Source of the DNA: a virus | Virus record (IMG/VR): IMGVR_UViG_3300032053_000032 | Coordinates: 1-64,000 of that record | DNA length: 64,000 nt | Direction: 5' to 3' (one strand) | Shown here: positions 1 to 64,000 of the stretch, piece by piece | Layout of the letters: every line of letters begins with the position of its first letter | Numbering within the stretch: position 1 is the stretch's first letter | Position numbers and translations under genes: made by a program | The notes under the pieces: generated by a model | The model's database searches: none | What the model saw: the letters and a program-made list of their open reading frames with translations, nothing else | What the model was told of the DNA's origin: nothing

Positions 1-1
1 A

Positions 2-172
2 GACGAGCACGGACTCGTCGAGTTCATGGACGGCACGGTCACCGACTACCTCTGGCGCCGTAGCGCGGGGATGTCGGCGTGTCTGGAGTGCTCAACGAAG
101 GACCTGCCGTCTGCGGTAGGAATCGCGCGTGAGTGGATCCTCGGCCTCATCGAGGCCGCCGCAGGTTTCTAG
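2..172 (+). CDS. 3' end of a hypothetical protein (truncated by window start)
   Basis: Frame +2 is open from the window edge (DEHGLVEFMDGTVTDYLW...) to TAG at 170-172. Confidence 0.5.
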   Translation, partial: DEHGLVEFMDGTVTDYLWRRSAGMSACLECSTKDLPSAVGIAREWILGLIEAAAGF

Positions 173-218
173 CCCGCCGTGAAGTGACACCGCCCGCTCC
201 TTGTGCCATCCTGTCGGC

Positions 219-668
219 ATGGGACAGCAAGCGAAGGCCAAGGCGCAAGTTCGCCACATGAAGAAGCTGTTCGGTGGCAAGGAGACAGCCTTCGAGGTTC
301 ACCAGAAATACGGCTTCCGCATGGCGTGCTGCGCTCCGGGAACCAACAAGAACAATAGGTGCGGCGGACCCCCGGTCATTCGCATCCGCGTGTACACGCC
401 GTACCTGGAGCTGTTCTCCAAGCACCCGGAGTTCTGCATCCAGATCGCCGCCGGGAACCGCGATGGTTCCTACGTTCCCACGGTCGACACGAAGTGGGGA
501 CCGATGGTGCTCCTCTCCGACATGACCGCCTGCAAGTTTCACCAGCAGAGCGCCGAGCGCGCCGCCGCCCACCCTCCAAAAGGCCTGCAGACCTGGGTGA
601 CCATCGACCGCGGCCCGACCGCCGAGAAGGTCGTGGGTCAGGTTCCTCTAGTCGGCGTGAGTTCGTAG
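219..668 (+). CDS. hypothetical protein
   Basis: ORF with genome-typical codon usage; ATG at 219 lies 6 nt after GTGACA-N17-CATCCT (leaderless-type promoter). Confidence 0.65.
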   Translation: MGQQAKAKAQVRHMKKLFGGKETAFEVHQKYGFRMACCAPGTNKNNRCGGPPVIRIRVYTPYLELFSKHPEFCIQIAAGNRDGSYVPTVDTKWGPMVLLSDMTACKFHQQSAERAAAHPPKGLQTWVTIDRGPTAEKVVGQVPLVGVSS

Positions 669-1358
669 GTGAGCGCGCAGACCGACCATGAGGCTATCGC
701 GGATGTGATGAACGGTGGCGTGGGTACTCCAACGGATGCGTCACATGCAGAACTAGCACACCATCAGCATGTGCGGATGTATCGCGCTCGCGCTGAGGAA
801 GCAAAACGTCGTGGTGACAAGCCACAGCAAGCTCTGGCGGAACGCCTAGCTGCGGCGCATCACCGCGTTCGCGCCGCGCTTCTTACCAACCCAGGTAGTT
901 TCAGCAAAGCTGACTATAACGCAGCCCATGCCGTTGCGTCGCCAAAATCCCTCATGGGTGCCACTTCCAAAGTAAACATGGTTGATGGTGATCGCCGCGG
1001 GGCCTCGATGAACCTACTGCATCCAGGTCTGCATTCAGAGGCACACTTTGAGAGTGCAAAGGCAGAAGCAGGTGGAAGCCCCGCGCTACATGCGCAGCTT
1101 CGTGATGAGAACATACAGGCCGCAAGAAAGATGGTTGATAGCAACAAACCTGCCGCCGCTGAGCACCTGAAACTCGCCGCCGCTCACGAGAAGCTGCGGC
1201 ATGACGCCGAAGGTCCAGAGCGTCCAGAGCAGAAGTCGCAGGGCGCGAAGTTAAAGCAGCTCGCGTCTTCCAAGAAGAAGGGGGACAGGGAAGCTCCTGG
1301 CAAGATCGCCGCCGGTCGTGAGTACGCACGTGATGACAAGGGGGAGTTTTCGTCGTGA
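669..1358 (+). CDS. His/Ala-rich helical protein ending in RDDKGEFSS, possibly an internal virion protein
   Basis: 229 aa; C-terminal motif shared with 15374-16285; located in head module. Confidence 0.55.
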   Translation: MSAQTDHEAIADVMNGGVGTPTDASHAELAHHQHVRMYRARAEEAKRRGDKPQQALAERLAAAHHRVRAALLTNPGSFSKADYNAAHAVASPKSLMGATSKVNMVDGDRRGASMNLLHPGLHSEAHFESAKAEAGGSPALHAQLRDENIQAARKMVDSNKPAAAEHLKLAAAHEKLRHDAEGPERPEQKSQGAKLKQLASSKKKGDREAPGKIAAGREYARDDKGEFSS

Positions 1359-1810
1359 GCGATCTCCTTGCCAAGCATGTCCGCGCCAAGCGTGAGAAGG
1401 ACGACGACGAGAAGGACGAGCTTCTCTCCGATCAGGAGAAGGGCGCGCGCCAGAAAATCATCGACGGCGCCAAGGAAGCTGGCGCTACCCTCGACCGTCC
1501 TGACGCCCGCGGTGGGCTGCCGCCGTCTCTGGTGCTTGGCGCCTTCCGTCGCGACAAGTTCGCCTGCACCGACTGCGGATCGCAGAAGGACATCGGACCG
1601 CACCACATCGGTGGGATCCCAGACACCAAGAAGAAGTCCCTCGCAGGGCACAAGAACAAGCTGTCGAACATCTCCACGCTCTGCGTGAAGTGCCACGACA
1701 AGGAGCACAACAAGGCTCGCGAGGAGGGGCTTGACTCCAGCCAGGTGCTCCCGAAGGGCGACGTCGGAACCGACCGCGATCACGGTGACAAGCCGGTAGC
1801 ACGGGTCTGA
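1355..1810 (+). CDS. HNH endonuclease
   Basis: RRDKFACTDCG...HHI...NKLSNISTLCVKCHDKEH, the classic CxxC-HH-N-CxxCH HNH signature. Confidence 0.85.
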   Translation: MSDLLAKHVRAKREKDDDEKDELLSDQEKGARQKIIDGAKEAGATLDRPDARGGLPPSLVLGAFRRDKFACTDCGSQKDIGPHHIGGIPDTKKKSLAGHKNKLSNISTLCVKCHDKEHNKAREEGLDSSQVLPKGDVGTDRDHGDKPVARV

Positions 1811-1895
1811 CGTGATGTCGCTAAAACCCTTCGGGGCCTTCTCGCCGAATCCCGTCGGGTGAGAAGAAGTAGCTGTCCTGCCCAAGCCTAGCGGA

Positions 1896-3980
1896 ATGGT
1901 CGACTTCACTACCTTCGCGCCAGGTGCCCGTATCATGCTCGTGCTGCCCTCCGGTCCAGCTCTAGCCGAGGCGCTACGTGCTTGCTGGGCAAACGGCCTG
2001 GTCGCGATCCCACGCGATCCCAAGAGCAAGCAGAACGTCCAGGTCGCGGAGCACGCGCAGGTCCACGCGCGCGTAGATGTTGACGGAGTTCATCCGAATC
2101 ACGTAGTTCATCCACTCTCGCCGCTCCACGACCGCCTCATCCTTTACACGTCCGGCTCTACAGGAGATCCGAAGGGCGTCGTGCTTACCGAGGCCGCGCT
2201 GAAGTCGAACGCGGTCCAGGTCGCGAACCGTCACGACTTCGCCTCGGGCGCGCACGCTACCTGCTTGTCACTGCATCACTGCAACGCGATCTGCGGGTCG
2301 CTCTACGGAACGATGCTCACGGACTCGCGCCTGATCATCTCGGGCAGCAGCGACATGACCGCGTACTTCTCGGCCATCGAGACGCACCGTGTATGCACCG
2401 CTACCATCGTGCCCGCTCTCCTTGAGAAGCTCCTCGCCTCGCCTCCGCGCTGGCCTTCCCGCCTCAAGTACCTGATCACGGCTGCGGCCCCGCTCACCCG
2501 CGACCTCGCGCGCCGCTTCCGTGATGTCTACGGTGAAGAGCGTCTCGTGCAGGGGTACGGGATGACCGAGGCGGTCAACTTCTCGACCACTATGCCGAAC
2601 CTCGCCGGGAAAGCTTGGTCAGCTGCCTACGTGAACCAGCACCCACCGGTCGGCGCCCCGCTGCCTGGAACCGAGCTGCGCGTGGAAGATGGCGAGGTTC
2701 AGGTGCGCGGCTTGAACTTGATGCGGGAATACTGGCGGAACCCGGAAGCTACAGCGGAAAAGTACACCTCGGACGGATGGTTCAAGACCGGAGACGTCGG
2801 GTTCGTAGGGGATGACGGACTTCTCCGCTTGAGCGGGCGCATCTCGGAGGGGATCAACTGGCGTGGCGCGATGACCTACCCGACAGACTTCGAGGAGTCC
2901 TGGGCGCTCAATTCACCCGGCTGCGCGATATCAGAGCGTGGTGTCTGTGTTCCTGTTGTTGACCCGGACGGACGCGAGCACCCCGCGGTAGTCGGCTGCT
3001 TGACAGCCGTCGCGCTCGGCTTGAACGACCCACCACCGATGGCGATGGACTCCGGTCCCGTGCAGGGGACGTTGACGTTCAAACCTCGCCGCCGCTCGAT
3101 GTCCACGGCCCTTACCTGTCGCTTCGATGATGACGTGCGCTACGAAGCGTTGCGCATTACTGCGTTCGAGGTGTACTCCATGATGGACTACCAGAGCCTA
3201 GACGCTCTCCAGATTTCGTCAGTGCAGGAACGCTGGATCGTAGATCGGGCTCTCGAATTTCGCCAGAAAATGACCGGCGCGCGGCTCGGTGACAAGCGGC
3301 TTGCCAGAATCGGCGGCGCCTGGAACGACGTCTGGAGCGAGGCCCTTCAAGCTCTCGGCACGCAGTGGGGTGCGCACGATGCGGAGCACCCTAAGCGGAT
3401 CATCACCGAGATCCCCAGCCTATGGCGCCGCCTCATGCACGAGTGGCCGATGGGCGTCTACGGTGACCTCGTGGCGGACATCATCGCTCGTCGAGGTCTA
3501 CTTCATGGCCGCGCGCTGGAGTTCGGGACTGGGGTAGGGAACACGTCCGGTCTTCTCAACCGCGCTAAGTTTGACGAGCTGTTCCTCACGGATTTGCAGC
3601 AGAGCACGAAGCGTGGTGTGCGGGCGTGGAACTTCGACTGCGGGGAACCTTATACCGTGGGGCTAGACCTCATATTCGGGACGAACGCCTTGCACTGTTC
3701 CAAGAGCCCCACGAAGGCCCTGCACACCATGTTCACGATGCTCAAGCCAGGAGGGCACCTTGTAATTGGGGAAGGTGAAGCTCACCCGTATCGTGACGAG
3801 CCCTGGGCACTGCACGCGTTCTTCGGCCTCTTCGACGGCTGGTGGGACGTCGGCGGGTTCCTAACGCGCCGCGGATGGGTCGAGCTGCTTGAGCGCACCG
3901 GCTTCGTCGATGTAGGATGGAGCGTGTTCCGTGCCGGCAGGTTTGATCTCGGAGGTGCTCTATGGGCGCGCAGGCCCTAG
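1896..3980 (+). CDS. ANL-family adenylating enzyme (acyl-CoA/acyl-AMP ligase) fused to a class I SAM methyltransferase
   Basis: Ligase motifs ILYTSGSTGDPKGV (A3), QGYGMTE (A5), GWFKTGDVG (A7) and TFKPRR (A10 Lys); methyltransferase motifs ALEFGTGVG, DLIFGTNALH, LKPGGHLVIGE and FGLFDGWW. Confidence 0.85.
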   Translation: MVDFTTFAPGARIMLVLPSGPALAEALRACWANGLVAIPRDPKSKQNVQVAEHAQVHARVDVDGVHPNHVVHPLSPLHDRLILYTSGSTGDPKGVVLTEAALKSNAVQVANRHDFASGAHATCLSLHHCNAICGSLYGTMLTDSRLIISGSSDMTAYFSAIETHRVCTATIVPALLEKLLASPPRWPSRLKYLITAAAPLTRDLARRFRDVYGEERLVQGYGMTEAVNFSTTMPNLAGKAWSAAYVNQHPPVGAPLPGTELRVEDGEVQVRGLNLMREYWRNPEATAEKYTSDGWFKTGDVGFVGDDGLLRLSGRISEGINWRGAMTYPTDFEESWALNSPGCAISERGVCVPVVDPDGREHPAVVGCLTAVALGLNDPPPMAMDSGPVQGTLTFKPRRRSMSTALTCRFDDDVRYEALRITAFEVYSMMDYQSLDALQISSVQERWIVDRALEFRQKMTGARLGDKRLARIGGAWNDVWSEALQALGTQWGAHDAEHPKRIITEIPSLWRRLMHEWPMGVYGDLVADIIARRGLLHGRALEFGTGVGNTSGLLNRAKFDELFLTDLQQSTKRGVRAWNFDCGEPYTVGLDLIFGTNALHCSKSPTKALHTMFTMLKPGGHLVIGEGEAHPYRDEPWALHAFFGLFDGWWDVGGFLTRRGWVELLERTGFVDVGWSVFRAGRFDLGGALWARRP

Positions 3981-4363
3981 TTGAGGGCGCTCTTCTTGGG
4001 ATGATCAGGATGGACGCCACGGAGGCGCGCATGTTTGCGCTCCTGTACGACCGCAACCCAGTGCATGTTGAAGTCGCCCGCAGGAACGCTATCTTGCCGG
4101 AAGACACGGTGAGCGGTCTGTACGTCGTCGCGAAGGCGCTAGATCTGCTTCAAGTTGCCGCCCCCGATCACACCGCGCGCGTGCTCTGCGCCAGCAAGAT
4201 GTCCGTCCGCTGGCTCGCTCCTGTGATCGGAGATCAGTGGGTTTCGCTCCGTATCGAGACGGTCATCATGGAACGGACGTCCAGAATCTTCCTGCGGCTG
4301 CTGCTCCGCGTTGGTGATGTCCCGGTAGCCGAGATCGACCTTCACCAGATCCTGGCCGTGTAG
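3962..4363 (+). CDS. MaoC-like hot-dog fold (R)-hydratase/dehydratase
   Basis: FALLYDRNPVH matches the MaoC D-x-N-P-x-H dyad; later VRWLAPVIGD; GGAGGT RBS at 3951-3956. Confidence 0.7.
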   Translation: MGAQALVEGALLGMIRMDATEARMFALLYDRNPVHVEVARRNAILPEDTVSGLYVVAKALDLLQVAAPDHTARVLCASKMSVRWLAPVIGDQWVSLRIETVIMERTSRIFLRLLLRVGDVPVAEIDLHQILAV

Positions 4364-5316
4364 TGGCCCGCCGCGACTACGAAGCCGCCATCGAGGAGCA
4401 CCGGCAGAAGCTTCACCGGATCCTCGACCGTCGTGGCGTAGTACAGATGAAACGGCTGTACCAGGACGCCCACGCCGAGCTAGAGCGGAAGCTCACCGCC
4501 GTAGCTGGTCGCAAGGCGACCATGACCTCGTTTCAGCAGAAGCTGCTACTCCTTCAGGTGAAGCACGGGCAGCAGGACATCTCGAAGCGCATGACCAAGG
4601 GCCTTTCTGCCGCGAGCGCCGATGCTCAGGTCGAGTCGCTCCACTCCCTTACGAAGACCGTCTCCCGCGCGGCCCCGCAGTTCCGTGGGGCGCAGGTTTC
4701 GCTACCTATCGAGGAGGCTGCGAGGTTCCGCGGCATCATCGACAAGCGCCGGACGTCGTTGCTTCAGGCGCACGCCACGTCCATGTCGACACATAGTGCC
4801 CGCGTCGTGAAGAAGATGGAGACGGAGCTGTCCAACTCACTCATGTCCGGTGAGTCGAATGACGAGGCAATCCAGCGCGTAGTTGGAGTAGCCGACGTCG
4901 AGTGGTGGCAGGCCGAGAGAATTGTCAAAACCGAGCTTGCGTGGGCCTACAATTCGACGCAGGCCGACGGTATCGCCGCGAGCGCGGAAGCTGTTCCCGG
5001 ACTCATGATGCGCTGGACTGAGAACTGCGACGATACGTCAAGCGCGCCTCTCGATGACCGTGTCGGCGTAGACTCCATCGCGATGCACGGACAGGTTGCG
5101 AAGCCGAACGGCGGGATGTTCACCTGCCCACCTACTGCGCCCCTCCCCGACGCGAAGGGGCAGACACGCGTGTCGGACTCGCTCTCCGGTGAAAGCTGGG
5201 CGTTTCCCCCCAACCGTCCGAACGATCGTGCTGCGCTCTCCCCTTGGCACCCGGACTGGGGTGTTCCTGGCTGGGTATGGCGTGGAAGACGTGTTCCCGT
5301 CACCTCAGTTCGATGA
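4363..5316 (+). CDS. head morphogenesis protein (phage Mu F / SPP1 gp7-like minor head protein)
   Basis: AERIVKTELAWAYN, DDRV...HGQV and PPNRPNDR motifs; upstream of scaffold and capsid. Confidence 0.8.
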   Translation: MARRDYEAAIEEHRQKLHRILDRRGVVQMKRLYQDAHAELERKLTAVAGRKATMTSFQQKLLLLQVKHGQQDISKRMTKGLSAASADAQVESLHSLTKTVSRAAPQFRGAQVSLPIEEAARFRGIIDKRRTSLLQAHATSMSTHSARVVKKMETELSNSLMSGESNDEAIQRVVGVADVEWWQAERIVKTELAWAYNSTQADGIAASAEAVPGLMMRWTENCDDTSSAPLDDRVGVDSIAMHGQVAKPNGGMFTCPPTAPLPDAKGQTRVSDSLSGESWAFPPNRPNDRAALSPWHPDWGVPGWVWRGRRVPVTSVR

Positions 5317-5351
5317 ACGTGCTACCTTGCGATGAGATCAGGAGGTTTGAG

Positions 5352-5879
5352 ATGGCGCTTCTCCCGAAGGCACTGAAAGCATTCTCCGCGAAGGGTGGCG
5401 GCAAGCCCAAGATGCCGTTCGGCAAGAACGCCAAGAAGGGCGACGGCAAGAACCCGTTTGCCAAGAAGGCCGCCGCCGAGTCCGATCCTGACGATGAGGA
5501 TGACGAGGAGCCGGACGAGGACGAGGACGAGGACGAGGAGGAGGGTGGCCAGAAGGACGACGGAACCCACCCCGAGCCCGACGGCGACGAGGGTCAGGGC
5601 GGCGTCGGAGATGACGACGGCGACGAGTACAACGACGAGAAGATCGCCAGCATCGCGGCGCAGGTTGCCGCGGGTACGCTCCCGGACGATCCAGACCTCG
5701 CGGACGCCGCCGAGAGCTACAACCCGGAGACGGACGGGACGCCGTCCTGGGTGTCCGATGAAGCTCTCTGGGAGAAGGCCAAGGGTGTCGTCGACCCCGA
5801 AGGCGCCGGAGCGAAGTACGACACCCCGTGGGTGGTCGTCGCGGCAGTCTTCGAGGAGATGGGTGGCGCGCACGTTTAA
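5352..5879 (+). CDS. acidic hypothetical head-module protein
   Basis: GGAGG RBS; Lys-rich N-terminus, long D/E tract, C-terminal ALWEKAK...EMGG domain. Confidence 0.7.
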   Translation: MALLPKALKAFSAKGGGKPKMPFGKNAKKGDGKNPFAKKAAAESDPDDEDDEEPDEDEDEDEEEGGQKDDGTHPEPDGDEGQGGVGDDDGDEYNDEKIASIAAQVAAGTLPDDPDLADAAESYNPETDGTPSWVSDEALWEKAKGVVDPEGAGAKYDTPWVVVAAVFEEMGGAHV

Positions 5880-5889
5880 CACCGCGCAC

Positions 5890-5918
5890 TTGCACCCGTA
5901 ACGTCCTGCCTGTACCAT
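5890..5918 (+). promoter_or_regulatory. sigma70-type promoter for the micropeptide array (leaderless)
   Basis: TTGCAC(5890)-N17-TACCAT(5913), then 7 nt to ATG 5926. Confidence 0.6.
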
Positions 5919-5925
5919 CACCTTC

Positions 5926-6174
5926 ATGTCGATCAAGTTCCTCCCCTACACGGGACCAGAATCGGTGGTTCCGGATGACGCGCAGCTCGCGCCGTCAGCG
6001 GAACGCGTGTACGACGAGACGATCAACATCCCGGAAGCGACGATGCTCCGCGCGATGACTCGTCCGAACTGGGACAACCCGATCATGGCCCCCGCGTACA
6101 CGGAAGCCGAGCAGCTTCCAGCCCCGCAGGCGCTCGGGCAGAACGCATCCCCTTTCAAGCTCGGAGGCAAGTAG
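5926..6174 (+). CDS. micropeptide 1 (C-terminal SPFKLGGK)
   Basis: 82 aa; conserved C-terminal PFKL motif. Confidence 0.75.
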   Translation: MSIKFLPYTGPESVVPDDAQLAPSAERVYDETINIPEATMLRAMTRPNWDNPIMAPAYTEAEQLPAPQALGQNASPFKLGGK

Positions 6175-6175
6175 C

Positions 6176-6400
6176 ATGGCTGACGACCACACCGTGAAGC
6201 GCGGCCCGCGCGCGAAGGCGCTCTCCGGATCGCTGATCTCCCCCGAAGGCAACGACATGGGCGGGAAGTACGACCCGCAGGCTGGTCACCCCCCGATGGA
6301 CGGCCTGCCAACGTCGGAGTACAAGGGGCTCACACCCGGTATCAACGGCAGCGCCTCTGCTCCCGAGCACACCACGCCGTTCAAGCTTGGAGGAACCTGA
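6176..6400 (+). CDS. micropeptide 2 (C-terminal TPFKLGGT)
   Basis: 74 aa; GGAGG RBS; NDM..KYD and PFKL motifs. Confidence 0.75.
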   Translation: MADDHTVKRGPRAKALSGSLISPEGNDMGGKYDPQAGHPPMDGLPTSEYKGLTPGINGSASAPEHTTPFKLGGT

Positions 6401-6564
6401 TGTACGACTGCAACGACATGAGCGACGTCGGCCAGGACAAGAAGTACCAGCAGCCGACGGACAAGTACGACGCCGATCAGGGCAAGTACAAGCAGCAGGA
6501 GATCGCCCTCAACGGCAAGGCTCCCGCCCCCGCGCACTCGACCCCGTTCAAGCTGAACGGCTGA
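6400..6564 (+). CDS. micropeptide 3 (C-terminal TPFKLNG), not in the ORF track
   Basis: Hand translation MYDCNDMSDVGQDKKYQQPTDKYDADQGKYKQQEIALNGKAPAPAHSTPFKLNG (54 aa); TGATG coupling and GGAGG RBS. Confidence 0.8.
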   Translation: MYDCNDMSDVGQDKKYQQPTDKYDADQGKYKQQEIALNGKAPAPAHSTPFKLNG

Positions 6565-6582
6565 AAGGACAAGGACAAGACG

Positions 6583-6780
6583 ATGGCCGACAACACGAAC
6601 GACATGAGCAACGTGGGGCAGGACAAGCAGTACAAGCAGCCCACCGAGAAGTACGACGCCGATCACGGCAAGTACAACGACCCGATCGATGGTCAGCGCG
6701 GAACCGATGAGGGGAACATGTTCCCCCTCGACGCGCTCCCCATGGCTCCTGCGCCGAACCCCTTCAAGCTCGGCAAGTAG
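6583..6780 (+). CDS. micropeptide 4 (C-terminal NPFKLGK), paralog of peptide 3
   Basis: 65 aa; shares NDMSxVGQDKxYxQPTxKYDADxGKY with 6400-6564. Confidence 0.8.
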   Translation: MADNTNDMSNVGQDKQYKQPTEKYDADHGKYNDPIDGQRGTDEGNMFPLDALPMAPAPNPFKLGK

Positions 6781-6789
6781 CAGGACCGC

Positions 6790-7179
6790 GTGGCCGACAT
6801 CCTCCACCTGAGCGGTACGGTAGACGTGCAGCCGGCTTCTGGATTTCCATCCGGTGATCCGTCTACCGACATCCCGCTCGATGAGACGGTCACCCTCAAG
6901 CGTCAGATGCAGTCGGGTCGCGTCGACCTCGACACGGACGCGACCAAGGTCGTCAACTTTGGTGACCTCGCGGGCGCGAACGTCGTGATCCTACGCGCTA
7001 ACTTTGGCAAGGTGAAGGCTCGCTTCACCTCTGCGGATGGAGCGGTGCAGTCGATCCCTGTCGACCCGCTCTTGACGGTCATCTCGCTCAGCGTTCCGTT
7101 CACCGCGCTCGACTTGACGCGTGTGGCCGGTCAGGGGAATACGGTGCAGGTCAACTACTCGCTCGGCGAGAAAGCGTAA
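6790..7179 (+). CDS. hypothetical beta-rich virion protein
   Basis: 129 aa, AGGA RBS, head module. Confidence 0.65.
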   Translation: MADILHLSGTVDVQPASGFPSGDPSTDIPLDETVTLKRQMQSGRVDLDTDATKVVNFGDLAGANVVILRANFGKVKARFTSADGAVQSIPVDPLLTVISLSVPFTALDLTRVAGQGNTVQVNYSLGEKA

Positions 7180-7231
7180 CGGCTCGATAGTCGTTTCGTG
7201 ATAGAACAAGCAAAAAGGAGCAAGTGACACG

Positions 7232-7627
7232 ATGAGCACCCTTACCAAGACTGACACCATCAAGGACGAGCTGAACAACGCACTCCCAGGCAAGGTCGAG
7301 CCCGCGCTGTTCAAGCTCGGCCTCGGCGACTTGCTCACGCCGATCGTCGACGTCTCTGGTGTGATCACCGCGACCGCGAGCTACAAGCTCGCCAAGAAGG
7401 TGGTCAACGCGCTCAAGATCCAGGTGATCGCGTCCGGCACCGCCGGAGCGATCGGCCAGTACATCCTGGGCGAGGTCGGCATCGATCCGGGCGGCGCGGG
7501 CACCGCCGTCGGCGTCTGTACGCTGGGGGCCGACTTCCAGACGATCACGTTCCTGCACACCGTGACGAGCGTCAAGATCACGTACTTCGGAACGCCGGAC
7601 CTCTCCAAGCCGTTCCTGACCATCTAG
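7232..7627 (+). CDS. putative head decoration / structural protein
   Basis: 131 aa, AAGGAG RBS, highly expressed-type codon bias, just upstream of scaffold. Confidence 0.55.
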   Translation: MSTLTKTDTIKDELNNALPGKVEPALFKLGLGDLLTPIVDVSGVITATASYKLAKKVVNALKIQVIASGTAGAIGQYILGEVGIDPGGAGTAVGVCTLGADFQTITFLHTVTSVKITYFGTPDLSKPFLTI

Positions 7628-7801
7628 GTTCATGCAGCGAGCCCGCCGCGCTCGGTCATCATGCTGATGCTCGGGTGTGCGGCGGGATCACCAGACAACA
7701 TGGCCGCTTCGGACGTCGGCAAAATCTCGTCGTGCTCGTAACGCGCACGGCGGCGGTAACAGCCGGATGACCGGACGGGAAAACAGACGAAGGAGCAGAC
7801 C

Positions 7802-8614
7802 ATGCCGACCGATGAAGAGATCGCCGCCGCGAAGGCGGCAGAAGAGGCAGCCGCGAAAGCAGTTGCCGAGAAGCCCGTTGAGGGTACGCAGCCGACCCCG
7901 GATGGTGGGCTCAAGATCCTGAGCGCCGGTGCCTACAAGCGCATCAAGGACGACGCCGCCGCGAAGGGCGAGCGCCGCGCGCTGGAGAAGATGGCCCGCG
8001 AATCGGGTTTCGGCTCCGTTGAGGAGTTTCAGAAGGCCGCGAAGGGCTTCAAGGCTGGAACGACCACGCCGAAACCTGCCCCTGCTCCGCAGCAGAACGG
8101 GCAGCAGGCTCGCGATCCCGGCAGAGCACCCGCAGGGATGAGCAACCGCGAGAAGAACGCGTGGGACAAGGAGCGCGTCAAGATCCTCGCCGACTTCGAG
8201 GTGGTCAAGAAGCAGTCCGCCCTGAACGACAAGAAGTATCGCAAGGCGCGCAAAGACCTGGAGAACAAGGAGACGGAGATGGCGCTCCGCGAAGCTGCGG
8301 CAGCTGTCGGAATCCGCGACCTTGACTACGCCGTGCGCCTGCTCGAAAAGCACGTCGAGAATAAGGAAGAGAAGGATCTGGCCGGCTTCGATGAGGTCAA
8401 GTTCTTCGAGGGGCTGCGTACCCCGCATCCCTACCTGTTCGGCGAGCGCGTGACCCCGGCGCATACCGGAACCACCGCGCAGCCCCCGGTTCCGCCGAAG
8501 CCTGGCGACGCCGCCGCAGCTCATGCTCAGAACGGCAAGTTCGACGCGAGAAGCGCGACCGCAGAAGAAGTGCAGAAGCAGCTCGCCAAGCGCGGGATTC
8601 AGCCCGGCACCTAG
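7802..8614 (+). CDS. capsid scaffolding protein
   Basis: Charged coiled coil, HPYLF motif, Pro-rich tail, immediately upstream of the major capsid gene. Confidence 0.75.
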   Translation: MPTDEEIAAAKAAEEAAAKAVAEKPVEGTQPTPDGGLKILSAGAYKRIKDDAAAKGERRALEKMARESGFGSVEEFQKAAKGFKAGTTTPKPAPAPQQNGQQARDPGRAPAGMSNREKNAWDKERVKILADFEVVKKQSALNDKKYRKARKDLENKETEMALREAAAAVGIRDLDYAVRLLEKHVENKEEKDLAGFDEVKFFEGLRTPHPYLFGERVTPAHTGTTAQPPVPPKPGDAAAAHAQNGKFDARSATAEEVQKQLAKRGIQPGT

Positions 8615-8714
8615 AACTTGGGTGTTTTCGCGCTTTTTCCCGAGCTTGCACAGTGATAGTGTAGTTACCTAGTCAACAGGCGGGGTTTCCCGTCACAAGC
8701 TCGGAGGCTTTACA

Positions 8715-10115
8715 GTGGCAGATTTCAGCACGATCCTTCAGTCCCCAGACATCCGCGCCATCGTTCAGGATGGCTTCCTGGAGCGCGCCTTCCACGACGG
8801 CCTCTTCCCCAAGATGCTGTTTCGTGGAGAGGCGACTCCGGTCCTCTGGCCCGCTCACGCCGGTGACAGCGCGATCTTCACGGGCGTCGCTCCCGTGAAG
8901 AAGAAGATGAAGCCGATCGTGCCTGGGCAGGACCCCGGCGCTTCCGACTACCAGAAGGAGCAGTGGACCGCTGTCCTGCAGACGTACGGCGACTCCATCC
9001 CGACGCACATGCCGTCGTCGCTCGTCGCCATCGCGTCGCTGTTCCTCCGCAACGCTCAGCAGCTCGGCCTCGGCGCCGCGCGCACGCTGAACTCGCACGT
9101 CCGCAACCGCCTCTACAACGCGGGGCAGTCCGGCTGGACCGTTGCCGACGGCGCGCAGGTCGCGGTGACGGTGCTCCGCGTGAAGCGCCTCAACGGCTTC
9201 ACCACGGCGCGCCAGACGGGTGCGAACGCCACCGTTCGCTACGATCTCGTTTCTGCGGCGAACCCGCTCGCAGTCCTCATCTTCAACACGGGCACGGGCC
9301 TGGAGCAGTCGGTCAACGTCATCGGCTTCACCGCCGACAACTCGGGCGATCAGACCGGCCCCGGCACGATCACCGTGGACGCGGCCGTCACCGTGTCGAA
9401 CCGCGACTACGTGATCTCCGTCGATCGCACGTTCCTGGTGCGCGTCGGCGGTGGCAACAAGGTCGACTCGATCACCTCGGCCTCGCTCCTCAAGCTCGCC
9501 GACCTCCGCTCGGGCGTGTCGCGCCTTCAGCAGGAGAACGTCCCGGAGCACCCGGATGGGTACTTCCACTGCCACCTCGACCCCACGTCGCAGGCGCAGG
9601 TCTTCAACGACGCTGAGTGGCAGCGCCTGCTCACGTCGATGCCCGATGGCTTCCAGTACAAGTCGCTGGCGATCGGCCAGCTCCTTGGCGCGGTCTACTT
9701 CCGCAACTCGGAGTGCCCGCAGATCGAGACGATCGACCCGAACGACGGCGTCACCTTCTCGCTCGACGACAACTTCGCGGGCGAGCTGACCGCGAACGGC
9801 CTCGCGTCCGGCGTCAAGGTGCACCGCCCGCTGTTCACCGCGCAGGGCGGGATCATGGAGTACTACCAGGACCTCGGCGCCCTCATCACCGATGCGGGCA
9901 TCAACGGCAAGGTCGGGCAGTTCCAGATCACGAACAACGGCATCGAGGTCATGAGCGACCGTGTTCAGCTCATCATCCGCGCGCCGCTCAACAAGTTCCA
10001 GGACACGGTCGACACGACCTACAAGTTCCAGGGCGACTGGCCGGTCCGCACGGACTCGACGACCGGCGACGCGGCTCGCTACAAGCGCCAGCTCGTCATC
10101 GAACATGGGGCATGA
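8715..10115 (+). CDS. major capsid protein
   Basis: 466 aa, GGAGG RBS, strongest codon bias in the window, follows scaffold, followed by a terminator; C-terminal PLNKFQDTVDTTYKF resembles HK97-fold P-domain ends. Confidence 0.8.
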   Translation: MADFSTILQSPDIRAIVQDGFLERAFHDGLFPKMLFRGEATPVLWPAHAGDSAIFTGVAPVKKKMKPIVPGQDPGASDYQKEQWTAVLQTYGDSIPTHMPSSLVAIASLFLRNAQQLGLGAARTLNSHVRNRLYNAGQSGWTVADGAQVAVTVLRVKRLNGFTTARQTGANATVRYDLVSAANPLAVLIFNTGTGLEQSVNVIGFTADNSGDQTGPGTITVDAAVTVSNRDYVISVDRTFLVRVGGGNKVDSITSASLLKLADLRSGVSRLQQENVPEHPDGYFHCHLDPTSQAQVFNDAEWQRLLTSMPDGFQYKSLAIGQLLGAVYFRNSECPQIETIDPNDGVTFSLDDNFAGELTANGLASGVKVHRPLFTAQGGIMEYYQDLGALITDAGINGKVGQFQITNNGIEVMSDRVQLIIRAPLNKFQDTVDTTYKFQGDWPVRTDSTTGDAARYKRQLVIEHGA

Positions 10116-10133
10116 TTAAAGCGTTTTCTTACT

Positions 10134-10165
10134 AAGAAGCCCGCCAAGTGCGGGCTTCTTGCTTT
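10134..10165 (+). terminator. intrinsic terminator after major capsid gene
   Basis: AAGAAGCCCGC-CAAGT-GCGGGCTTCTT hairpin followed by T-rich bases. Confidence 0.75.
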
Positions 10166-10187
10166 CAGCCTTATCGCCTTGTAGACT
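10159..10187 (+). promoter_or_regulatory. sigma70-type promoter upstream of the structured non-coding region
   Basis: TTGCTT(10159)-N17-TAGACT(10182). Confidence 0.55.
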
Positions 10188-10194
10188 CGATCCC

Positions 10195-10590
10195 ACTTGA
10201 ACCTTCATCTTCAAAGTTCGACCGTGCGTGTCACGGTTGACATGGGCAGCGGACCCGGTTTTACCGGACCATCACGACGGATCCACGATGTGGAGCCGCG
10301 GCTGCCCCCCAGTCTGTGTGGGGACCCTCGTCGGTGCCTGCAACATCAACAGACTGGTATCGAGCCTTCGGGCTCAACCCGAAAGACCACACCTACGCTT
10401 GTCGGACGGCGTGGTCTTTCACCCCGGCTGCTGTTCTTCGGAACAAGGGTCACATGTTCGTCGTCGCTGATACGTCAGCACCGCGCTTGTCGCGTTTCGA
10501 CGTCCCGACCTGAGACGGAGCGACCGTATTACGGCAACCCTACGGACGGGTAGTCCGGTAAGCCGTCGTCATCGCTCCGTCTCGCGCCAC
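10195..10590 (+). ncRNA. candidate large structured ncRNA or long structured leader
   Basis: About 400 nt without a convincing ORF; many stems including two C(UUCG)G tetraloop hairpins (10362-10375, 10432-10445), a 10-bp stem (10381-10390/10411-10420) and a 12-bp stem (10512-10523/10572-10583). Confidence 0.55.
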
Positions 10591-10610
10591 CTTTTGAAAG
10601 TAGGAGCTTC

Positions 10611-10916
10611 ATGGCCATCAAGTCGACCGACCCCCTGGAAGCCGCCAAGATCAACGCTCAAGGAGAGCCTGCGCGCCCACGGGTCAAGGCAGAGACGCCG
10701 AAGGTCATCGTCCCGGCGAAGATCTCTCGTATCGGTCCTGAGGTTCCTGAGACGTTCCAGAGGTACTACCGCTGCGTGAACGGCGGGCACATGTCCTGGA
10801 GCGGATCCGTGACGCACGTCCACCCGAACCAGATTCTGGATATGACCTGCTACGGCCCCGGCGCGCTCGACATGTTCCGCACCGCCGGCTTCGTACTGGA
10901 GCCCGTCACCAAGTAG
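10611..10916 (+). CDS. hypothetical protein (head-tail region)
   Basis: 101 aa, AGGAG RBS. Confidence 0.7.
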   Translation: MAIKSTDPLEAAKINAQGEPARPRVKAETPKVIVPAKISRIGPEVPETFQRYYRCVNGGHMSWSGSVTHVHPNQILDMTCYGPGALDMFRTAGFVLEPVTK

Positions 10917-10933
10917 TCGGAAGGAGGTAGCTG

Positions 10934-11335
10934 ATGGCGTTCGACGACGCGACGAAGGAACGCATCCGCTACCACCTGGGCTACATGAACGTCCAGGTCG
11001 GATCTGGCCTGTCGTTCGGCCTCCCCATCCCGATCCAGACACTGTTTGTCGTCGACTTCGCGATGAACCGCATGATCGCCGCGGGCGAGCCGCGCGTCAT
11101 CCAGATCCTCGACGTCATGGATAAGATCGAGTGCCGACTCATCGAGTCGACGACGCGTCTTGCCGCATCTTCTCTCGGCGACCTGAAGCTCCGCGACGAC
11201 GAGCCGGATAAGCTGGAGCGTGAGTACTGCCGCTGGGGCATGCGCCTCGCCGGGCAGCTTGGATGCCCCATCTACGCGTACTCCGAGCGGTACGCGAAGT
11301 ACTCACGGGGTGGCAACATCCCCGTGCAGAGGTAG
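10934..11335 (+). CDS. putative head-tail adaptor
   Basis: 133 aa, helical, AAGGAGG RBS, synteny after capsid. Confidence 0.55.
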   Translation: MAFDDATKERIRYHLGYMNVQVGSGLSFGLPIPIQTLFVVDFAMNRMIAAGEPRVIQILDVMDKIECRLIESTTRLAASSLGDLKLRDDEPDKLEREYCRWGMRLAGQLGCPIYAYSERYAKYSRGGNIPVQR

Positions 11336-11338
11336 CAG

Positions 11339-11902
11339 ATGAGCTGCTCATGCTCAGGGACTTGCGCGTGCGGACCGCAGAAGTTCACGCGGTTCACCGA
11401 CATGCAGTTCAAGGGCACGCTCGGGCAGAGCCTGATCGGCGTGGCTGACGGCGCGCGCGACCTGTTCACGCAGTTCGGTCTGCGCCCCTACGTAGTTCGG
11501 ATGATCCGCACGCGCTGGACCGGTGACCCTCGCGGGGATGGCAACGAGTACGTCGAGCACATCCGCGACCTGCTCCCCACCCCGAAGCTTGTCGACATGT
11601 CCAGCCTGTCGGAGGTGGTGCTCGCCATTGGTACCGACGAGACGGGCTCCGTGATGCTGACGGAGATCTCCGGGCGCTACACCGAGGACGAGCTGCGCGG
11701 TCTTGACCCCGACGGGACCCCGGTGGAGAGCAACTCCCAGGTCTACTTCGAGATCGAGTTCCCGAAGCCAAGCGGAGGGCTCAGCGAGCACCGGCGCTTC
11801 ACGCTCGCGGGCGCACCATCGTACATGGCGGACAAGTTCCAGTGGCAGATTCGCCTCGAACGGCAGCGGCCCGCGCGCGACCGCCAAGGGTACCCGCGCT
11901 GA
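11339..11902 (+). CDS. putative head closure / stopper protein
   Basis: 187 aa, beta-rich, synteny. Confidence 0.5.
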   Translation: MSCSCSGTCACGPQKFTRFTDMQFKGTLGQSLIGVADGARDLFTQFGLRPYVVRMIRTRWTGDPRGDGNEYVEHIRDLLPTPKLVDMSSLSEVVLAIGTDETGSVMLTEISGRYTEDELRGLDPDGTPVESNSQVYFEIEFPKPSGGLSEHRRFTLAGAPSYMADKFQWQIRLERQRPARDRQGYPR

Positions 11903-12384
11903 TGCCGACCATGAAGCTTACCGGAGCAGAGTTCGTGAAGCGGTGGAAAGGGATCGCTGCCGGTCGGGCGAACGCCGCTGTCTTCCGCGGTATGGTGGCT
12001 GGAGCGCAGCGTGCCGTGTCGATTCTTCAGACCGCCACCACGCAGGCGAGGGCCATCGACACGGGCGCGTACCGGCAGGCGTGGCGCGCGACCATCTCAG
12101 GGCAGAACGTGTCCGTTTCCAACGGCCGGCCATACGCGGGGGTGATCGAATACGGGCGCCGGCCCGAATCGAGGCGTCCACCATCCGACGTCATCGCCCG
12201 GTGGGCTCAGCGCAAGCTCGGGCTCACTCGTGTCGAAGCTCAGCGGGCAGCCTTTCCTATCGCGCGCGCCATCGCCCGGCGTGGCATCCGCGGGAAGTTC
12301 ATCGCGCGCTCGTCCGCGGAGCAGGTCATGAAGGTGACTCGCGAGGCCATCCAGACTGCTATGGATGCGGAGCTTGCCCGATGA
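11902..12384 (+). CDS. neck protein (HK97 gp10-like)
   Basis: AIDTGAYRQAW...YAGVIEYG motif; TGATG-coupled start at 11902. Confidence 0.7.
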   Translation: MPTMKLTGAEFVKRWKGIAAGRANAAVFRGMVAGAQRAVSILQTATTQARAIDTGAYRQAWRATISGQNVSVSNGRPYAGVIEYGRRPESRRPPSDVIARWAQRKLGLTRVEAQRAAFPIARAIARRGIRGKFIARSSAEQVMKVTREAIQTAMDAELAR

Positions 12385-13067
12385 ACTGCTTCGGTCCTAC
12401 CAAGGTACTTCCGCCTGGCGCACCGCTACCCGGAAGTCCATCTCCTGGTCAGGTAGGTGGATCTACCCTTGTGAAGCTCGGTGTAAAGCAGGTGCTCACG
12501 ACGAACCGGGAAACGGACGCACGCACGGCCATCACCCGAGGCCTCCGTGAGTACCTGGAAAGCCTCTCGATCGACGTCGGGGGACGTGACATACGGTTCC
12601 AGCGTGTCTTCGAGGACTGGCCAGAACCTGAAGATGTCGCGGTGTACCCGTCCGCGCTGGTTCATACCCCTTCCGAGGCCACGTACGACGCGAGCAAGTT
12701 CTCGCCGTCCGTGACCAGAACGCAAGACGGCGGCGCCATCTCCTCAGCGAGTGAGATGCAGGTAGACCTGACTGTAGAGGCGTGGGCGACGGACCCTCTC
12801 GAACGAGCAGCTATCATGGCGATGCTTGAAGATGCCTTCAACCCGCCAGTTCACGCTCGCTCTGGGCTCATTCTTGAGCTGCCCCACTACTTCTCGGCCC
12901 GCGCCACATATGAGCCCATGGGCGTGTCGTACGTGAACTCCGAAGAGGAGGCGCAGCGCAGGATCCGTCGTGTACAGGTTCGGCTCCGTGCGCACCTGCC
13001 CATACTTCGGGTGGTTCAGTTCCCGGATGCCCGCCCGTTCGTCAAGGTGGAAGTGGTAGAGTCGTGA
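12381..13067 (+). CDS. putative tail terminator / completion protein
   Basis: Start at ATG 12381 overlapping the previous stop (ATGA); YPS motif; immediately before sheath. Confidence 0.55.
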   Translation: MNCFGPTKVLPPGAPLPGSPSPGQVGGSTLVKLGVKQVLTTNRETDARTAITRGLREYLESLSIDVGGRDIRFQRVFEDWPEPEDVAVYPSALVHTPSEATYDASKFSPSVTRTQDGGAISSASEMQVDLTVEAWATDPLERAAIMAMLEDAFNPPVHARSGLILELPHYFSARATYEPMGVSYVNSEEEAQRRIRRVQVRLRAHLPILRVVQFPDARPFVKVEVVES

Positions 13068-13114
13068 TGCAGCGGCACCACCAAACGTGTAGGATTCGCA
13101 GCGGAGGATAGAAG

Positions 13115-15367
13115 ATGCCTGGTTTCATCCGGAGATTCACGACGATCCCCACTCGCCAAGTCCTCACGGCTATCGAGGGCGTGAACATCATCGATCTGCC
13201 GCCGCCAGGCAGCATCCAGGGCGTGGGCACTGGCACTGCTGGCCTGGTGGGCGAGTTCGCTGACATGACGCTTGGCGTGCAGGTGTCCCCGGCTGGCCTG
13301 ATCACGACCAAGCCGCGGCCGTCCCAGATCACATCCAGCAAGGACCTGACCGACAAGCTCGGCGGGTTCGACGAGACGCTGGGCGAGTTCGGTGGCGACT
13401 GCGGTAACGGTTTCGTCGAGCTGCGAAACAAGAGCTTCGCCGCGCTCGTCGCGGTGCCGATCAACCTCTGCTCCTCCAAGGGCACCCGCGTCTGGCGCAA
13501 GCTCCCCGGCAACACGTCCGCGGTGCTCCCGACCCCGGTCGTCCCGATGCAGGCTGCGGGCGTCCTCGCCGGGCGCGAGTTCAAGACCGGAACCGACAAG
13601 GCGCGCCTCGCCGGCCCCGTCAATTTCTCCGGTGGCAACTCCTACGAGTCGGGCGTCGATGGAGTTGCAGCCCCGGCAGGGCTCCCGGCGACGTCGCAGA
13701 ACTTCGCGTCCGCCACGGGCAACTTCCTGCTGACCGGCGTGAAGAAGGGCGACGCGATCGTCATCGATGTCGTTCCGACGAACACCACGACCGTCACCGA
13801 CAACCCGCTCCTCATCGGCGCGGTGACCGCCAACGTCGGCTCTACCACCGGCTTCCCGACCGCGGGCACGATCAAGATCGACAGCGAGCTGATCGACTAC
13901 ACCGGCAAGACGGCCACGAGCTTCACCGGGCTCACGCGCGGCACGCACGGCACCGCTGCCGCTGCCCACGTTCTCGGCTCGGCCGTCTCGCTCATCAACG
14001 ACGCCGACACCTACCGCGTCCGCGCGGTGGTCGACGCGACGAACCTGACGATCGAGAAGCAGGACGGCACCAACTTCACGATCGCCAACTGGCTCGCGGC
14101 CGTGGCGCTCCCGTGGCGCCTCCACGTCGCGGCCGACGCCGACTCGGGCGGGAACACCATCCTGTCCGACGCCGCCGGGTACGTGGTCCCGACCCGCCCC
14201 CTCACCAACGGTGCAGGCCTCTCGACTGCCGACGGCACCATCCCGGCCTCGACGCTTCTCACCCCGACGATCATCCCGCCCGCGCTCACTGGCACGACCT
14301 GGGATTCCCTCTCGGGCCTTCAGGCGATCACGGACCCGGTTACCGGGCTCTTGTTCGCGTTCGCTGTTCAGGCCCCGAACGCCCCGAACAGCGCTGCGCT
14401 CGACGTGCTCTACGGGCTCGCGATCGATTCGTTCCTCGGCGACGACGAGCCGGTCCACAGCGTCACCACGCTCTGGTCGGCCCGCAAGGCGAACGCGGGC
14501 GTGAGCGGCATCGCCTCGAAGCTCAAGCAGCATGCCCTCGACGCCTCCGCGCGCGGGCGCGGGCGCGTGGTCTGCATCTCCCCCAACCTGGACATGCTTA
14601 CCGAGTCGATCGCGATCGGGAACGCGGTGCCCGGCGTTGGCGCGAACCGCGATGAGTCGGTCTTCTACGAGTGGCCCGGCATCATCACGAGCGTCCCGGA
14701 GGCCGTCCCGTTCGCGCTGAAGTTGGCCGACGGGTTCACCACGAGTGACAGCGACCCGAACCACCTGTCGGGCATCCTCGACACCGGCTCCGACGGCTGG
14801 ATGGCGAGCATCCTGTCGAACCTCGCCGCCGAGAAGAACCCCGGCCAGAGCAGCCCGCCCATCCCGCAGGTCATGGCCGCCGCGCTCGGGATCCAGCACG
14901 GCGTGACCGGGCTCGGGCTCCCTGACTACACGCTGTTCCGGCAGTTCGGTGTCTGTGCGCCGAAGTTCGACCCGGCCGCGGGCGTCCTTGGATTCCAGTC
15001 CGGGATCACGAGCAGCCTGATCGCGGGGCAGAAGAACATCAACCGCCGCCGCCTCGCGAACGAGATCGAGGACAGCCTCGCGCTCGCAGTGCTCCAGTTC
15101 GCGAAGCAGCTCCTCACCGAGAACCTGAAGGACGCGATCGTGTCCGAGACGGTCGCGTACCTCACCGACCTTCAGCAGCCGAACAACCAGGCCGCCTCGC
15201 GCATCTCGGGCTACCTCGTGGACCGCAACTCGGGGAACACGGCCGACCAGCTTGACGCCGGCATCTACGTCGTGATCGTCAAGGTCCGCTCGTACGCCAC
15301 CGCGGACTTCATCACCTTCCAGGTGAGCGTCGGCGAGTCGGTCAACGTGACCACGCTCGCCGCGTAG
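13115..15367 (+). CDS. contractile tail sheath protein
   Basis: 750 aa; N-terminal EGVNIIDLPPPGSIQGVGTGTAGLVGEF, C-terminal NINRRRLANEI...NTADQLDAG...ADFITF typical of sheaths; internal inserted domains. Confidence 0.85.
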   Translation: MPGFIRRFTTIPTRQVLTAIEGVNIIDLPPPGSIQGVGTGTAGLVGEFADMTLGVQVSPAGLITTKPRPSQITSSKDLTDKLGGFDETLGEFGGDCGNGFVELRNKSFAALVAVPINLCSSKGTRVWRKLPGNTSAVLPTPVVPMQAAGVLAGREFKTGTDKARLAGPVNFSGGNSYESGVDGVAAPAGLPATSQNFASATGNFLLTGVKKGDAIVIDVVPTNTTTVTDNPLLIGAVTANVGSTTGFPTAGTIKIDSELIDYTGKTATSFTGLTRGTHGTAAAAHVLGSAVSLINDADTYRVRAVVDATNLTIEKQDGTNFTIANWLAAVALPWRLHVAADADSGGNTILSDAAGYVVPTRPLTNGAGLSTADGTIPASTLLTPTIIPPALTGTTWDSLSGLQAITDPVTGLLFAFAVQAPNAPNSAALDVLYGLAIDSFLGDDEPVHSVTTLWSARKANAGVSGIASKLKQHALDASARGRGRVVCISPNLDMLTESIAIGNAVPGVGANRDESVFYEWPGIITSVPEAVPFALKLADGFTTSDSDPNHLSGILDTGSDGWMASILSNLAAEKNPGQSSPPIPQVMAAALGIQHGVTGLGLPDYTLFRQFGVCAPKFDPAAGVLGFQSGITSSLIAGQKNINRRRLANEIEDSLALAVLQFAKQLLTENLKDAIVSETVAYLTDLQQPNNQAASRISGYLVDRNSGNTADQLDAGIYVVIVKVRSYATADFITFQVSVGESVNVTTLAA

Positions 15368-15373
15368 TTTCCT

Positions 15374-16285
15374 ATGTCTCAATCTGATCTTAACGCTATG
15401 CGGAAGGTGCGTATCGCACAACGCAAGCGTCGGGCTATAGCAGAGGCTGACGCTGAGCGTAAGAAACGTGCCGAGACGTCTGGTGCGAAATCGACAGAAG
15501 TTCCCAAAACGAAGGTGGCAGAATCTCCCAAAGTTGAAGAGCCATCAACTGGCTCTCAGCATCGTTCTACTGCCCCGCTCGATGAGCGGGATCGGCTCCC
15601 GGCTGGGGCCGACGAGCGAGATAAACGCCGACTTGGTGCAAAGCTAACATCCGAAAAGTCAGGATCTTCCTCTTCCTCAGGTTCGTCTGAAACGTTGTCC
15701 CAGAAGCTCGAGCGCGGTGCTCGTGAACTAAAAGGGCCAGTGATTGGAACGCCTGGAGGCACTCTTCACACCATGTTGGAAGGTGCTAAAGATCCCAGTG
15801 TCGACAAGCATCTCTACACCGCTGATAATGTTCGGAAAAACACACCAGGTGTGCGTGAATCACGAGATCTAGTAGAAATCTCACACTTCCACAAAGCGGT
15901 AGCGGATCAGCTTCGCCATCAGGCAAGTGCTGGACGTCTCAAGTACCCGGAGAAGGAACTAAAGAACGCTGAGGCGCACGAAAGGTTAGCCGGGGCGTAC
16001 GAGCAAGAGGCCAAGAAAGATCCTGCTCAGTACAGAGTGAGTCAGCACACGCATCTCGAGCGGCAGACTGCGATTCACAAAAAGGTTGCAGATGCCGATC
16101 AGGTGCACGCTGATAAATACAAGACCATGGCGGCCGAAGAAGCCTCACCGGAGCACAAAAAGCTGCTTCAAGACGTCGCTGCCCGGCACCAGAAAACCGC
16201 TAACCAGTCGAAGGCCATCGTGGAACATCACCAGCGGGTAGCTGACGAGTACAAGCGTGACGCCGGCGGGAAGTTCTCGTCTTGA
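15374..16285 (+). CDS. lower-GC charged/His-rich protein ending in RDAGGKFSS, inserted between sheath and tube
   Basis: 303 aa; atypical codon usage; C-terminal motif shared with 669-1358. Confidence 0.6.
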   Translation: MSQSDLNAMRKVRIAQRKRRAIAEADAERKKRAETSGAKSTEVPKTKVAESPKVEEPSTGSQHRSTAPLDERDRLPAGADERDKRRLGAKLTSEKSGSSSSSGSSETLSQKLERGARELKGPVIGTPGGTLHTMLEGAKDPSVDKHLYTADNVRKNTPGVRESRDLVEISHFHKAVADQLRHQASAGRLKYPEKELKNAEAHERLAGAYEQEAKKDPAQYRVSQHTHLERQTAIHKKVADADQVHADKYKTMAAEEASPEHKKLLQDVAARHQKTANQSKAIVEHHQRVADEYKRDAGGKFSS

Positions 16286-16340
16286 CGCGACCCGTCCCCC
16301 AGCGTAGCCTTTCCTTGTAGCCGCACCTCCTTGGAGGGAT

Positions 16341-16393
16341 AGGGCTCACTCCTGCAGTCTGGTAGCTGCGCGGGTGGGCCCTTTCTCTTTTTT
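16341..16393 (+). terminator. intrinsic terminator-like hairpin upstream of tail tube gene
   Basis: AGGGCTCACT...GGGTGGGCCCT stem followed by TTCTCTTTTTT. Confidence 0.6.
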
Positions 16394-16419
16394 GGTCCGG
16401 CAAGAAAGGCTTCCCACCG

Positions 16420-16854
16420 ATGGCTTCCGGCAGACTCCTCGGCCTCAACGCGCAGCTCCTCCTCATCGTGAAGGGGCAGCAGCTCGACACCATCACCGAC
16501 GTCCGCTCGTTCGAGATGACCGCCGAGCTGGAGATCCTCAAGGAAGGGTACCTCGGCGAGTCGACCGACCGGCGCGACGACATCTACCGCGGCGTCAGCG
16601 GGAAGCTCTCGCTCCACATCGAGAACGAGGACATCTTCACGCTCATGCGCGCCGTGGTCGACCGCGCGCGCCGCCGCGAGGCGGGGACGAAGGTCAACAT
16701 CAAGGCCAAGCTCGACTTCCCCAACGGGGACAACCCCATGATCCTCATCCCCGACGTCAAGTTCGGGGCGATCCCGTTCACGCTGGGAGGCCGCACCGAG
16801 TACGCCACGGTGGACCTGTCCTTCGAGTCGGAAGACTTTAGCGTCGTCGGTTAA
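16420..16854 (+). CDS. tail tube protein
   Basis: 144 aa, beta-rich, between sheath and chaperone. Confidence 0.7.
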   Translation: MASGRLLGLNAQLLLIVKGQQLDTITDVRSFEMTAELEILKEGYLGESTDRRDDIYRGVSGKLSLHIENEDIFTLMRAVVDRARRREAGTKVNIKAKLDFPNGDNPMILIPDVKFGAIPFTLGGRTEYATVDLSFESEDFSVVG

Positions 16855-16894
16855 CACAGCAACACAGTAAGCCCAACCCCAAGGAGGGCATCTC

Positions 16895-17275
16895 GTGCAA
16901 GACATCGTCGAAAAAAGGCTCGCAGCGCTCAAGCGCGACCGTGAAGTTCACACGTTCGAGATCCCGCCCGGCATGTGCGGCCCCGAGTACAAGTCCGTCT
17001 CGCTCCTGGAGCTGACCGCCGATGAGGAACTCCTCGCCGCGAAGCGTTCCAAGGATTCGAGCGGCGCGCTTCGCCTCGGCTACGAGCTGGCCAAGCAGTC
17101 CCTCTGCGAGGTGAACGAGCAGCCCGTCTCGCTGAACGACGGGACCGCCGACCGCGCGTGGAACCACATGCCGCCAAAGGTGCGCAGCCTGGTTGTCCAG
17201 GCGTACGCCGAGCTTCACTCGCCGCCGGAGGAAGCGACCGACGCTTTTCTCAAAAGCCGCCAGGTGCGCGTGTAG
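16895..17275 (+). CDS. tail assembly chaperone (G-like)
   Basis: AAGGAGG RBS; LELTADEELLAA motif; directly before tape measure. Confidence 0.7.
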   Translation: MQDIVEKRLAALKRDREVHTFEIPPGMCGPEYKSVSLLELTADEELLAAKRSKDSSGALRLGYELAKQSLCEVNEQPVSLNDGTADRAWNHMPPKVRSLVVQAYAELHSPPEEATDAFLKSRQVRV

Positions 17276-17508
17276 CACACCTCAGCCTTGCGGTGTTCGT
17301 GGCTTCGCGACCATCACCACAGGAGGCTGAGCGGGACATCTGGCGGACGATCGCGTTTCTCGGGCGGCACGCCGGGCAGCCGGCCAACGTGGTGAAGGGC
17401 TTGACCATGCGGGAAGCGTTCATCTTGGTGGAGGAAACCTGCTCACTCCTTGAGCAGGAAAAGGGAGATGGAAGTGGACGCGCAGGTCGCGCGGGAGGAG
17501 CCTGGTAG
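17245..17508 (+). CDS. tail chaperone T-like extension, probably reached by -1 frameshift
   Basis: The -1 frame is protein-like (DIWRTIAFLGRHAGQP...LTMREAFIL) and fills the gap up to the tape measure start; T-TTT-C/AAAA run at 17245-17255. Confidence 0.5.
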   Translation, partial: FSQKPPGARVAHLSLAVFVASRPSPQEAERDIWRTIAFLGRHAGQPANVVKGLTMREAFILVEETCSLLEQEKGDGSGRAGRAGGAW

Positions 17509-19227
17509 ATGGCGACGATCGAGCAGGTCGAATGGCAGTTCAAGGTCGTCGACCAAGCCTCCAAGGCTATGTCTGGGATCGTCGGCGCCGCCGAGAAGCT
17601 CGAGAACAAGCTCAAGGGCGTCACCGACCTGCTCAGCGCTGCCGGGGGTTTCGCCGGCATGTTCGCCATCGGCTCCTCCGTTGCCGGGATCAACCAGACA
17701 TACGAAGCTGTCCTCCGGCTGAAGTCCGCCACCGGGCTCGCCGCGGAAGATGCCCACTCGATGCTCGACGCATTCGAGCTTTCCGGCGTGGAGGGTGGCG
17801 AGCAGATCATCGAGCGCATGACGATGAAGATCCAGAAGATGGGCGCGACCGGGGGCAAGAGCGCCGCCAAGATGGGCGCTGCGATGCGGAAGTTCGGCAC
17901 CGACGACGCGCAGAGCGCGGTCGACGTGATGATGGACCTGTCCACTGCCGCGCAGAAGGGCACGCTCAACCTCAACGACCTCCGGGAGTCGTTCGGCATG
18001 TCGGGCCAGCAGGCGATCAAGATGCAGCAGATGCTGGCCCGTGGCCCTGAGCGCATGAAGGCGCTCATGGACGGCACGTTGGCGTCTGGCGACCTGATCA
18101 CGGAGCAGGCCCTCGCCAGCTTCCAGGCGATGAAGGACTCCAAGCTTGCGCTGAAGGACTCGTGGGACGGGCTCGTCGGAACGCTCTACAAGTCGGTCGT
18201 CCCGATGATCACGTCCGCCATGACGAAGATCGGCGGGATGCTCGACCGGCTCCAGCCCAAGATCGACAAGATGGCCGCGTTCCTCCACGACCACATGGAG
18301 CAGATCGTCGGGCTCGCGGCGACCTTCGTGAAGCTGATGACCGCGAACAAGCTCACCCGGATGGTCACCGGACAAGGCCTCGGGAGCTTGGCTGCTGGGT
18401 TCCTAGCCAAGAAGGGCGGCGCGGCCGGCAAGATCGGCGAGATGATGGGTGGCGGGGTTCAGAAGGTCTTCGTGGCCAACTGGCCCGGAAGCATGAAGGT
18501 CGGCGGTGGGCTCCTCGGGGCGACTTCTGCTGGCGGTGGCTTAGGCGGCATGCTCGGTGGCGGTGCGAAGGAGGTAGGTGACGCTTTCGGGAAAGGCCCA
18601 AGCGTCATCGCGAAGGTGGCCGGCGCGTTCGGCGGCCTGCTTACAAGCCTCCCGATGGTCGCGATGGTGGTCTACACGTTGTCGCAGCACTTCGGCGCGT
18701 TCGCATCCGTCATCGCGCGACTCGCTCCTGTCGCGATGCAGGTGGGTGCGGCGCTCGGGCGGATCTTCGACGCGGCGAAGCCCATCATCGACCTGGCCGC
18801 GGACATCATCGGTGGAATCCTCCTTGTTGCCGTGAACGCCATCGCCACGGCCATCGAGGGCATTCTGCTGTTCGCGCGGGCGATCGGCTACTACATGGCG
18901 AACATCACCACGATCGGGTACGACCTGGCGAGCGCGTTCGGTGACGCGCAAGGTGACGTCGACGCGGAAAGGTCGCAGCAGCAAGCGCTACGCGAGCGCG
19001 CAAATCTGAAAGAAGCCAACGCTAACCGCGATCGGGCAAAAGCTGACGCGCTCAAGGGTTCCGGGGCACCGAGCACGAACTTCATCAACAACAAGTTCGA
19101 CATCAAACAGGAGTTTGCTGAAGGGTTTGATCATGACCGCATCGCCGTCGCGTTCGCCTCGGACCTCTCGCAGATCGGCGAGAGGAAGCTCCAGTCCGCG
19201 TACGCTCCACTTGGGTCGGTGCGCTAG
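17509..19227 (+). CDS. tape measure protein
   Basis: 572 aa, Ala/Gly/Met-rich helical; FKVVDQAS N-terminus; VQKVFVANWP motif; hydrophobic segments. Confidence 0.8.
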   Translation: MATIEQVEWQFKVVDQASKAMSGIVGAAEKLENKLKGVTDLLSAAGGFAGMFAIGSSVAGINQTYEAVLRLKSATGLAAEDAHSMLDAFELSGVEGGEQIIERMTMKIQKMGATGGKSAAKMGAAMRKFGTDDAQSAVDVMMDLSTAAQKGTLNLNDLRESFGMSGQQAIKMQQMLARGPERMKALMDGTLASGDLITEQALASFQAMKDSKLALKDSWDGLVGTLYKSVVPMITSAMTKIGGMLDRLQPKIDKMAAFLHDHMEQIVGLAATFVKLMTANKLTRMVTGQGLGSLAAGFLAKKGGAAGKIGEMMGGGVQKVFVANWPGSMKVGGGLLGATSAGGGLGGMLGGGAKEVGDAFGKGPSVIAKVAGAFGGLLTSLPMVAMVVYTLSQHFGAFASVIARLAPVAMQVGAALGRIFDAAKPIIDLAADIIGGILLVAVNAIATAIEGILLFARAIGYYMANITTIGYDLASAFGDAQGDVDAERSQQQALRERANLKEANANRDRAKADALKGSGAPSTNFINNKFDIKQEFAEGFDHDRIAVAFASDLSQIGERKLQSAYAPLGSVR

Positions 19228-20487
19228 GTGGCGATCACCTCCGGCTTCCATCTCCTCGATGTCTCCGCGTTCGTTATCACGGCGCTGTCGGGCGAGACGC
19301 GCGAGATCGTCCTGTCGGGGCGCGCCCTCCCGTTCCGGCCCTACTCGTTGAAGGGATCCCAGCGCGCAGAGTTCACTTGGACCCCAGGCAGCCCGGTCGC
19401 GAGCGTCCAGGTGATGGGTTCGCAGGAGGCCCCAACGACCATCAAGGGCAGGTGGAGCGACCGCTTCATCGGCGACAACACGACGGTTACGGCGCAGGGC
19501 GCGGAGATCATCTCCAACGCCCCGCCGGCCACGCTCAACGGGGAAGCCCTCTCGAACGTGAAGGAACTCGTGCGCGCCGTGGAGCAGATCCGGCGCGCGG
19601 GCCAGCTCGTCCGCGTGACCTGGGAGGAGACGGTCCGCCACGGCATCCTGACCGACTTCTCCCAGATGTGGAGCACCGCCCGCGACGTCGAGTGGGAGAT
19701 GACCTTCACGTGGGCGTCCCTCGGCGACGAGGCCGCCATCACCTTCGTCGCGGAGGAGATGGACCTGTCGGAGCTAGTCGCGCGGCACAGGCTGCTCAGC
19801 GACGCGGCTCTGGGTGCGATCGGTGGCGTCGCGGACGTCCTGGCGATCACCGAGTCCAAGACGTTCACAGACGAGGTCACGACCAAGCTCGCGAACGCCC
19901 GCACGAGCGTGTCCAACATGGAGGACACCGTCAACGGGCTCGTCGGGCAGGTAACCAACCCGCTGGGAGCCCTCGCCGCCGCCGCCGGGATGTGCGGGTT
20001 CATCCGGCAGGAGATGACCGACCTGGAGTTCAACCTCCAGGACAGCATCCACGCGTCCCTTCTCATTTTCGGCGTTGACTTCCAGCTCCAGACGATGGCC
20101 TCGACCTTCAAGCAGTGGTTCACGGCCAAGGCCCCAAGCCAGACCGCGTCGATCAGCAACACGGTACGCAGCCAAACGGCTCCGTTCGCCGCGCAGGTGA
20201 GCGTGCAGAAGAAGGTCCGCGACCTGCGCCGCGCCGTGCGCGGCCACAAGCACCAGGCCACGAACGACCAGATCAGGCTCTCCAAGCGGCTCGACGGCGA
20301 CCTGCTCGGAACGCACACCGGCCGCCTCGGCGAGGACCTCCGCGGCGTGTCGCAGGCGTTCTACCAGTCGCCAGACGAGTGGCAGCGCCTCGCGCGCTTC
20401 AACGGCGTGACCACGTCCAAGGTCCAGGCTGGACAGGTGATCCTCGTTCCGCGCGCGGACGACGGCAAGCGGGGGCGTGCGCGGTGA
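19228..20487 (+). CDS. tail tube initiator / baseplate protein with C-terminal LysM-like domain
   Basis: C-terminal GEDLRGVSQAFYQSPDEWQRLARFNG...AGQVILVP. Confidence 0.65.
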   Translation: MAITSGFHLLDVSAFVITALSGETREIVLSGRALPFRPYSLKGSQRAEFTWTPGSPVASVQVMGSQEAPTTIKGRWSDRFIGDNTTVTAQGAEIISNAPPATLNGEALSNVKELVRAVEQIRRAGQLVRVTWEETVRHGILTDFSQMWSTARDVEWEMTFTWASLGDEAAITFVAEEMDLSELVARHRLLSDAALGAIGGVADVLAITESKTFTDEVTTKLANARTSVSNMEDTVNGLVGQVTNPLGALAAAAGMCGFIRQEMTDLEFNLQDSIHASLLIFGVDFQLQTMASTFKQWFTAKAPSQTASISNTVRSQTAPFAAQVSVQKKVRDLRRAVRGHKHQATNDQIRLSKRLDGDLLGTHTGRLGEDLRGVSQAFYQSPDEWQRLARFNGVTTSKVQAGQVILVPRADDGKRGRAR

Positions 20488-20493
20488 AGTCCA

Positions 20494-22608
20494 ATGAATC
20501 CTAAGGATTTAGGGACTGTCTTCTACCCGAGCTGCGTCGTCCACTTCCTCTTCAGGTTCGACGAGACGCTCCAGGTGGCCGAGTCGAAGGCCGACCTCGT
20601 CAGTGGGCTAGACATCGACACGTCATCCCTCGCCAGCGCGACCGCGCGCCTGGCGAGCCAGGCCGTCTTGGCAGGGCACGTCATCGAAGCAGCAATAACC
20701 GAACTGGGAGACAAGCCGGCACCCGTCCTGCGCCCGCTGGTCTACCCGGCCGACGGGATGAGCCCCATCACGAACCGCGTGCCGCAGAAGGCGACCATCG
20801 AGCTTCCAGGACTGCGCCAGGCCGGCAAGTTCAGCCTGAGCTTCAAGTACCTGGACCTGCCGATTGACCCGCGGCTCGTTCGTGCGTGCTCGGTTGAAAT
20901 CCACCTTGGGACGGTCGGGCCCAGCGCCTTCGGGCGTGGGATGCTCGGCGGGCAGAAGTCTCCTGGCGGGCAGATCGAGAGCATCATGTCTACCCGCAAC
21001 GCGGAGGGCACCGCCAACGACGACACGATGATCATGTACGGTACCGTCGACAACTGGTCGGTGGAGCATGACGAGAGCGGCAGCACGATCTCGATGGACG
21101 GCCGTGACCTGCGCGGGCTCCTGCTCGATGCTAAGGTCCCGATGCAGAAGATGGCGGACCTCCAGCTCGACAAGCCGATCGACGAGGTCGTGAAGGCGAT
21201 CCTGCACACGCTGCCGTCCGAGGTAGACCTCAGCCTGTTCGTCATCTGCAACCAGGAGGAGTGGGGCGGCGTCATCCCGTCCCCGGTCGACAAGGACGGG
21301 CTCACGCGTGTCCGTCTCAAGGCGGATGGCGCCGGCACAGGGCAGTCGTCTGGCGCGGGCGCCGGGCAGGACAAGCTCTCGTACTGGGACATCATCACCA
21401 GGTACACCGGGCTCGTCGGCGCGGTCCCGTACTTCCGCGGGCAGTACCTGTGGATCCGGCCGGCGCGCCGGCTGTACGACATGCTGGAAAACCCGAAGAC
21501 GCGCACTCCGTTCGCGGACGGCGAGGCGCGCACGGTCACCTCCGTCGGGAGCGATGGGGCTGCCATCGTCGAGAAGATCCGCATCCGCCGCCTGGTCTAC
21601 GGGCGCAACATCTCCAAGCTCTCGTACGAGCGGAAGTTTGCGCAGGCATGCCCGATCGTCGAGGTCGTCTCGCTCGACGACTCGGTCCGCGGTGAGGGGA
21701 AGCTCCTGCTCGCGCAGTGGCCCCCGAAGGGCTCGCTCGCGGCAATCCTCAAGGGCGACACGGACGAGACGTCCAACGCTGTGGCGGACCCGACCGGGGC
21801 GGCACCGAAGTCGAGCAGCAATACGGGCGGCGCGAACCGCACGCGCATCAACGTTCCTGGGATCCGCTCGATGGCGCGCCTCACGGCCATCGCTCAGGAC
21901 ATCTACGAGGAGATCGGGCGCGGTGAGATGGGCGGCAACTGCTCCACGCGCGCGCTCACCTCGTTCGGCGGCGACTCGCTCGACCCGGACATGCTGCGGC
22001 TTCGCCCGTCCGACGGCGTGGAGTTCCTCGTCGACAAGCGTGCCCTAGCGTCCCGGCCACCTCTCGCTGCCGCCCAGCTCATCGAGAACACGCAGATGCC
22101 CTTTGAGGCGCTCGTGCAGAAGGTAGCCGGCACGCTCCAGGGCGGAAGGTCAGGCCAGAAGCCGGACACGAATCTCGCTCGCGTGCTTGTCGCGACCGCG
22201 CGCTCCGCGATCGTCGACAGCATGCGGTTCTTCCGTGTCTCCAACGTGAAGTACAACTGGGCGGCGTCGGTCGGACAGGGCGGTGGCGGTGGCGTGGACA
22301 TCGCGTTCGACTTCCAGAACTACGTCGTTCCACGCCACAAAGCTTCGACAGCACCGGAACCAAAATACACGGCCAACGCGAAGGTCACGCCTGTGCAAAT
22401 CCAGGGTGATATAAATTTCCTGCAACAACTTGCTCAGCAGTTTGGAGTAGCCGCGTACAAGAAGGGCATCTCGCGCCCTGGTAGTGCGGAGGAGGGGCAC
22501 GAGTTCGGTGTAGGCGACTCTGTTGAAGAAGGCATCCGCCTGAAAAAAGAGGCGCTTCAGGATACGGTATTCAACGCAAACGTGGGCATCGGGCGGGGGC
22601 TCAGGTAG
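20494..22608 (+). CDS. baseplate hub protein (P2 gpD / T4 gp27-like)
   Basis: YGTVDNWSV...ISMDGRDLRGLLLD motif; synteny. Confidence 0.65.
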   Translation: MNPKDLGTVFYPSCVVHFLFRFDETLQVAESKADLVSGLDIDTSSLASATARLASQAVLAGHVIEAAITELGDKPAPVLRPLVYPADGMSPITNRVPQKATIELPGLRQAGKFSLSFKYLDLPIDPRLVRACSVEIHLGTVGPSAFGRGMLGGQKSPGGQIESIMSTRNAEGTANDDTMIMYGTVDNWSVEHDESGSTISMDGRDLRGLLLDAKVPMQKMADLQLDKPIDEVVKAILHTLPSEVDLSLFVICNQEEWGGVIPSPVDKDGLTRVRLKADGAGTGQSSGAGAGQDKLSYWDIITRYTGLVGAVPYFRGQYLWIRPARRLYDMLENPKTRTPFADGEARTVTSVGSDGAAIVEKIRIRRLVYGRNISKLSYERKFAQACPIVEVVSLDDSVRGEGKLLLAQWPPKGSLAAILKGDTDETSNAVADPTGAAPKSSSNTGGANRTRINVPGIRSMARLTAIAQDIYEEIGRGEMGGNCSTRALTSFGGDSLDPDMLRLRPSDGVEFLVDKRALASRPPLAAAQLIENTQMPFEALVQKVAGTLQGGRSGQKPDTNLARVLVATARSAIVDSMRFFRVSNVKYNWAASVGQGGGGGVDIAFDFQNYVVPRHKASTAPEPKYTANAKVTPVQIQGDINFLQQLAQQFGVAAYKKGISRPGSAEEGHEFGVGDSVEEGIRLKKEALQDTVFNANVGIGRGLR

Positions 22609-23265
22609 ATGCTGAGCAAGACGCGAGTCTCGAACACGATCGACACAGGCCGCCTGAGTCAGGCCGTGTCGCGCCCAGGCATTGACCCCCGCACGTGGGT
22701 TTGGCCGGCCATCGTCAAGAAGGTCACCATCGACGCGGACCACGGTGTCTTCCTCGACGTGCTCCTGCTCCCAGATCAGCTCCCGGAGACAGCCCGCTAC
22801 GCGCCCATCTACTCGGGCAGCGGGTTCGGGCTCTACTTCCCGATCGAGGTCGACGACGAGATCATCGTAATGGCTCCGCACGGGAACCCGGACGAGGGGC
22901 TCATCGCGATGCCCCGCCCGTGGTCGGGCGCCGACAAGCCGCCGGCCGAGATCTCCGGCAAGCCTGCTGACCTACTCCTGCTCGCCAAGGACGGCGCCAC
23001 CGTGCGCGTGGCTGTCCAGGGTACGGGGAATATCGTGCTCGATCCGCGCGGGACCGGGAAGGTTCTCCTCGGTGGTGAAGCTGGAACCTCGCCCGTGTCC
23101 CGCGTCGGCGACTCGATCAAGATCCCTGGAGCTGGGCCGAATTTGCTCTCGCTTGGGCTTCAGGCGCAGCTTGACCTGCGCTACACCATCCTGAACCCAG
23201 CATCTGCACTTCTCGATATCTCGGGCACGATCACGAGCGGGGCGTCTAAGGTGGAAGCCAAATGA
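22609..23265 (+). CDS. baseplate spike (P2 gpV-like)
   Basis: OB-fold GSGFGLYFPIEVDDEIIV; C-terminal VSRVGD...GTITSGAS. Confidence 0.75.
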   Translation: MLSKTRVSNTIDTGRLSQAVSRPGIDPRTWVWPAIVKKVTIDADHGVFLDVLLLPDQLPETARYAPIYSGSGFGLYFPIEVDDEIIVMAPHGNPDEGLIAMPRPWSGADKPPAEISGKPADLLLLAKDGATVRVAVQGTGNIVLDPRGTGKVLLGGEAGTSPVSRVGDSIKIPGAGPNLLSLGLQAQLDLRYTILNPASALLDISGTITSGASKVEAK

Positions 23266-24077
23266 CCTGGGGCATCTTCAGTTGGGGCACGAGCCCATTC
23301 GGCGGCCCGCCCGTCGGCATCCACATCGCCTCGGCGGTCGCGACCAGCACGAACACCGTGCTCGTGTCGCTCACTGCGCCGCCTCTGGCTGCATCCGGCT
23401 TCCAGATCGGCGCGTCGCCGAACCCCATGACGTGGACGCTCGTTCGCCTCGACAACGGTGCCACCCTGCCGGTCATGGCAGCCCGCCTCGTGGGGTCGAT
23501 GCAGGTGGAGCTGTTCACGCTCACCCAGCTTGCTGATCAGCGCGTTCGTCACCGCGTTGGGAGCACAACCCTGCTCTCCGCAAGCGGCGCGATCATCACG
23601 CTACCCAACAGCGCGGACTTCGACGGCGTTATCCGCGCGGACGTCGAGACGAACGCCAGGAACGCCAAGCGCACGACCTCGCAGCGCGACCTCCACAACG
23701 TCCCCACCCCGACCAGCAACTCGGTTGGTGGCACGCTCAGGATCGGGCGCGACGGCGACTATGAGACGGAAGGCGGCACAGAGCTGCTACGGAAGCTGAT
23801 CATCCGCCGGCTCGTCACCGCTCCTGGCGAGTTCTTCCACCTGCCGGATTACGGGCTCGGCATCAAAGTGAAGGAGGCCCCGCCGGGCGGGAGCATGACT
23901 CGCCTGAAGCAGGAGATCATACGGCAGGTCCAGCTCGAACCAGAGGTAGCCGAGGTCGGTGCGCAGGTCACGATGTCGTCGGACGGCCTGCTGTCCGTCC
24001 AGCTCCTCGTTCGCACCGTGAGGGGCGAATCCGTGGAAGTCTCGGTCAAGCAGGGCCAGAATGGGGTGCAATTCTAG
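23262..24077 (+). CDS. baseplate wedge / sheath initiator (gp25/W-like) with N-terminal extension
   Basis: RRLVTAPGEFFHLPDYGLGI gp25-like motif. Confidence 0.7.
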   Translation: MTWGIFSWGTSPFGGPPVGIHIASAVATSTNTVLVSLTAPPLAASGFQIGASPNPMTWTLVRLDNGATLPVMAARLVGSMQVELFTLTQLADQRVRHRVGSTTLLSASGAIITLPNSADFDGVIRADVETNARNAKRTTSQRDLHNVPTPTSNSVGGTLRIGRDGDYETEGGTELLRKLIIRRLVTAPGEFFHLPDYGLGIKVKEAPPGGSMTRLKQEIIRQVQLEPEVAEVGAQVTMSSDGLLSVQLLVRTVRGESVEVSVKQGQNGVQF

Positions 24078-25289
24078 ATGGGCTTCCCGACCAGGCAAGA
24101 CTTCGTACGGATCTCCCGCGACGAGATCCTGTCCCAGAACTCCGCGCTCGCGCTCGACGCCGTGGACCGCGACGGCGCCGACGCGAACGTCATCGTGGCC
24201 GCCATCTCCGCAGCGGCGGACGAGGTCATCAACCAGCTCGCCGACGTCGAGGCCGGGCAGTTCCTCGACAGCGCGGAGGGAACCAAGCTCGACCGCTGGG
24301 TGTTCGACCGCTACCAGCTCGTCCGGAAGCCGCCCGCGCCGGCGTTCGGCTCGGTCGAGTTCAGGCTCGCGGCGGCCAACCCGGCAGCATTCACCATCCC
24401 TGTCAGCTTGGTCCTGTCCACCTCCGACGGGCGCCAGTACGTCACGACCCAGGCCACCGTTTTCCCGCTCGCGTCGCTGGGCCCGATCGTCGCCCCCGTG
24501 CGGAGCGTCCTCGCCGGGCTGAAGCAGCAGGCGGCCGCCCTCGCCATCACGAGCATCGTGGGAACCATCTCCGGCTCTCCCGCTGGGATCACGCTGAAGA
24601 ACAGCCTCGCTACGGCCGGCGCGGCGGACGGCGAGAAGGACGCGGACCTGCGCGACCGCGCGCGGCGCTTCTTCACGACGGCAGAGAAGGGAACGCTCAA
24701 GGCGATCGAGGCTGGGGCGCTCGCGGTAGCCGGGGTGCGGCGCGCGACCGCGCTGGAGATCATCGACGTGTCTGGACGCCCCGCGCGCGTCGTCCAGCTC
24801 ATCATCGCGGACGGCTTCACGGACGCGCTCGCCAACCTCGGAGCGAACCCCATCTCGTACCAGACGCAGAGCCAGCAGCTCGCGCTCACCGTCTTCAACT
24901 CGCTCTCGAACGTCCGGGCAGCGGGCATCTACGTCCAGGTGCTCGTGGCGCAGATCATCCTCCAGCCGGTTCTGCTCAACCTGCACTTCCAAGCCGGCGT
25001 GAACGTGGACCTCGTCGCGAACACGACGCGCTCCACGATCGTCGCCTTCGTGAACAACCTCGCGCCGGGTGCGACGCTCGACCCGGCCGACCTGCTCACC
25101 GCGATCAGTACGGTGCCTGGCCTCGACATCAAGGGCGACGAGATCCAGAGCCCACCCGGCACCGTTGACCCGACACCGCTCCAGGTGATCCGCACGATGC
25201 TCGCGCTCGTGTCTGCGTCCGTCTCCAGCGGTACCCAGATCGGACTCTCCGCGAACCCGGATGTCGCGTTCATCCTGGGGGCGACGTAG
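24078..25289 (+). CDS. baseplate J-like wedge protein
   Basis: FLDSAEGTKLD, GAADGEKDADLRDR and GTLKAIEAGALAVAGV motifs. Confidence 0.85.
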   Translation: MGFPTRQDFVRISRDEILSQNSALALDAVDRDGADANVIVAAISAAADEVINQLADVEAGQFLDSAEGTKLDRWVFDRYQLVRKPPAPAFGSVEFRLAAANPAAFTIPVSLVLSTSDGRQYVTTQATVFPLASLGPIVAPVRSVLAGLKQQAAALAITSIVGTISGSPAGITLKNSLATAGAADGEKDADLRDRARRFFTTAEKGTLKAIEAGALAVAGVRRATALEIIDVSGRPARVVQLIIADGFTDALANLGANPISYQTQSQQLALTVFNSLSNVRAAGIYVQVLVAQIILQPVLLNLHFQAGVNVDLVANTTRSTIVAFVNNLAPGATLDPADLLTAISTVPGLDIKGDEIQSPPGTVDPTPLQVIRTMLALVSASVSSGTQIGLSANPDVAFILGAT

Positions 25290-25293
25290 GCGC

Positions 25294-26496
25294 GTGACCA
25301 CCGACTTCCCCATCGGCGACTCGCCGTCCGACTGCTCGCCTCTCGCGCTGGCGCAGCAGGACTTCCTGGACCTGTTCGACCGCATCCTGCCCGAGAGCTA
25401 CCTCGGGCCGATGAAGAACGGCGAGGGGCCGGGTTACGAGGTCTTCAAGGCGCTCGCGAAGGTATTCGCGCGGGCGTCCCTCGCGGTCGGACGTGCCGAA
25501 TGCACGGCGCTCCTCCTCGCGGCCACCGGCCCGCGGTACTCGACCGGCGTCGTCGAGTTCTACCGATCCGTGACGACCGCCGGGAGCCTGGTCATCAAGG
25601 CCGGTACGATCGTCACCACGTCCAAGAGCGGCCGAGATTTCGCCGTGGTTGCGGACGTCACGATGGCTGGGCTCACCATCTCCGCGAACGTCCAGGCGCT
25701 CGTCGCGAGCTACCAGTGGGACGTGACCGGGCAGGTGATCATCTCGCAGGGCGTCCTGCCAGGCGAGATTGACACCGTCAAGTTCCCGATCCAGTCCAGC
25801 CTCGCCCCGGCGCGCCTTGGCGACCCGTACGCCGACCCGACCGTGATGGTGCGGCAGTTCGCAACCTTCTCCGGAGGCTTACCAGCAGCGCTTGACCAGC
25901 TCGGGTCCGACCGCGGGATCGATCGCGTGCCAAGCGAGACGGACAGCCACTACCGGGCACGCGTCCGCTCGCTCCCGCAGGTCATCACGCCGGACGCGAT
26001 CGAGAGGGTCCTCGTCGACCTGCTCAGCCCGCTCGGGATCGCGTTCGACCTCATCGAAACATGGGCGCCCGCGTACCAGACGTGCTGGTTCAGCGACAAC
26101 TTCGACCCCTCTGCGATCCCGATCACCTCGGGCTTCGATTCCAACAACTTCTGCTGGAGCGACCCGCGCGCCGCATACCCGTTCCGCGGGCGCTGGCTCT
26201 CGCAGATCGACATGGCCGGCGCGTTCATCGTGGTCCTGCCAAACCTCCCGGCGCTGCTCAACCAGGGGATGGCGTGGAACGACCCGGCGAACGATCTCGC
26301 CGCCCACACGGATACGCAGGGCTCGCGCGCGTACACCGTCTGGAATATGCCGGACAGCCCCGTCGCGGCGATGGTGCAGGGCGCGTGGAACGGCGACGAC
26401 TACCAGAAATCGGCCTTCTACCTGAAGGTCATCGACATCCTGAACGCGATCAAGGCCGGCGGCGTGACGGTCGAGGTCGTGGTACAAGGGCAGTAG
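25294..26496 (+). CDS. baseplate wedge protein (gpI-like)
   Basis: GTG start at 25294; LDQLGSDRGIDRVPSETDSHYRAR and C-terminal IKAGGV motifs. Confidence 0.65.
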   Translation: MTTDFPIGDSPSDCSPLALAQQDFLDLFDRILPESYLGPMKNGEGPGYEVFKALAKVFARASLAVGRAECTALLLAATGPRYSTGVVEFYRSVTTAGSLVIKAGTIVTTSKSGRDFAVVADVTMAGLTISANVQALVASYQWDVTGQVIISQGVLPGEIDTVKFPIQSSLAPARLGDPYADPTVMVRQFATFSGGLPAALDQLGSDRGIDRVPSETDSHYRARVRSLPQVITPDAIERVLVDLLSPLGIAFDLIETWAPAYQTCWFSDNFDPSAIPITSGFDSNNFCWSDPRAAYPFRGRWLSQIDMAGAFIVVLPNLPALLNQGMAWNDPANDLAAHTDTQGSRAYTVWNMPDSPVAAMVQGAWNGDDYQKSAFYLKVIDILNAIKAGGVTVEVVVQGQ

Positions 26497-26505
26497 GAGC
26501 ACAAC

Positions 26506-27729
26506 GTGGCAGACGCACCGTGGGACCGCACTATCATTCAGGCGCTTGAGCGCCCGATCTGCGACGACATCGATCAGGCGCAGTCGCAGATGGACGGCGC
26601 GCTTCGTGAGGTGCTCGACCGGATGCTCCTCCAAAGGACGTCGATCGCAAACGACGTCGGAGCGTGGAACAACAACGCCGCGGTCTTCTTTGGTGACGGC
26701 TTCAAGGTCCGTCCGGTCGCGGCTGCCCTCCAAGTGTCCGTCACCGCCGGGCTCGGCGTCGTGGTCGACACGACCGACGTCCCGATCGCGATCGGCGCTG
26801 GCATTGCTGGTGCCGCGGTTCCTGGCCTCGACGACCGCTCGCGTCTGAAGCCGCTCCCGCTGGAAGCGAACGCTGTCTTCAACATCCCAGCTCCCCCCGG
26901 CGTCGGGCTTCAGCGCTTCGACATCATCGAAGTGAAGCAGAGCCGCGTCATTACGAACGCGACCGCGCGCGCCGTCCTGAACACGGGCACAGGTATCTTC
27001 GCGCCGAACGTCGTGAACAAGACGCTGGAGTTCAAGCTCGACGGGCACGTGGGAACCGTCGTATCGCCGGCTGTGTCGGTTCAGTCGCTCGGCTACAAGC
27101 AGGGTGCGGCGGCGGCCGTGGCCGTATCACCGGCCGTCTCGCCTGGCTACACGATCATCGCGCGCATCCTCGTCATAAACGGCGCTATCAACGTCGATAA
27201 CGGCGTCATCCAGGACCTCAGGTCGCAGGCTGCATCTGGTGGGATGAGCCGTGTCGGGCTGCGCTTCACGATGCCGACGACGGGCGCTGCTGTGGTTCCC
27301 ACGATCACCAACCTGATCGCCCCTGCAGGGGCGGTCGCGGTGGTGGTAGGGCAGGCGTCCGGCTTTGCCTCGAACGCGACCTCAGCTCAGGCCAACGTCT
27401 ACATCATAGGCGCCGCCGTGGCGGGAGCGAACAACGCGATCACCGTGAACAGCGAGCACGTCAACACGCCAAACACCGTGTACGTATCGTCTTTCAACGT
27501 CTCTCCGCTCGGTGTTCTTGTACAGGGAATCACAGCCGCGGAGAAGGCAGAAATTGAGGGAGCCAACGCGAGCCCTGCTGGCCTCAAGGTCGCCGTGGGC
27601 CAACCGCGGCTGGCCTTCCGCGTGTTCTCGAACGCCCTCCTGAACGGTGGGTCCGTGCGCAGCATGGACGGGTCGCTCGGCGACCCGAACCCGATCCCGT
27701 ACCACGTCCAGATCGTGGGCGAGAGGTAG
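26506..27729 (+). CDS. tail / baseplate structural protein (fibre attachment)
   Basis: 407 aa; GDGFKV...VSVTAG and RFDIIEV motifs common in fibre N-terminal domains. Confidence 0.55.
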   Translation: MADAPWDRTIIQALERPICDDIDQAQSQMDGALREVLDRMLLQRTSIANDVGAWNNNAAVFFGDGFKVRPVAAALQVSVTAGLGVVVDTTDVPIAIGAGIAGAAVPGLDDRSRLKPLPLEANAVFNIPAPPGVGLQRFDIIEVKQSRVITNATARAVLNTGTGIFAPNVVNKTLEFKLDGHVGTVVSPAVSVQSLGYKQGAAAAVAVSPAVSPGYTIIARILVINGAINVDNGVIQDLRSQAASGGMSRVGLRFTMPTTGAAVVPTITNLIAPAGAVAVVVGQASGFASNATSAQANVYIIGAAVAGANNAITVNSEHVNTPNTVYVSSFNVSPLGVLVQGITAAEKAEIEGANASPAGLKVAVGQPRLAFRVFSNALLNGGSVRSMDGSLGDPNPIPYHVQIVGER

Positions 27730-27732
27730 CCG

Positions 27733-29367
27733 ATGCCGGCAGCAGTCATCAAGATCAACGGCGTCGTCGGCTCCAACGATGACCTTCCGATCAATGTCCT
27801 CGTGCTACTGGATAACCAGAATGCTGGAGGTGAGATCACCTACCTCTGGAGTATCGTCGATCAGCCGCTCGGCGCCGCCGACGCGCTCTCCGCTACGAAC
27901 ATCCAGAACCCGACCTTCACCCCGAAGAAGGAGGGCACCTACCTCCTCAAGCTGGTGGTGAACCAGGCTCTTGTCTCCGAGGTCACAGACACCAAGATCG
28001 TCGGGATCCGCCAGGTCAAGAAGCCCGCTCTCCGTATTCCAGCTGCTGGGGAGACGCTAGAAGATGGAACGACAGGGTGGGCCCCAGCGGTTGACGCCTT
28101 CCTGCGCACGATCGACAGCGTCCAGGCAGATCCTGGAGTCCTCGTTGGCGTGAACGGCGGCGGAACCGCACTGGCAGCGGGCGTCGTCTACTGCGTCCGC
28201 CCGATCGGAATCACGAGCATCAAGCTCGGGCTCCCTGGCGAGGAGACGTTCGTCCCAACTTTCGCCATCGCTCTCGCGACACTGGCGCAGCAGTTCCTTG
28301 AAGGTCCGCTCTATGCCGCGGAAGGTGGTGTAGACGGCGCTCCGGCCGGCGCTGGCATCCTCATGCGCGTCCGCCGATTTGGGCGCATCGCGTTCCCGAT
28401 CACGGCCTTGGCTGGAAGCGTGCTCGGCGACCCCGTGTTCCTACAGGACGACGGGACGATCAAGCCTGGCGTGGTCGGTACCACCTCACGCCGAGTTGGC
28501 ACGGTGACCCGCGTCATCACGCCAACTACCTACGCGGTCGACTTCGATGGATCCACGCTTCCAACGCGCTCGCAGATGGGGCCGCTCAAGTTCAGCGGGT
28601 CGTTCCCGACTGCCGATACCAACATCGGTGGGGACACCTTCCTCGCTGGAAACCTGGAAGTAGGACTGACCCTCGACGTTGCCGGTGCCGCCACGTTCGA
28701 TGCCGGCCTGGCCGTTGTCGTCGGAGACGCCACGTTCATCCAGGGAGCAACGCGCCAGAACGTCACCAAGAGCGGTGGCGGGCTCCTCGGACTGGAGACA
28801 GCGACTGCCGATCCGGTCAACATCGGGACGAACTCCGTGGACCGCTGGCAGGTGAAGGCAACAGGCGAGCTGGCTAGCGTCGGCGGCAACCGCCAGATCC
28901 AGAACGTCCTCGACCCCATCGTAGCCCAAGATGCCGCAACCAAGAACTACGTCGACACGGTGTCCTCGAAGCTTAGGCAGACGCTAACGACAGAGATCAC
29001 GGTCGACACGACAACGGCTAGCGCCGTTTTTGTAGCGTTTCTGTCGCAGGTGATCACGATTGCCGCCGGTTCCAAGGTGATGATCTGGTTCTCGTTTGGA
29101 GGATCTAACAGCACAAACAACAACGGTTTGGCATTTCGGATCCAGATCGATGGCGTGACGAAGCGCGGCACGGCTGCATCTACGATCTCCCCGGCCGGCG
29201 CCACCGAATCTGGTGGCATAGTTCAAGAGATTTCTGGCCTCGCTGTCGGTGTGCGAACTGTTACCGTTCAGTGGCGTGCGACCTCCGGCGGGACTGCTCA
29301 GGTTCGTCCAGTTACTGTTCCTGACTTTGAGCACGCCACCCTCGTCATTGCTGAAGTCACCGCGTAA
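27733..29367 (+). CDS. tail fibre protein with N-terminal PKD/Ig-like domain
   Basis: TYLWSIVDQP...PTFTPKKEGTYLLKLVV (PKD-like); IQNVLDPIVAQDAATKNYVD neck motif. Confidence 0.7.
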   Translation: MPAAVIKINGVVGSNDDLPINVLVLLDNQNAGGEITYLWSIVDQPLGAADALSATNIQNPTFTPKKEGTYLLKLVVNQALVSEVTDTKIVGIRQVKKPALRIPAAGETLEDGTTGWAPAVDAFLRTIDSVQADPGVLVGVNGGGTALAAGVVYCVRPIGITSIKLGLPGEETFVPTFAIALATLAQQFLEGPLYAAEGGVDGAPAGAGILMRVRRFGRIAFPITALAGSVLGDPVFLQDDGTIKPGVVGTTSRRVGTVTRVITPTTYAVDFDGSTLPTRSQMGPLKFSGSFPTADTNIGGDTFLAGNLEVGLTLDVAGAATFDAGLAVVVGDATFIQGATRQNVTKSGGGLLGLETATADPVNIGTNSVDRWQVKATGELASVGGNRQIQNVLDPIVAQDAATKNYVDTVSSKLRQTLTTEITVDTTTASAVFVAFLSQVITIAAGSKVMIWFSFGGSNSTNNNGLAFRIQIDGVTKRGTAASTISPAGATESGGIVQEISGLAVGVRTVTVQWRATSGGTAQVRPVTVPDFEHATLVIAEVTA

Positions 29368-29378
29368 GGAGTACAGGC

Positions 29379-30275
29379 ATGGGAGCTACTTTTCCGGCGG
29401 TCACGTACCGCTACAAGTACGTCGGGGATCTCGGGAGCATCGTCACCGCCGCCGTCCCCAGCGCGCACCTTGTCTCCATCGACAGTGACTCGTATGTTGA
29501 CGTTGCGGTACCCAAGCCGGACAAGGACAAGCTCGACGCTGCCATGCAGCAACTCGGCTTCCTGTTTGACAGCGTCCTGCCGCCAGCGCCGCCAGACCTG
29601 AAAGCCACGATCGACGCGCCGAGCCCCGACATCTGGGCGTTCGGATCGGCCGATTCGGCCACGTCGATGCTCGCGTGGCCAGGTGCCGTTCCGACCAAGC
29701 TGGAGTGGCTGGAGAACGAGTCGCGCGGGCGCAAGGTCCTGGAGATCACGCACCTCGTCCCCACCGTCCTGTTCGGTGGCGTGCTCGCCTTCGCGCCAAC
29801 GTCCCAGTGGGAGGGCGGTGACCTCGCGGAGCTGTCCCTGCTGCTCCCGGCAACGGTCGTCACGCCGAACGCCGGATCTGGCTCGTGCAAGCTCATCAAC
29901 ACAGGCAAGGGATTCAGCACCATCCTCCCCGCTGCCGGAGACGGTGACCACGACGTCGATCTCTCTACCGCGGTCCCGGTCCCTGTCGAGGAGGGCAAGA
30001 TCGGCGAGTGGGCTGTGGACCAGGTGACCGGGAACATCTCGTCAGCCCTTGGGAGCGGGAAGTACCACCTACTCGACACGACCATGGAGATCGCCGGCGT
30101 GCGCGTAGGCGGAATCCACCCGTCTGCTGGTGCCCAGCAGCAGTCCTACGTCATCTTCGCCTCGCTGGACACGCCAGTCAAGATCCACCCGAGCTGGAAA
30201 GTTCACTTCTCGGTCACCAAGAAGTCCGCAGGTCCCGGCACCGTCTCGGTGTGGGCCATCGCGACGAAGATCTGA
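29379..30275 (+). CDS. hypothetical protein (tail region)
   Basis: 298 aa, AAGGAG RBS. Confidence 0.65.
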   Translation: MGATFPAVTYRYKYVGDLGSIVTAAVPSAHLVSIDSDSYVDVAVPKPDKDKLDAAMQQLGFLFDSVLPPAPPDLKATIDAPSPDIWAFGSADSATSMLAWPGAVPTKLEWLENESRGRKVLEITHLVPTVLFGGVLAFAPTSQWEGGDLAELSLLLPATVVTPNAGSGSCKLINTGKGFSTILPAAGDGDHDVDLSTAVPVPVEEGKIGEWAVDQVTGNISSALGSGKYHLLDTTMEIAGVRVGGIHPSAGAQQQSYVIFASLDTPVKIHPSWKVHFSVTKKSAGPGTVSVWAIATKI

Positions 30276-30285
30276 GGAGGAGGTA

Positions 30286-30603
30286 ATGGTCGCTGGCGTC
30301 GTGATCCTCGTCGGGTTGCTCGCGGCGGCCGCCGTCGCGCTCGTCGTCATCGGCGCGTCGCAGCTCCAGGCGAAGCACGCGCTCGCCCAGAGCTTGAGCA
30401 ACGCAGGCACCGTGGTGGTGATGGCGATTCTCTTCCTGTTGGTGATCGGGATCGACGTCTGGCTCGCGCTCGACAAGAAGGTGGGAAACACCTACAGCGA
30501 GCGGATCCGCGCGTGGGGCAAGATCTGGCCTCCGTTCCGGCTGATCCTCTCCTTCGGGATGGGCGTGCTCGCCGGACACTGGTTCTGGGGCTCGGCGAAG
30601 TAG
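30286..30603 (+). CDS. small membrane protein with about 3 TM segments (holin candidate)
   Basis: GGAGGAGG RBS, ATG 30286, three hydrophobic stretches. Confidence 0.55.
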   Translation: MVAGVVILVGLLAAAAVALVVIGASQLQAKHALAQSLSNAGTVVVMAILFLLVIGIDVWLALDKKVGNTYSERIRAWGKIWPPFRLILSFGMGVLAGHWFWGSAK

Positions 30604-30668
30604 ATCTCGCGCACGCGGGAACCCTCGCGTGCTAGCCTTGTGGCTACACCTCACCAGGAGTAGTCGAC

Positions 30669-31271
30669 ATGGCCCGCAGCAAGCTCACGAACGTATCTCC
30701 AGGGCCGGTCACGGTCCCCCCTCCGTTCTCGCGCATCCTCGGCTCCGAGCGGTCGCTGATCATCGGCGCCAGTGCTGCGGACGTCTACGCTGCCTTCGAT
30801 GGTGGCGCTGCCGCGGTCGCGGGGCTCCTGCTCGTCGAGGACACCGACCCGACCAGCCCGGCCGACATCGCCGCGCTACCCGATCAGAGCAAGACGGGGC
30901 AGGTCACCGTCACCGCGGCCACCTTCGGGAGCGGGCTCGGCGCGAACAAGTACGTCCCAGGTCCCGGCGTGAAGGCGTTCATGGTGCGCGCCCGCGTCGC
31001 GCTCCTCGGCACGGCCGGCGCGACCCTCGGCCAGGGAGGTGGGTTCGAGCTGATGGGCTCCTTCTCGGTGAACGCGGCCGGGGTGCTCCAGCAGGAGGGC
31101 ACGACCACTGTCGTCCACTCCAAGGCTGACGCCGGGTTCAACGTCGCAACCGTCCCGACCTTCGACGCGACCACGCTCACCACGGCGCTCGACATCCTCT
31201 GCACCAACGGGGCAGCGGGCGAGACGAACAAGTGGGCCGTCCTGCTTTCCATCTCGCCGATCTCGGCGTAA
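30669..31271 (+). CDS. virion protein with N-terminal domain shared with the two RBP paralogs
   Basis: MARSKLTNVSPGPVTVPPPFSRIL aligns with MARCRVRNLTGLPITLPAPYGRLL. Confidence 0.65.
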   Translation: MARSKLTNVSPGPVTVPPPFSRILGSERSLIIGASAADVYAAFDGGAAAVAGLLLVEDTDPTSPADIAALPDQSKTGQVTVTAATFGSGLGANKYVPGPGVKAFMVRARVALLGTAGATLGQGGGFELMGSFSVNAAGVLQQEGTTTVVHSKADAGFNVATVPTFDATTLTTALDILCTNGAAGETNKWAVLLSISPISA

Positions 31272-31281
31272 GGAGTCGACC

Positions 31282-31590
31282 ATGTTCGCGACGATGCAAC
31301 TGATCGACGTCAGCGCCGTGCTGGCCTACACGGCGAACCCGCAGTCGGACCTCTCCGACAAGCTCGGCGCGAGCGCGGTCCTCGACTACACGCTGATCGT
31401 CGAGAACGCCGCCGGTGATGCGGTCGTGAACTTCAGCGACGACGGCGTGCGCGACATCGGACAGCTCAACGCCGCCGGGCCGAACAAGGGACTCGGCTTC
31501 GTCGACGACATCAAGAGAGTCTGGCTCAAGAAGATGTCGGGCACGAACCCGATCAGCGTCCGCGTGATCGCCAAGCGGAGAGTCCAGTGA
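31282..31590 (+). CDS. small beta-rich structural protein
   Basis: 102 aa, AAGGAG RBS. Confidence 0.65.
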   Translation: MFATMQLIDVSAVLAYTANPQSDLSDKLGASAVLDYTLIVENAAGDAVVNFSDDGVRDIGQLNAAGPNKGLGFVDDIKRVWLKKMSGTNPISVRVIAKRRVQ

Positions 31591-33011
31591 ACTTCGTCTC
31601 CGGAACGCCTGGCCCCCCCGGACCACCCGGCGCGTCGGATGCCTCGATCCTGACGACCGGTGGGATGCTCTATGGATCAGCACCGTCTGTCGCAGCGAAC
31701 CTGCCGATCGGCACCGGTGTGCTGTCCGTGTCTGGTGGACTGCCAGCCTGGAGCAACAACCCAACGCTGTCGATGCCCGCGCTCGCGGCAACTATCGTTG
31801 CCGGACTGACACTCCTCAACCCAACTGCTGCTATTTCTGGCACCCAGCAGAACAGCCCGGCTGTCGTCATGACAGGTCAAGGGTTTGGCACCGTTGGTGG
31901 GTCTAAGAGCGTCGCGTGGGCTATGTATGTACAACCCACACAAGGAACCTCGCCAGACGGCACGCTGACGTACGCTTTCTCTCTAAATGGTGGCGCTTAC
32001 GCTACTCGTCTAGCCCTGTTTGGGTCAGGGCTCATGTCGGTCGGGAACATCTCTTTCGACGGCGTGCCAGGCAACATCTCGACGAACAACATCTATCTGA
32101 ATAGCTTCATAATCGCCGGGATCAGCCAACTCAACTTCCTGAGTAACCTTGGCGCGACAACTGGTTCTGGTCACGTCTTCACCAACGCGAACGTGATGGC
32201 TCCATCGACGAGTATCAACCAATCAGCGTTCGTGATTGGCGCTGACGGGGTTGGCGTTCCGCTCAGTTGGGCCCCGACGGGTGGTGCTCCGAACTTCGTT
32301 GGACTGCACGTGAACCCCGAGATCAATGGGACGTCTACTGGCAAGGGTGTTGTCGCCGCGATTGTAGCCAAGACCGCCACGCTCGCGGGTGGCACGGTCA
32401 TCGTTCTCGACGTCGGAACCTCTCCGACCGACTACTTCGACGCCGGGTATGTCTCGCGACTTAAGGTTGACAAGCTTGGCACGACGAGCATCGCCACCAA
32501 TACAACATCTGCGGTCGGGTACGCGCTGGGCATCACGCACTCAAACACCGGCGGTGCGCCAGCCCTCAACATCAACAACACGGTTGGTACGACTTCCATC
32601 GCCATCACGCCAGGCGGTGGGCGAGCCATCGACATTCAGCAGAACAGCACCGCGGCGACCGGCATCAACATCCAGGACAACGCGAGCCCGAACGGCAACA
32701 ACATGCTCACGCTCACACGCAGCGGAGCAACGTCCTCGGGCCACGTCATCAGCATCACCAACGCTGGTACGGGCGACGCGCTTCACGGCGTGGGTGCTCT
32801 CACCATCGATGGTACGACCACCCTCTCCATCGGGCCAGCTTCAGCTACCGATGTGAGTGTGAGCCGTGCTGCCGGTAAGATCGGCTTCTACGGTCATGCC
32901 ACGGTGGCGCAACAGACCGTGCTCGGGAGCCGTGCAACTGGCGCTGCCTTGGCTGACTTTCTCACCAAGATGGCAAATACAGGGCTTATCGTCGACGGAT
33001 CGACTGCTTAA
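31587..33011 (+). CDS. fibre protein with a short collagen-like N-terminus
   Basis: GTPGPPGPPG; G/T/N/S-rich; C-terminal KIGFYG...LADFLTKMANTGLI motif seen in phage fibres. Confidence 0.65.
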   Translation: MNFVSGTPGPPGPPGASDASILTTGGMLYGSAPSVAANLPIGTGVLSVSGGLPAWSNNPTLSMPALAATIVAGLTLLNPTAAISGTQQNSPAVVMTGQGFGTVGGSKSVAWAMYVQPTQGTSPDGTLTYAFSLNGGAYATRLALFGSGLMSVGNISFDGVPGNISTNNIYLNSFIIAGISQLNFLSNLGATTGSGHVFTNANVMAPSTSINQSAFVIGADGVGVPLSWAPTGGAPNFVGLHVNPEINGTSTGKGVVAAIVAKTATLAGGTVIVLDVGTSPTDYFDAGYVSRLKVDKLGTTSIATNTTSAVGYALGITHSNTGGAPALNINNTVGTTSIAITPGGGRAIDIQQNSTAATGINIQDNASPNGNNMLTLTRSGATSSGHVISITNAGTGDALHGVGALTIDGTTTLSIGPASATDVSVSRAAGKIGFYGHATVAQQTVLGSRATGAALADFLTKMANTGLIVDGSTA

Positions 33012-33021
33012 GGAGCGCATT

Positions 33022-33276
33022 GTGCCCATTTCTCAGCCCCCACTTGTACAACCAGATGTTCAGTCTGGGATGCTCAGCTTCTACCGAGACAACGACGGCG
33101 GCGACTGCACCTCCATGGCGCCGGGTGGCAACTGTAACGGTGTGCCCGGCCTCGATGCGGAGCTAGCCACGCTGGTCGCCGACGGTGACATCACCAGCCA
33201 GGAAGCAGTCACGCTCGTGAGTCTGCACACCAAGGTGCGTACAGCGCTGAGGTTGCGCGCTGACCTTCAGCCGTAG
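33022..33276 (+). CDS. hypothetical protein
   Basis: AAGGAG RBS then GTG 33022; 84 aa. Confidence 0.55.
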   Translation: MPISQPPLVQPDVQSGMLSFYRDNDGGDCTSMAPGGNCNGVPGLDAELATLVADGDITSQEAVTLVSLHTKVRTALRLRADLQP

Positions 33277-33314
33277 TGGGCGCAAGCAGAATATTCAAGA
33301 GACACAGGAAGCCA

Positions 33315-33716
33315 ATGCAGATCTACATCAAAGTTCCAGATCCGATCACCTTGCTCAACCTGGAGACGGGTGGGCCTATCCTCTCCGACGAGAAGAAGGA
33401 GACTCCCGAGGAGCCCTGGGACATCTCGCACTTCTTCGTGCGCTACATCTTCTCGGATCCGCTCGTCAGTGAGGGGCGCTCACCGCGCGCGGCGGGGCAG
33501 TTCATCACGCGTGTCCGGGCCGCGCTGAAGGCCATCAAGGATGGCGTCCTACTCCTCGACGAGCCGGACCGGCTTCTGGTCAAGCAGATCCTGAATCAGG
33601 AACGCCCGAAGGAGCTGGAGAAGAGGGTTGGCCCGATGCTCATCATGCACCCGATGATCACGAGTCAGCTCGAATCTTTCATCTGCGCGATCGAAGAGGG
33701 CACACCCTCTCCTTAG
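33315..33716 (+). CDS. hypothetical protein, possible fibre assembly chaperone
   Basis: ATG 33315 with AGGA RBS; follows a fibre gene. Confidence 0.55.
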   Translation: MQIYIKVPDPITLLNLETGGPILSDEKKETPEEPWDISHFFVRYIFSDPLVSEGRSPRAAGQFITRVRAALKAIKDGVLLLDEPDRLLVKQILNQERPKELEKRVGPMLIMHPMITSQLESFICAIEEGTPSP

Positions 33717-33727
33717 GAGGAGATCTT

Positions 33728-35371
33728 ATGGCCCGTTGCCGCGTCAGAAACCTTACCGGACTGCCCATCACGCTCCCCGCGCCGTACGGCAGGCTCCTTC
33801 ACGCTGGTCAAGCTGTAGTTGTGGCTGATTCGCGTGATATCGTCGTCGCAAAGCTAGGTGGTAACGCGGTCGTCTCCGGGCTGCTCGATATCCTCGACGT
33901 GGAAGACGGGCAGGTCTTCGACCTTCCGTCTGGTGGTACGGCTGGATTCTCATCAGCCTCTGTTGGAAAGTCGATCGACATCTATCTGAGCCCTCTCGGT
34001 TCGGCTCTTGGCAGCGGCACCAAGCTTTCCCCGATGTCCTCACCGGATGACGTGCTCGCGGTGTTTCCGGTATTCAGCTTCGGCAGCGGTCGGACGAAGG
34101 TCCATTATGCCGACTCGTTGGGCAGATGGGACGACGACCTGAACTACGACGGCCTTGGTGGACAAGCGACGTACACCGCCTCGGCGCTCTGGGTATGGTC
34201 GAACGAAAGCCAGCGCACGGCGTACATGCATCGCGGCCCGCAGATGGTGCGTGCCACTGTCGCTGGTGGGAACAACTTTATCGATGCTGCCAACGTCAAA
34301 ACGCTCTCGACGCCTGCCGTCTCGGCGAAGACCAGGGTCACCCTGGGCACGAGTCCTGGATGGACGGTGAACGACCTTCAGAGGAAGTTCGCTCGGTTCG
34401 TCAACACCGTATCTGGAAAGCTCGTGATCTGGGAGATGCCAATCACGACGAATACGGCGAATTCATTCGACATGGACAACACGTCCATCAACGCTGGACT
34501 CACGGCAGATCTTGCCAACATGACGATCGAGATCGTTGTGCCTGGCGCGATTATCGCTGCTCCTGTTGGAGGTCAGATCACCCTCAAAGGCCTCGACTGT
34601 TCTCTGCACAGTTCGATCTTGGCAGAGGAGGGATGCGCCCTGGAGCGTCTCGCCTTCAATTCCTCCACGCAGGTCATGGACTCGGGGTGCGCAGTGGACC
34701 GCTGCACGTTCAACGCAAGCGGGCGCTTCGTCGGCTTCAACTGGGGCTTCGTCAACTGTATCTTCGGTGCTCGTCAGGCGTTTCTTGCTGGTGCAACTGG
34801 TCAAGGTGTAGCCATCGCAAGACCAGACTCCACCACCAGCCCGGAAGTGCAGACCACGACCAGTTGTGTGGAGATCATCTCCTACGGGGCGGTATTTCTC
34901 GGTGGAAGTGCGTCTACCGCTGGCAAGGGCTCTCCGTTCGCCTATAAGGCGATGAGAAATTTCAGCATCTACAACGCCAATTCTAGCGTGATCGTCGCGT
35001 TCGCTAATTCGATCTGGCAGACCGACAACGTCCACACGTATACGACCAGCGTGATCGCGATCCAGGGGTCTGGGAACACCGCCCAAACAGGGTTCCAGAC
35101 GAACGACAATGGGATGATATTCTTCGACTCGCCAGCTACCTTCCCGAACGAGATCAGCATCACGCCTTCCATCTCTGGATGGGCGTTCGTCACGCCGGAA
35201 CTCGCCGCGACCCCGAACGGGATCGCTGCCGGCGTGGGGGTAGGGAACTTCGAGGAAGTGGCTGGCTACAACGGCTTCTACACCCACCGCCAGAGCGGAA
35301 CGGCCACGGCACCTCTCGGCGGATCTGGCATCGTCGCCACCCACCAGCGTGGCTTCGGGCTGGGAAACTAG
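33728..35371 (+). CDS. receptor-binding protein / tailspike paralog 1
   Basis: 547 aa; DIYLSPLGS...GTKLSP start typical of beta-helix proteins; lower GC; paralog of 36485-38173. Confidence 0.65.
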   Translation: MARCRVRNLTGLPITLPAPYGRLLHAGQAVVVADSRDIVVAKLGGNAVVSGLLDILDVEDGQVFDLPSGGTAGFSSASVGKSIDIYLSPLGSALGSGTKLSPMSSPDDVLAVFPVFSFGSGRTKVHYADSLGRWDDDLNYDGLGGQATYTASALWVWSNESQRTAYMHRGPQMVRATVAGGNNFIDAANVKTLSTPAVSAKTRVTLGTSPGWTVNDLQRKFARFVNTVSGKLVIWEMPITTNTANSFDMDNTSINAGLTADLANMTIEIVVPGAIIAAPVGGQITLKGLDCSLHSSILAEEGCALERLAFNSSTQVMDSGCAVDRCTFNASGRFVGFNWGFVNCIFGARQAFLAGATGQGVAIARPDSTTSPEVQTTTSCVEIISYGAVFLGGSASTAGKGSPFAYKAMRNFSIYNANSSVIVAFANSIWQTDNVHTYTTSVIAIQGSGNTAQTGFQTNDNGMIFFDSPATFPNEISITPSISGWAFVTPELAATPNGIAAGVGVGNFEEVAGYNGFYTHRQSGTATAPLGGSGIVATHQRGFGLGN

Positions 35372-35379
35372 GAGATCAG

Positions 35380-35682
35380 ATGGAACTGCGAGAGTACAAC
35401 ACGTTCGATGTGGAGAAGTTCAAGCGCGAGTCGACAGACCTGCCACCGGCTATCGCGGCGCTGATCCCTCTGTACGAGCGGCACATTCAGATCCTGCCAG
35501 AGCATCACCGAGCGGTCGTGGAGGTCAGGCCGGGCTTCTGGGACGTCTCATGCGACGATTGCTGCATGGTCATCGAGCACTTCGCGCCATACGTGAAGGC
35601 GTCCGAGCCGGAGATCACGATCATCATGCCAGCGCCAGAAGCCTCGCACGAAGCAGAGACGCCGGAACCAGAGGTAGCCTAG
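35380..35682 (+). CDS. hypothetical protein
   Basis: AGGAG RBS, ATG 35380; 100 aa. Confidence 0.6.
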   Translation: MELREYNTFDVEKFKRESTDLPPAIAALIPLYERHIQILPEHHRAVVEVRPGFWDVSCDDCCMVIEHFAPYVKASEPEITIIMPAPEASHEAETPEPEVA

Positions 35683-35685
35683 CCA

Positions 35686-36084
35686 GTGCAGGTTCTGCAT
35701 CTTACCGGGATAGTTGAAGACGGGTCGAGGAGGTCTTCGACTATCCCAGCAGACATGCGCAAAGTTGTACATGCAACGCGCGGCGCGAGCTTGTCCATCT
35801 TTGTGCAGGTACTCCTGCCATCTGGCGCCGCACCTGATCAGGCTGGCGCAACGCTTGTCCTCTCCGTGCAGCGCGTACCTTGGCCGAATGCCCCAGCTAT
35901 TCAGGTTGCCGGAGTACTACAGCCGGACGGTACTTACCTCTGCGCGATCACGCCTGCCATGACGCGCGATCTGGCGGTAGGGCGCTACCTCTACGATGTC
36001 TGGTACCTTCAGGGAGCGGACCGCAACCAGGTCGTTCCCGTCAGCGCGTTCTTTATCGCCCCGACCGTCACCCCCGTACCCTGA
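35686..36084 (+). CDS. BppU-like beta-sandwich structural protein
   Basis: RGASLSIFV...ITPAMTRDLAVGRYLYDVW pattern. Confidence 0.5.
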   Translation: MQVLHLTGIVEDGSRRSSTIPADMRKVVHATRGASLSIFVQVLLPSGAAPDQAGATLVLSVQRVPWPNAPAIQVAGVLQPDGTYLCAITPAMTRDLAVGRYLYDVWYLQGADRNQVVPVSAFFIAPTVTPVP

Positions 36085-36094
36085 AGGAGCCGGC

Positions 36095-36478
36095 ATGTCG
36101 ATCACCGCAGGCGAGATGGCCGAGCTGTTCGTGGCTGGCGCCGCCGCCGCGGCGGCCTTTATCGGGATCGGGAAGATGATCTTTGGTGGTGAGAGCACCG
36201 CGAAAGCTCTTGCCGAACTGAAAACGGAGCGCACCGTCAAGGACGAGATCGCCAAGAAGGAGGTGCACGACACCATGGCAACTCACGAAAAGTCGGACGA
36301 AAAGTTCCACGCCGAGATCAACAAGAAGCTCGACGTCGTGATGGAGAAGCTCGACATCCTCCTCAACAAGCAGCACGAGGGTGATGTTCGGCTTGCTCGT
36401 GTCGAGACGGAGCTGGACATCAGGCGTCCGACGCCGATCGAGGGCGTTCCGGCTATCCGTGACGGCGGGAAAGGTTAG
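36095..36478 (+). CDS. single-TM coiled-coil protein (lysis-associated candidate)
   Basis: AAGGAG RBS; N-terminal hydrophobic helix then heptad repeats. Confidence 0.55.
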   Translation: MSITAGEMAELFVAGAAAAAAFIGIGKMIFGGESTAKALAELKTERTVKDEIAKKEVHDTMATHEKSDEKFHAEINKKLDVVMEKLDILLNKQHEGDVRLARVETELDIRRPTPIEGVPAIRDGGKG

Positions 36479-36484
36479 GCTACT

Positions 36485-38173
36485 ATGGCTCGTTGCCGTG
36501 TACGTAACATTACAGGACTGCCCATCACGCTCCCCTCTCCGTATGGAATGTTGCTACATGCTGGGCAAGCGATCATCATCGCAGATCAGTCTGCGACGGT
36601 TATTTCCAAGATCGGTGGTGCGCTCGCGGTAGCTGGATTACTGGATATCGCAGATGTTGAAAATGGGCAGCTATTCGACGTAGCCTCTATCGGCGTGCTT
36701 CAGGGAACGCCTGCGGTTGGCATCCCACCGATCGACGTCTTTATCTCGGCTGCGACTGGAAGTGATACCAACCCCGGAACGCAACTGGCTCCATTTGCCA
36801 CGATCGACCACTTCTACGCGACCTACCCGTCTATGTTTTTCGGCGGCGGTCAGATCAACTTGTGGATCGCCGACTCAGAAGGCAACTTCTCCAGCTCGCC
36901 GGTGTATAGCCAGACCGCAAAACAGCAGGTTCATATATGCCAGGCCGTCCTAGTCAAGAACATGGGGGCTGGGATATTCGACCCCAGCCCCTCCATCTGC
37001 TACCGCGGCCCGCACATGGTCTTGGCGACGCTCACCACGGGGTCACCAGCCGGGGCCGTGATCTCGTCCACCTCCATCCCCGCCCTGACAAAGAAGACGC
37101 GCGTCACGTTCACCCCGGACCCTGGGTGGACGGCGAACGAGTTCAAGCCGGCCAGAGACTCGGGCTCGCAAAAGTTCGCCCGGTTTCGCAACGGCACCAA
37201 CCTCGTCGTTTACGAGGCGCCGATCAGCTCGAACACCTCCAACACGCTGGACATCGACTTCGACGACCTGAAGGCTGTCCTCGACCCGCTCATCGGTGCT
37301 GTATCAACCGAGATCGTTGTTCCAGGTGCGCTCATTCAGGGAGTCCCGAATGCAGGCAACGTCTGCAATATCATTGGTGACGTCGCTGGTGGGCGCACGT
37401 GGCCTGGATTTGCTGGCGTGAGCACTTTTGAACGCCTTGCATTCAACGTCGGCACCGTCTCTGCCGGGGCTACCTTCGACCGCTGCGTGCTGACAGGTGG
37501 AAATCCGCACACCGGAAATCGCGAGACGCTGGCGTGCTGGGGCATCGGGGTATCTTTCGTCAACTCGTCTTGTACATTCGGGATGAACTTCCTCGGTAAG
37601 ACGAGCCTGTACTACGCGATCCCACGCCCAGACTCCGCGCTGAGCCCCGCTAACCAGCCGACTACCACGGCGCTCGCGATGGAGCTGATTCTCCATAACA
37701 TGGGGCTCAACATCGGGCTGGACCCGAATGGATCTGTCATCGGCGGGCAGTACAAGGCATGGCGCAACATCTCCGTCTACCAGTGGAGCGCAACTAACTT
37801 TAACGTCGGAAACACCGATGGTGGGATCGTTGTTTCAGGGCCTGGATCTTCGTTTCAGTCACGGCTCACCACAGCGGCGGGTATAAAAGTCGCGATTCAG
37901 GGTACGTCGAGTATCGGTGTGTACGGACTCTGGGCAAAAGGTGGTGCTCTCATCTCTATCGACAGCCCGAACGCTAACGCTGGTTTGATCACCATCGCTG
38001 GGACCAGCGGTGCACTGGCAGTCGATACAGGCGCACCTGTCGCTTACGGCGTGGCGGCTGGAAACTTCGAGGAAGTCATTGGCTGGAACGGTAACTTCAC
38101 TCGAATGTTGGAAGGGACCGCGACACATCCTACTGGAACACCATCTCGGATTTCAACGCTCGCTTTGCAATAG
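36485..38173 (+). CDS. receptor-binding protein / tailspike paralog 2
   Basis: 562 aa; GSDTNPGTQLAPFATI; conserved blocks shared with 33728-35371 along the whole length. Confidence 0.65.
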   Translation: MARCRVRNITGLPITLPSPYGMLLHAGQAIIIADQSATVISKIGGALAVAGLLDIADVENGQLFDVASIGVLQGTPAVGIPPIDVFISAATGSDTNPGTQLAPFATIDHFYATYPSMFFGGGQINLWIADSEGNFSSSPVYSQTAKQQVHICQAVLVKNMGAGIFDPSPSICYRGPHMVLATLTTGSPAGAVISSTSIPALTKKTRVTFTPDPGWTANEFKPARDSGSQKFARFRNGTNLVVYEAPISSNTSNTLDIDFDDLKAVLDPLIGAVSTEIVVPGALIQGVPNAGNVCNIIGDVAGGRTWPGFAGVSTFERLAFNVGTVSAGATFDRCVLTGGNPHTGNRETLACWGIGVSFVNSSCTFGMNFLGKTSLYYAIPRPDSALSPANQPTTTALAMELILHNMGLNIGLDPNGSVIGGQYKAWRNISVYQWSATNFNVGNTDGGIVVSGPGSSFQSRLTTAAGIKVAIQGTSSIGVYGLWAKGGALISIDSPNANAGLITIAGTSGALAVDTGAPVAYGVAAGNFEEVIGWNGNFTRMLEGTATHPTGTPSRISTLALQ

Positions 38174-38191
38174 CATGCTACCCTCACGGGC

Positions 38192-38662
38192 ATGGGTATC
38201 CTCACCGTGAGCACCGTCTGTGGCACCATCCTGGTCATTCTCGGCCTCATCTACAAGTTCCTCGCCCCGCTCGTCAAGAGCCCGGTCATCGCCGGGATCC
38301 TGTCACGCGCGAAGGATGAGGTTTTCGCCGCTGTTCACGAGGTGGATGCTGGGTACGTTGACGCGATCAAGCTCGCTTCCGCCGACGGCACCCTGACTGC
38401 GGCCGAGAAGGCTGTTGCAAAGGACAAGGCCATCGCCATCGCCAAGAGCAACATCGGCATGAAGGGCCTCGCGACGCTGAGCAGGATCGCCGGGATCGAG
38501 TCGGTTGAGAAGTGGATCGCCTCGTGGATCGAGCGCGGCGTGAGCACAAAGCGCCTCACCGAGCAGCACGCGGACGCAGCAACGCTGGCTGCTTCTGCTG
38601 TCGCCGGGGGTGACGCGACCGTCCCTTTCGTCAAGCCCGCGCCGAACAACTCGCCGCGGTAG
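38192..38662 (+). CDS. holin-like protein (single N-terminal TM, LL-H-like)
   Basis: N-terminal TM helix; DGTLTAAEKAVAKDKA...WIERGV pattern; upstream of endolysin; leaderless start after TGcTACCCT-N7. Confidence 0.6.
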   Translation: MGILTVSTVCGTILVILGLIYKFLAPLVKSPVIAGILSRAKDEVFAAVHEVDAGYVDAIKLASADGTLTAAEKAVAKDKAIAIAKSNIGMKGLATLSRIAGIESVEKWIASWIERGVSTKRLTEQHADAATLAASAVAGGDATVPFVKPAPNNSPR

Positions 38663-38919
38663 TTGCGGCGCAGTCGGTTGTCGCGGGGCAGCGGCTCGAC
38701 CACGTCGACTCGCTTCGGGTAGGGGAAGGCCATCTCGACCTGAGCGCCTTCGCTCACGGGGACGGGATCGGTGGCACCTCGGGCGTCTCGCTCGACTATG
38801 AGCACCGCGCGACGGCTGGGCTGTCCATGTTCGGCACCGGGTGGGCCGGTGCAAGCTACGGTGCGGGCGGGTTTGCCCCGGCGTACGGCGCGCAGGTCGG
38901 TCTTCGTCTCAAATTCTAG
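38614..38919 (+). CDS. start-less -1 frame extension: helix plus four beta-strands ending in GLRLKF (outer-membrane anchor-like)
   Basis: Open from just after TGA 38611-38613 to TAG 38917-38919; exactly fills the holin-endolysin gap; not in the ORF track. Confidence 0.65.
   Translation, partial: RDRPFRQARAEQLAAVVAAQSVVAGQRLDHVDSLRVGEGHLDLSAFAHGDGIGGTSGVSLDYEHRATAGLSMFGTGWAGASYGAGGFAPAYGAQVGLRLKF
38623..38688 (+). other. programmed -1 ribosomal frameshift signal
   Basis: In-frame C CCT TTC heptamer (38623-38629), 6-nt spacer, then GC-rich stem CCCGCG...CGCGGG with inner CGCCGC/GCGGCG. Confidence 0.7.
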
Positions 38920-38928
38920 GAGGACGTC

Positions 38929-39807
38929 ATGGGCTTGATGATCGGCGGGCACGAAGAGGAGATCCAGGGCGTCGTCATCAACTCGTGGATCAAGCACCCG
39001 GAGCTTCGCCTGGACGGCGGGGACCGACGCCCGCGCGACCCAGCGCGAGCCCACGCCTGGCCCGTCCGCAGCATCGTCATCCACACCGTTTACGGCGACG
39101 AGCCGATCGTGCTCCTCAAGGGCAAGGGACCAGACGGTGGCGAGCCCGCCGCGTGGATCAAAGACCAGCGCGGCGACAAGACCCACGCTGGCGAGCACAT
39201 GCTAGTCGGGTTTGACGGCGCGGTCGCCTGCACCTGTGACCTCCTAGGCGAGGCGAGCTACCACGCGGAGAGCATCAACGAGCTGTCGATCGGCATCGAG
39301 ATCTGCACCCAGCGCGCACGGGACGTGACAACCGGCCAACCAGTCTTCTACATGTGGCAGGCTTCGCTCGACGCCACCCTGGCAATCTGCGACTACCTGA
39401 CCGCGCTCCCGCGGGCATCCGCCGGGCACGGGCTGATCTCCGTCGCGCGCCAATACCACTCCCCGTTCCGTAACGGGTCACCCGTGCCGAGGTTCGCAGC
39501 GGGCGGATCCGACTGGACGGGCATCCTCGGACACCGCGACCAGACCTCCAAGAGAGGAGCTGGTGACCCCGGCCACCACGTCTTCGACGTGCTAGCTGCG
39601 CGCGGCTACGAGGCGTTCGACGTCATGGATGATGCTGACAAGACGGTGTGGAAGGTCCGCCAGGCGTACCTGAACGGGAAGTACGGCTCCCACCTCACCG
39701 TCGACGGCGTGCCGGGACCTGGGACGCGGGCGGTGCTGGAGCAGGCGGGGTACCGCGGGGGGCTGTGGCAGTTCCCTCCCAGCGCGACCCCGCTCCCAAC
39801 GGCATGA
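38929..39807 (+). CDS. endolysin, N-acetylmuramoyl-L-alanine amidase (Amidase_2) with C-terminal peptidoglycan-binding domain
   Basis: IVIHT, HMLVGFDG, SYHA, NELSIGIE, ILGHRD and DPG motifs; LTVDGVPGPGTR. Confidence 0.85.
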   Translation: MGLMIGGHEEEIQGVVINSWIKHPELRLDGGDRRPRDPARAHAWPVRSIVIHTVYGDEPIVLLKGKGPDGGEPAAWIKDQRGDKTHAGEHMLVGFDGAVACTCDLLGEASYHAESINELSIGIEICTQRARDVTTGQPVFYMWQASLDATLAICDYLTALPRASAGHGLISVARQYHSPFRNGSPVPRFAAGGSDWTGILGHRDQTSKRGAGDPGHHVFDVLAARGYEAFDVMDDADKTVWKVRQAYLNGKYGSHLTVDGVPGPGTRAVLEQAGYRGGLWQFPPSATPLPTA

Positions 39808-40438
39808 TCTCCAGTCTGTAGATCGCGCGCGCGGCTCCCTTCGTTTCGACCATCTCCTCCGATACCCTTCCCGTCACGATCAGCTCCTGAAGCGCACGCC
39901 GTACGGTGCGGTAAGCCATTGAGGTTTGGGTGCAAAGCTGATCGCTCGTCGCGCTGTCATCTCGCAGAGCTTGGATCACAGCGGTCTGCGACGCGGTTGC
40001 TCCATCGAGAAACAGACAGCGATCACAAGCGCGCGCGTCCTCGTGCTTCTTCTCGCCGCACGGGCAACACCGCAGCTTGCTAAGCCGACTCGTCTCTCGC
40101 ATCCTGGCGGCCTTTACCGGATCACGCCGACGCTCTCGCTGTCTTGCGTTGTCCTCTTCACGAAACTTCGGATCTGAACGTCGACGCTTACCAGCCGCGC
40201 GCTGAAGCTCCTGCCATCGCTCGCGGTTCGAGTCGATCCAGCGGCGTCCGTTTGCCTTGTGGCGCTCCTTGTTGGCCTCGTACCAAGCGCGCCCTTGCGC
40301 CTTTAGGCAGTCCAAGCAGGTGTGTCGCAGGCGAATCTTGCCGCGCTGGAAGTATTCCAGGAAGAAATCCGACGTGAACGGCTTGGTTTTCTTGCAGAGG
40401 TTGCAGCGGAGTTTCTCGGGAGGAACGCGCACACGCAC
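39695..40438 (-). CDS. Zn-finger / winged-HTH DNA-binding protein
   Basis: CNLC...CLDC, basic helix, CPC...CDRC, then TSDQLCTQTSMAYRTVRRALQELIVTGRV; overlaps endolysin 3' end convergently. Confidence 0.55.
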   Translation of the reverse strand: MRVRVPPEKLRCNLCKKTKPFTSDFFLEYFQRGKIRLRHTCLDCLKAQGRAWYEANKERHKANGRRWIDSNRERWQELQRAAGKRRRSDPKFREEDNARQRERRRDPVKAARMRETSRLSKLRCCPCGEKKHEDARACDRCLFLDGATASQTAVIQALRDDSATSDQLCTQTSMAYRTVRRALQELIVTGRVSEEMVETKGAARAIYRLEIMPLGAGSRWEGTATAPRGTPPAPAPPASQVPARRRR

Positions 40439-40443
40439 ACGCG

Positions 40444-41028
40444 CTACTCCGGTTCCTTCGGGCAGAACGTATCGAGGAGCCAGCGGCCCACGAGGTCGAG
40501 GACACTGTGGGCGATTGGATACTTTTCGTCACCCGTGAACCCGGACGGCTCGAACTTCATCGCCTTCCACTTCGAGGCGATAGCATAGCACGGCGTTCCA
40601 TACTGCCAGGCGACGGAGGCAGCCATCGCAGCGCCATCGAACGCGCCGGAAGCGAGCGACCCGGACTTGCCGACTCTGATGAAGATCTCCCCTGGGCGCC
40701 CGTCTTCGTAAAGCCCGATGGTCACGTAGATCTTGACCACCCCGCTCGGGTTGTCTTCCGACGGGGCAGCTTGAATCCGAAACGCGCGCGTCGGTCCCTT
40801 ACGCGTGTCGCTCAGGCGCTGGCGCTGGACCACGCGCGGGGGTGGATCTGCTGGTGCGCCAGCAGGAAGCGTTGAGGTGAACGCGTTGGGATCGTGCGAC
40901 ACCAACTCCTGCTTGAGGTCAAACGCGATCTGCTCGCGTGGGGGCAGCACGAGCACGGTAGGTCCGTGACGACCGCTCTTGGATTCGAGAGGCTTCAGCT
41001 TTTGTGGCTTCTTGGGTTTGTTGCTCAC
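40444..41028 (-). CDS. stand-alone TSCPD-domain protein (class II RNR C-terminal-like)
   Basis: YVTIGLYEDGRPGEIFI...KSGS...QYG...KFEPSG...SVLDLVGRWL; GTG start overlapping the upstream stop. Confidence 0.8.
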   Translation of the reverse strand: MSNKPKKPQKLKPLESKSGRHGPTVLVLPPREQIAFDLKQELVSHDPNAFTSTLPAGAPADPPPRVVQRQRLSDTRKGPTRAFRIQAAPSEDNPSGVVKIYVTIGLYEDGRPGEIFIRVGKSGSLASGAFDGAAMAASVAWQYGTPCYAIASKWKAMKFEPSGFTGDEKYPIAHSVLDLVGRWLLDTFCPKEPE

Positions 41029-41468
41029 TTGACCTCGATGATGGACCACCCACCGCCGTCCTTCTTGGCGACGCGGGTGACCTGGAAAAATCGGTACGGG
41101 TGCAGCTCGGCAGCGACCTTGATCTTGACCCGGCCGGTTGGCTCCATGAAGCCCTTTACCTCGTGGAACTCTATCGAGCCATCGAGAAGAAGCACCCTGA
41201 AGTCCGGAACGTAGTACGTCATGTCCGCCAGGCGCAACTTTTCGGGCTCGAAGTCCCAGCGCACGACGTCCGGCGGGCTGCTATCAGACCACGGTGAGAT
41301 GCGCCGGAGTTCCAGCACACGCGCGTACGCGGCCTCCATCGCGTTCATCGCTCCTGGCTTGCGTCCCTTAGCGTGCCAGCGCCCCCTCACGGTCTTCGCC
41401 GTGGTCACGACGACTCCGGGCACCGGGTTGGGCAGGACGACCTTGGCGGGCTTCCTGGCGCGTGCCAT
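41025..41468 (-). CDS. PD-(D/E)XK endonuclease (DUF1064-like, possible resolvase)
   Basis: MNAMEAAY...YVPDF...EFHEVKG. Confidence 0.75.
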   Translation of the reverse strand: MARARKPAKVVLPNPVPGVVVTTAKTVRGRWHAKGRKPGAMNAMEAAYARVLELRRISPWSDSSPPDVVRWDFEPEKLRLADMTYYVPDFRVLLLDGSIEFHEVKGFMEPTGRVKIKVAAELHPYRFFQVTRVAKKDGGGWSIIEVK

Positions 41469-41767
41469 CAGTTTCCGTCGCTGTGATCAATGATATCGTA
41501 CTTGTTGCAGGTCACGCGCAGGAAGTCCTGCCACGCTGTGGCGATGTCCGCGGCTAGCTCGCAGTCCGTGAGCAGGTGCTCCGGATCTCGGCAGAACTCG
41601 ACGTGGTGAAGCATCTCCCCCTGCACCAAGGCCACCGCGATGAAGCCGTCGTCCATCGAAGAGAACATCCTCTTGATGACCTGGAGGAGCATGCGGATCT
41701 TGGGATGCACCGCGTCAGCCTGCGCCATGACCTGCTCGACCGCGCTGCGTCTCTGAGCGTCCGTCAT
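41468..41767 (-). CDS. hypothetical protein
   Basis: 99 aa, coupled to neighbours, GAGGAG RBS. Confidence 0.6.
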   Translation of the reverse strand: MTDAQRRSAVEQVMAQADAVHPKIRMLLQVIKRMFSSMDDGFIAVALVQGEMLHHVEFCRDPEHLLTDCELAADIATAWQDFLRVTCNKYDIIDHSDGN

Positions 41768-41883
41768 CGTAAGAACTCCTCGATTGAGGGGCTTACCGTC
41801 GCTGTGATCACAGCTAGCACCAGCACTACCACCACGATGAACAACGTGGCGAGAACTTCATCCCTTCGCGACCTCACGAGCAT
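41764..41883 (-). CDS. 39-aa single-TM membrane peptide
   Basis: Hand translation MLVRSRRDEVLATLFIVVVVLVLAVITATVSPSIEEFLR; AGGAGG RBS; ATGA overlap with next gene. Confidence 0.55.
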   Translation of the reverse strand: MLVRSRRDEVLATLFIVVVVLVLAVITATVSPSIEEFLR

Positions 41884-41915
41884 ACCTCCTGGCTTGGGCG
41901 ACGCAGGAGATGTTG

Positions 41916-42071
41916 CTACGTGTCGTTGGGCAACTCAAGTGCGTGAGCAAGTTTGTGCAGAGCGTGGAGCGCGCGCTCCACGAAGGATGCGTTCCTTCGC
42001 TTTTCATGCGCCTTTTGCCAGTCCGAGGTACGCTTCTTGCGCGCTTTGGCGCGCTTCGACCACTTGCTCAT
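41916..42071 (-). CDS. small basic protein
   Basis: 51 aa MSKWSKRAKARKK...; ATGA coupling. Confidence 0.5.
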   Translation of the reverse strand: MSKWSKRAKARKKRTSDWQKAHEKRRNASFVERALHALHKLAHALELPNDT

Positions 42072-43444
42072 CCGTCGTTCGTCTCGTCGATGGAGATAAA
42101 CTTTCCCCACTCGCACGGGTGCTGCTGATACGGGCCGACCAAGAGCCAGATGACGGAGGCCCACGGCGGTGGCTCGGCGGGTGCTGGACCCTGCCCATCG
42201 GTCACGATGATGATCACGTCTGGCCGCGGATTCTCGGTATCATCGGGCGGCAACCCAGCCAGGTACTCGAAGACGGGGCAGAAGTCCGTCCCGCCACCAC
42301 CCTTGAGCTGCGCGGCAGCTTCCTGCCAGGAAGCCGCGCGTACCGCGGTGTGAACCGTGGCGTCGCAGGTCAGGAATGCCACGGACGCGTTCAGCACGGC
42401 GAGCACCCCCGACGCTTCCGCCATCGCGCGGTTCAGCTCGGCAACGCCCATCGACCCAGACGTGTCGACCACGAACGCAACGTTCGGCACGAACTCGTAG
42501 AAGCCGGCGAGGCGAGGCTTCCCTGGTCCGAAACCGAGCCCTGCCTGGCGCACCGACGTGCGCCGGTAGGTGTAGTCCACCACCCCTGCACGCTGCACGA
42601 GCCCGCGGATCGAGTGAGCCAGCTCCTGCTCCCAGGAGATCTTGGGTGGCTTCAACTCAGCGTCCGCCCACCGCTGAAGTCCTGCCGGAACGTCTCCGCG
42701 ACCCTTGCTGGCTTCCTCGCGGATCGCTTCGGCTGTCTCGCGGCGGATCCGGCGGATCTCGGGTTCTGACTTCCCTACCTGACGGCCAGTCGAGTCCTTG
42801 GCGTCCTCATCCGGCTCGCCAGGCACCGCCTGCCCACCGCCGGACCCGCACCACCCGGTTCCCGCGCCGGGCTTGGCGCCCATCTCAGCGGCCTTCTCAC
42901 CAGCCTTCTGAGCTTCCCCCTTTTCCCGCCCAGAGCCATTCCCAGACTGGTCTGGAGTTGACCCCCTGCCGAGCGCGGCCAGGCGGTTGTAGTAGTCCTC
43001 CGCGATGGATCCGGGCTTGAAGCCGAGCGTCTGAGGGAGCACCGGCGGGCTGGCCTTGGGCGCGCGGAACTCGCGGTCCTTGGCGTCTGGACCGTAATCG
43101 CCGGGCTGCTCGGGCTTGATGAGCACCAGGTCGTCGTTGATCTCCATGTCGTGCGCGATGTTCCAGAGGCGGTGTTCCCCGGCGTGCTTCTCGCAGCGGG
43201 TGAACGACTCGCGGAGCGGATGCATGACCTCGTGGCAGAGAACCCAGGCGATCTCGCCCACGGTCCACCTCTCGATGGCCACCGGATCGTAGAGCGCGAC
43301 CATTCGCGGCGTGATCCCGATGGTGCCCAGTTCCGGCTGCTCCCGGAACACCATCGAGTTGAGCGCGCGCCGGAAGTAGGGCAGCTTCTGCTTGGCGATG
43401 TGCCGGCCGGCCATCAGCTTCGCACGCGGGGTGAGGGTGGGCAT
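42068..43444 (-). CDS. metallopeptidase-like (HExxH) plus vWA domain protein (DUF2201-like)
   Basis: HEVMH, WNIAHDMEIND, VDTSGSM (MIDAS), GGGGTDF and IVTDG motifs. Confidence 0.85.
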   Translation of the reverse strand: MPTLTPRAKLMAGRHIAKQKLPYFRRALNSMVFREQPELGTIGITPRMVALYDPVAIERWTVGEIAWVLCHEVMHPLRESFTRCEKHAGEHRLWNIAHDMEINDDLVLIKPEQPGDYGPDAKDREFRAPKASPPVLPQTLGFKPGSIAEDYYNRLAALGRGSTPDQSGNGSGREKGEAQKAGEKAAEMGAKPGAGTGWCGSGGGQAVPGEPDEDAKDSTGRQVGKSEPEIRRIRRETAEAIREEASKGRGDVPAGLQRWADAELKPPKISWEQELAHSIRGLVQRAGVVDYTYRRTSVRQAGLGFGPGKPRLAGFYEFVPNVAFVVDTSGSMGVAELNRAMAEASGVLAVLNASVAFLTCDATVHTAVRAASWQEAAAQLKGGGGTDFCPVFEYLAGLPPDDTENPRPDVIIIVTDGQGPAPAEPPPWASVIWLLVGPYQQHPCEWGKFISIDETNDG

Positions 43445-43448
43445 CGGG

Positions 43449-43595
43449 CTACTCCTTGCCGTACACGACGGCGGCCTTGAATGCGTAGAAGAACTCGGTA
43501 TCGGTCCCTTCGGTCACCTCGGCGCGTACCTGCTCGATGGTGAAACCGTAGGCGAGAAGGTTAGCGATCCGGCGGATGGTCGAGTTCGTTTCCAT
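43449..43595 (-). CDS. small hypothetical protein (METNS..., leaderless)
   Basis: 48 aa; ATG 7 nt after a -10 box. Confidence 0.65.
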   Translation of the reverse strand: METNSTIRRIANLLAYGFTIEQVRAEVTEGTDTEFFYAFKAAVVYGKE

Positions 43596-43602
43596 GAGAA
43601 GC

Positions 43603-43631
43603 AGTATGCTCGCTTTCCGCGTTGTATGCAA
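43603..43631 (-). promoter_or_regulatory. leaderless promoter, GAAAGCG family
   Basis: TTGCAT-acaacgcggaaagcgag-CATACT-gcttctc-ATG on the minus strand. Confidence 0.75.
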
Positions 43632-43655
43632 CAACTATTTTGCGGAAAGCGACGA

Positions 43656-44876
43656 TTAGCGACGTGACCGAGGCTGGAGGCCGGTCGCCTTGACGAACGG
43701 CTGCATCTTGGCGAGCACCGGCCGGGCTTCCGGGATTTGCGACAGCTCGCTATCGATGAGCGTTCCCATCGGGCGGATGCAGAGGTCAGCCATCTCGCCG
43801 ACCACCTCCCCGAGGATGCCCCAGAGGACCGTCGCGCGCGCCTTCCGCTTGTCGAGCTTCCGGTCTTCGAGGATGGTGGCGCACGCGTTGAGCGTGACCT
43901 CGGTGCGGTCGATGCGGTCCGGGTCGTGCGACCACTTCGTCACGCGGTCCATGACGTCGAGCGGGTTCGGCAGGTCGACCTTTTCGCGGTACTCGAACAG
44001 CTCCGAAGCTGCGCCGGCCCCCACAAACGACGCAACGAACTCCTCCGCATCGCCGACTTCGAGCCCGTTCACCTCACCGGAGGACAGCGCGCGGGCTGCA
44101 TTCTCCCAGGAGCGCGGAGAGCACCACGCGCGGCCGGCCTTCCCGTCTCCGAGCTTGGGCACCTTCAGGAGCGCGTCGGGCACGGCCTTGATGTAGCCGG
44201 CGACCACCGCGCGCGCCTTCGCCCACGGGCTGCCCCAGTTCTCCATCACCCGAGCTTCTTCAGAAGCTGCCGATCCAAGCACGACTTCGGTGTGACGGTC
44301 GGCACCGGACCCGAGGAGCCAGGACGTCCACTCGCCGACGTCCGGCCGGTTGTCCTGAAGCCAGGGCAGGTGCCCCATGCGGTTCGCGACCGGGGCAGGC
44401 AGCTCGCTTCCACCCGCGGACAGCTCCGGCGGGTTGGCTGCTCCGAAGATGCGGACGCGCCGCCCGAGGAAGTGCGCGCCGATCCGCTTCTCGTGGATGA
44501 GCCCCATCAGCGCGGGACGAAGCGCAGCGGGCGCCGTGTTCGTCTCGTCCACGAAGACGATGCCCACCGGAACTCCCTGGGCATCAAGCAGGTTGTCGGT
44601 CCACTCCGGGGGTGGGTAGGTGAGGATCATGCGGTCCACGATCTTGCCGTCCGGGTACTTGAACGGGCGGATCTCGGGCACCGGCGTCACGCCGAATGCG
44701 CCCTCCTGGCGCTCACCTGGCGACAGCACCTCGACGTACAGCCCAGTCTCCCGGCCGAGCTGGAGGATCGCTTCGGTCTTCCCGACACCGGGAACGTCCC
44801 AGAGCAGCATGGGAAGGCCCCAGCCGCGGCTGGTGGGCGTGAAGAGTGCGGCGCGGAGAATATCGAGGCGGCTCAT
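43656..44876 (-). CDS. MoxR-like AAA+ ATPase
   Basis: Walker A DVPGVGKT, Walker B IVFVDE, GAANP, ANRMGH and SPRSWE motifs; start MSRLD at 44876 with AGGAG RBS. Confidence 0.85.
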   Translation of the reverse strand: MSRLDILRAALFTPTSRGWGLPMLLWDVPGVGKTEAILQLGRETGLYVEVLSPGERQEGAFGVTPVPEIRPFKYPDGKIVDRMILTYPPPEWTDNLLDAQGVPVGIVFVDETNTAPAALRPALMGLIHEKRIGAHFLGRRVRIFGAANPPELSAGGSELPAPVANRMGHLPWLQDNRPDVGEWTSWLLGSGADRHTEVVLGSAASEEARVMENWGSPWAKARAVVAGYIKAVPDALLKVPKLGDGKAGRAWCSPRSWENAARALSSGEVNGLEVGDAEEFVASFVGAGAASELFEYREKVDLPNPLDVMDRVTKWSHDPDRIDRTEVTLNACATILEDRKLDKRKARATVLWGILGEVVGEMADLCIRPMGTLIDSELSQIPEARPVLAKMQPFVKATGLQPRSRR

Positions 44877-44914
44877 GTAATTGGCTCCTGGTAGAGGTCT
44901 TGGGCAAAGCGTCC

Positions 44915-45028
44915 CGCTCGTGCCCGGCGCAACGTGGTCCTGGTGTTCTGGAAGGCTTTTGTATCGCCTTGCCGAACCTGGGCCTCCGTTACGGGCCGAG
45001 GTGGGAGCCGTTGCGCCGGGCACGAGCG
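44915..45028. repeat. perfect 20-bp inverted repeat in the 5' region of the AAA ATPase gene
   Basis: CGCTCGTGCCCGGCGCAACG (44915-44934) and its reverse complement (45009-45028). Confidence 0.85.
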
Positions 45029-45048
45029 AGGCGTTCCGCGCCAGTCTG

Positions 45049-45243
45049 TTACTCCTCGTCGATGCAGGCGAGGCAGGTCGCTCGGTGAGCGCGGACGGTG
45101 TCCGCGACGCACGCGGGGCACATCGGCGCTTCGCACCGGGGGCAGTACATGCCGCCGGAGTCATCTCCGCAGCCCGTGCAGATCTCCGGGTTGGTGTTTT
45201 CGTCAGTGCGGTCGTACTCCATCGCGTTCGTCTGATTGCTCAT
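45049..45243 (-). CDS. small Cys-rich (Zn-finger) protein, leaderless
   Basis: CTGC, CPRC, CPAC and CLAC motifs. Confidence 0.7.
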   Translation of the reverse strand: MSNQTNAMEYDRTDENTNPEICTGCGDDSGGMYCPRCEAPMCPACVADTVRAHRATCLACIDEE

Positions 45244-45250
45244 GTTTCTT

Positions 45251-45279
45251 ACTATGCTCGCTTTCCTCGGTTTGTGCAA
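45251..45279 (-). promoter_or_regulatory. leaderless promoter, GAAAGCG family
   Basis: TTGCAC-aaaccgaggaaagcgag-CATAGT-aagaaac-ATG. Confidence 0.75.
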
Positions 45280-45324
45280 GAACTATTTTGCAGCTCAGCG
45301 TTTTATTTCAAGTGCCGTCGGTGA

Positions 45325-45564
45325 CTACTCGTGGCTGGTGTCGCCGTCGTCCTTGTGGTGCTCGCAGCTCGCGCACCAGACGATGCCCTCCAAGGTCCGC
45401 TTGAGGGACAGGCTGACGCACTCGGGGCACAGCACGTGCCCACACCCGACGCAAACCTTCGCTCCAGGCGTGAGCACGTAGCCGAGATCTTCCACGAACT
45501 CGACCACGGAAGTCCCGCAGGACTCGTCGAGCGGTGCGCCAGGGCAGTTGGAGTTCGAGGCCAC
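45325..45564 (-). CDS. small Cys-rich (Zn-finger) protein
   Basis: CVGC, CPEC and CASC motifs. Confidence 0.65.
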   Translation of the reverse strand: MASNSNCPGAPLDESCGTSVVEFVEDLGYVLTPGAKVCVGCGHVLCPECVSLSLKRTLEGIVWCASCEHHKDDGDTSHE

Positions 45565-45601
45565 TAGTACTCGCCCTTGGCATCAAAGTGCGCGTCATCA
45601 C

Positions 45602-45808
45602 TCACTTCTTCTCCGTTAGCGTGATCGTCAGATTGTGTGCAGTGTCCTTGGACAAGACATCAATTGCCCATGAAGTCGTCAGGGACTTATCTGCAATCGA
45701 AGGGTGATGTGCTCTGACCCAAGCGTGGATGGCTTCAACAATCTCACTCGAATCGAGTATGACCTTCACAGGCAACTCCTCTGGCATTTCCCGATACGGG
45801 TTTGTCAT
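45602..45808 (-). CDS. hypothetical protein (low GC)
   Basis: 68 aa, GAGGT RBS. Confidence 0.55.
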   Translation of the reverse strand: MTNPYREMPEELPVKVILDSSEIVEAIHAWVRAHHPSIADKSLTTSWAIDVLSKDTAHNLTITLTEKK

Positions 45809-45962
45809 AAATACCTCACAGGCGGCTCGTCGTGAGAATCGAACTCACGTAATTCCCAGAGTCTGATGTCCAACGGAGTTCGCCGTGCGTCGCGATCTCG
45901 TTAGCTACCTTCCTTAACCAGTTCGGCATACTGCAAGCGTGGGAGGTGCCGTAACAACTAGG

Positions 45963-46646
45963 TTAAACGCCGCGCTTTTTCAGCACACCGACGTGTTTAG
46001 CCACGCCGGCAGCACCCGAGATCGCGAACAGCACCTCCATGTCCGCCTCCAGATCTGCCAGTCGCTGGCCGCCCGCGTCGAAGACGGCCTGGATCCGGTT
46101 CAAAGTCTCGCGCCGAACGACCACAGCCAGCGTCATGTCCGACGCGATCTGCACCGCCCAGCGAGGCGCGTAGGTGCCGGCCGGGCGGACGTACACCTCC
46201 ATCTGCCGCGGCCCATGGATCGCTGCTTGGCGCTGTTTCCGAAGCGGCGGGTAGACGACGCCCGCCATCCCGTGGCCGTCGATCTGAACATAGCGCCGAA
46301 CCTCGTAGCTAGTCTCGATCCGGTCGACGTTGCTTCGCTGGATCGAAGCCGTCCCGTTACCCGCTGACACGAGTCCAGCCACGGCCATCTCCTTGCGCAC
46401 CCGTTCCTGCCCAGACTTCATCTGCCGACGCTGGCAGTGGCCCTCGACGACGTCTGACCCCTGGTGGCGGTAGAGATCCCGCGTTGCGCCACCGCACCAT
46501 GGGCACTTCACCACGCCTTCCAAGCGGGATCTCTCGGCTTTAGCCGCGCGAGCGACCGCGACGCGCTCGACCATCGCGTCTCGCTTCTGGAGCAAGTTGT
46601 CGATGGACACCGACGGGACCAGCGACTCGTTCACGGGAGTAGTCAT
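45963..46646 (-). CDS. hypothetical protein; N-terminus resembles DUF4942-type proteins
   Basis: Start MTTPVNESLVPSVSIDNLLQKRD coupled to the upstream stop; CPWC. Confidence 0.5.
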   Translation of the reverse strand: MTTPVNESLVPSVSIDNLLQKRDAMVERVAVARAAKAERSRLEGVVKCPWCGGATRDLYRHQGSDVVEGHCQRRQMKSGQERVRKEMAVAGLVSAGNGTASIQRSNVDRIETSYEVRRYVQIDGHGMAGVVYPPLRKQRQAAIHGPRQMEVYVRPAGTYAPRWAVQIASDMTLAVVVRRETLNRIQAVFDAGGQRLADLEADMEVLFAISGAAGVAKHVGVLKKRGV

Positions 46647-47272
46647 CAGCGGGCCTTCCTGCGCGCTTTCGTGATCATGAGATCGGACGGCACGCTGCGC
46701 ACGGGGTTGAGGTAGTTCGTCTCGCGCGCCAGCGCCTCGCCGCGGTGGCCTGCCCAGGTGTCCGCCCACGAGGCCAGCATCGAGGCGCGGGTGGCGGCTG
46801 CTTGCTTGTCGGCGTGCATCTGGCGCGCGGCCGACTGGCGGATCGCATCGTCGAGAGGAGCAAGCGCCCACCCCATCGCGAGGTAAGCGCGGGCGATCTG
46901 TCGAAGGTAGCCGTTCGTCGGCGCGCCGTAGGCGAAGGGCGTCACCTGCCGGTAGACGTGCGCCTTGACGGCCTTCCCGCTCGGAACGAACACCGGGAAC
47001 ACGTCACGTGCGTACGTCCACGGCGCACCTTCGTAGCCGTCTAGCTTGGCAAGGTCTGCGCTGCTGACTTCCCACACGAGCCCGCGCACGACGTCGTTGC
47101 GGCTGGCTGCCTCCACCGTGGCAACCGTCGAGCCCCAGCTGCGCGAGTAGCCGGCGAACAGAAGCCGCTGCCCGCGCAGCTCGGCTGGAGCCACGAGGTC
47201 GGAGGATGGGCAGCGGTGCGCCATCTGCGCTGCGTCCATGTTCGACCCGAACGCGAAGACGAGCTGGCTCAC
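46646..47272 (-). CDS. gamma-glutamylcyclotransferase-fold protein (AIG2-like)
   Basis: VFAFGSNM...RCP...LDGYEG motifs. Confidence 0.85.
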   Translation of the reverse strand: MSQLVFAFGSNMDAAQMAHRCPSSDLVAPAELRGQRLLFAGYSRSWGSTVATVEAASRNDVVRGLVWEVSSADLAKLDGYEGAPWTYARDVFPVFVPSGKAVKAHVYRQVTPFAYGAPTNGYLRQIARAYLAMGWALAPLDDAIRQSAARQMHADKQAAATRASMLASWADTWAGHRGEALARETNYLNPVRSVPSDLMITKARRKAR

Positions 47273-47460
47273 GTGCTACCTCCTGCGAACGCGGATGGGA
47301 TCCCGCTGGCCACCCGATCGCGATCAAGCTCGATTAGGCGCACCAGGTCGAGCTGTTCGACGAACACCCAACGATAGCCGCGGCCGGCCGCGTCCTTGTC
47401 GAGCGACTTCAGGAACGCCCATGTGAGCGGGTAGAAGTGCATGATCTTCATGTTGCTCAT
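47269..47460 (-). CDS. hypothetical protein
   Basis: 63 aa, ATGA and GTGA coupling on both sides. Confidence 0.55.
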   Translation of the reverse strand: MSNMKIMHFYPLTWAFLKSLDKDAAGRGYRWVFVEQLDLVRLIELDRDRVASGIPSAFAGGST

Positions 47461-47744
47461 CGACCCACCCGACGGATCGGCCGAGCGTTGAGCTGCGCAA
47501 CGATGAACTGCGCGAGCGCGACCCACTCGCCAGGGGTAGGTGCCCAGAGGCGCTGCCCTTCGTTGCCGCAGCAGCCATCGGCGCAGCGGTCATCGAAGAT
47601 GTTGACCAGCACGTCGACTTCGACGCGGAACGCCTTGGCCGTCATCAGCGACGCCTTCTGAGCCGCAGTCCACTGGATGCGGAGGACGTTGGCAGGCTGA
47701 AGGCTGAGGACTCGGCCGGCCGCTTGAATTTGCGTTTTGCTCAT
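47457..47744 (-). CDS. hypothetical protein (leaderless)
   Basis: 95 aa MSKTQIQ... Confidence 0.65.
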   Translation of the reverse strand: MSKTQIQAAGRVLSLQPANVLRIQWTAAQKASLMTAKAFRVEVDVLVNIFDDRCADGCCGNEGQRLWAPTPGEWVALAQFIVAQLNARPIRRVGR

Positions 47745-47751
47745 GTTTCTT

Positions 47752-47780
47752 ACTATGGGCGCTTTCCGCGTTGTATGCAA
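47752..47780 (-). promoter_or_regulatory. leaderless promoter, GAAAGCG family
   Basis: TTGCAT-acaacgcggaaagcgcc-CATAGT-aagaaac-ATG. Confidence 0.75.
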
Positions 47781-47835
47781 GGGGCAAAATGCGATTTCTT
47801 CGGAAATCGTACAAGCTACCGTAACTGCTAGCGTG

Positions 47836-48120
47836 CTAGGCGACCTCTTCCACGAGCTTCGCGCTGATCAACGAAGCGATGATGCGCTGACAGAGCACGT
47901 CCATCGCGGTCACGGCTCCCACCTTGCCGGCCGGTGTCTCGTCGGTGCGCTCCGACGACACGTCGATCAGAAGCCCGGTCTGCTGCATCACCCGATGAAG
48001 CAACGTGACGACATACTCGCCCAGCGTCTCACCAGGTGAGAAGTCCATCGCGCGCAGCGACTCGATGATCTGGCGCGCAGTCCCCTGGTGCAGTCGTCCG
48101 TCCGGCATCTTGATCCGCAT
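47836..48120 (-). CDS. hypothetical protein
   Basis: 94 aa MRIKMPDG..., GGAGG RBS. Confidence 0.6.
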   Translation of the reverse strand: MRIKMPDGRLHQGTARQIIESLRAMDFSPGETLGEYVVTLLHRVMQQTGLLIDVSSERTDETPAGKVGAVTAMDVLCQRIIASLISAKLVEEVA

Positions 48121-48122
48121 GG

Positions 48123-48521
48123 CTAGTCCTCCCTGGTGTAGTCGATCGCGTTGTAGTGACTGGCGACGCCGTCGAGCCAGTCTCCCGTCGGAATCTCGAT
48201 GTTGCTCCACTTCCGATCGTGGCTCATCACGTACCCGAGGACGGTGGAGCCGTCCAGCAGGTGAATCAACTGACGGTGGTACAGGCTAGGAGCACCTTCC
48301 AGGCGATCGAGGCGCGCCAGGGTCTTGTCGTCCACCTGGTAGACTTCCCCGACGATGGGCACCCCGCGCCACGTCCAGGTGATGCAAGGGTACCCACCGA
48401 GGTGCCACATCTGCCAGGTGGGCTCCGTGCGCGCGTGACGCAAGAAGGTAGCGCCGGCCAGGTGGTAGTGGTTTCCCTGACCAGAGCGGAGCGTGCCGTA
48501 CACAAAGACTTCGGTGAGCAT
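48123..48521 (-). CDS. gamma-glutamylamine cyclotransferase-like protein (GGACT/YtfP)
   Basis: VFVYGTLRSG, GYPC, GEVY and LDRLEG...Y-R motifs. Confidence 0.9.
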   Translation of the reverse strand: MLTEVFVYGTLRSGQGNHYHLAGATFLRHARTEPTWQMWHLGGYPCITWTWRGVPIVGEVYQVDDKTLARLDRLEGAPSLYHRQLIHLLDGSTVLGYVMSHDRKWSNIEIPTGDWLDGVASHYNAIDYTRED

Positions 48522-48544
48522 CGCGATCTCCTGTCTTGGGCGGG

Positions 48545-49513
48545 TTAGCTGTTGTCGTCCGACGAGGCGGCCGCGATGACCGCTGCGGTGGCAAGCTGGA
48601 AGGACACGGAACCGCTGGAGGCCGCAGTGGCGACGGGCGCCGCGGTAAAGGCCGCCATCAGGTGGGTGCGCACGGTGCTGAACTCCTCACCCTTGCTGAA
48701 GCCGAGCTTGCTGACCAGGTACGTCATGCCCGCGCGGTCCGCCGTGATGGGCGTCGAGAGGGGGATGGAGGTCTTCCAGGTCTTGCAGCGAGCGACCATC
48801 GCGAGGCAGAGCTGGATGTACGCCTTGACTTTGCCAGCGTGAAGGGTCGAGTTGAAGAGGCGGAACTCCACGGTGCCCTTGGTCCAGACCGCGTGAAGGT
48901 TCAGGGCCTGGTAGCGGCTGCCATCGTAGTGCGTGGGGTAGTTCTCGACACGGCCGTACCAGGCGCGTGAGAGGCCGCGCGAATCCTTGGCGATGGTAGC
49001 GCGCTCCGAAGCAGGAGCGCGGCGCAGACGCTCGCAGAGGGTCTTGCCAAGCTTCTTGCAGTACTGTTCGCGACGGGGAAGGACCGCGAGCGACGTGAAG
49101 AGCAGATCCTGGTAGTAGTGCATGAGCGACGCGAGGTTGATGGTGTTCTGCGCCGTGAGCGACTCGGCGCCGACATGGACGTGGATGCCACACGACTCGT
49201 CAACCTGCGCGCCGCAAGCGCGAACGGCGCGAACAACCGCCTGAACCGTGTCGAGGTCGCTGTACACGAGGATGGGCGAGACGACTTCCGCGCCACCGTT
49301 ACAGGGAAGCGACCCGTCGCGCATCGACTTCCAGACGCGCCCGTCGGTGGCAGTAACGATCCAGGTATCGTAGCTATCGTGCGTGTGGGTGACGACGCCA
49401 CCGACGACCGACTGAACGGCCTCTGCAACAACCTGGCGGCTCTTGCCGAACGTTTCGACTTCGAGGCCAAAGCGGAAAGACTTCATCGACTCGGTCTGGT
49501 TCGCGGTGGTCAT
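48545..49513 (-). CDS. putative amidoligase (COOH-NH2 ligase, Amidoligase_2)
   Basis: FGLEVE, DGSL, EVVSP, SCGIHVHVG, RYQALN and TVEFRLFNSTL motifs. Confidence 0.9.
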   Translation of the reverse strand: MTTANQTESMKSFRFGLEVETFGKSRQVVAEAVQSVVGGVVTHTHDSYDTWIVTATDGRVWKSMRDGSLPCNGGAEVVSPILVYSDLDTVQAVVRAVRACGAQVDESCGIHVHVGAESLTAQNTINLASLMHYYQDLLFTSLAVLPRREQYCKKLGKTLCERLRRAPASERATIAKDSRGLSRAWYGRVENYPTHYDGSRYQALNLHAVWTKGTVEFRLFNSTLHAGKVKAYIQLCLAMVARCKTWKTSIPLSTPITADRAGMTYLVSKLGFSKGEEFSTVRTHLMAAFTAAPVATAASSGSVSFQLATAAVIAAASSDDNS

Positions 49514-49526
49514 GAGAGGTACTATA

Positions 49527-49542
49527 TGCGTATTCTGTGCCA
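49527..49542 (-). promoter_or_regulatory. sigma54-like -24/-12 element (leftward)
   Basis: TGGCACAGAATACGCA with GG-N10-GC spacing, 13 nt before the amidoligase ATG. Confidence 0.45.
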
Positions 49543-49927
49543 GTCGCGGTTTCTGCGGTCGCTTACGTGGTTTCGCACACTTAGCCGAATGACGTGCCCA
49601 AGCGAGTGCCGCAAATTGTCTCTAAGAGTTACGCCTACTTACGTGCAAATAGCTGAAATTGCAGGTAACGCGGAGACTGCAATTAGTGCATAGCTTGCCG
49701 TAAATTGTCACTTCGCGCTGAGCGAGCAAACGTATCCTTTATACGCGGTTTCTGCGGAACACGCGTACCCGGCTTTTGCGCTCGTAAGCGGCTAGTTTGA
49801 CTAGCCTTTTGCTACCAGAAGCACCCCAGTGACTTCACCTACCTGTGACGCCAACGGCACACGGTCAACATGTTGACCGGCTAGGTAAGTATGAGGAATG
49901 ACATAGCTGGCACGGGCAAACCGCCTA

Positions 49928-49943
49928 TGGCACAGAAAACGCA
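49928..49943 (+). promoter_or_regulatory. sigma54-like -24/-12 element (rightward)
   Basis: TGGCACAGAAAACGCA, 12 nt before ATG 49956. Confidence 0.45.
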
Positions 49944-49955
49944 TAGAGAGAAGAT

Positions 49956-50486
49956 ATGTCAAACACCGGTTACGAGAACGCACCCCAGACGCTCCTCCTC
50001 GCTACGAACTGCGCTGCGTGCAATCGCCCGCTCTGCGACAGCGTCTCGGTGAACGCCGGCATCGGTCCCGAGTGCCGCAAGAAGTACGGTTACAACGATG
50101 ACGCGACGCCCGAAGCGCGTGCTGAAGCGAACCAGATCGTCTGGTCCATCGCGGTCGCGGGCTCGACCGTCTCCAGCGTCGAGGCCGCGTGCCGTCTCGC
50201 TGAGCTGGGGTTTGGCAAGCTCGCGCGCAAGATCATCGAGCGCACCGCCGACATCGTCATCGAGCTGTCGAGCTGCGGCACCCTCTACATGGTGACCACG
50301 CCCTACAACGAGGCGGCCACCAGCGACTTCCGCAACATCCCCGGCCGCCGCTGGCTGAAGGCGCTCAAGGAGAACCACATCCCCGTCACCTCGCGCCGCC
50401 AGCTCTGGAACGCGCTCTGCGCCCACTTCACCGGGATGATCGGCTGCGGTCCGTCGGGCGCTTTTGTAGTTCAGGCGGTGCGCTAG
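49956..50486 (+). CDS. DUF6011-like Zn-binding protein with HARP-like C-terminal domain
   Basis: CAACNRPLCDSVSVNAGIGPEC; PYNEAATSDFRNIPGRRW. Confidence 0.65.
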   Translation: MSNTGYENAPQTLLLATNCAACNRPLCDSVSVNAGIGPECRKKYGYNDDATPEARAEANQIVWSIAVAGSTVSSVEAACRLAELGFGKLARKIIERTADIVIELSSCGTLYMVTTPYNEAATSDFRNIPGRRWLKALKENHIPVTSRRQLWNALCAHFTGMIGCGPSGAFVVQAVR

Positions 50487-50713
50487 TGGGCGCTGTCGAC
50501 TTCATGTCGCAGCAGGGGCTGTTCCGCGAGCACGACGTCATCCTCGTCCTGGCGACGCCGCGCACCGTCTGCGGACGTCTCACGCCGGCCATCTGGCAGA
50601 TCCAGCAACAGAGCCAGAACCGTCGCTGTCGGCGGTGCTACCCCAACGAGGTAGCCGCGCGGAGCGCCGAGCACGCCATGAGCACGCGCGTCACCGACGG
50701 GCAGAAAAAATAA
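50486..50713 (+). CDS. hypothetical protein
   Basis: 75 aa, coupled start. Confidence 0.5.
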   Translation: MGAVDFMSQQGLFREHDVILVLATPRTVCGRLTPAIWQIQQQSQNRRCRRCYPNEVAARSAEHAMSTRVTDGQKK

Positions 50714-50736
50714 ACGAAGAAATCGCATTTTGCCCC

Positions 50737-50765
50737 TTGCACAAACTGAAGAAAGCGAGCATACT
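50737..50765 (+). promoter_or_regulatory. leaderless promoter, GAAAGCG family
   Basis: TTGCAC-aaactgaagaaagcgag-CATACT-gcttctc-ATG. Confidence 0.75.
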
Positions 50766-50772
50766 GCTTCTC

Positions 50773-50904
50773 ATGGAAACGAACTCGAAGAAGACGACGC
50801 TCAAGTTCAAGGTGGTCTGCATGGAGTGCGGGCGCAAGTTCAGCACATCCTCGACGCTTCCGAGCTGCTCCAAGTGTGGCTCATCCGACATCGAGGTTGC
50901 GTAG
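50773..50904 (+). CDS. 43-aa Zn-ribbon protein (METNS..., leaderless)
   Basis: CMEC...CSKC. Confidence 0.7.
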   Translation: METNSKKTTLKFKVVCMECGRKFSTSSTLPSCSKCGSSDIEVA

Positions 50905-51678
50905 ATGGCGCGCATGGCCCGCGCAAGCCGCAAGCCCTTCCCGACGGAAACGGCTCTCCTGCCGTTCCTGGCCATTCAGGTCTTGCACTCGGTTTTCTTC
51001 CCCGAATGGCGGCATCTTCGAGCGTGGGACCTCTGGATCGCCGCTACTTCCGAACAAGTCTATGGCGGCTTCAGCACGCCGCTCGCCCGCTTCGGGGAAG
51101 CTCTCGCGTGGGCAGGAGCTGCCGCGGTCGCCCAGGACATCGTGGGGCGTTGCAGTGTGCGCGCTGAAGTGCGGATCGAAGCGGGCATTCAGGTGGACGC
51201 TTCACCGTGGGAGCTGGCGCAGCTTCAGGCGATGTCGACCGGCATCGTGCGCAAGGACCAACTCAACCCGGTTGCCGCGCTGTACGCCAAGTATCGCGCC
51301 GAGAAGTCGCAGAACATCGCGGTGCTCAAGAACGAGCACTTCGGCGCCATCGGTGACCGCGTGTCCGTCAAGCTCCGCGTCGAGATGGTCAAGGAGCTGG
51401 AGCCGAGCACCCAGTATAACGTCGCGTACGCGTCACGAAACACCCGTAACAATCTGCGCACGCTCCTCCGCTTCGTGGACGACGCCGGCCGCGTGTTCGT
51501 CTGGTTCGCGTCGCACGCTGCAAACGATGTATTCGCGCAGCACGGCGCCGACGGCCTGAAGCCCGTGAAGCCCGGTTCCACCTACAACGTGGTGGGTACA
51601 GTCCTCAAGCAGGACGAGTTCCGCGGGCAGAAGTCCACGATGCTCAGCCGCTGTGTCTTGACGGCGTTCGCCGAATAG
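50905..51678 (+). CDS. hypothetical protein with C-terminal OB-fold-like domain
   Basis: HFGAIGDRV...FVDDAGRVFVWFAS...GTVLKQDEFRGQKSTMLSRC pattern. Confidence 0.6.
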   Translation: MARMARASRKPFPTETALLPFLAIQVLHSVFFPEWRHLRAWDLWIAATSEQVYGGFSTPLARFGEALAWAGAAAVAQDIVGRCSVRAEVRIEAGIQVDASPWELAQLQAMSTGIVRKDQLNPVAALYAKYRAEKSQNIAVLKNEHFGAIGDRVSVKLRVEMVKELEPSTQYNVAYASRNTRNNLRTLLRFVDDAGRVFVWFASHAANDVFAQHGADGLKPVKPGSTYNVVGTVLKQDEFRGQKSTMLSRCVLTAFAE

Positions 51679-51700
51679 TTCACAAACTGCAAAAAGAACC

Positions 51701-51730
51701 TTGACACAAACTACACAATTCGCGTAAAGT
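51701..51730 (+). promoter_or_regulatory. sigma70-type promoter
   Basis: TTGACA-N18-TAAAGT with A-rich upstream element. Confidence 0.65.
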
Positions 51731-51776
51731 ACCTCAGTACCGTAAAGCACTTCACCCGCACAGGAGACACCACGCC

Positions 51777-52355
51777 ATGACGACCAAGACGCCTGCCACC
51801 AACCATCCGATCGGAGCCCGTCGCAAGCCACGCTCCAGCACCCCGGCTACCCCTGCTGCTCCCTCGCCAGCGGTTATTGCAGCGCAGCCGGCGACTTCGG
51901 CAGCGGAAGCTGCCGCCACCCCGGCCGTGCCCAAGCGGTCGCGCACCAGCGAGATCGCTTCGTGGGCCAACCGTCAGCACGACATTGCCAAGAAGCTGAT
52001 CGGGCGCGTCGAGCGGTACGACAACGCTCACGCGGTGGCTGCTGCCACACTGCTCACCGAAGCGTCGCGCCTCCTTCACGAGGCCAGCATCGCTCTCGCG
52101 CAGGTGCCGGCAGACGCGGTTGCGCGGCGTGGGCGCCGCAGCGGCAAGGCTGAGATCAAGGTGGGGGACGTCTGCGGGATCACCTCAAAGTTCCTCGACG
52201 AGTACACCGACCTGCTCGCGGACGGAGACATCGACGGACCGATGACGGTCCTCAAGACCGGCGTGAAGACCGTCAGCGTGCAGACCGCGAGCGGCGAGAA
52301 GCTGCCCATGGTCCCGCGAAAGCACCTCGTCCTCTGCAAGCCCAAGGCTGCGTGA
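51777..52355 (+). CDS. hypothetical protein with SH3/KOW-like C-terminus
   Basis: AGGAG RBS; IKVGDVCGI motif. Confidence 0.6.
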   Translation: MTTKTPATNHPIGARRKPRSSTPATPAAPSPAVIAAQPATSAAEAAATPAVPKRSRTSEIASWANRQHDIAKKLIGRVERYDNAHAVAAATLLTEASRLLHEASIALAQVPADAVARRGRRSGKAEIKVGDVCGITSKFLDEYTDLLADGDIDGPMTVLKTGVKTVSVQTASGEKLPMVPRKHLVLCKPKAA

Positions 52356-53215
52356 TGGGCCTCGCAAACGGGCAGAACGCGCTCGGGGTGGTCGTCGTTC
52401 CGGGCAACGAGTGGCTGGTCGCTGGGGCGCTTGTTCTCTGGAGGCTCTCCGGCGTCACCGATGATGATCAGCTTGGCGCGGCGTGGTCGCGCGCAGGGCT
52501 CGACCGCGCGATGCTTCCCAAGGAGACGTCGCTCAAGGACGCGATGAGGATCGCGGTGCAGAAGCAGGTGGCGAAGCACCGGCTCGTGCGACGAACGTCG
52601 ACGGGCTGGCAGATCGTGGACGAACGCGAGCTGGCCTCCTCCGACGATCTGGAGTGGACGCCTACCTGCAAGGTGAAGCTGGACAAGGTCGGCCGGCTCG
52701 ACATCAGGCCCGCCGATCACGCGCTCGCGCCGGCCATCCGCGCCGCGTACGACCTTGCGCAGGAGACGCTCTCGACCAACCGCACGTCATCGTGGCTCGT
52801 CTCGCTCGTGCATCACTGCCGCGGCGTTTCGATCACCCGTGAAGGCGGGATGTACTTCATCCCGAACGCGCTCCTCCCGGTCTGGCGGACGATGACCGGG
52901 GCGATCCGAGAAGCGACAATGCACAGCACCTACGAGATCCCGGCCATGACGGCTGACGACGTCGTTCGCCTCGTGCTTGACGCCGTCGTCGATGAAGCCA
53001 CGAAGCTCACGACCATCATCGAGACGGAACTGGACACCGGCGATCTCGGCCGTGATGCGCTCGCCACCCGTTACGACAAGATCGTGGCGGTCTGCGCCAA
53101 GGCAGAGACGTACGAAGCTCTGCTCGACAACCGGCTCGACAAGATCCGCGAACGGCTGATCACGCTCCAGGCTTCCATCACGGAAGCCGCTCTCGCGAAA
53201 GGGGACGACCAATGA
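52352..53215 (+). CDS. hypothetical protein (DUF6744/DUF3150-like)
   Basis: GALVLW...REGGMYFIP motif; helical C-terminus. Confidence 0.5.
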   Translation: MMGLANGQNALGVVVVPGNEWLVAGALVLWRLSGVTDDDQLGAAWSRAGLDRAMLPKETSLKDAMRIAVQKQVAKHRLVRRTSTGWQIVDERELASSDDLEWTPTCKVKLDKVGRLDIRPADHALAPAIRAAYDLAQETLSTNRTSSWLVSLVHHCRGVSITREGGMYFIPNALLPVWRTMTGAIREATMHSTYEIPAMTADDVVRLVLDAVVDEATKLTTIIETELDTGDLGRDALATRYDKIVAVCAKAETYEALLDNRLDKIRERLITLQASITEAALAKGDDQ

Positions 53216-53826
53216 TCGAGGTGGACGTCAAGACGATCGGCAAGGTCGCCAAGACGGTAGCGCGCAAGTACGCGCGCAGGTGCTGGTGGGCGGACAAGGA
53301 AGACCTGGAGCAGGAGGCGCTCCTCACGATCCTCCAGTGCCGCTACACCTTCAAGCAGGACGTCCACCGCCAGCCGCACGAAGTCGGCGACCGCGGCGTG
53401 CCATTCGAGAAGTACGCCGCCCGCGCGGCCATGCTCGCGCTGCGGGTCTACCTTCTGCGCGAGTCGGCGCCCGTGTCGGCGCGTGGCAACAACGGCGCGA
53501 TGGGGGTGCTCGCCGGCATCTTCCGTGCGCCAACGTCCAGCCTCGACCACACGCCTCACGAGGCATGTCTTCAGGATCAGGAAGTCCTTCACCAGCTCTG
53601 GCTCTCCAAGGTGCGCGCTGTGGTGGCGCGCCTCCTTGACGAGATGGACGCTACCGCGACGGGTGCAGCCTTCCTCGCTGAACCCGTACTCTTGCACGAC
53701 GCGCGGCCGTACGAGGTAGCGCGGCGCACCGGCGTGCCTGTCAAGCGGGTCTACCGCGCGGTGCAGCAGTTCAAGGCGTTCGCGGTGGCTGACCCGGAGC
53801 TGCACACGCTCTGGAAGGCCAGGTAG
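53212..53826 (+). CDS. RNA polymerase sigma-factor-like protein
   Basis: Region 2-like EDLEQEALLTIL...FEKYA; region 4 HTH PYEVARRTGVPVKRVYRAV. Confidence 0.65.
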   Translation: MIEVDVKTIGKVAKTVARKYARRCWWADKEDLEQEALLTILQCRYTFKQDVHRQPHEVGDRGVPFEKYAARAAMLALRVYLLRESAPVSARGNNGAMGVLAGIFRAPTSSLDHTPHEACLQDQEVLHQLWLSKVRAVVARLLDEMDATATGAAFLAEPVLLHDARPYEVARRTGVPVKRVYRAVQQFKAFAVADPELHTLWKAR

Positions 53827-53855
53827 CTAGTCAAGCGCCGCGTGCAAGATTCAAG

Positions 53856-53884
53856 TTGACGCTTTCGCGGAAAGCGCGCATATT
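53856..53884 (+). promoter_or_regulatory. promoter containing palindromic operator CGCTTTC-N3-GAAAGCG
   Basis: TTGACG-ctttcgcggaaagcgcg-CATATT. Confidence 0.7.
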
Positions 53885-53908
53885 ACAGGACACGCATAGG
53901 AGAATCGC

Positions 53909-54136
53909 ATGGGGACACAGGCCGAGAAGATGATTGCAGACGGGTACATGCCAGCGCCGGAAGTCGCGCGACTGGTCGGGAGGGACATCTCCAGCGTGTA
54001 CCGCTGGATCACGAACAAGCACATCGAGGCAGAGCGCGTGGGGCGCGCCTGGTACATCAAGCGCACGTCGCTCGTCACGTACCTCGGGGAACCGGCCGCG
54101 CGCCGCTTCGGGATCGTGCTGGATAGCGAGGCGTGA
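53909..54136 (+). CDS. excisionase/MerR-like HTH DNA-binding protein
   Basis: YMPAPEVARLVGRDISSVYRWI...AERVGRAWYI. Confidence 0.8.
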   Translation: MGTQAEKMIADGYMPAPEVARLVGRDISSVYRWITNKHIEAERVGRAWYIKRTSLVTYLGEPAARRFGIVLDSEA

Positions 54137-54341
54137 CTTTCAAGCAGTTCAAGATCTTCGTCTTTGCCGCTATCGGTGAGGCGAGTGGCTCGATGAGCTT
54201 GAACTTGCCGTCCTTACAACCGGACGCGACGCTACCGAGGAATTTACCGAGGACGATTTCACGGCGATGCGGGAAGCACTGGCCGATGCTCTGGCCGATG
54301 CTCTCACTGAGGAACCTGCTGGATATTGAAGGGGGCTTGAC

Positions 54342-55850
54342 GTGCATCTAGAAATCGGGAATCTGAACACGCGCGCGGTCACGGCGACGGAGGATGAATC
54401 CCGGTTTCTGCGGGAGATCCTCGCGTTCAAGGATGAGGCGGCGCAGTGGAAACGTGGCGGCGGGCGGTACGCCAAGACCGACGACAAGATCCGCCTGTTC
54501 AACCTCATGAACTCCAGCTTCCCTACGGGCTACCTGTCCATCGTCGTTCGGATGGCGCGGGAGGCTGGCTACCCGGTAGCGTGGACCGATACCCGCAAGA
54601 CGCCGGACGCGGTGCGCCTTGCAGAGCAAACCGGGTTCGTACCGGACCTCGCGTGGCTCCGAGACTACCAGCTCGAAGCGGTGAAGGCTGCGCTCCGGCG
54701 CAAGCGCGGGATCATCTGGGCGCCGACTGGAAGTGGAAAGACCGAGATCATGATCGGCATCGTGAAGGCGCTGCCTTGCAGGTGGGTAGTGCTCGTCCAT
54801 CGCGGAACGCTCATGGACCAGGCAGCGGAGCGTTACGAGAAACGCACCGGCAAGAAGGCAGGCCGAATCGCGGGTGGCATCTGGGACGTGCAGGACTTCA
54901 CCGTGGCAACCTTCCAGACCCTGGCGAAGAACGCAGGGAAGCCTGAAGCGCAACGGCTGTTCGCGGAGACTGAAGGCCTTCAGGTTGACGAGGCACACAC
55001 GCTACCAGCGGGAAGCTTCTACACCGTGGCCACCCGGTTCCATCAGGCGCACTACAGGTTCGGGCTCTCGGCGACGCCGCTCGCGCGCGGCGACCAGAAG
55101 TCCATCTTCACTGTAGCGGCGACGGGTCCTGTGATCTACCGGATTCAGGCCGAGACGCTGGTTCAGGCCGGTGTCATCGCCAGACCGGAGATCACCTTCC
55201 ACCCGGTAGCTCAGACCGTCGAGAAGCCTACCTGGCAGGGCGTCTACGGCGACGGCGTGGTGCGCTCGGCCTACCGGAACCGCAACATCGCGGAGGCCGC
55301 CAAGCGCGCTGCGAAGCCGTGCCTGGTCTTCGTGAAGGAGATCAAGCACGGCAAGGCCCTGTCAGATCTCCTCATCGACGCCGGCCTGGAAGTCGAGTTC
55401 GTCTGGGGTACCGACTCCATCGAGGAGCGGAAGGCCGCCATCACCAGGCTGGAGCGGGGTGACACGGAGGTGCTCATCGCCTCGACGGTGTTTCAGGAAG
55501 GCGTAGACATGCCGTCGATCGCGTCGGTCGTGGTCGGATCGGGCGGACGCTCCGTCATCGCGGCGCTTCAGCGCATCGGCCGCGGGATGCGCATTCACAA
55601 GGAGACGGGCAAGACCACGTTTCAGGTCTGGGACTTCGCCGACCGCGGGAACAAGTGGCTGGAGCGTCACTCGAAGCAGCGGATGGCCGCGTACTCGGGG
55701 GAAGGCTTCGCCGTGGCGGTGAAGGACTCGCCGCTCGTGGCTCCCTCGAAGCAGATGCTGAACGCGGAGGTCAAGCTCAAGGGAGCGCGGGCGCGCGCGG
55801 ACGAAGCGCGAGCTGCCGCCGCAGAGCTGGCGATCAAGAAGGTCGGCTGA
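54342..55850 (+). CDS. superfamily 2 DNA helicase (UvsW/XPB-like)
   Basis: LRDYQ, APTGSGKT, DEAH, SATP, EGVD and QRIGRGMR motifs. Confidence 0.9.
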   Translation: MHLEIGNLNTRAVTATEDESRFLREILAFKDEAAQWKRGGGRYAKTDDKIRLFNLMNSSFPTGYLSIVVRMAREAGYPVAWTDTRKTPDAVRLAEQTGFVPDLAWLRDYQLEAVKAALRRKRGIIWAPTGSGKTEIMIGIVKALPCRWVVLVHRGTLMDQAAERYEKRTGKKAGRIAGGIWDVQDFTVATFQTLAKNAGKPEAQRLFAETEGLQVDEAHTLPAGSFYTVATRFHQAHYRFGLSATPLARGDQKSIFTVAATGPVIYRIQAETLVQAGVIARPEITFHPVAQTVEKPTWQGVYGDGVVRSAYRNRNIAEAAKRAAKPCLVFVKEIKHGKALSDLLIDAGLEVEFVWGTDSIEERKAAITRLERGDTEVLIASTVFQEGVDMPSIASVVVGSGGRSVIAALQRIGRGMRIHKETGKTTFQVWDFADRGNKWLERHSKQRMAAYSGEGFAVAVKDSPLVAPSKQMLNAEVKLKGARARADEARAAAAELAIKKVG

Positions 55851-56209
55851 TGCAGAAGCCTGGCGGTAGGGTCGCGTGGGACGACGAAGGGCTCATCCGA
55901 CTGATGATCGTGACCGCGGGGGAAGCGGGCACCGGAACGGTTATCCTCGATCACGTCGAGACGGGATGGCATGGCTGCCTGCACATACGGGACGTGAACA
56001 GCCAGTGGTTGACACCTCTCGATGATGAGGCCGCTGCGGTGCTCTCAGAGGCTGCACTCGGTGCCCGGCTAGGGACGCTCGCCTCAACACGGACGACCTC
56101 GTCCAGCCGGGCGCGATCAGCCCTACACGGGCACGAGCCCGGCTCCTGGGGTGAAGGGGGCGCACACGGGTCGCAAGCGGGCCAAGCTCGTCCTCCCAGA
56201 AGAAAATAG
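55850..56209 (+). CDS. hypothetical protein
   Basis: TGATG-coupled start; 119 aa. Confidence 0.45.
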   Translation: MQKPGGRVAWDDEGLIRLMIVTAGEAGTGTVILDHVETGWHGCLHIRDVNSQWLTPLDDEAAAVLSEAALGARLGTLASTRTTSSSRARSALHGHEPGSWGEGGAHGSQAGQARPPRRK

Positions 56210-56262
56210 TTGCCACGGATGCCCAAGACCGCGTACGGTTTCCTAGTCGACCTGCCGGTTGA

Positions 56263-56392
56263 CCACTAGGAATGATGAGGTTCGTCGACAGAGAAAACGG
56301 GTTGGTTGATTACGACCTCTAGCACACCTCTCTAGAGCAAACGTGCCCTGCCCGCCGGCAGCTCTGTCGACGTACCTCTTCATTCCTAGTGG
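56263..56392. repeat. 31-bp inverted repeat (2 mismatches) upstream of the putative initiator gene
   Basis: CCACTAGGAATGATGAGGTTCGTCGACAGAG / CTCTGTCGACGTACCTCTTCATTCCTAGTGG. Confidence 0.85.
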
Positions 56393-56422
56393 CCCGCGCA
56401 CCCCTTTTGCGTAGAGGTCATC

Positions 56423-57817
56423 GTGATCGCTATCCGTCGTGATCTTCGGAACCCTGATACGGTCAGTGGTTCCGCCGTCGTCGAGGAGGCCCTCCTCCTC
56501 AAGAAGCTCGGGGGAAAAGCCTACAATATCTGGCGGTTCCTGATCGAGCACCGCAACCCGGAGACGGGTATCTCGCACGTCACCCGCGCAACTCTCGGGA
56601 GCGACCGCGTGCAGGTCGGGGGCATCAAGGACCGCGACGTCGAGTCCAAGATGAAACGCCTCTGCAAGGCAGGGCTGGTGTCCAACATCGGCTGGCGCGC
56701 GCTGAAGGTGCCGTGCAAGAAGCGCGGAGATAGCGGAGTTGTCGTATTCGACACGAAGCTCGTCTACTGCCGCGTGGTCACGGGAGCACGCGCGCAGGGG
56801 TCAACGACGTCCCAGTGCCTGGTCAGCTACCGCACGAAGGCGTGGCTTTCGGGGGCTGCCGGATGGGGTGGGAAGCGCGCTGGGGCTGGTCGCAAGAAGC
56901 AGCCGAAAACACCCCCAAAAGTAGCAGATAACGCCGCGGAATCGTTCGGCCCTGGAAACTTGGTTTTGAATCAAGAGGGGGCATCAGGGGGGGTTTCGGG
57001 CGAATCAAGTACCGTTATCTATCCGGATCCGGTCCGGAATCCGGATCCGGAAATCTTAAGAAAGATGGCCGGCGAAAAGCCGCCGGCAATTCTTTCAAAT
57101 TTTCTTCCGGAGCTAGATCAGCTCACGACCTCCGGATCCGGTCCACCGCGGAAACCGCTTCCTCTCGAAGAACCCGCCTACCCCGGTTCCGCTGTCGTGA
57201 AGACCGCTATCATTCCGCACCCGCGCGCGCTTTCCGCCGAAACCTCTGATGCGGACGCGGTCCAGTTGTGCCTCAAGCTGTTCCGCGCCGCAGCGTTCAT
57301 CCGCTTCGGGGTGCGCAGCTACCTGTACGCCCGCACACGAGACATCACGACGGTCAAGGACTGGAAGAAGTTCAAGGCGTGCGTCACAAAGATGCGCGAG
57401 CACGACATCGCTCCGGCAACGTGGATCATGTGGTCCTTCGACGCGTGGTGCTCCTTCGGCGGCCACGAGAAGACGCCGCCGATCACGTGGGTGTTTTCCG
57501 CCAACCGTGTCGACCTGCGGCACGGCTGGTTCAACTCCGAGGAACACAGCTATCAGGCGCACACGATCCAGCACGGACCGATAGCGAAAGACCTCCTGCG
57601 GCGGTGGTCGCGCATGCGCCAGACGCTGTGCATGGTCGCGCTAGCCGAGAGCCGAAATCACGATCTCGGGTTCAACTCCGACGACGTGATCCGCCTCTAC
57701 TTCCCTGGCACTACCTACGCCGACATGGTGCGCGCTACCAGACGGGAGGCGCTCGACATCACGACCGACATCGCCAACCGAATCAAGGCCGGCGAGTGGG
57801 TCTGGGGTGGGTGGTAG
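56423..57817 (+). CDS. putative replication initiator (N-terminal wHTH-like)
   Basis: Directly upstream of DnaB-like helicase and primase; central low-complexity linker overlaps repeated DNA motifs. Confidence 0.5.
   Translation: MIAIRRDLRNPDTVSGSAVVEEALLLKKLGGKAYNIWRFLIEHRNPETGISHVTRATLGSDRVQVGGIKDRDVESKMKRLCKAGLVSNIGWRALKVPCKKRGDSGVVVFDTKLVYCRVVTGARAQGSTTSQCLVSYRTKAWLSGAAGWGGKRAGAGRKKQPKTPPKVADNAAESFGPGNLVLNQEGASGGVSGESSTVIYPDPVRNPDPEILRKMAGEKPPAILSNFLPELDQLTTSGSGPPRKPLPLEEPAYPGSAVVKTAIIPHPRALSAETSDADAVQLCLKLFRAAAFIRFGVRSYLYARTRDITTVKDWKKFKACVTKMREHDIAPATWIMWSFDAWCSFGGHEKTPPITWVFSANRVDLRHGWFNSEEHSYQAHTIQHGPIAKDLLRRWSRMRQTLCMVALAESRNHDLGFNSDDVIRLYFPGTTYADMVRATRREALDITTDIANRIKAGEWVWGGW
57015..57145. 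other. candidate replication origin
   Basis: TCCGGATCCGG at 57022, 57040 and 57131 flanking AT-rich tracts inside the initiator-like gene. Confidence 0.5.
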
Positions 57818-59215
57818 ATGGCCGCCAAGAAGCCATCCGTCACGGTCGATCCGTACGGCATGAACGCGATGTTCGAGCGCGCCGCCGTCACCCTCGCTTG
57901 TACGAACACCCGCTTCTTTGGGGTGGTCGGCCGGCACCTCGAACCGGCCGCGCTGGGTTCCCCTGCGGCTCGTGACGCGCTCCTCGCGGCGCAAGCCATC
58001 GGCGCCGAAACCGGCAACGGTCCGGGCTCAGGGATGCTCGTGGTTCAGCGGCTGAGCCGCTGGATGCAGGAGGGCAAGGTCGCGCTGGAGCAGATCCTCG
58101 CGGTGTCCCAGATGCTCGACGACGCCGAGGATGCGGGCCTACCTCCAGAAACTGGCGTCGCCTCCGAGCTGGTCCCGATGCTCCAGCGACGGAAGCAGCA
58201 GGACGTTCTCCGCGAGATGATGCAGGAGTACGCCAACCGCGGTGACTTCGCGAAGGTCGCGCAGCTCCTCGCGGACTGCCAGCGTCTCGGGAAGGAGAAC
58301 AGCGACGCCGGCACGAGGTTCACCACGTCGCTCGGGTTCCTCGACGACCTGAAGACGGCGGACAAGTTCATCATGGGAGTCGTCGGCCTCGACGACGCGC
58401 TCGACGGCGGGCTCTGGCGTGGTGGGCTCGGCTGCGTTGTTGGCTCTACCGGCGCAGGCAAGAGCATGTTCCTGTCGCACGCCGCCGCTCAAGCGATGGT
58501 CACCGGGTACAACGTCGCGTACGCGACGCTGGAGCTATCGATCCCGCTCGTGCGTGTACGCCTCGCGGCGAACATCAGCGGGATCCCGATCAGCTCCATC
58601 CTGAGCGACAAGACGTCGCGCGACGTCGCGGAGTCGCGGTTGACCGCGCTCGAGACGTGCTTCGGGATGCTGCATATCCAGCACTTCACCCCGATGCTCG
58701 CCACCGTCGATGACATCAAGGCGTGGATTGACACGTGCGAGAAGACGAGCGAGCGCAAGGTTGACCTGGTCTGCATCGACTACGCGGACAAGCTCACGGC
58801 GACCGTCGGCAAGGATGCCACCGAGTACCGCACCATGCGGACCGTCTACGAAGGGCTGCGCGCATTCGCCGACGAGAAGAAGCACTGGTGCTGGACCGCC
58901 GCGCAGATGAAGGGCAAGAAGGACAAGAAGAAGCACACCGCTGACGCTGACGACGCTGCCGACTCCATGCACAAGGGGCGCATCGCGGACATCCTCCTCA
59001 CGGCCAATACCCGCGGCGACCACGGTGAGGAGATCTTGTGGAACGTGGCCAAGAACCGCGAAGGGCGCTCGAACGTCGTCTGGGGTCCGGCTCCGCACCA
59101 GTTCGAGATCGGCCGCATCGCGGACACCGAGCGCGTTCACGACATCGCCAGCCTGTTCATGGACCTCGCTGCCGAGACTAAACTGCGGGGCAATTCCCCA
59201 AGTCAACCGTCGTGA
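57818..59215 (+). CDS. DnaB-like replicative helicase
   Basis: GLDDALDGG, GSTGAGKS, YATLE, CIDYAD, WTAAQ and AKNREG motifs. Confidence 0.9.
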   Translation: MAAKKPSVTVDPYGMNAMFERAAVTLACTNTRFFGVVGRHLEPAALGSPAARDALLAAQAIGAETGNGPGSGMLVVQRLSRWMQEGKVALEQILAVSQMLDDAEDAGLPPETGVASELVPMLQRRKQQDVLREMMQEYANRGDFAKVAQLLADCQRLGKENSDAGTRFTTSLGFLDDLKTADKFIMGVVGLDDALDGGLWRGGLGCVVGSTGAGKSMFLSHAAAQAMVTGYNVAYATLELSIPLVRVRLAANISGIPISSILSDKTSRDVAESRLTALETCFGMLHIQHFTPMLATVDDIKAWIDTCEKTSERKVDLVCIDYADKLTATVGKDATEYRTMRTVYEGLRAFADEKKHWCWTAAQMKGKKDKKKHTADADDAADSMHKGRIADILLTANTRGDHGEEILWNVAKNREGRSNVVWGPAPHQFEIGRIADTERVHDIASLFMDLAAETKLRGNSPSQPS

Positions 59216-60072
59216 ACCATCACGAAGAGAACCGCCTCGCTGCCGACTCAGCGCGCGCTGCCAGGCACGCGTCGTCTGGGTGGTGGCGCGCCATCTGCCA
59301 GATCTGCCCGGTCAAGCTCGGAACGCCCGATCGGCGCGGGGGCTTCGCCGTGTTCGTTTCGACCGGCGCGTTTCACTGCTTCAGGTGCGGGACAAGCGGT
59401 CGGCTCCGCGACTGGGAAGCCAGGGAGGAAGTCGAACCTGAAGCAGCCGAGGTCGAGGCGATGGCACCGCCAGACGGCTTCTTCGAGCTGCTTGACCCGT
59501 CCATGCGCAGGTCTAAATCAGCAGAGGCGCCACGCGGGTACCTGCTCGGTCGCGGTGTAGGTCCCGAGCTGTGGGCTGCAGCGCGCATCGGCGCGTGCAT
59601 GTCCGGGAAGCACTTCGGCCGCGTGATCGTGCCCATCCTCGCGGACGATCAAGAGACGTGGCTGGGATGGGTAGGACGGGCCTGGGTACCCCGCTGCGAG
59701 CTGCCCTACCGCTACCCCGCTGGGATGGGTAGGAGGGGTCTGCTGTACAACCACGCGGCCCTGGCAGTAGAAACTGACGTTCCCGCGATCGTGGTAGAGG
59801 GCGTGATGGACGCGCTTGCGGTCTGGCCTCATGGCGTAGCGGTGCTCGGCAAGCCGTCCGAACCGCAGATCATCGCGCTCGCCGCGGCGCGCCGTCCGGT
59901 CGCAGTCGTGATGGACGGCGACGCCTGGGAAGAGGGCTGGGTACTCGGGCTGCGCTTGCGCCTCGAAGGCGCTCGGGCGGGCTCTGTCAAACTGCCACCG
60001 AAGCTCGACCCCGATCAGGTACCCCTTGACTGGCTGATGGCGGAAGCCGATCGGTGCATCGACACGCCGTGA
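59212..60072 (+). CDS. DNA primase (Zn-binding domain plus TOPRIM)
   Basis: CQIC...HCFRC, RVIVP, VVEGVMDAL and DGDA motifs. Confidence 0.88.
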   Translation: MNHHEENRLAADSARAARHASSGWWRAICQICPVKLGTPDRRGGFAVFVSTGAFHCFRCGTSGRLRDWEAREEVEPEAAEVEAMAPPDGFFELLDPSMRRSKSAEAPRGYLLGRGVGPELWAAARIGACMSGKHFGRVIVPILADDQETWLGWVGRAWVPRCELPYRYPAGMGRRGLLYNHAALAVETDVPAIVVEGVMDALAVWPHGVAVLGKPSEPQIIALAAARRPVAVVMDGDAWEEGWVLGLRLRLEGARAGSVKLPPKLDPDQVPLDWLMAEADRCIDTP

Positions 60073-60286
60073 GCGGAAATCCTTCCGACTCGCCCAAGGC
60101 GGACAAGAACGGCGTCGTCCTCGCGGTAGGGGACGACGTGTTCTGGCACGAGCGACGGATGCCCATCACCAAGTTTGATGGGCAGTTTCCACACCTGATT
60201 CAGGTACAAGACCCTGGTGGCCTAGGCGCCGGAAACGACATCAACGCCGGCAGCACCCGTCACCTTCGCGCAGATGAGGTTGAAAA

Positions 60287-60505
60287 ATGGCACGAGTCGA
60301 TGACACCGTTACTTTCCCGGACGCCCGTCTCCTCCGGGAAACGGAAAAAGCAATTCTTGTCGAAATCGACGAGGTTGAGTACTGGGTCCCCAAGTCCCAA
60401 GTTGATTCCGCCACCCGCATCCACGCTGCCGGTGACGAAGGAGAACTCGTCGTCTCTGCTTGGTGGGTCGACAAGCAGGATGGCCTCAAAGCACCAACCA
60501 GCTAG
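60287..60505 (+). CDS. small conserved phage protein
   Basis: ETEKAILV...EYWVPKSQV motif; GAGGT RBS. Confidence 0.7.
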   Translation: MARVDDTVTFPDARLLRETEKAILVEIDEVEYWVPKSQVDSATRIHAAGDEGELVVSAWWVDKQDGLKAPTS

Positions 60506-60521
60506 CTACAGGAGATTCAAC

Positions 60522-61202
60522 ATGATTCGCATCACGTCTTTCAAGGCAGAGGCCGTAGTCCTCGACGCCGTCCGGCAGGTAGCGTTCGACGACAACGCGC
60601 TGCTTATCGAGCACCTCACCCTCAACGAGGCGCACACCATCCTTCAGATGCTTGGGGGGATGCGCGCGATTGAGCAGGCCCCGGCGCTGCTTCCTGGATT
60701 CACCCCGTCGCTTGTGCCAGCCGAACCGACGGCAGTTCAGCAGGTCATCGTCAGGGCCGCTGCTCCTGCTCCGACGAACGGCCACGCCGCTCCAGCTACA
60801 CCCGCTCCGGCTACCGCAGCTCCGGCTCAAGCGCGCCGCCGTACGGCTCACGTGGGAACCGGAGACTCGGCGGTCCCGGCTCAGCCTGCGCCTCCAGCGC
60901 CACAGCCTGCCCAGGAAGCGCCCGGTCCGAAGCCACCGGCTGACCCGGTACCCGTCAACGCGCCGATCGCCGCCAAGGGCGTAGCGGACATCCCGCTCGC
61001 GGTCCTCAACGCACCGAAGCTCCGCGACGTGCTGGTCTACCTCTCCGAGAGCGGCCTCAAGAGCGCGGACGACCTCGTCAAGAAGTGCATGGAGTTCCAG
61101 CCGCACGTCGCCTGCCTCACCAGGATCGCCAACCTGGAGGACCGCGTCCGCCGCGCCCTCGAAGTCATGGGGCTGGAAACTGGCAGCCCGGCCGCGGCGT
61201 GA
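60522..61202 (+). CDS. hypothetical protein with Pro/Ala-rich linker (possible longer isoform from GTG 60069)
   Basis: AGGAG RBS before ATG 60522; the same frame is open back to 60054. Confidence 0.6.
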   Translation: MIRITSFKAEAVVLDAVRQVAFDDNALLIEHLTLNEAHTILQMLGGMRAIEQAPALLPGFTPSLVPAEPTAVQQVIVRAAAPAPTNGHAAPATPAPATAAPAQARRRTAHVGTGDSAVPAQPAPPAPQPAQEAPGPKPPADPVPVNAPIAAKGVADIPLAVLNAPKLRDVLVYLSESGLKSADDLVKKCMEFQPHVACLTRIANLEDRVRRALEVMGLETGSPAAA

Positions 61203-61435
61203 TCCCGCCATCCGAGATAGTCAACCACCCTCAGCACTACGGGGGTGACACCACCTACGAAGCGATCAAGGTGATCGAGGCGTGGGGGCTAGGGTTCTGT
61301 CTCGGCAACGTCGTAAAATACATCGCCCGCGCGGAGCACAAGGGTGCCCCGATCGACGATCTTGAGAAGGCTCGCTGGTATCTCGATCGCGAAATAGCAC
61401 GACGTCGGCGTGAGAAAGAAGTGCAGCGTAAGTGA
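61199..61435 (+). CDS. DUF3310 family protein
   Basis: VNHPQHY...GFCLGNVVKYIARAEHKG...DLEKARWYL. Confidence 0.85.
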   Translation: MIPPSEIVNHPQHYGGDTTYEAIKVIEAWGLGFCLGNVVKYIARAEHKGAPIDDLEKARWYLDREIARRRREKEVQRK

Positions 61436-64000
61436 CAGCTACCCTCCCGCTCTACGCCGCCGCGGTACCGCCACGTCTTCGGGTTGAGACTGAAGAACCC
61501 CGTAACGTGGATGCGAACTGCGATCGGTGTCCGCTGTCCGCTGGCAAGCTCCGCTCTCGATGCATGCCAGCGGATGGCCGAGCGGGCGGGCTCTACGTCA
61601 TCGGAGACTTCCCGAATCAGAACGATGTCGCGGCCGGCCGGCCCTTTTCAGGTGGAACCGGCAGGCTCATCCGTCCTGCCGTGACCAAGCTGTGGAAGGG
61701 TGACGTCGCCTTCGACTCCGCGCTCAGATGCGCCCCAGGCCGTACGGGCATCGAGGAGTCGATGGTGGACGCCTGCCGTGGGTACCTCGCTGGAGTGCTT
61801 CGCCAGGTACGCCCGCAGCGCATACTCGCGCTCGGCGGATGGGCGGCGATGGCGGTCCTTGGTCGATCCCCGGCCCCGTTCTCTACCCGGCGTGCGTTCT
61901 CCTGGCTGTTCTCCGACGGGCAAGATCCGGTGCCCGTGTTCATGATGATGGGGCCTGGGTACGGCACGAGGAACCGCTTCGTTCAGAAGTGGTGGAACGA
62001 CGACCTCGCGTGGGCGCTCACCGCGGAGCCACCGTTTCCGCCAGTCTGGCAAGACGGAGAGATCCGTCTCGTAACGACGTTAGCCGAAGCAGAGGAGGCA
62101 GTCACCTCGCTACGCGCCGCGCCGTGGTTCGCGTTCGACGCCGAGACTTCTGGCAGGATGTTCGAGGACGAGTTCACCGTCCTATCTGTCGCTGCTACCA
62201 CGAAGGGATCCGATGTAGCGTGGTTCTGGGATGCAGTCGCTCTAGCTGATCCGGCCATCGTCTCGGTGTTCAAGCTCCTGATGGAAGACCACACGGTCAA
62301 GAAGGTCGGCCAGAACATCAAGTACGACATGCTCGCGCTCCGACGTGGGCTAGGTATCGTGCTCCGCGGCTTTCACGGAGACACACGCTTGTGGCGGAAG
62401 CTCGAAGATCCGGACGCTGCCGGCGACCTCGCGACCCTGAACGAGCTGGTTGGGATGGGTGGTCACAAGGACGAAGCCGAGGAGTACCTCGCGAAGTCGC
62501 GCCGTGCTCTAGCCAAGGCGCACCGTGGCTACAAGAAGAACCCCGACGAGCTATCGTTACTTGCTGTAGATCTGATCAACCGCGCACAGGTGCCACTCGT
62601 CGACTACCGGAACGGGACGACCATCCCGCGTGAAGGGATCATCGATCCAGCGATAGAGACGGCCGTACGTCTAGGCGCCGACCCGCTCAAGTACATCTAC
62701 GCCTTGCTCCCGTACGACATCATCGCCCGCTACAATGCACGCGACTCCATCGCGACGGCACGTCTTGGCGAACTGCTAGAAGACCGCATCTCGAAAGAGC
62801 CAGATCTGCAACGCACCTGGGACACGCTGATCAAGCCGGCCACGGATGCAGTCGCGCTCGTCGAGTACACCGGTATCGCCGTGGACGTCCCTGCCATCGA
62901 AGCCTTCCGCGATCACCTCGCGTTGCAGCTCTTGGACGTCACCTCGCGGCTCGACAAGTACGGCACGTTCAACCCAGCTTCCGTGCCGCAGGTACGCAAG
63001 CTGCTGTTCGAGACGCTGCATCTGACGCCACCTAAGACTACAGATTCTGGGCTGGCCTCGACGGACAACGAGTCCCTGGAGTCGATCCAGCATCAGCATC
63101 CAGTAGTCGGCGACCTCATCGCGTACCGCAAGATCACGAAGCTCAAGGGTACGTACGCGGACGGGATGCTTGAGCACGTCACGTCGGATCACCGGATCCA
63201 CCCTACGCTGAACCTGGACGGCGCTCGAAGTGGTCGCCTATCGTGTTCAGATCCAAACCTGCAGAACGTGCCTCGTGGCGAGTCCATCGAGGGTGCGATG
63301 GCGCGCAACTGCTTCGTTGCGCCGCTCGGTTCGACCCTGCTCCAGGCCGACTACAGCCAGCTTGAAATCCGCATCGCTGCCATGCTTTCCGGTGACGAGG
63401 TGATGATCGAGATCTTGAGGTCCGGGCACGACTTCCATCAGCGCACCGCGGAGTTCATCGCGCCGATCGTGTGGGGCATCAAGGCGCATCAGGTCACGAA
63501 GAAGCACCGCTCCGCAGCAAAGGCGTTCGTCTTCGGCGTCCTCTACGGCATGTCGGACGCCGGTGTGGCTTCTCGCGCGGGCTGCTCTCTGGAAGAGGCC
63601 GGGAAGATCCGTGAAGCGATTCTTGGCCGGTTCCGCAAGCTGGCGAAATACTGCCAGGAGCAGCTCGCCTACGCCCGCAAGCATGGGTTTGCCTGGACGT
63701 GGTGGGACGGCCATCAAGCGCGCCGCCGCCCGCTCTGGCATATCGGCGACTCGGATGCAGATGGTGCTCTCCGGTCGGTAGCTGAACACAGCTCGTGGAA
63801 CACACCCATCCAGGGAACCGCATCCGACTTCTGCCTCGCGTCGCTGATCGCTGTTCAACAGTGGATCGAGGAGGACGTCGTGCCGGCCAAGCTCGTGCTT
63901 ACCGTTCACGACTCGCTGATGCTTGAGGTAGTCGACTCGGCGCTACCCGAGGTAGCCTTTCAGCTTCGCCGGATCATGACGAGCTGGAACTCTCTCGGCG
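61432..64000 (+). CDS. polA: family A DNA polymerase with N-terminal uracil-DNA-glycosylase-like domain (3' truncated; absent from ORF track)
   Basis: Hand translation from GTG 61432: CDRCPL...IGDFP...GRPFSGGTG (UDG4-like); exonuclease FDAET, NIKYD, YNARD; polymerase SGRLSCSDPNLQN, ADYSQLEIR, RSAAKAFVFGVLYG, NTPIQGTASD, VHDSL. Confidence 0.92.
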   Translation, partial: MTATLPLYAAAVPPRLRVETEEPRNVDANCDRCPLSAGKLRSRCMPADGRAGGLYVIGDFPNQNDVAAGRPFSGGTGRLIRPAVTKLWKGDVAFDSALRCAPGRTGIEESMVDACRGYLAGVLRQVRPQRILALGGWAAMAVLGRSPAPFSTRRAFSWLFSDGQDPVPVFMMMGPGYGTRNRFVQKWWNDDLAWALTAEPPFPPVWQDGEIRLVTTLAEAEEAVTSLRAAPWFAFDAETSGRMFEDEFTVLSVAATTKGSDVAWFWDAVALADPAIVSVFKLLMEDHTVKKVGQNIKYDMLALRRGLGIVLRGFHGDTRLWRKLEDPDAAGDLATLNELVGMGGHKDEAEEYLAKSRRALAKAHRGYKKNPDELSLLAVDLINRAQVPLVDYRNGTTIPREGIIDPAIETAVRLGADPLKYIYALLPYDIIARYNARDSIATARLGELLEDRISKEPDLQRTWDTLIKPATDAVALVEYTGIAVDVPAIEAFRDHLALQLLDVTSRLDKYGTFNPASVPQVRKLLFETLHLTPPKTTDSGLASTDNESLESIQHQHPVVGDLIAYRKITKLKGTYADGMLEHVTSDHRIHPTLNLDGARSGRLSCSDPNLQNVPRGESIEGAMARNCFVAPLGSTLLQADYSQLEIRIAAMLSGDEVMIEILRSGHDFHQRTAEFIAPIVWGIKAHQVTKKHRSAAKAFVFGVLYGMSDAGVASRAGCSLEEAGKIREAILGRFRKLAKYCQEQLAYARKHGFAWTWWDGHQARRRPLWHIGDSDADGALRSVAEHSSWNTPIQGTASDFCLASLIAVQQWIEEDVVPAKLVLTVHDSLMLEVVDSALPEVAFQLRRIMTSWNSLG

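Follow-up and report, generated by a model that had tools for sequence, protein, structure and literature searches.

The window analyzed here is the stretch of 64,000 nucleotides at positions 1 to 64,000 of IMG/VR virus record IMGVR_UViG_3300032053_000032. It comes from the complete 85-kb genome of a sediment phage with a lytic-type look and its own replication machinery. All genes and motifs described below for positions 1355–5316 lie on the plus strand. An ORF at 1896–3980 encodes a 694-aa fusion of an adenylate-forming (ANL) enzyme and a methyltransferase (MT) that resembles the C-methyltransferases of polyketide synthases (PKSs). Residues 1–408 (1896–3119) form the ANL part, with an N-terminal domain reaching to about residue 312 and a C-terminal subdomain spanning about 313–408. 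Residues 410–694 (3123–3977) are assigned to the MT, predicted to comprise a helical lid and a Rossmann core, on the basis of the structure model, Foldseek and phmmer. A second ORF (3962–4363) encodes a 133-aa protein with a predicted single hotdog domain of the MaoC type. This two-gene cassette is bordered on the left by an HNH endonuclease gene (1355–1810; Pfam HNH 22.6 bits versus a cut-off of 21.4, with matches to PHROG HNH families) and on the right by a gene for a 317-aa MuF-like minor head protein (4363–5316).

The fusion and hotdog ORFs overlap, as do the hotdog and MuF-like ORFs, as had been noted in a preliminary description of this locus; the overlaps measure 19 nt and 1 nt (TAGTG), respectively. 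A GGAGG Shine-Dalgarno sequence (3950–3954) is visible within the fusion gene near its 3' end, 6–7 nt upstream of the hotdog ATG at 3962. Because of this internal site and the ORF overlap, translation of the hotdog gene is probably coupled to that of the fusion gene. For the fusion itself, the ATG at 1896 is favored over the database start at 1935, since R12 is invariant across the fusion family. A promoter and terminator scan of positions 1–10500 yielded nothing exceeding shuffled expectation.

The cassette junctions are not an assembly artefact. The junction between the HNH and fusion genes is bridged with zero differences by contigs X3 (1604–3962) and X4 (1694–2039) from other sediment runs, and that between the fusion and hotdog genes, likewise with zero differences, by contig X5 (3838–3993) from another sediment run. 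Base composition of the cassette is unremarkable, and the nearest non-self homologue of the fusion is 45–46% identical. Together with the junctions found in independent runs, these values argue against the recent host capture or chimera that the preliminary description had named as a way in which its proposal might fail.

The flanking genes belong to a head module that is conserved in relatives, which were found by a viral scan with the capsid protein (54–64% identical to that of the source phage in relatives lacking the cassette); none emerged when viruses were scanned with only the MuF-like protein. The MuF-like gene is weakly matched by Pfam (PF04233, 19.8 bits versus a cut-off of 29.6) and falls among PHROG minor head proteins (phrog_115, E = 2.1e-6; also phrog_2841). 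This weak assignment is supported by synteny, since the gene occupies a conserved slot between portal/HNH and scaffold. Gene order in the relatives is portal, HNH, MuF, scaffold and capsid, with MuF-like homologues (29–56% identical) downstream of HNH. In L223, L224 and L227 the cassette is absent and HNH directly adjoins MuF, and in L225 only ∼1 kb separates portal from MuF. Because HNH runs into MuF in these four relatives, we regard the cassette as a 2.5-kb lineage-specific insertion rather than a part of the head program; it was inserted between HNH and MuF in one phage lineage. The preliminary description had coupled the cassette to the head operon. Physical overlap with the MuF-like gene holds, but a functional part in morphogenesis is contradicted by relatives that have the same head genes and no cassette. 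Close operon coupling with head genes is not in itself a sign that a gene serves morphogenesis.

Residues 1–408 belong to the ANL superfamily by score, motifs and two-domain fold. Pfam AMP-binding (PF00501) scores 143.9 bits versus a cut-off of 29.9, with only profile positions 155–384 aligned. The A3 P-loop YTSGSTGDPKG occupies residues 84–94 (2145–2177), A5 (GYGMTE) residues 220–225, A7 (TGD) residues 298–300 and the A8 GR hinge residues 314–315; the catalytic lysine of A10 is K396 (3081–3083). All five motifs are invariant or nearly so in an alignment of 26 homologues, so the earlier reading of A3, A5, A7 and A10 as intact stands. An AlphaFold model of the full-length fusion (pLDDT 88, pTM 0.84) displays the two-domain ANL fold, which Foldseek matches to CoA ligases with TMt values of 0.65–0.70. 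In agreement with Foldseek, a PDB profile search with residues 10–415 placed acyl-CoA ligases nearest, the best being feruloyl-CoA synthetase (8wev, E = 5.5e-51), with FadD13 (3r44), oxalate-CoA ligase (5ie0) and MatB (4fut) also matched. These four enzymes share the complete set of A3–A10 motifs with the phage protein. They differ from it in possessing ∼50 N-terminal residues that have no phage counterpart (profile alignments begin at chain residue ∼50) and in lacking its 285-residue C-terminal MT. CoA is a candidate acceptor. In an NCBIfam scan of the fusion, no model, CoA ligases included, reached its cut-off; all scores were far below, the best being NF004837 with 143 bits versus 476.

TioS A-M-A (5wmm) and pyochelin synthetase (7emy) are the top Foldseek matches to the whole fusion model because in each of them both folds share one chain. 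In such interrupted nonribosomal peptide synthetase (NRPS) A-MT proteins, however, the MT sits inside the C-terminal subdomain of the A domain, acts on a carrier-bound aminoacyl group and is flanked by C and PCP domains. The phage MT begins past K396, and the fusion has neither a C nor a PCP domain; identity as an interrupted NRPS A-MT was therefore rejected.

The MT half is recognized by Pfam Methyltransf_23 (36.6 bits versus a cut-off of 27) and has the SAM motif LEFGTGVGN, in which E542-x-G544-x-G546-x-G548 is conserved in the 26-homologue alignment; the MT motifs quoted in the preliminary description are all present in the translation of 1896–3980. His600 (3693–3695) and Glu626 (3771–3773) are invariant in the 26 sequences of alignment A1 and in the 21 sequences of alignment A4, and their spacing of 26 residues is the same as in the alignment of CurJ (NVLH...YE). 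Every structure used for the cassette proteins in these comparisons is a predicted model. That of the MT domain (pLDDT 87) has helices over domain residues 4–123. Using VIA-align, Z scores were 25.0 for PsoF, 22.6 for CalH, 22.3 for PksCT CMeT, 22.1 for DszA and 21.9 for both CurJ and AprA MT2, versus 16 or less for generic methyltransferases. The helical lid aligns with the lids of PsoF, CalH, CurJ and DszA in alignments covering model range 1–285. Foldseek neighbors are likewise C-methyltransferases, and phmmer searches of the PDB with the MT domain matched PKS C-methyltransferases only. With PsoF (6kjg), CalH (7dmb), CurJ (5thy), DszA (6cca), PksCT CMeT (5mpt) and AprA MT2 (6d6y), 267–273 of the 285 residues align at rmsd 2.8–3.8. 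The GxGxG SAM motif and His-Glu dyad are common to all of these and to the phage MT, at an identity of just 13–19%. The model and conserved residues thus point to a PKS-type C-methyltransferase with a helical lid and a His-Glu dyad.

The substrates of known PKS C-methyltransferases are beta-keto or malonyl thioesters bound to a carrier. The phage MT differs in lying outside any PKS module, fused behind an ANL part in a genome without KS, AT or ACP; neither KS nor AT genes were seen as neighbors of the cassette. No PP-binding (carrier protein) domain was detected in the whole 85-kb genome, using a search that was positive in control genomes, and the absence of a carrier noted earlier thus extends to the entire phage.

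The hotdog protein scores below the Pfam cut-off for PF01575 (24.8 bits versus 27, E = 1.7e-5). Its ESM Atlas model is a single hotdog fold with TM values of 0.77–0.84 to MaoC clusters, those to MaoC dehydratase clusters being 0.83–0.84. A PDB profile search was marginal (best acyl-CoA hydrolase, E = 0.025), a homologous-protein search returned only the protein itself, and PHROGs had no match for it, for the cupin and 220-aa proteins introduced below, or for small neighboring proteins. Asp30 (4049–4051) and His35 (4064–4066), within the sequence DRNPVH, are kept in two or three homologues (alignment A5). Both the fold and the Asp/His pair of D-x-N-P-x-H are shared with MaoC (R)-specific enoyl-CoA hydratases/dehydratases. 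The hydratase-2 motif is matched only in part, with Tyr in place of Gly before the Asp and a residue after His+5 that is neither Ala nor Ser. By fold and Asp/His, the product of 3962–4363 is probably a MaoC-like hotdog protein with a predicted activity of that class. The domain calls made in the preliminary description (ANL, PKS-type C-methyltransferase and MaoC-like hotdog) are consequently borne out by Pfam, motifs and structure comparison, with the MaoC score sub-cut-off.

We assign a probability of roughly 55% to the reading that these genes constitute an accessory two-gene cassette by which an acid would be activated as a thioester, methylated at its alpha carbon and then hydrated, dehydrated or cleaved. 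The ANL half would adenylate a small carboxylic acid and hand the acyl group to a thiol. As no carrier is encoded by the phage, this thiol would presumably be that of CoA or of a holo-carrier protein of the host. The fused MT, via His600, Glu626 and SAM, would then methylate the acidic alpha carbon of the thioester, which would imply a malonyl-type or beta-keto-type substrate. Finally, the MaoC-type protein may hydrate or dehydrate the acyl thioester, or may cleave it, leaving a small methyl-branched acid or acyl donor. To our knowledge, polyketide- or acyl-activation-type enzymes are rare in phages. If active, the fusion would be a compact means of C-methylating a small acid via a transient thioester, which is relevant to enzymologists and pathway engineers.

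Homologous loci have a recurrent set of partners. The ANL-MT fusion family is small, without a name and polyphyletic in phages, as judged from a quick tree with SH-aLRT support. Neither NCBIfam nor PHROGs has a named family for a carrier-less fusion of ANL and C-methyltransferase, and no description of this architecture was found in the literature on IbrA/IbrB/PAPS reductase in phages and on ANL-methyltransferase didomains. A hotdog partner recurs in four independent forms, the source phage having the MaoC-type form. MaoC-type homologues are directly 3' of the fusion in L005/L006 and L125. Other lineages have a 4HBT thioesterase instead: in bacterial locus L096 its gene (Pfam E = 3.4e-11) comes immediately after that for a 945-aa fusion, and in P0029 a 4HBT domain is joined to the C-terminus of ANL-MT. 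In the low-GC phages L002, L004, L114 and L116, the downstream gene encodes an unrelated 220-aa viral protein and not a hotdog protein.

In other phages, homologous cassettes are found among DNA and nucleotide-metabolism genes. The preliminary description had proposed a survey of co-occurrence with head genes and with the PFKL peptides encoded nearby; neither recurs in any other phage or metagenome locus with the fusion, where the neighbors are cupin, hotdog and DNA or nucleotide genes. L004, L005/L006, L007 and L116 each have the cupin gene immediately 5' of the fusion, and L111 has the two within one cluster; no cupin is present on the 41.6-kb fragment of L002. The cupin gene usually heads a module with genes for an IbrA-like PAPS reductase (DUF3440) and an IbrB-like ParB protein, and in L005/L006 and L125 the ANL-MT and hotdog pair lies between cupin and IbrA. 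The source phage carries this module at 71.0–75.1 kb, with the cupin gene on the minus strand at genome positions 73600–74316, 11.7 kb from the cassette. Both complete phage genomes with the fusion (G000 and G004) have cupin and IbrA, and in the relative G312 (77% complete) fusion, cupin and IbrA are all absent. The module mostly occurs without ANL-MT, as the fusion was found at one of the best 80 of at least 471 IMG/VR cupin loci.

It is more likely that the cassette works with this widespread phage cupin than that it builds the virion. The product would most likely serve the pathway of the conserved cupin, perhaps within the cupin/PAPS-reductase/ParB operon, and not virion assembly. A more specific version, which we consider doubtful, is that ANL-MT and hotdog are an optional add-on to the module and supply a methyl-branched acyl group for a novel type of hypermodification of DNA or nucleotides, in which a base or a nucleotide-linked intermediate is acylated. 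Such a role would account for the placement of the cassette, in some phages, between cupin and IbrA, and for the constant presence of the cupin alongside it in complete genomes. DNA modification is carried out by PAPS-reductase and ParB-type pairs such as DndC/DndB and BrxP (PMC12839542); DNA-modifying enzymes are found in the family to which the PAPS-reductase/ParB partners of the cupin belong. A PDB profile search with the cupin was marginal (best oxalate oxidase, E = 0.013). The cupin occurs at no fewer than 471 IMG/VR loci, and its recurrent link to the fusion offers a handle on the entire module.

An alternative, unlikely but with evidence from bacterial genomes, is that the cassette forms a minimal biosynthetic gene cluster that the phage carries as a moron, with a free small molecule released from the infected cell for signaling, antimicrobial or anti-defence purposes. 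Bacterial homologues occur in small-molecule clusters with exporters, such as L106 (aaRS-like, ANL-MT, ATP-grasp, FemAB-like and MFS genes) and L120 (ANL, MFS, MT and NTP_transf_5). On plasmids, the only homologue found is an ANL-only protein, 48% identical, beside a type I PKS in Pseudonocardia. Phage contexts, however, consist of nucleotide and DNA genes rather than biosynthetic clusters, and no exporter or extra tailoring genes adjoin the phage cassette.

We consider it improbable that no thioester is formed, with the ANL half only adenylating, the MT methylating O or N (for example, to give a methyl ester) and the hotdog gene being an unrelated neighbor. This would accord with the lack of a carrier protein and of any NCBIfam CoA-ligase model at cut-off, and an MT that directly follows A10 could act on the adenylate. 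The structural neighbors of the MT are nevertheless C-methyltransferases and not PKS O-methyltransferases or carboxyl methyltransferases; in addition, hotdog enzymes act on thioesters, and the hotdog partners here are recurrent and sometimes fused. Modification of the host envelope (O-antigen, peptidoglycan or lipid) with the acyl group, for example to block superinfection, is quite improbable. The fusion gene of metagenome locus L104 is indeed overlapped at its start by a gene for an 859-aa membrane acyltransferase (Acyl_transf_3), but this partner is found in that one locus only, the source phage has no membrane acyltransferase near the cassette, and it appears to be of a lytic type that replicates with its own machinery. 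Least probable of all is a late-morphogenesis cassette in which the ANL half is a protein or peptide acyl ligase that acylates proteins of the virion or PFKL-tagged micropeptides encoded nearby: overlapping genes, MuF coupling and a place in the portal-to-capsid block (MuF-adjacent positions being known from polyvalent proteins as sites of virion-delivered cargo) are outweighed by relatives that keep the head module without the cassette, by fusion loci without adjoining head genes or PFKL-type peptides, and by closest ANL relatives that are small-acid CoA ligases.

GenBank phages contain no full-length fusion, only ANL-like pieces at coverage of 41% or less. The MT family was found in none of 401 sampled Myxococcota genomes with six candidates scored per genome, which is not evidence of absence. 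A scan of genome contigs with generic ANL patterns recovered ordinary acyl-CoA ligases only, and these candidates were discarded. Matches in Pseudonocardiaceae (5 of 301) have housekeeping surroundings and a degenerate P-loop, one being a pseudogene, and say little about function. Named bacterial homologues include ones from Photorhabdus, Pasteurella, Stigmatella and Streptomyces. Bacterial contexts of the family vary, from the L106 cluster and the Acyl_transf_3 gene of L104 to housekeeping genes in Amycolatopsis.

The viral record is complete (85,027 bp, with 127-bp terminal repeats), and the window is its first 64 kb. Read as a circle, the record runs from the large terminase (76283-77749) and the portal (80726-82348), followed by small ORFs, to an HNH endonuclease (1355-1810), the fusion of an ANL adenylate-forming enzyme with a SAM methyltransferase (1896-3980, 694 aa), a hotdog protein (3962-4363, 133 aa), a MuF-like protein (4363-5316, 317 aa), further small ORFs, the scaffold (7802-8614) and the major capsid protein (8715-10115). 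The fusion and hotdog genes share 19 nt, with GGAGG 6-7 nt ahead of the hotdog start, and the hotdog gene shares one base with the MuF-like gene (TAGTG); everything that the preliminary description observed at 1896-4363 proved right. ATG 1896 is a better start for the fusion than 1935, the position given in the database, since Arg12 does not vary within the fusion family. Contigs from other sediment metagenome runs span the HNH-to-fusion junction (X3 and X4) and the fusion-to-hotdog junction (X5) with no differences, which rules out an assembly chimera as the source of the arrangement. Separately, a 33-nt stretch within the HNH gene (1667-1699) recurs in several unrelated contigs in all four metagenome runs examined, and one X3 contig matches the MuF-like gene on both sides of 4924-5050 (window 4894-5096) with 122 other letters between, which probably come from a related phage strain.

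Six phage contigs encode capsid proteins 54-64% identical to that of this phage and have its head-gene order in common; the fusion is absent from all six records, which are fragments (the largest 77% complete). The MuF gene follows HNH after ∼300 and ∼190 bp in two of these (L224 and L227, respectively), a third (L223) has no space for a 2.5-kb insert, and in L225 the gap between portal and MuF is only ∼1 kb. Head genes flank the fusion at none of its other loci. Its neighbors are DNA polymerase, ParB and PAPS-reductase genes at L005/L006 (L006 being a complete phage record of 60 kb) and nuclease, polysaccharide deacetylase, glycosyltransferase and DNA ligase genes at L002, with dCMP deaminase nearby at L007 and L116. 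The cassette (1896-4363) had been described as coupled into the morphogenesis operon. Tight coupling to the MuF-like gene is real here; the best reading of it is that it results from where the insert landed, and both the capsid relatives and the other fusion loci speak against membership of a head program. As an accessory insert specific to one lineage, the cassette has a cupin and hotdog proteins as its conserved associates instead of head genes. The original observation is thus confirmed and its interpretation partly supported: the enzyme identities stand and the head-program role does not.

The ANL half scores 143.9 bits against Pfam AMP-binding. When it is aligned with 25 homologues of full length (identity 36-46%), every core motif examined is kept: the A3 P-loop, A5, A7, A8 and the lysine of A10 (K396). 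When the family profile was compared with the PDB, acyl-CoA ligases ranked first: feruloyl-CoA synthetase 8wev (E 5.5e-51), FadD13, oxalate-CoA ligase and the malonyl-CoA synthetase MatB. These alignments start at approximately residue 50 of the solved enzymes, and the N-terminus is therefore shortened in the whole fusion family. An AlphaFold model (pLDDT 88, pTM 0.84) has the same neighbors and also matches pyochelin synthetase and TioS, two NRPS proteins with both folds. Both of these NRPS proteins have their methyltransferase within the A domain; in the phage fusion it follows the A10 lysine.

The methyltransferase half scores 36.6 bits against Methyltransf_23 (Pfam). Residues 410-694, comprising a helical lid and the methyltransferase core, were searched alone by sequence against the PDB and matched polyketide-synthase C-methyltransferases only (CurJ, E 1.4e-4; LovB CMeT, DszA, PsoF and PksCT). 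A model of this domain (pLDDT 87) aligns to PKS C-methyltransferases over lid and core, with Z scores of 25.0 (PsoF), 22.6 (CalH), 22.3 (PksCT CMeT), 22.1 (DszA) and 21.9 (CurJ and AprA MT2); for ordinary class I methyltransferases Z is ≤16 and only the core is matched. His600 and Glu626 are invariant in homologue alignments and align with the region of the CurJ catalytic His-Glu dyad at identical spacing. The earlier assignment as a C-methyltransferase is accordingly well supported.

For the 133-aa protein, PF01575 (MaoC) scores 24.8 bits, slightly below the cut-off of 27, and its ESM Atlas model resembles clusters of MaoC dehydratases (TM 0.83-0.84). The search for homologues gave only two; both keep Asp30 and His35 of DRNPVH but not the complete hydratase-2 motif. 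It is probably a MaoC-type hydratase/dehydratase. No phosphopantetheine carrier domain occurs anywhere in the phage genome, as the preliminary description had it; a phage ANL/C-methyltransferase didomain without a carrier is an undescribed variation on enzymes of known kinds. The fusion has a hotdog partner in four forms that are independent of one another: MaoC-type in this phage, MaoC-type at L005/L006 and L125, a 4HBT thioesterase directly after a 945-aa fusion at bacterial locus L096, and a 4HBT domain joined to the fusion C-terminus in protein P0029. Hotdog enzymes act on acyl thioesters, and their recurrence therefore argues for a thioester as the product of the fusion. In the low-GC phages, the hotdog gene's place just downstream of the fusion is taken by a conserved viral protein of 216-224 aa (L002:12012-12686, L004:11995-12645, L114:1224-1883 and L116:5090-5752). 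It has no Pfam or PHROG match; in one of its ESM Atlas look-alike clusters, 17% of members carry Asp_Arg_Hydrox.

The second recurrent partner is a distinctive cupin (YIDGC[TS]D ... HxHPS ... HPDxD), which belongs to no PHROG or NCBIfam family. It lies immediately upstream of the fusion at L004, L005/L006, L007 and L116, and within the fusion-family cluster of bacterial locus L111. IMG/VR holds at least 471 cupin loci. Of the best 80, 53 have the cupin at the head of a module with an IbrA-like PAPS reductase carrying DUF3440 and an IbrB-like ParB protein, and an amidoligase is often near (32 of the best 80). The fusion and hotdog genes lie exactly between cupin and IbrA at L005/L006 and L125. 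Beyond the window end, at 71.0-75.1 kb (genome 70996-75069; L092:6996-11069), this phage has an operon that encodes ParB_N (247 aa), Cupin_2 (238 aa) and two proteins of PAPS-reductase fold, namely PAPS_reduct (347 aa) and the IbrA-like PAPS_reduct+DUF3440 (398 aa); the operon converges on a gene for an IbrB-like ParB (190 aa). On the minus strand at window 48123-49513, an Amidoligase_2 gene (178 bits) adjoins one for a GGACT gamma-glutamyl cyclotransferase (88 bits), and homologues of both adjoin IbrB at L005. Among pairs of PAPS-reductase and ParB type are DndC/DndB, which act in DNA phosphorothioation, and BrxP (PMC12839542). Cupin and IbrA are present in both complete fusion-bearing phages (2/2); the 77%-complete relative has neither fusion, cupin nor IbrA. 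The main value of the finding is this testable link of the cassette to a widespread, uncharacterized phage module.

Taken as a whole, the most likely mechanism (probability about 0.55) would proceed in three steps. The ANL half would convert a small acid to an adenylate and then to a thioester, with CoA or a carrier of the host as acceptor; the C-methyltransferase would methylate an acidic alpha carbon, which implies a malonyl- or beta-keto-type substrate; and the hotdog enzyme would hydrate, dehydrate or release the product. This product probably feeds the cupin's pathway. That the pathway ends in a free metabolite is possible but doubtful. DNA or nucleotide modification is a less likely end. 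Envelope modification is more improbable again, and virion modification the most improbable.

Bacterial contexts are mixed, and their common theme is small-molecule acyl chemistry. At L106:6147-13455 the fusion lies in an operon with class II aaRS-like, ATP-grasp, FemAB-like GNAT and MFS genes, possibly a natural-product cluster for a small aminoacyl or peptide compound. An Acyl_transf_3 membrane acyltransferase gene overlaps the fusion at L104, L096 is a three-gene island amid purine genes, and Pseudonocardia plasmids carry an ANL-only relative next to a cupin and a type I PKS. Stand-alone homologues of the lid and methyltransferase core occur with asparagine synthases, an acetyltransferase and a glycosyltransferase (L099), or with NTP_transf_5. 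On a 310-kb bacterial metagenome contig (L111:7580-20363), such a homologue is clustered with SIS, FAD oxidoreductase, NTP_transf_5, three NDK-like genes, a second methyltransferase, PLD, the phage-type cupin and an ABC exporter; this looks like nucleotide-derived small-molecule chemistry.

An exhaustive profile-free search gave ∼50 clusters of full-length fusions at 50% identity, with named carriers in Stigmatella, Photorhabdus, Pasteurella, Streptomyces, Micromonospora and Amycolatopsis. IMG/VR holds eight fusion loci and GenBank phages none, and neither NCBIfam nor PHROGs has a family specific to the fusion. The cassette is no recent capture, since the closest non-self relative is 45-46% identical and cassette base composition matches that of the genome. 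The three phage lineages (this phage; L002/L004/L116; L005) are scattered among bacterial sequences in a quick tree, which suggests that there were several independent transfers. In Amycolatopsis, decaying copies lie amid housekeeping genes. Amycolatopsis-type fusions at L220-L222 (Pseudonocardiaceae genomes G263, G089 and G195) have a degenerate P-loop (TPGSG---R), and the L222 copy is split over three frames. In Pseudonocardiaceae the fusion family seems to be in decay.

Follow-up and report, generated by a model that had tools for sequence, protein, structure and literature searches.

Candidate micropeptide families with a common C-terminal Pro-Phe tail at the start of a proposed capsid operon in uncultured tailed phages

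Next to its head genes, an uncultured tailed phage carries four very small open reading frames (ORFs) whose products differ in most of their sequence and end in nearly the same few residues. The locus raises the questions of whether these ORFs are genuine genes, how they are expressed, and why proteins of different families should share one terminus. The phage genome (85,027 bp, 63% GC, 127-bp direct terminal repeats) represents a complete tailed phage from IMG/VR, and the window analyzed here is its first 64 kb. Near-identical copies of the phage were present in sediment metagenomes from several studies; contigs from four sediment runs were likewise near-identical, with one low-depth difference and without a population signal. 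Phage annotation routinely misses proteins shorter than 100 aa. A first-pass annotation of the window had described the array as four micropeptides with a shared tag, which was suggested to serve either as a capsid-loading or docking signal or as a recognition tag for a nearby ligase-methyltransferase.

Four small genes and their common tail

The four ORFs, of 82, 74, 54, and 65 aa, were confirmed as consecutive on the plus strand. One of them, the 54-aa ORF, is indeed absent from the ORF track, where it had been overlooked. Their positions, with the families to which we assigned them, are as follows.

5926 to 6174, plus strand: peptide 1, family A, 82 aa, pI 4.5, tail ending in NASPFKLGGK
6176 to 6400, plus strand: peptide 2, family B, 74 aa, tail ending in TTPFKLGGT
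6400 to 6564, plus strand: peptide 3, family C, 54 aa, tail ending in STPFKLNG
6583 to 6780, plus strand: peptide 4, family C (paralogue C'), 65 aa, tail ending in PNPFKLGK

As originally described, the ORFs terminate in SPFKLGGK, TPFKLGGT, TPFKLNG, and NPFKLGK, in each case behind a Pro/Ala-rich stretch. An internal YD is present in all four peptides and NDM in three of them, and the proposal that peptides 3 and 4 are duplicates was borne out by their 50% identity. A six-frame translation of the 85,027-bp genome contained PFKL five times, with four of the five occurrences located in the array, 2 or 3 residues before the stop codon. This concentration of PFKL tails is far beyond chance. When the C-terminal pattern was relaxed to P[FY]x[LIVM], only 6 of 749 ORFs (≥40 aa) matched, four of which were the array peptides. 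The codons used for the tail vary across the four genes (Pro, cct/ccg/ccg/ccc; Leu, ctc/ctt/ctg/ctc), indicating conservation at the protein level and no recent gene conversion. The only large protein of the genome that matched the relaxed tail pattern is encoded by an ORF at positions 26506 to 27729 (407 aa, ending in DPNPIPYHVQIVGER), probably by chance.

The genes of the array are tightly packed. A single nucleotide separates the stop codon of peptide 1 from the ATG of peptide 2, the TGA of the latter overlaps the ATG of peptide 3 (TGATG), and spacers of 18 nt and 9 nt precede the peptide 4 gene and the adjoining gene for a jelly-roll protein, respectively. Such tight or overlapping spacing is consistent with translational coupling. 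Moreover, peptides 2 and 3 have ribosome-binding sites (GGAGG and GGAGGA; positions 6160 to 6175 and 6385 to 6400) that are embedded in the Leu-Gly-Gly codons of the tail encoded just before, so that the Gly-Gly following PFKL is doubly constrained in peptides 1 and 2. Judged from sequence, the four ORFs are genuine genes of three small-protein families, namely, A, B, and the two-copy family C.

The peptide bodies had been expected to be disordered. This expectation held in part, since they were mostly unstructured in models, but residues 11 to 30 of peptide 4 were an exception. A single-sequence ESM model of peptide 4 was essentially disordered (pLDDT of 0.21), whereas AlphaFold2 with an alignment of 118 sequences yielded a mean pLDDT of 78.8, with values of ∼90 and one short helix at residues 11 to 30. 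Taken together, the low-structure models and this conserved segment indicate bodies that are nonglobular but contain a small conserved element. A fold search with the peptide 4 model retrieved no solved structure at a Z score of ≥2.

Three peptide families in a conserved head-gene module

Comparison with related phages separated the peptides into three orthologue groups: peptide 1 belongs to group A, peptide 2 to group B, and peptides 3 and 4 to group C/C'. In six relatives, family A orthologues retain both the M-x-x-K start and the P-F-K-x-L-K-G pattern of the tail. Family B is marked by the motif RTPRTQAEKxGT..GF..YD..GHP and a median pI of 9.3; 60 homologues of 65 to 91 aa, all of them unnamed, were found among 5.8 billion clustered proteins. 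Family C has a median pI of 5.0 and the motif GQDKxYKDxxDxYDAEHGKY...lPxAPDPSPFKLG. It comprised 194 clusters (E ≤ 1e−3) among 1.84 billion representative proteins, and the best 150 of these 194 clusters were all 48 to 99 aa in length and stand-alone, with no fusions. Each body belongs to a conserved family of orthologues that has its own motifs and is not interchangeable cargo.

When the peptides were compared by profile with Pfam, PHROGs (all 160 aligned members), and the PDB, no match was obtained, and the ESM Atlas returned unnamed clusters only. Against 50,697 phage records, neither megablast with the region nor tblastn with peptide 4 and consensus-like members of families B and C retrieved anything, and no homologue from a cultured phage was found in these records. 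As far as these searches reach, the array is a widespread, unannotated, and previously undescribed set of three micropeptide families of uncultured phages. The three families, unannotated and represented by hundreds of metagenomic members, stand first in the proposed capsid operon and have one terminal hook in common.

The tag itself had been written as PFKL(G/N). A common tail that is conserved in relatives was confirmed, with P-F retained across hundreds of homologues; its core, however, is P-F-x-hydrophobic and not PFKL. The conserved element is also wider than these four residues, reading P-[FY]-x-[LIV]-[GK] with a basic residue next, or (l)PxAPDPSPFKLG in family C, and tails of relatives include PFVLK, PFTLKGK, PFALGGGK, PFTIKGA, PFANLKK, and PFK. 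It is located 3 to 18 residues from the C terminus and is preceded by a Pro/Ala-rich linker. P-F was found in 135 of the 150 listed representatives of family C, the others having P-Y, P-I, P-L, P-V, or similar. The residues after P-F in this family are K, T, S, or A, then L, I, or V, and then G, and a K or R occurs after P-F in nearly all of its tails (138 of 142). In profile-profile comparisons, family A aligned with B and with C over the PF tail only, and B aligned with C over the last 28 columns, a weak match at 61% probability. The tail is therefore the sole element common to all three families.

Within a genome, tails tend to agree: all four in the window read PFKL, two in the group of contig L007 end in PFK-stop, and two in contig L028 read PFANLK (related contigs are designated by L numbers throughout). 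The residue after P-F was identical in 12 of 27 within-genome pairs, compared with an expectation of 5.7 ± 1.9 from shuffles made inside orthologue groups (p ∼ 0.004), a statistic that ignores phylogeny. The capsid tree of the relatives is an unresolved star, from which independent origins of the tail variants are not countable. We count the within-genome agreement as a sign that the tails may have a common binding partner.

The genes surrounding the array, including those for the scaffolding and major capsid proteins, are as follows.

1355 to 1810, upstream of the peptides: HNH gene
1896 to 3980, same strand as the peptides: AMP-binding/methyltransferase fusion (ANL-methyltransferase), 694 aa
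3962 to 4363, same strand as the peptides: MaoC-like gene
4363 to 5316, upstream of the peptides: MuF-like minor head protein
∼5352 to 5879: acidic protein with an extended D/E run; its C-terminal domain is conserved (..W.KA...DPEG.GAKYD.PY.V.A.VYK.MGG)
6790 to 7179, plus strand: jelly-roll protein, 129 aa, AlphaFold2 pLDDT of 91.6
7232 to 7627, plus strand: 131-aa protein between the jelly-roll and scaffold genes, 100 to 155 aa in relatives
7802 to 8614, plus strand: scaffolding protein (Pfam PF06810 at 7.6e−8; phrog_194), C terminus QLAKRGIQPGT
8715 to 10115, plus strand: major capsid protein (phrog_1357 at 3.9e−12), last gene of the proposed operon

The capsid protein shares 29% identity with that of Streptomyces phage Kromp and 54 to 64% with those of syntenic relatives. 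A search with it retrieved seven viral contigs, six of which (54 to 64% capsid identity, 50 to 67% GC) are organized like the window, with three or four micropeptide genes followed by genes for a jelly-roll protein (126 to 131 aa), a protein of 100 to 155 aa, the scaffold, and the capsid protein. Back-translated motif scans revealed the same order in L013, L015/L017/L019, L021, L023/L027, L024, and L026, and it was also found in L028. Overall, this gene order was invariant in 13 distinct related contigs, with capsid identities of 54 to 64% where measured, and conservation of the peptides spans phages of 48 to 67% GC. The array was absent from the more distant capsid relatives Kromp and phiKX1 and is thus not required by this capsid fold in general.

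The genes on the upstream side are less constant. In relatives with a readable upstream gene, the array is preceded by an acidic protein, a coiled-coil protein, or an unrelated gene; the acidic protein occupies this place in the window, L003, L004, L007, and L013 and not in L005 and L008. A PF motif at the N terminus of this acidic protein was considered and dismissed, as it occurs in the window and L004 only and is not conserved. In L023, L026, and L027, a gene ending in TSCMLGAFR...LSLIR precedes peptide A and replaces those for the MuF-like and acidic proteins, which places the module boundary exactly at peptide A. The genes for the enzyme and the MaoC-like protein (1896 to 4363) were part of the head module in this phage only, when compared with five relatives searched.

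Two further proteins of the module deserve mention. The jelly-roll protein has a generic eight-stranded fold, with Z scores of 8 to 10 to GOLD, Ena, and viral jelly rolls; its best viral look-alikes are uncharacterized phage proteins, and comparison of the model with known folds gave generic matches only, with no assignable decoration-protein family. Both the jelly-roll and the 131-aa protein might decorate or cement the head and might bind the PF tails. The 131-aa protein itself ends in KPFLTI, and its relatives retain an F 4 to 6 residues from the end.

A candidate leaderless promoter and the putative host

A TTGCAC-N17-TACCAT element 7 nt before the first ATG had been proposed as a promoter of the array and is present exactly as claimed.

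5890 to 5918, plus strand: candidate leaderless promoter, with −35 TTGCAC (5890 to 5895), a 17-nt spacer, −10 TACCAT (5913 to 5918), and 7 nt to the ATG at 5926

No ribosome-binding site is present before the ATG of peptide 1, and the element was not called by a generic sigma-70 scan. Within the window, the pattern TTGCAY-N18-A-N3-T-N7-ATG, which was defined after the sites had been seen, matched the peptide 1 site and four others, against none in 100 shuffles. Comparison among phages provided stronger evidence for a promoter than these counts. TTGNNN-N17-TAnnnT or a close variant was found 6 to 7 nt before the start of peptide A in L004, L005, L008, and L013, where the surrounding sequence is otherwise unalignable, and in a weaker form in L006. 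In L003 and L007, the gene for peptide A is instead coupled to the preceding gene for the acidic protein. Recurrence of the element before peptide A in at least four relatives supports its assignment as a putative leaderless promoter. Together with the changing identity of the upstream gene, such a promoter-like element fits a transcription unit beginning at peptide A, and no terminator-like site was predicted on the plus strand between 4300 and 10300. The candidate promoter, being conserved, would indicate where late capsid transcription begins in this clade.

A weak hint at the host came from L028, a contig binned in an Acidimicrobiaceae metagenome-assembled genome (MAG). L028 was the sole match for the module among 185,579 species genomes and carries it complete at positions 284 to 4424 (peptides, jelly-roll, scaffold, and capsid), with 62% capsid identity. 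By this one binning, which may be an artifact, the host could belong to the Acidimicrobiia (Actinomycetota), and such a host would fit leaderless promoters.

Possible roles of the peptides

We favor, with roughly even confidence, the reading that the peptides are abundant head-assembly or accessory peptides that use the PF hook to dock at a single site on a component of the head. The earlier suggestion of a capsid-loading or docking signal agrees with a tail that is shared, conserved, and located next to head genes, which falls short of proof. In the mechanism that we propose, the peptides would be the first products of a capsid operon that continues with the jelly-roll, 131-aa, scaffold, and capsid proteins, and they would be made in large amounts alongside scaffold and capsid protein from the leaderless promoter before peptide 1. 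Each peptide would insert its Pro-Phe hook into one common hydrophobic site, most plausibly on the inner face of the capsid protein and alternatively on the jelly-roll protein or the scaffold. The motifs of the bodies (RTPRTQAEK.. and GQDKxYKDxxDxYDAEHGKY) might add contacts and fold upon binding. In this role, the peptides would act as procapsid accessory or lining peptides, comparable to the disordered gp4 of phage Patience or to a scaffold split into small pieces, and would be neither a variable cargo library nor a modified natural product. More tentatively, and in our estimate with less than even probability, the Pro-Phe tail could be a new capsid-docking signal in tailed phages, equivalent to the encapsulin cargo-loading peptide and to the scaffold hook and transferable to other proteins, with a fixed set of three or four disordered micropeptides lining or stapling the shell from inside in capsid-like amounts, as a scaffold or cement in several small parts. 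Docking of the peptides on the shell would make them head components of a new type and their hook a new, short address peptide of HK97-fold capsids, and the tail might then be useful for loading foreign proteins into capsids. It would also extend the finding, made with Patience gp4, that disordered micropeptides can be true parts of a capsid.

Two characterized systems come close to the proposed docking. The scaffold of the staphylococcal phage 80alpha and the 72-aa CpmB protein of SaPI1 bind the capsid protein via a C-terminal helix-and-hook with an RIIK motif (PMC5644958). As proposed for the array, a small protein there places a hydrophobic and basic C-terminal hook into a cleft of an HK97-fold capsid protein, and several proteins use one hook and hence one docking site. 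In contrast, the peptides described here have no sequence similarity to these proteins and no helix predicted directly before the tail, and they are conserved and phage encoded, whereas CpmB is a satellite-encoded competitor. Mimicry of the phage's own scaffold tail, as in the 80alpha/CpmB case, was rejected: the scaffold ends in QLAKRGIQPGT in the window and in [KR]xG[LIF]N.. in relatives, compared with P-F-x-[LIV]-[GK] for the peptides. The second precedent is provided by the gp4 proteins of the Mycobacterium phages Patience (102 aa) and Adjutor (54 aa), which are located within capsid hexamers; Patience gp4 is a random coil when free and becomes ordered only in the capsid (PMC11965321). The gp4 proteins resemble the array in size (54 to 102 aa) and in their actinobacteriophage setting. 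Our peptide models showed little structure except for one short helix. However, gp4 has neither a PF tail nor shared motifs or sequence similarity and is encoded by a single gene apart from the capsid gene, while here three families carry one tail. Together, these cases illustrate that short hooks can dock small proteins and that proteins of 54 to 102 aa can be capsid parts.

Other known address peptides share fewer features with the array. The cargo-loading peptide of encapsulins is a short C-terminal motif behind a flexible Pro/Gly/Ala linker that binds the inner face of an HK97-fold shell. A short C-terminal motif after a flexible linker is likewise found here, but the encapsulin motif has another consensus and is carried by enzyme cargo, whereas the family C representatives listed (48 to 99 aa) include no fusion to an enzyme. 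Moreover, an encapsulin shell lacks portal, terminase, and tail, unlike the present complete tailed phage with its scaffold, capsid, and terminal repeats. The capsid-targeting sequence of phage T4 is N-terminal, is present on the internal proteins IPI to IPIII and on Alt, is removed by the prohead protease, and addresses variable cargo. As in T4, several small proteins encoded near head genes bear one terminal address; in the array, by contrast, the tag is C-terminal and the bodies constitute three conserved families. Conserved bodies in a fixed set of three or four peptides per phage speak against a T4-like library of variable cargo.

The T4 comparison bears directly on the reading that we rank second after head docking and consider rather unlikely, namely, that the peptides are packaged passengers, whose PF tail serves only for loading into the head and which are ejected into the host with the DNA as pilot, protective, or antidefense peptides. 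The presence of one terminal tag on otherwise unlike small proteins beside head genes would be expected of passengers. Furthermore, MuF-like minor head proteins are a class known to be packaged, and the array follows such a protein in the window and in some relatives; yet the MuF-like gene is not adjacent to the array in L005, L008, L023, and L026. Strong motifs specific to each of the three orthologue families, in a fixed set of three or four without a variable library, also speak against passengers, as does the result that no prohead protease or cleavage motif was detected in the head genes scanned, where the only signal was a weak match of the MuF-like protein to phrog_595 (E of 9e−4). The same positional and conservation evidence that favors head docking would also suit assembly chaperones or regulators acting outside the particle, which might, for example, use the PF tail to control the timing of assembly or to maintain the solubility of the capsid, jelly-roll, or scaffold protein before being released; small disordered proteins often serve as chaperones. 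As a chaperone set for one operon, however, three distinct conserved families with a common tail would be unusual, with no precedent among the families searched (Pfam, PHROGs, and PDB), and we regard this role as improbable.

Considerably less probable still is that the tail mimics a linear motif of the host, such as the C-terminal peptide of FtsZ or the tip of SSB, and titrates a host protein late in infection. The layout is similar in that a disordered linker leads to a short C-terminal peptide with both P and F; the Acidimicrobiaceae MAG that harbors a related module encodes an FtsZ with the C terminus DVPSFLR and an SSB with the C terminus DDEEPF. Mimicry of both tails was nevertheless rejected on register and charge: the FtsZ register is P-x-F-L-R as opposed to P-F-x-L-G/K in the phage, and the SSB tail is acidic with F as the last residue, whereas the phage tail is basic with an internal F. 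The fixed position of the array in the capsid operon also argues for a structural role. As for the nearby ligase-methyltransferase, the peptides would be substrates of this adenylating enzyme and the MaoC-like protein, with the PF tail being recognized and a Lys acylated or otherwise modified. The proximity of these genes on the same strand (1896 to 3980 and 3962 to 4363, with the peptides from 5926 onward) and the Lys or Arg that nearly always occurs after P-F would be in line with such a modification. The 694-aa enzyme, however, was absent from the records of the five relatives searched, among them a 68-kb contig with an estimated completeness of 77%, nor did it occur directly before the module in any relative; the peptides are conserved without it. 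Co-conservation with a modifying enzyme, as expected of precursors of ribosomally synthesized natural products (RiPPs), was thus not observed, and the bodies have no features of a RiPP core region. The suggestion of a follower tag with Lys acylation was left unsupported, and the substrate reading, which appears largely refuted by the gene content of the relatives, is the one to which we give the least credence. The genes at 1896 to 4363 appear to be an accessory insertion that has nothing to do with the peptides.

In L009, a distant relative whose capsid protein is 31% identical to that of the window, a single divergent peptide of 72 aa is encoded in the same position (3544 to 3762). In place of the P-F tail it contains PAMPMPVKL, which is followed by 15 more residues. 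This peptide may be an ancestral or degenerate form.

Follow-up and report, generated by a model that had tools for sequence, protein, structure and literature searches.

A predicted -1 frameshift in the holin-like gene of an uncultured phage would append a conserved beta-strand module

Between the gene of a holin-like membrane protein and that of an endolysin, a phage genome carries a reading frame that lacks a start codon over most of its length. The question that this locus raises is whether ribosomes reach this frame by slipping one nucleotide backwards near the end of the holin-like gene, and, if so, what the longer protein could do in lysis. Programmed frameshifting in phages is best known in tail assembly chaperones and in some capsid genes. 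Our literature searches found no report of frameshifting in a holin gene or of a lysis protein built as a beta-barrel; a conserved frameshift in a holin gene would represent a new class of recoding and a new route to two lysis isoforms in a fixed ratio. The source phage is uncultured and comes from sediment. The stretch of DNA analyzed, here called the window, comprises the first 64,000 nucleotides of the IMG/VR record IMGVR_UViG_3300032053_000032.

The candidate slip site at the end of the holin-like gene

The features of the locus are listed in Table 1. The holin-like ORF reads GTC CCT TTC at the heptamer, which places CCCTTTC in the zero frame as an X_XXY_YYZ sequence, and 11 sense codons separate it from the zero-frame TAG (38660-38662). 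C_CC.U_UU.C is reported to cause -1 frameshifting at a high level in E. coli (PMC4066793), and C_CC.U is a shift-prone tetramer if a stimulator is present. Given the upstream TGA, the -1 frame becomes open just 10 nt ahead of the slip site; it remains open from 38614 to 38916 and closes at a TAG (38917-38919) that overlaps the endolysin Shine-Dalgarno sequence, AGGAGG (38918-38923; ATG at 38929). We found no ATG, GTG or TTG in the -1 frame between 38614 and 38826. The only such codon, ATG 38827, would leave 30 aa, and the first near-cognate codon, CTG 38740, comes after the conserved LDHVD...GEG block of the module. An earlier, sequence-only reading of this DNA had described the in-frame heptamer 11 codons before the stop, the narrow overlap, the late start, and the end of the -1 ORF overlapping the endolysin RBS, and all of these were confirmed on the sequence.

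Table 1. Coordinates of the features discussed, counted from the first nucleotide of the window
Feature	Position	Strand	Basis
Holin-like gene, 156 aa	38192..38662	+	ORF; AF2 pLDDT 86.9
TGA closing the -1 frame upstream	38611..38613	+	Sequence
Candidate slippery heptamer C_CCT_TTC	38623..38629	+	Zero-frame register; equivalents at the same place in 11/20 related clusters
Module, 96 aa: predicted helix, four beta-strands, C-terminal ...GLRLKF	38629..38919 (-1 frame)	+	Homologs; AF2
Predicted nested GC-rich hairpin	38634..38696, core pairs 38635-38689	+	Folding; spacer of ~6 nt from the heptamer
Amidase_2 endolysin	38929..39807	+	Amidase_2 E 1.5e-5; phrog_1493 endolysin E 1.7e-7

The nested GC stem noted in that reading also proved to be real. 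The region 38630-38700 has a folding energy of -34.7 kcal/mol, and the hairpin is within the most stable 2% of the 60-nt windows of the 5-kb surroundings, being only modestly unusual for its composition when compared with shuffled sequence (z -1.6, to -1.9). It is likely to act as the frameshift stimulator. By codon-usage log-odds, the holin frame is favored up to about 38620-38660 and the -1 frame beyond. Canonical heptamers occur in frame only 4 times per 9,066 codons in the long genes of this phage, so the chance of encountering one in the 16-codon overlap is about 0.7%. Another heptamer, G_GGA_AAC at 35362, was considered as a second slip site and rejected as coincidental, since the next gene has its own Shine-Dalgarno sequence and an ATG at 35380. 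A minus-strand gene under 38614-38735 was also discarded: its codon scores were at first comparable, the plus-strand -1 frame scored better from about 38730, and homologs were found for the plus-strand -1 frame alone.

From these features, we propose that one gene would give rise to two proteins. Most ribosomes would complete the 156-aa holin-like protein, and some would slip by -1 on C_CCU_UUC, aided by the hairpin located about 6 nt downstream. The latter would exchange the last 10 residues for 96 residues encoded in the -1 frame, producing a form computed at 242 aa (146 + 96), with the junction ...TVPF-RQARAEQ.

Alternatively, the module gene could be a decaying remnant that lost its start codon, or the junction could contain an assembly indel. 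A related locus in which the module has its own start (L008) reads CCC TTC GTG A where the window reads CCC TTT CGT C, a difference of a single base plus a substitution. The deletion of one T from the heptamer, which would allow GTG 38610 to start the module, was nevertheless rejected because it would destroy a conserved zero-frame tail: the residues past the heptamer, PAPNNSPR, resemble those that end the closest homologs, PAPAGSSAR and SSQR, each followed by the stop. Additionally, the Logan contigs of three runs (X1, depth 24; X2; X3), which correspond to three sediment samples that may stem from one campaign and of which X1 may be the source sample, span the junction without a single difference or gap. 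The exact junction in three runs makes an assembly indel, one of the outcomes that the sequence-only reading had named as refuting its proposal, very unlikely. Moreover, all the invariant and near-invariant positions of the module family are intact in the window across the 96 codons, codon usage is positive in that frame, and the start-less design recurs in many lineages. A remnant or an indel is thus extremely unlikely.

Conservation of the junction in related loci

In 31 loci, grouped in 20 clusters, the module was found to follow a homolog of the holin-like gene, and it lies in the -1 frame in all of them. A canonical zero-frame heptamer is present in the short overlap (the last <=20 codons) in 11 of the 20 clusters, whereas the background upstream in the same genes is 1 in 2,349 codons (Fisher p 5e-9). 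Six heptamer types, all prone to shifting in E. coli, were observed at the overlap (CCCTTTC/G, CCCAAAA/G, AAAAAAG and GGGAAAG); the shift-prone motifs measured in that species include C_CC.U_UU.C, C_CC.A_AA.R, A_AA.A_AA.G and G_GG.A_AA.G (Sharma et al. 2014, PMC4066793). Nearly all junctions have a zero-frame C_CCT, read as CCC in the -1 frame (CCA in two loci), and the start-less loci L043 and L052 have this tetramer only. Stable structures were detected 3' of the slip site in most related loci, with unrelated sequences. No ATG, GTG or TTG is available for the module in 13 of the 20 clusters. The consistent -1 frame, the enriched heptamers and the start-less modules together support the idea that the holin-like gene undergoes programmed -1 frameshifting, to which we assign a probability of roughly 0.85. 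The claim that had been made from the window alone is therefore strongly supported by its relatives, in which the -1 ORF and the position of the slip site, but not its sequence, are conserved.

In a minority of loci (L008/L028, L033, L039, L068, L054, L070 and the L056 clade), the module has its own ATG, GTG or TTG, located at or just past the holin stop in GTGA or TTGA overlaps; several of these loci keep the heptamer too. The sequence-only reading had stated that it would be contradicted if, in homologs, the module were an independent gene that has a start codon of its own, and this is true of a minority of lineages only. L033, L039 and L068 have a start for the module and no heptamer, which indicates that the module can function as a separate protein and need not be fused. 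It is conceivable, then, that in the window there is no frameshift either, and that the module is translated alone by reinitiation, coupling or a non-canonical start, as its stand-alone homologs would be. Many database homologs begin with MR[DE] or MT, as ATGA or GTGA overlaps would give. However, this explanation has to account for a window frame that offers none of the three start codons before 38827 and a CTG only past the LDHVD...GEG block, and for the start-less clusters, 13 of 20, which carry slippery heptamers at a 65-fold enrichment; we consider it very unlikely. Programmed frameshifting would instead be one of the ways to obtain the module, and other lineages would make it by frameshifting, from their own overlapping start codon, or probably by both.

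Gene callers overlook the module or cut it short: many of its database entries start within the conserved domain, and protein databases consequently lack the fused product. A search for a contiguous protein longer than 203 aa that includes the module (203-2000 aa) found none, which is weak evidence. When both proteins were compared by tblastn with 50,697 GenBank phage records, no match was obtained, and blastn against the phage collection, scans of viral contigs with A1, P0001, the endolysin and P0006, and the first metagenome scan returned nothing or very little. The search of genome contigs revealed one distant prophage copy in Hydrogenedentes, in which the module is absent; a search of 135 Hydrogenedentes genomes gave one weak match, probably spurious.

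The beta module and the topology of its anchor

Judging from its homologs (47 cluster representatives at E<=1e-3, with E down to 1e-14), the module is a member of an undescribed family of small proteins, with no match in Pfam or PHROG. The AF2 model of the module (pLDDT 96.2) shows one helix and four strands (H3-32, E39-49, E54-67, E70-82 and E88-99). The strands have 11-14 residues, in which hydrophobic residues alternate with polar or small ones. The terminal residue is F or W in nearly all members and the ending G-x-x-hydrophobic-x-aromatic is strongly conserved; as a sequence pattern, the C-terminus matches the outer-membrane beta-signal G-x-x-hydrophobic-x-F. This uncharacterized, confidently folding family resembles one blade of a membrane beta-barrel.

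The module had been described as YadA-anchor-like. The layout (a helix, four strands and an aromatic end) stands, and membership in the family does not: PF03895 matched neither the window peptide nor the 46 family members compared with it, it had no hit in the six-frame translation of the genome even at E 10, and a sequence search of the PDB with the profile of the module family gave nothing significant. By structure, its matches to the trimeric autotransporter anchors of Hia (Z 5.7, rmsd 2.9 over 59 residues), AtaA (5.3) and YadA (4.9) are of medium quality and no better than those to pore hairpins of the gasdermin/MACPF type. MAC, gasdermins, RCD-1 and pleurotolysin provide the top structural matches (VIA) with their pore hairpins (Z 6.5-7.3); all matches are below Z 8, and the pore hairpins and the autotransporter anchors or outer-membrane proteins differ by less than 2 Z. 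The best structural neighbors are membrane-inserted beta-sheets. Foldseek also lists cystatin-like affimers and capping protein.

The holin-like protein of the window did not match the library models of Pfam or PHROG, and Foldseek gave no meaningful match for its model. Among 19 members of its family, 14 match phrog_13712 'holin' (best 6e-12), 7 match phrog_36209 'holin', and one weakly matches the Pfam family Phage_holin_6_1 (PF09682; 0.0033). In the AF2 model, residues 6-28 form an N-terminal TM helix, which precedes a soluble domain of three helices, and residues 142-156 are a disordered tail. Across the 19 homologs, 3 K+R and 25 D+E precede the TM helix and 55 K+R and 18 D+E come after it; an additional signal peptide is present at the N-terminus of four homologs. 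Both features predict a cytoplasmic location for the conserved domain and, by extension, for the module fused to it, so that the holin-like protein is predicted to be N-out/C-in with the three-helix domain on the cytoplasmic side. The sequence-only reading had proposed a new spanin, with the caveat that a C-in topology would conflict with it; the caveat was borne out by these predictions, and the simple spanin model is unsupported, since the fused domain would be cytoplasmic.

This topology bears on the function of the module. With the frameshift taken as real, the module could be a soluble oligomerization or timing domain, similar to an antiholin, on the cytoplasmic face of the holin. Besides the N-out/C-in prediction, this would agree with the lack of a signal peptide, with an AF2 monomer that is confident on its own, with a helix packed on a four-stranded sheet, a common arrangement in soluble proteins, and with the Foldseek hits. 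On the other hand, a soluble domain would not explain the near-universal aromatic residue at the C-terminus and the conserved ending, the long alternating strands, or the membrane-inserted sheets among the best VIA matches. Furthermore, free-standing members, which start with MRD... or MT... and have no hydrophobic leader or signal peptide, possess only 2-20 residues ahead of the LDRVD motif, and their helix is too short for the hydrophobic face of the sheet. For these reasons we consider a soluble domain unlikely.

The module could also form a multi-subunit, gasdermin-like beta-barrel pore that enters the inner membrane from the cytoplasm and contributes to the lesion or enlarges it. This is topologically the simplest option, because both ends of the four-strand unit would be cytoplasmic and export would not be needed, and the top VIA matches point in the same direction. 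But the gap in Z between these matches and those to the anchors is small and all the values are low, and a C-terminus similar to the BAM beta-signal suggests an outer-membrane destination. To our knowledge, no phage holin of this kind has been described, and we regard such a pore as distinctly improbable.

Possible role in lysis and comparison with known systems

An Amidase_2 endolysin adjoins the holin-like gene in the window, L008 and L025, and SLT does so in L035; in L026, the pair formed by the holin-like gene and the module is placed between baseplate genes. We consider it likely that the frameshift yields a long isoform of a lysis-cassette holin that carries the beta module. We suggest that copies of the module may associate into a membrane beta-barrel and take part in lysis.

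The host envelope is presumed to be diderm, and the phage appears, from its sequence, to be devoid of spanins. As the sequence-only reading had noted, no lipobox o-spanin is evident: a crude filter applied to the 85-kb genome retained no lipobox ORF, and the module peptide has no Cys lipobox. Since the phage has no recognizable lipoprotein spanin, the outer-membrane step of lysis is unaccounted for. The idea that a lipoprotein gene takes the place of the module where the latter is missing was dropped: lipobox ORFs were found behind the holin-like gene in L038, L050, L077 and L079, but also behind the module in L058, L060 and L067. We tentatively propose, at somewhat less than even odds, that the module damages or engages the outer membrane in place of spanins after the holin opens the inner membrane. 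The absence of a signal peptide and the cytoplasmic start imply that, speculatively, the outer membrane could be reached only through the holin lesions. The subunit would be made in the cytoplasm, either free or fused by frameshifting to the holin C-terminus, would be released or presented via the lesion, and would assemble in the outer membrane, breaching it or tying it to the inner one. That this constitutes a general lipid-anchor-free route for outer-membrane lysis in phages of diderm hosts, with a four-strand subunit bearing a BAM-type beta-signal replacing spanins, is a more doubtful extension. Should the outer membrane prove to be its target, the module would account for the completion of lysis in some phages without spanins, and it would provide a very small self-contained beta-signal protein for studies of barrel assembly.

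The proposed signal resembles those of dnaX and of IS3/IS911-type elements, which combine an X_XXY_YYZ heptamer with a stable structure, a hairpin or pseudoknot, located 5-9 nt downstream (PMC4066793). Like the YadA, Hia and AtaA anchors (PF03895), the module would have a helix, four strands of transmembrane length and a C-terminal aromatic beta-signal; unlike trimeric autotransporter anchors, it lacks the profile match, a signal peptide and a passenger, and its predicted starting point is the cytoplasm. Spanins, such as lambda Rz/Rz1 or the unimolecular gp11 of T1 (Kongari et al. 2018, PMC6139136), offer a second comparison. As in lambda Rz/Rz1, a gene for an N-terminally anchored membrane protein shares its 3' end with a second, overlapping reading frame of the lysis cassette. 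However, Rz1 has its own start and a lipobox, whereas the module has neither a lipobox nor an export signal, and an i-spanin has an N-in/C-out topology and a coiled coil in the periplasm, in contrast to the N-out/C-in arrangement predicted for the holin-like protein.

The closest parallel in gene expression is that of the tail assembly chaperones (lambda G/GT, at G_GGA_AAG; P2 E/E+E'), in which a conserved -1 slip near the 3' end of a late gene generates a short major product and a minor one with a C-terminal extension, and in which the heptamer varies and its position is kept. The fact that no contiguous fused ORF was found here would fit a need for both forms, although this is weak evidence. 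Gene family, location and role are all different: the chaperone is soluble and encoded between the tube and tape-measure genes, whereas the upstream protein described here is membrane-anchored, holin-like and encoded beside an endolysin, and its extension would be a beta-strand module. In lambda, two isoforms from one holin gene, S105 and S107, set the timing of lysis. Similarly, a single holin gene is predicted here to give two isoforms in a fixed ratio by a translational device. In S105/S107, this device consists of two start codons and the products differ by two N-terminal residues; in the phage analyzed here, the frameshift would alter the C-terminus and add a 96-aa module.

Anatomy of the probable slip site

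The parent IMG/VR record (85,027 bp, found in sediment metagenome runs) carries direct terminal repeats and is rated complete; the window, its first 64 kb, has a GC content of ~63%, and ARAGORN found no tRNA genes in positions 1-64000. The sequence-only reading had placed a −1 slip site near the end of the holin-like gene. We observed that the ORF, which codes for 156 aa, reads ...GTC CCT TTC GTC... across 38621-38632, and therefore CCCTTTC is a zero-frame X_XXY_YYZ heptamer; as had been described, 11 sense codons separate it from the TAG (38660-38662). The −1 frame also proved to be as proposed, its sole ATG/GTG/TTG being a late ATG (38827) and its stop codon falling within the AGGAGG of the endolysin, and the predicted slip product has 146 + 96 = 242 residues, the length calculated earlier. 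The nested GC hairpin was confirmed at 38630-38700 (−34.7 kcal/mol; top 2% for stability of 60-nt windows in the 5 kb around), though its z-score against dinucleotide shuffles is just −1.6.

In a codon-usage scan trained on long genes of the same phage, the log-odds came to favour the −1 frame over the holin frame at ~38620-38660 and stayed positive as far as 38919. The codon-aligned antisense frame scored comparably only until ~38730 and has no homologs. An assembly indel, named earlier as a possible artefact behind the frame change, is unlikely, since the junction is identical, with no difference or gap, in Logan contigs from three sediment runs, X1 (which may be the source sample; contig depth 24), X2 and X3. 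A second potential slip site, G_GGA_AAC, located three codons upstream of the stop of a 547-aa gene, looks coincidental because the next gene, in the −1 frame, has its own AGGAG and ATG (35380).

Coordinates of the features discussed; L-numbers are related loci on other contigs, and positions without a prefix refer to the window
Feature	Position	Strand
Holin-like ORF	38192-38662	+
Slippery heptamer CCCTTTC	38623-38629	+
TGA closing the −1 frame upstream	38611-38613	+
TAG to which the −1 frame is open	38917-38919	+
Endolysin start ATG	38929	+
Endonuclease VII/HNH-like gene	39695-40438	−
TSCPD-domain gene	40444-41049	−
547-aa gene	33728-35371	
G_GGA_AAC (rejected as slip site) through ATG of the next gene	35362-35382	
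Truncated holin-like relative	L001:3881-4249	
Holin-like homolog with apparent lipoprotein signal	L033:2174-2962	
Module with insertion	L026:1060-1368; L027:2902-3207	
Lipoprotein genes behind module-less relatives	L038:1420-2008; L079:1664-2233; L050:1979-2697; L077:910-1671	

The junction in related loci

Scanning IMG/VR and JGI metagenomes by DNA pattern and alignment yielded 55 loci with a holin-like relative, in which HMMs of both families were run on the three forward frames. In 31 loci, which group into 20 clusters at 70% identity of the module, the holin-like gene is immediately followed by the module, always in the −1 frame. Of the 20 clusters, 11 have a canonical heptamer in the zero frame (Y = A or T) in a 3′-terminal stretch of at most 20 codons: CCCTTTC in the window and L042, CCCTTTG in seven clusters or clades, CCCAAAA in L024, CCCAAAG in L054, AAAAAAG in L047, and GGGAAAG in L070. 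The background in the same genes was one such heptamer per 2,349 upstream codons examined (Fisher's exact p = 5e-9), and the 3′-end windows held a single off-register heptamer. A_AAC_CCT was found in L065 and L076 (both start-less) and in L028, and C_CCC_CCG in L051. Thirteen clusters have no ATG, GTG or TTG upstream of the module's conserved domain, and L043 and L052 have neither an own start nor a heptamer. These counts bear out the expected conservation of the slip site; lineages in which the module has its own start, which would have spoken against frameshifting, are a minority, and L033, L039 and L068 combine an own start with no heptamer.

Nearly every locus has, at its junction, a zero-frame C_CCT, which is read as CCC in the −1 frame. 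Alignment of CCC TTT CGT C in the window with CCC TTC GTG A in L008/L028 shows that slip site and start/stop overlap would be readily interconvertible. For the majority of loci with a heptamer, the 60-nt stretch starting 4 nt past it ranks in the top 0-4% for stability in the locus, and the stems are unrelated in sequence between loci. From these comparisons, we consider it highly probable (about 0.85) that a programmed −1 frameshift produces a 242-aa long form beside the 156-aa protein. In L026 and L027 the module has a ~30-residue insertion (…ATTAFDRREETGREPGRRVRRTALPKAGRN…) between strands one and two.

Family and predicted fold of the module

With the 101-aa −1 translation (P0001) as query, phmmer searched 1.84 billion cluster representatives exhaustively and retrieved 47 proteins at E <= 1e-3 (best 1.3e-14), all of 46-115 aa and aligned up to their own C-terminus. 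The family consensus is LDxVxxLxVGxGxLDL...DYxHR...SxFGxGxAG...AGLRxRF, with G39 and R98 invariant, G96 nearly so, and F or W as the final residue in nearly all members. Many homologs begin with MR[DE] or MT, which, as expected, fits a putative start overlapping the upstream TGA (ATGA/GTGA); a considerable number start inside the conserved block (e.g. MPVGRGKLEL...), as a gene caller would yield if the true start were absent. A separate search for the module in longer proteins gave none, which is weak evidence. No member matched Pfam or PHROGs, and the family profile found nothing significant among PDB sequences.

The AF2 model (46-sequence alignment; mean pLDDT 96.2, pTM 0.74) consists of a helix (3-32) and four strands (39-49, 54-67, 70-82, 88-99). 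Foldseek against the PDB gave nothing below E 1e-3, its top rows including the Hia, AtaA and YadA anchors. In VIA-align (48,161 representatives; every score below Z 8), these anchors reached 5.7-4.9, with OMP barrels similar and CdiB at 6.0, below the membrane hairpins of MAC, RCD-1, gasdermins and pleurotolysin (7.3 to 6.5); such scores indicate no more than a predicted antiparallel sheet whose four strands are of transmembrane length. The final six residues match G-x-x-hydrophobic-x-aromatic, the bacterial and mitochondrial beta-signal pattern. The proposed YadA-anchor likeness held for the layout of a helix, four strands and an aromatic end, with middling structural matches to the anchors, but not for PF03895, which matched neither the module peptide, nor family members, nor any genome frame even at E 10. 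By a narrow margin, we favour an oligomeric beta-barrel in a membrane, to which the module would contribute a subunit.

Topology, lysis context and precedents

Close homologs of the holin-like protein are few (P0003 and P0004, ~60% identity; P0005, 41%). Among 19 family members, including relatives recovered from the loci, 14 match phrog_13712 'holin' (best 6e-12), seven phrog_36209 'holin', and one, weakly, Pfam Phage_holin_6_1; no library model matched the window protein itself. Its AF2 model, for which Foldseek gave no meaningful match, shows three long helices besides a TM helix (residues 6-28), and a tail, disordered from 142, in which the slip site (145-146) lies. Summed over the 19 homologs, the 12 residues N-terminal to the TM contain 3 K+R and 25 D+E, and the 15 C-terminal to it 55 and 18; a cleavable-looking, signal-peptide-like segment precedes the TM in P0005, L036 and L039, and the L033 homolog carries an apparent lipoprotein (lipobox) signal (…LAASGC) and ~100 added residues ahead of the TM helix. 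Together, these features point to an N-out/C-in topology, in which the conserved domain and the fused module would be cytoplasmic. Among 185,579 species-representative genomes, the only match was L001, a truncated 122-aa relative without module in a prophage-like region of a Hydrogenedentes MAG.

The predicted cytoplasmic start argues against the simple bridge between inner and outer membranes proposed earlier; the module could reach the outer membrane only once the holin opens the inner one. An outer-membrane, spanin-replacing role is a tentative idea that we regard as somewhat improbable. Two alternatives would fit this topology better: the module may enter the inner membrane from its cytoplasmic face, or it may be a soluble regulatory domain.

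An Amidase_2 endolysin lies 3′ of the pair in the window and L008 and 5′ in L025; in L026/L027 the pair adjoins no endolysin and is flanked by gp25-like and baseplate J genes. SLT or DUF5675 genes lie upstream of module-less relatives. In several relatives without the module, small genes for one or two lipoproteins (lipobox + Cys) stand immediately 3′ of the holin-like gene and might encode o-spanin-like partners. One module-bearing clade (L058, L060 and L067) likewise has a Cys-rich lipoprotein behind the module, so no clean complementarity emerged. A crude lipobox filter gave no lipoprotein candidates in the 85-kb genome. Directly past the endolysin, the opposite strand encodes an endonuclease VII/HNH-like protein that includes a winged-helix domain and then a TSCPD-domain protein. 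None of 50,697 deposited phage genomes matched the holin-like protein or the module, and the sole endolysin match among deposited phages was in an uncultured 485-kb phage (36% identity).

No published description of this holin-like/module frameshift design was found in the papers searched. The most efficient −1 motifs in E. coli include H_HH.U_UU.Y and V_VV.A_AA.R; C_CC.U_UU.C is named as a high-level frameshifting motif, C_CC.U_UU.G, C_CC.C_CC.G, A_AA.A_AA.G and G_GG.A_AA.G are listed as shift-prone, and a pseudoknot placed downstream affects slipping on the tetramer C_CC.U (PMC4066793). Phage G/GT genes are marked by a conserved position, interchangeable heptamers, a stimulator and a start-less downstream frame, and the holin/module loci bear the same signature.
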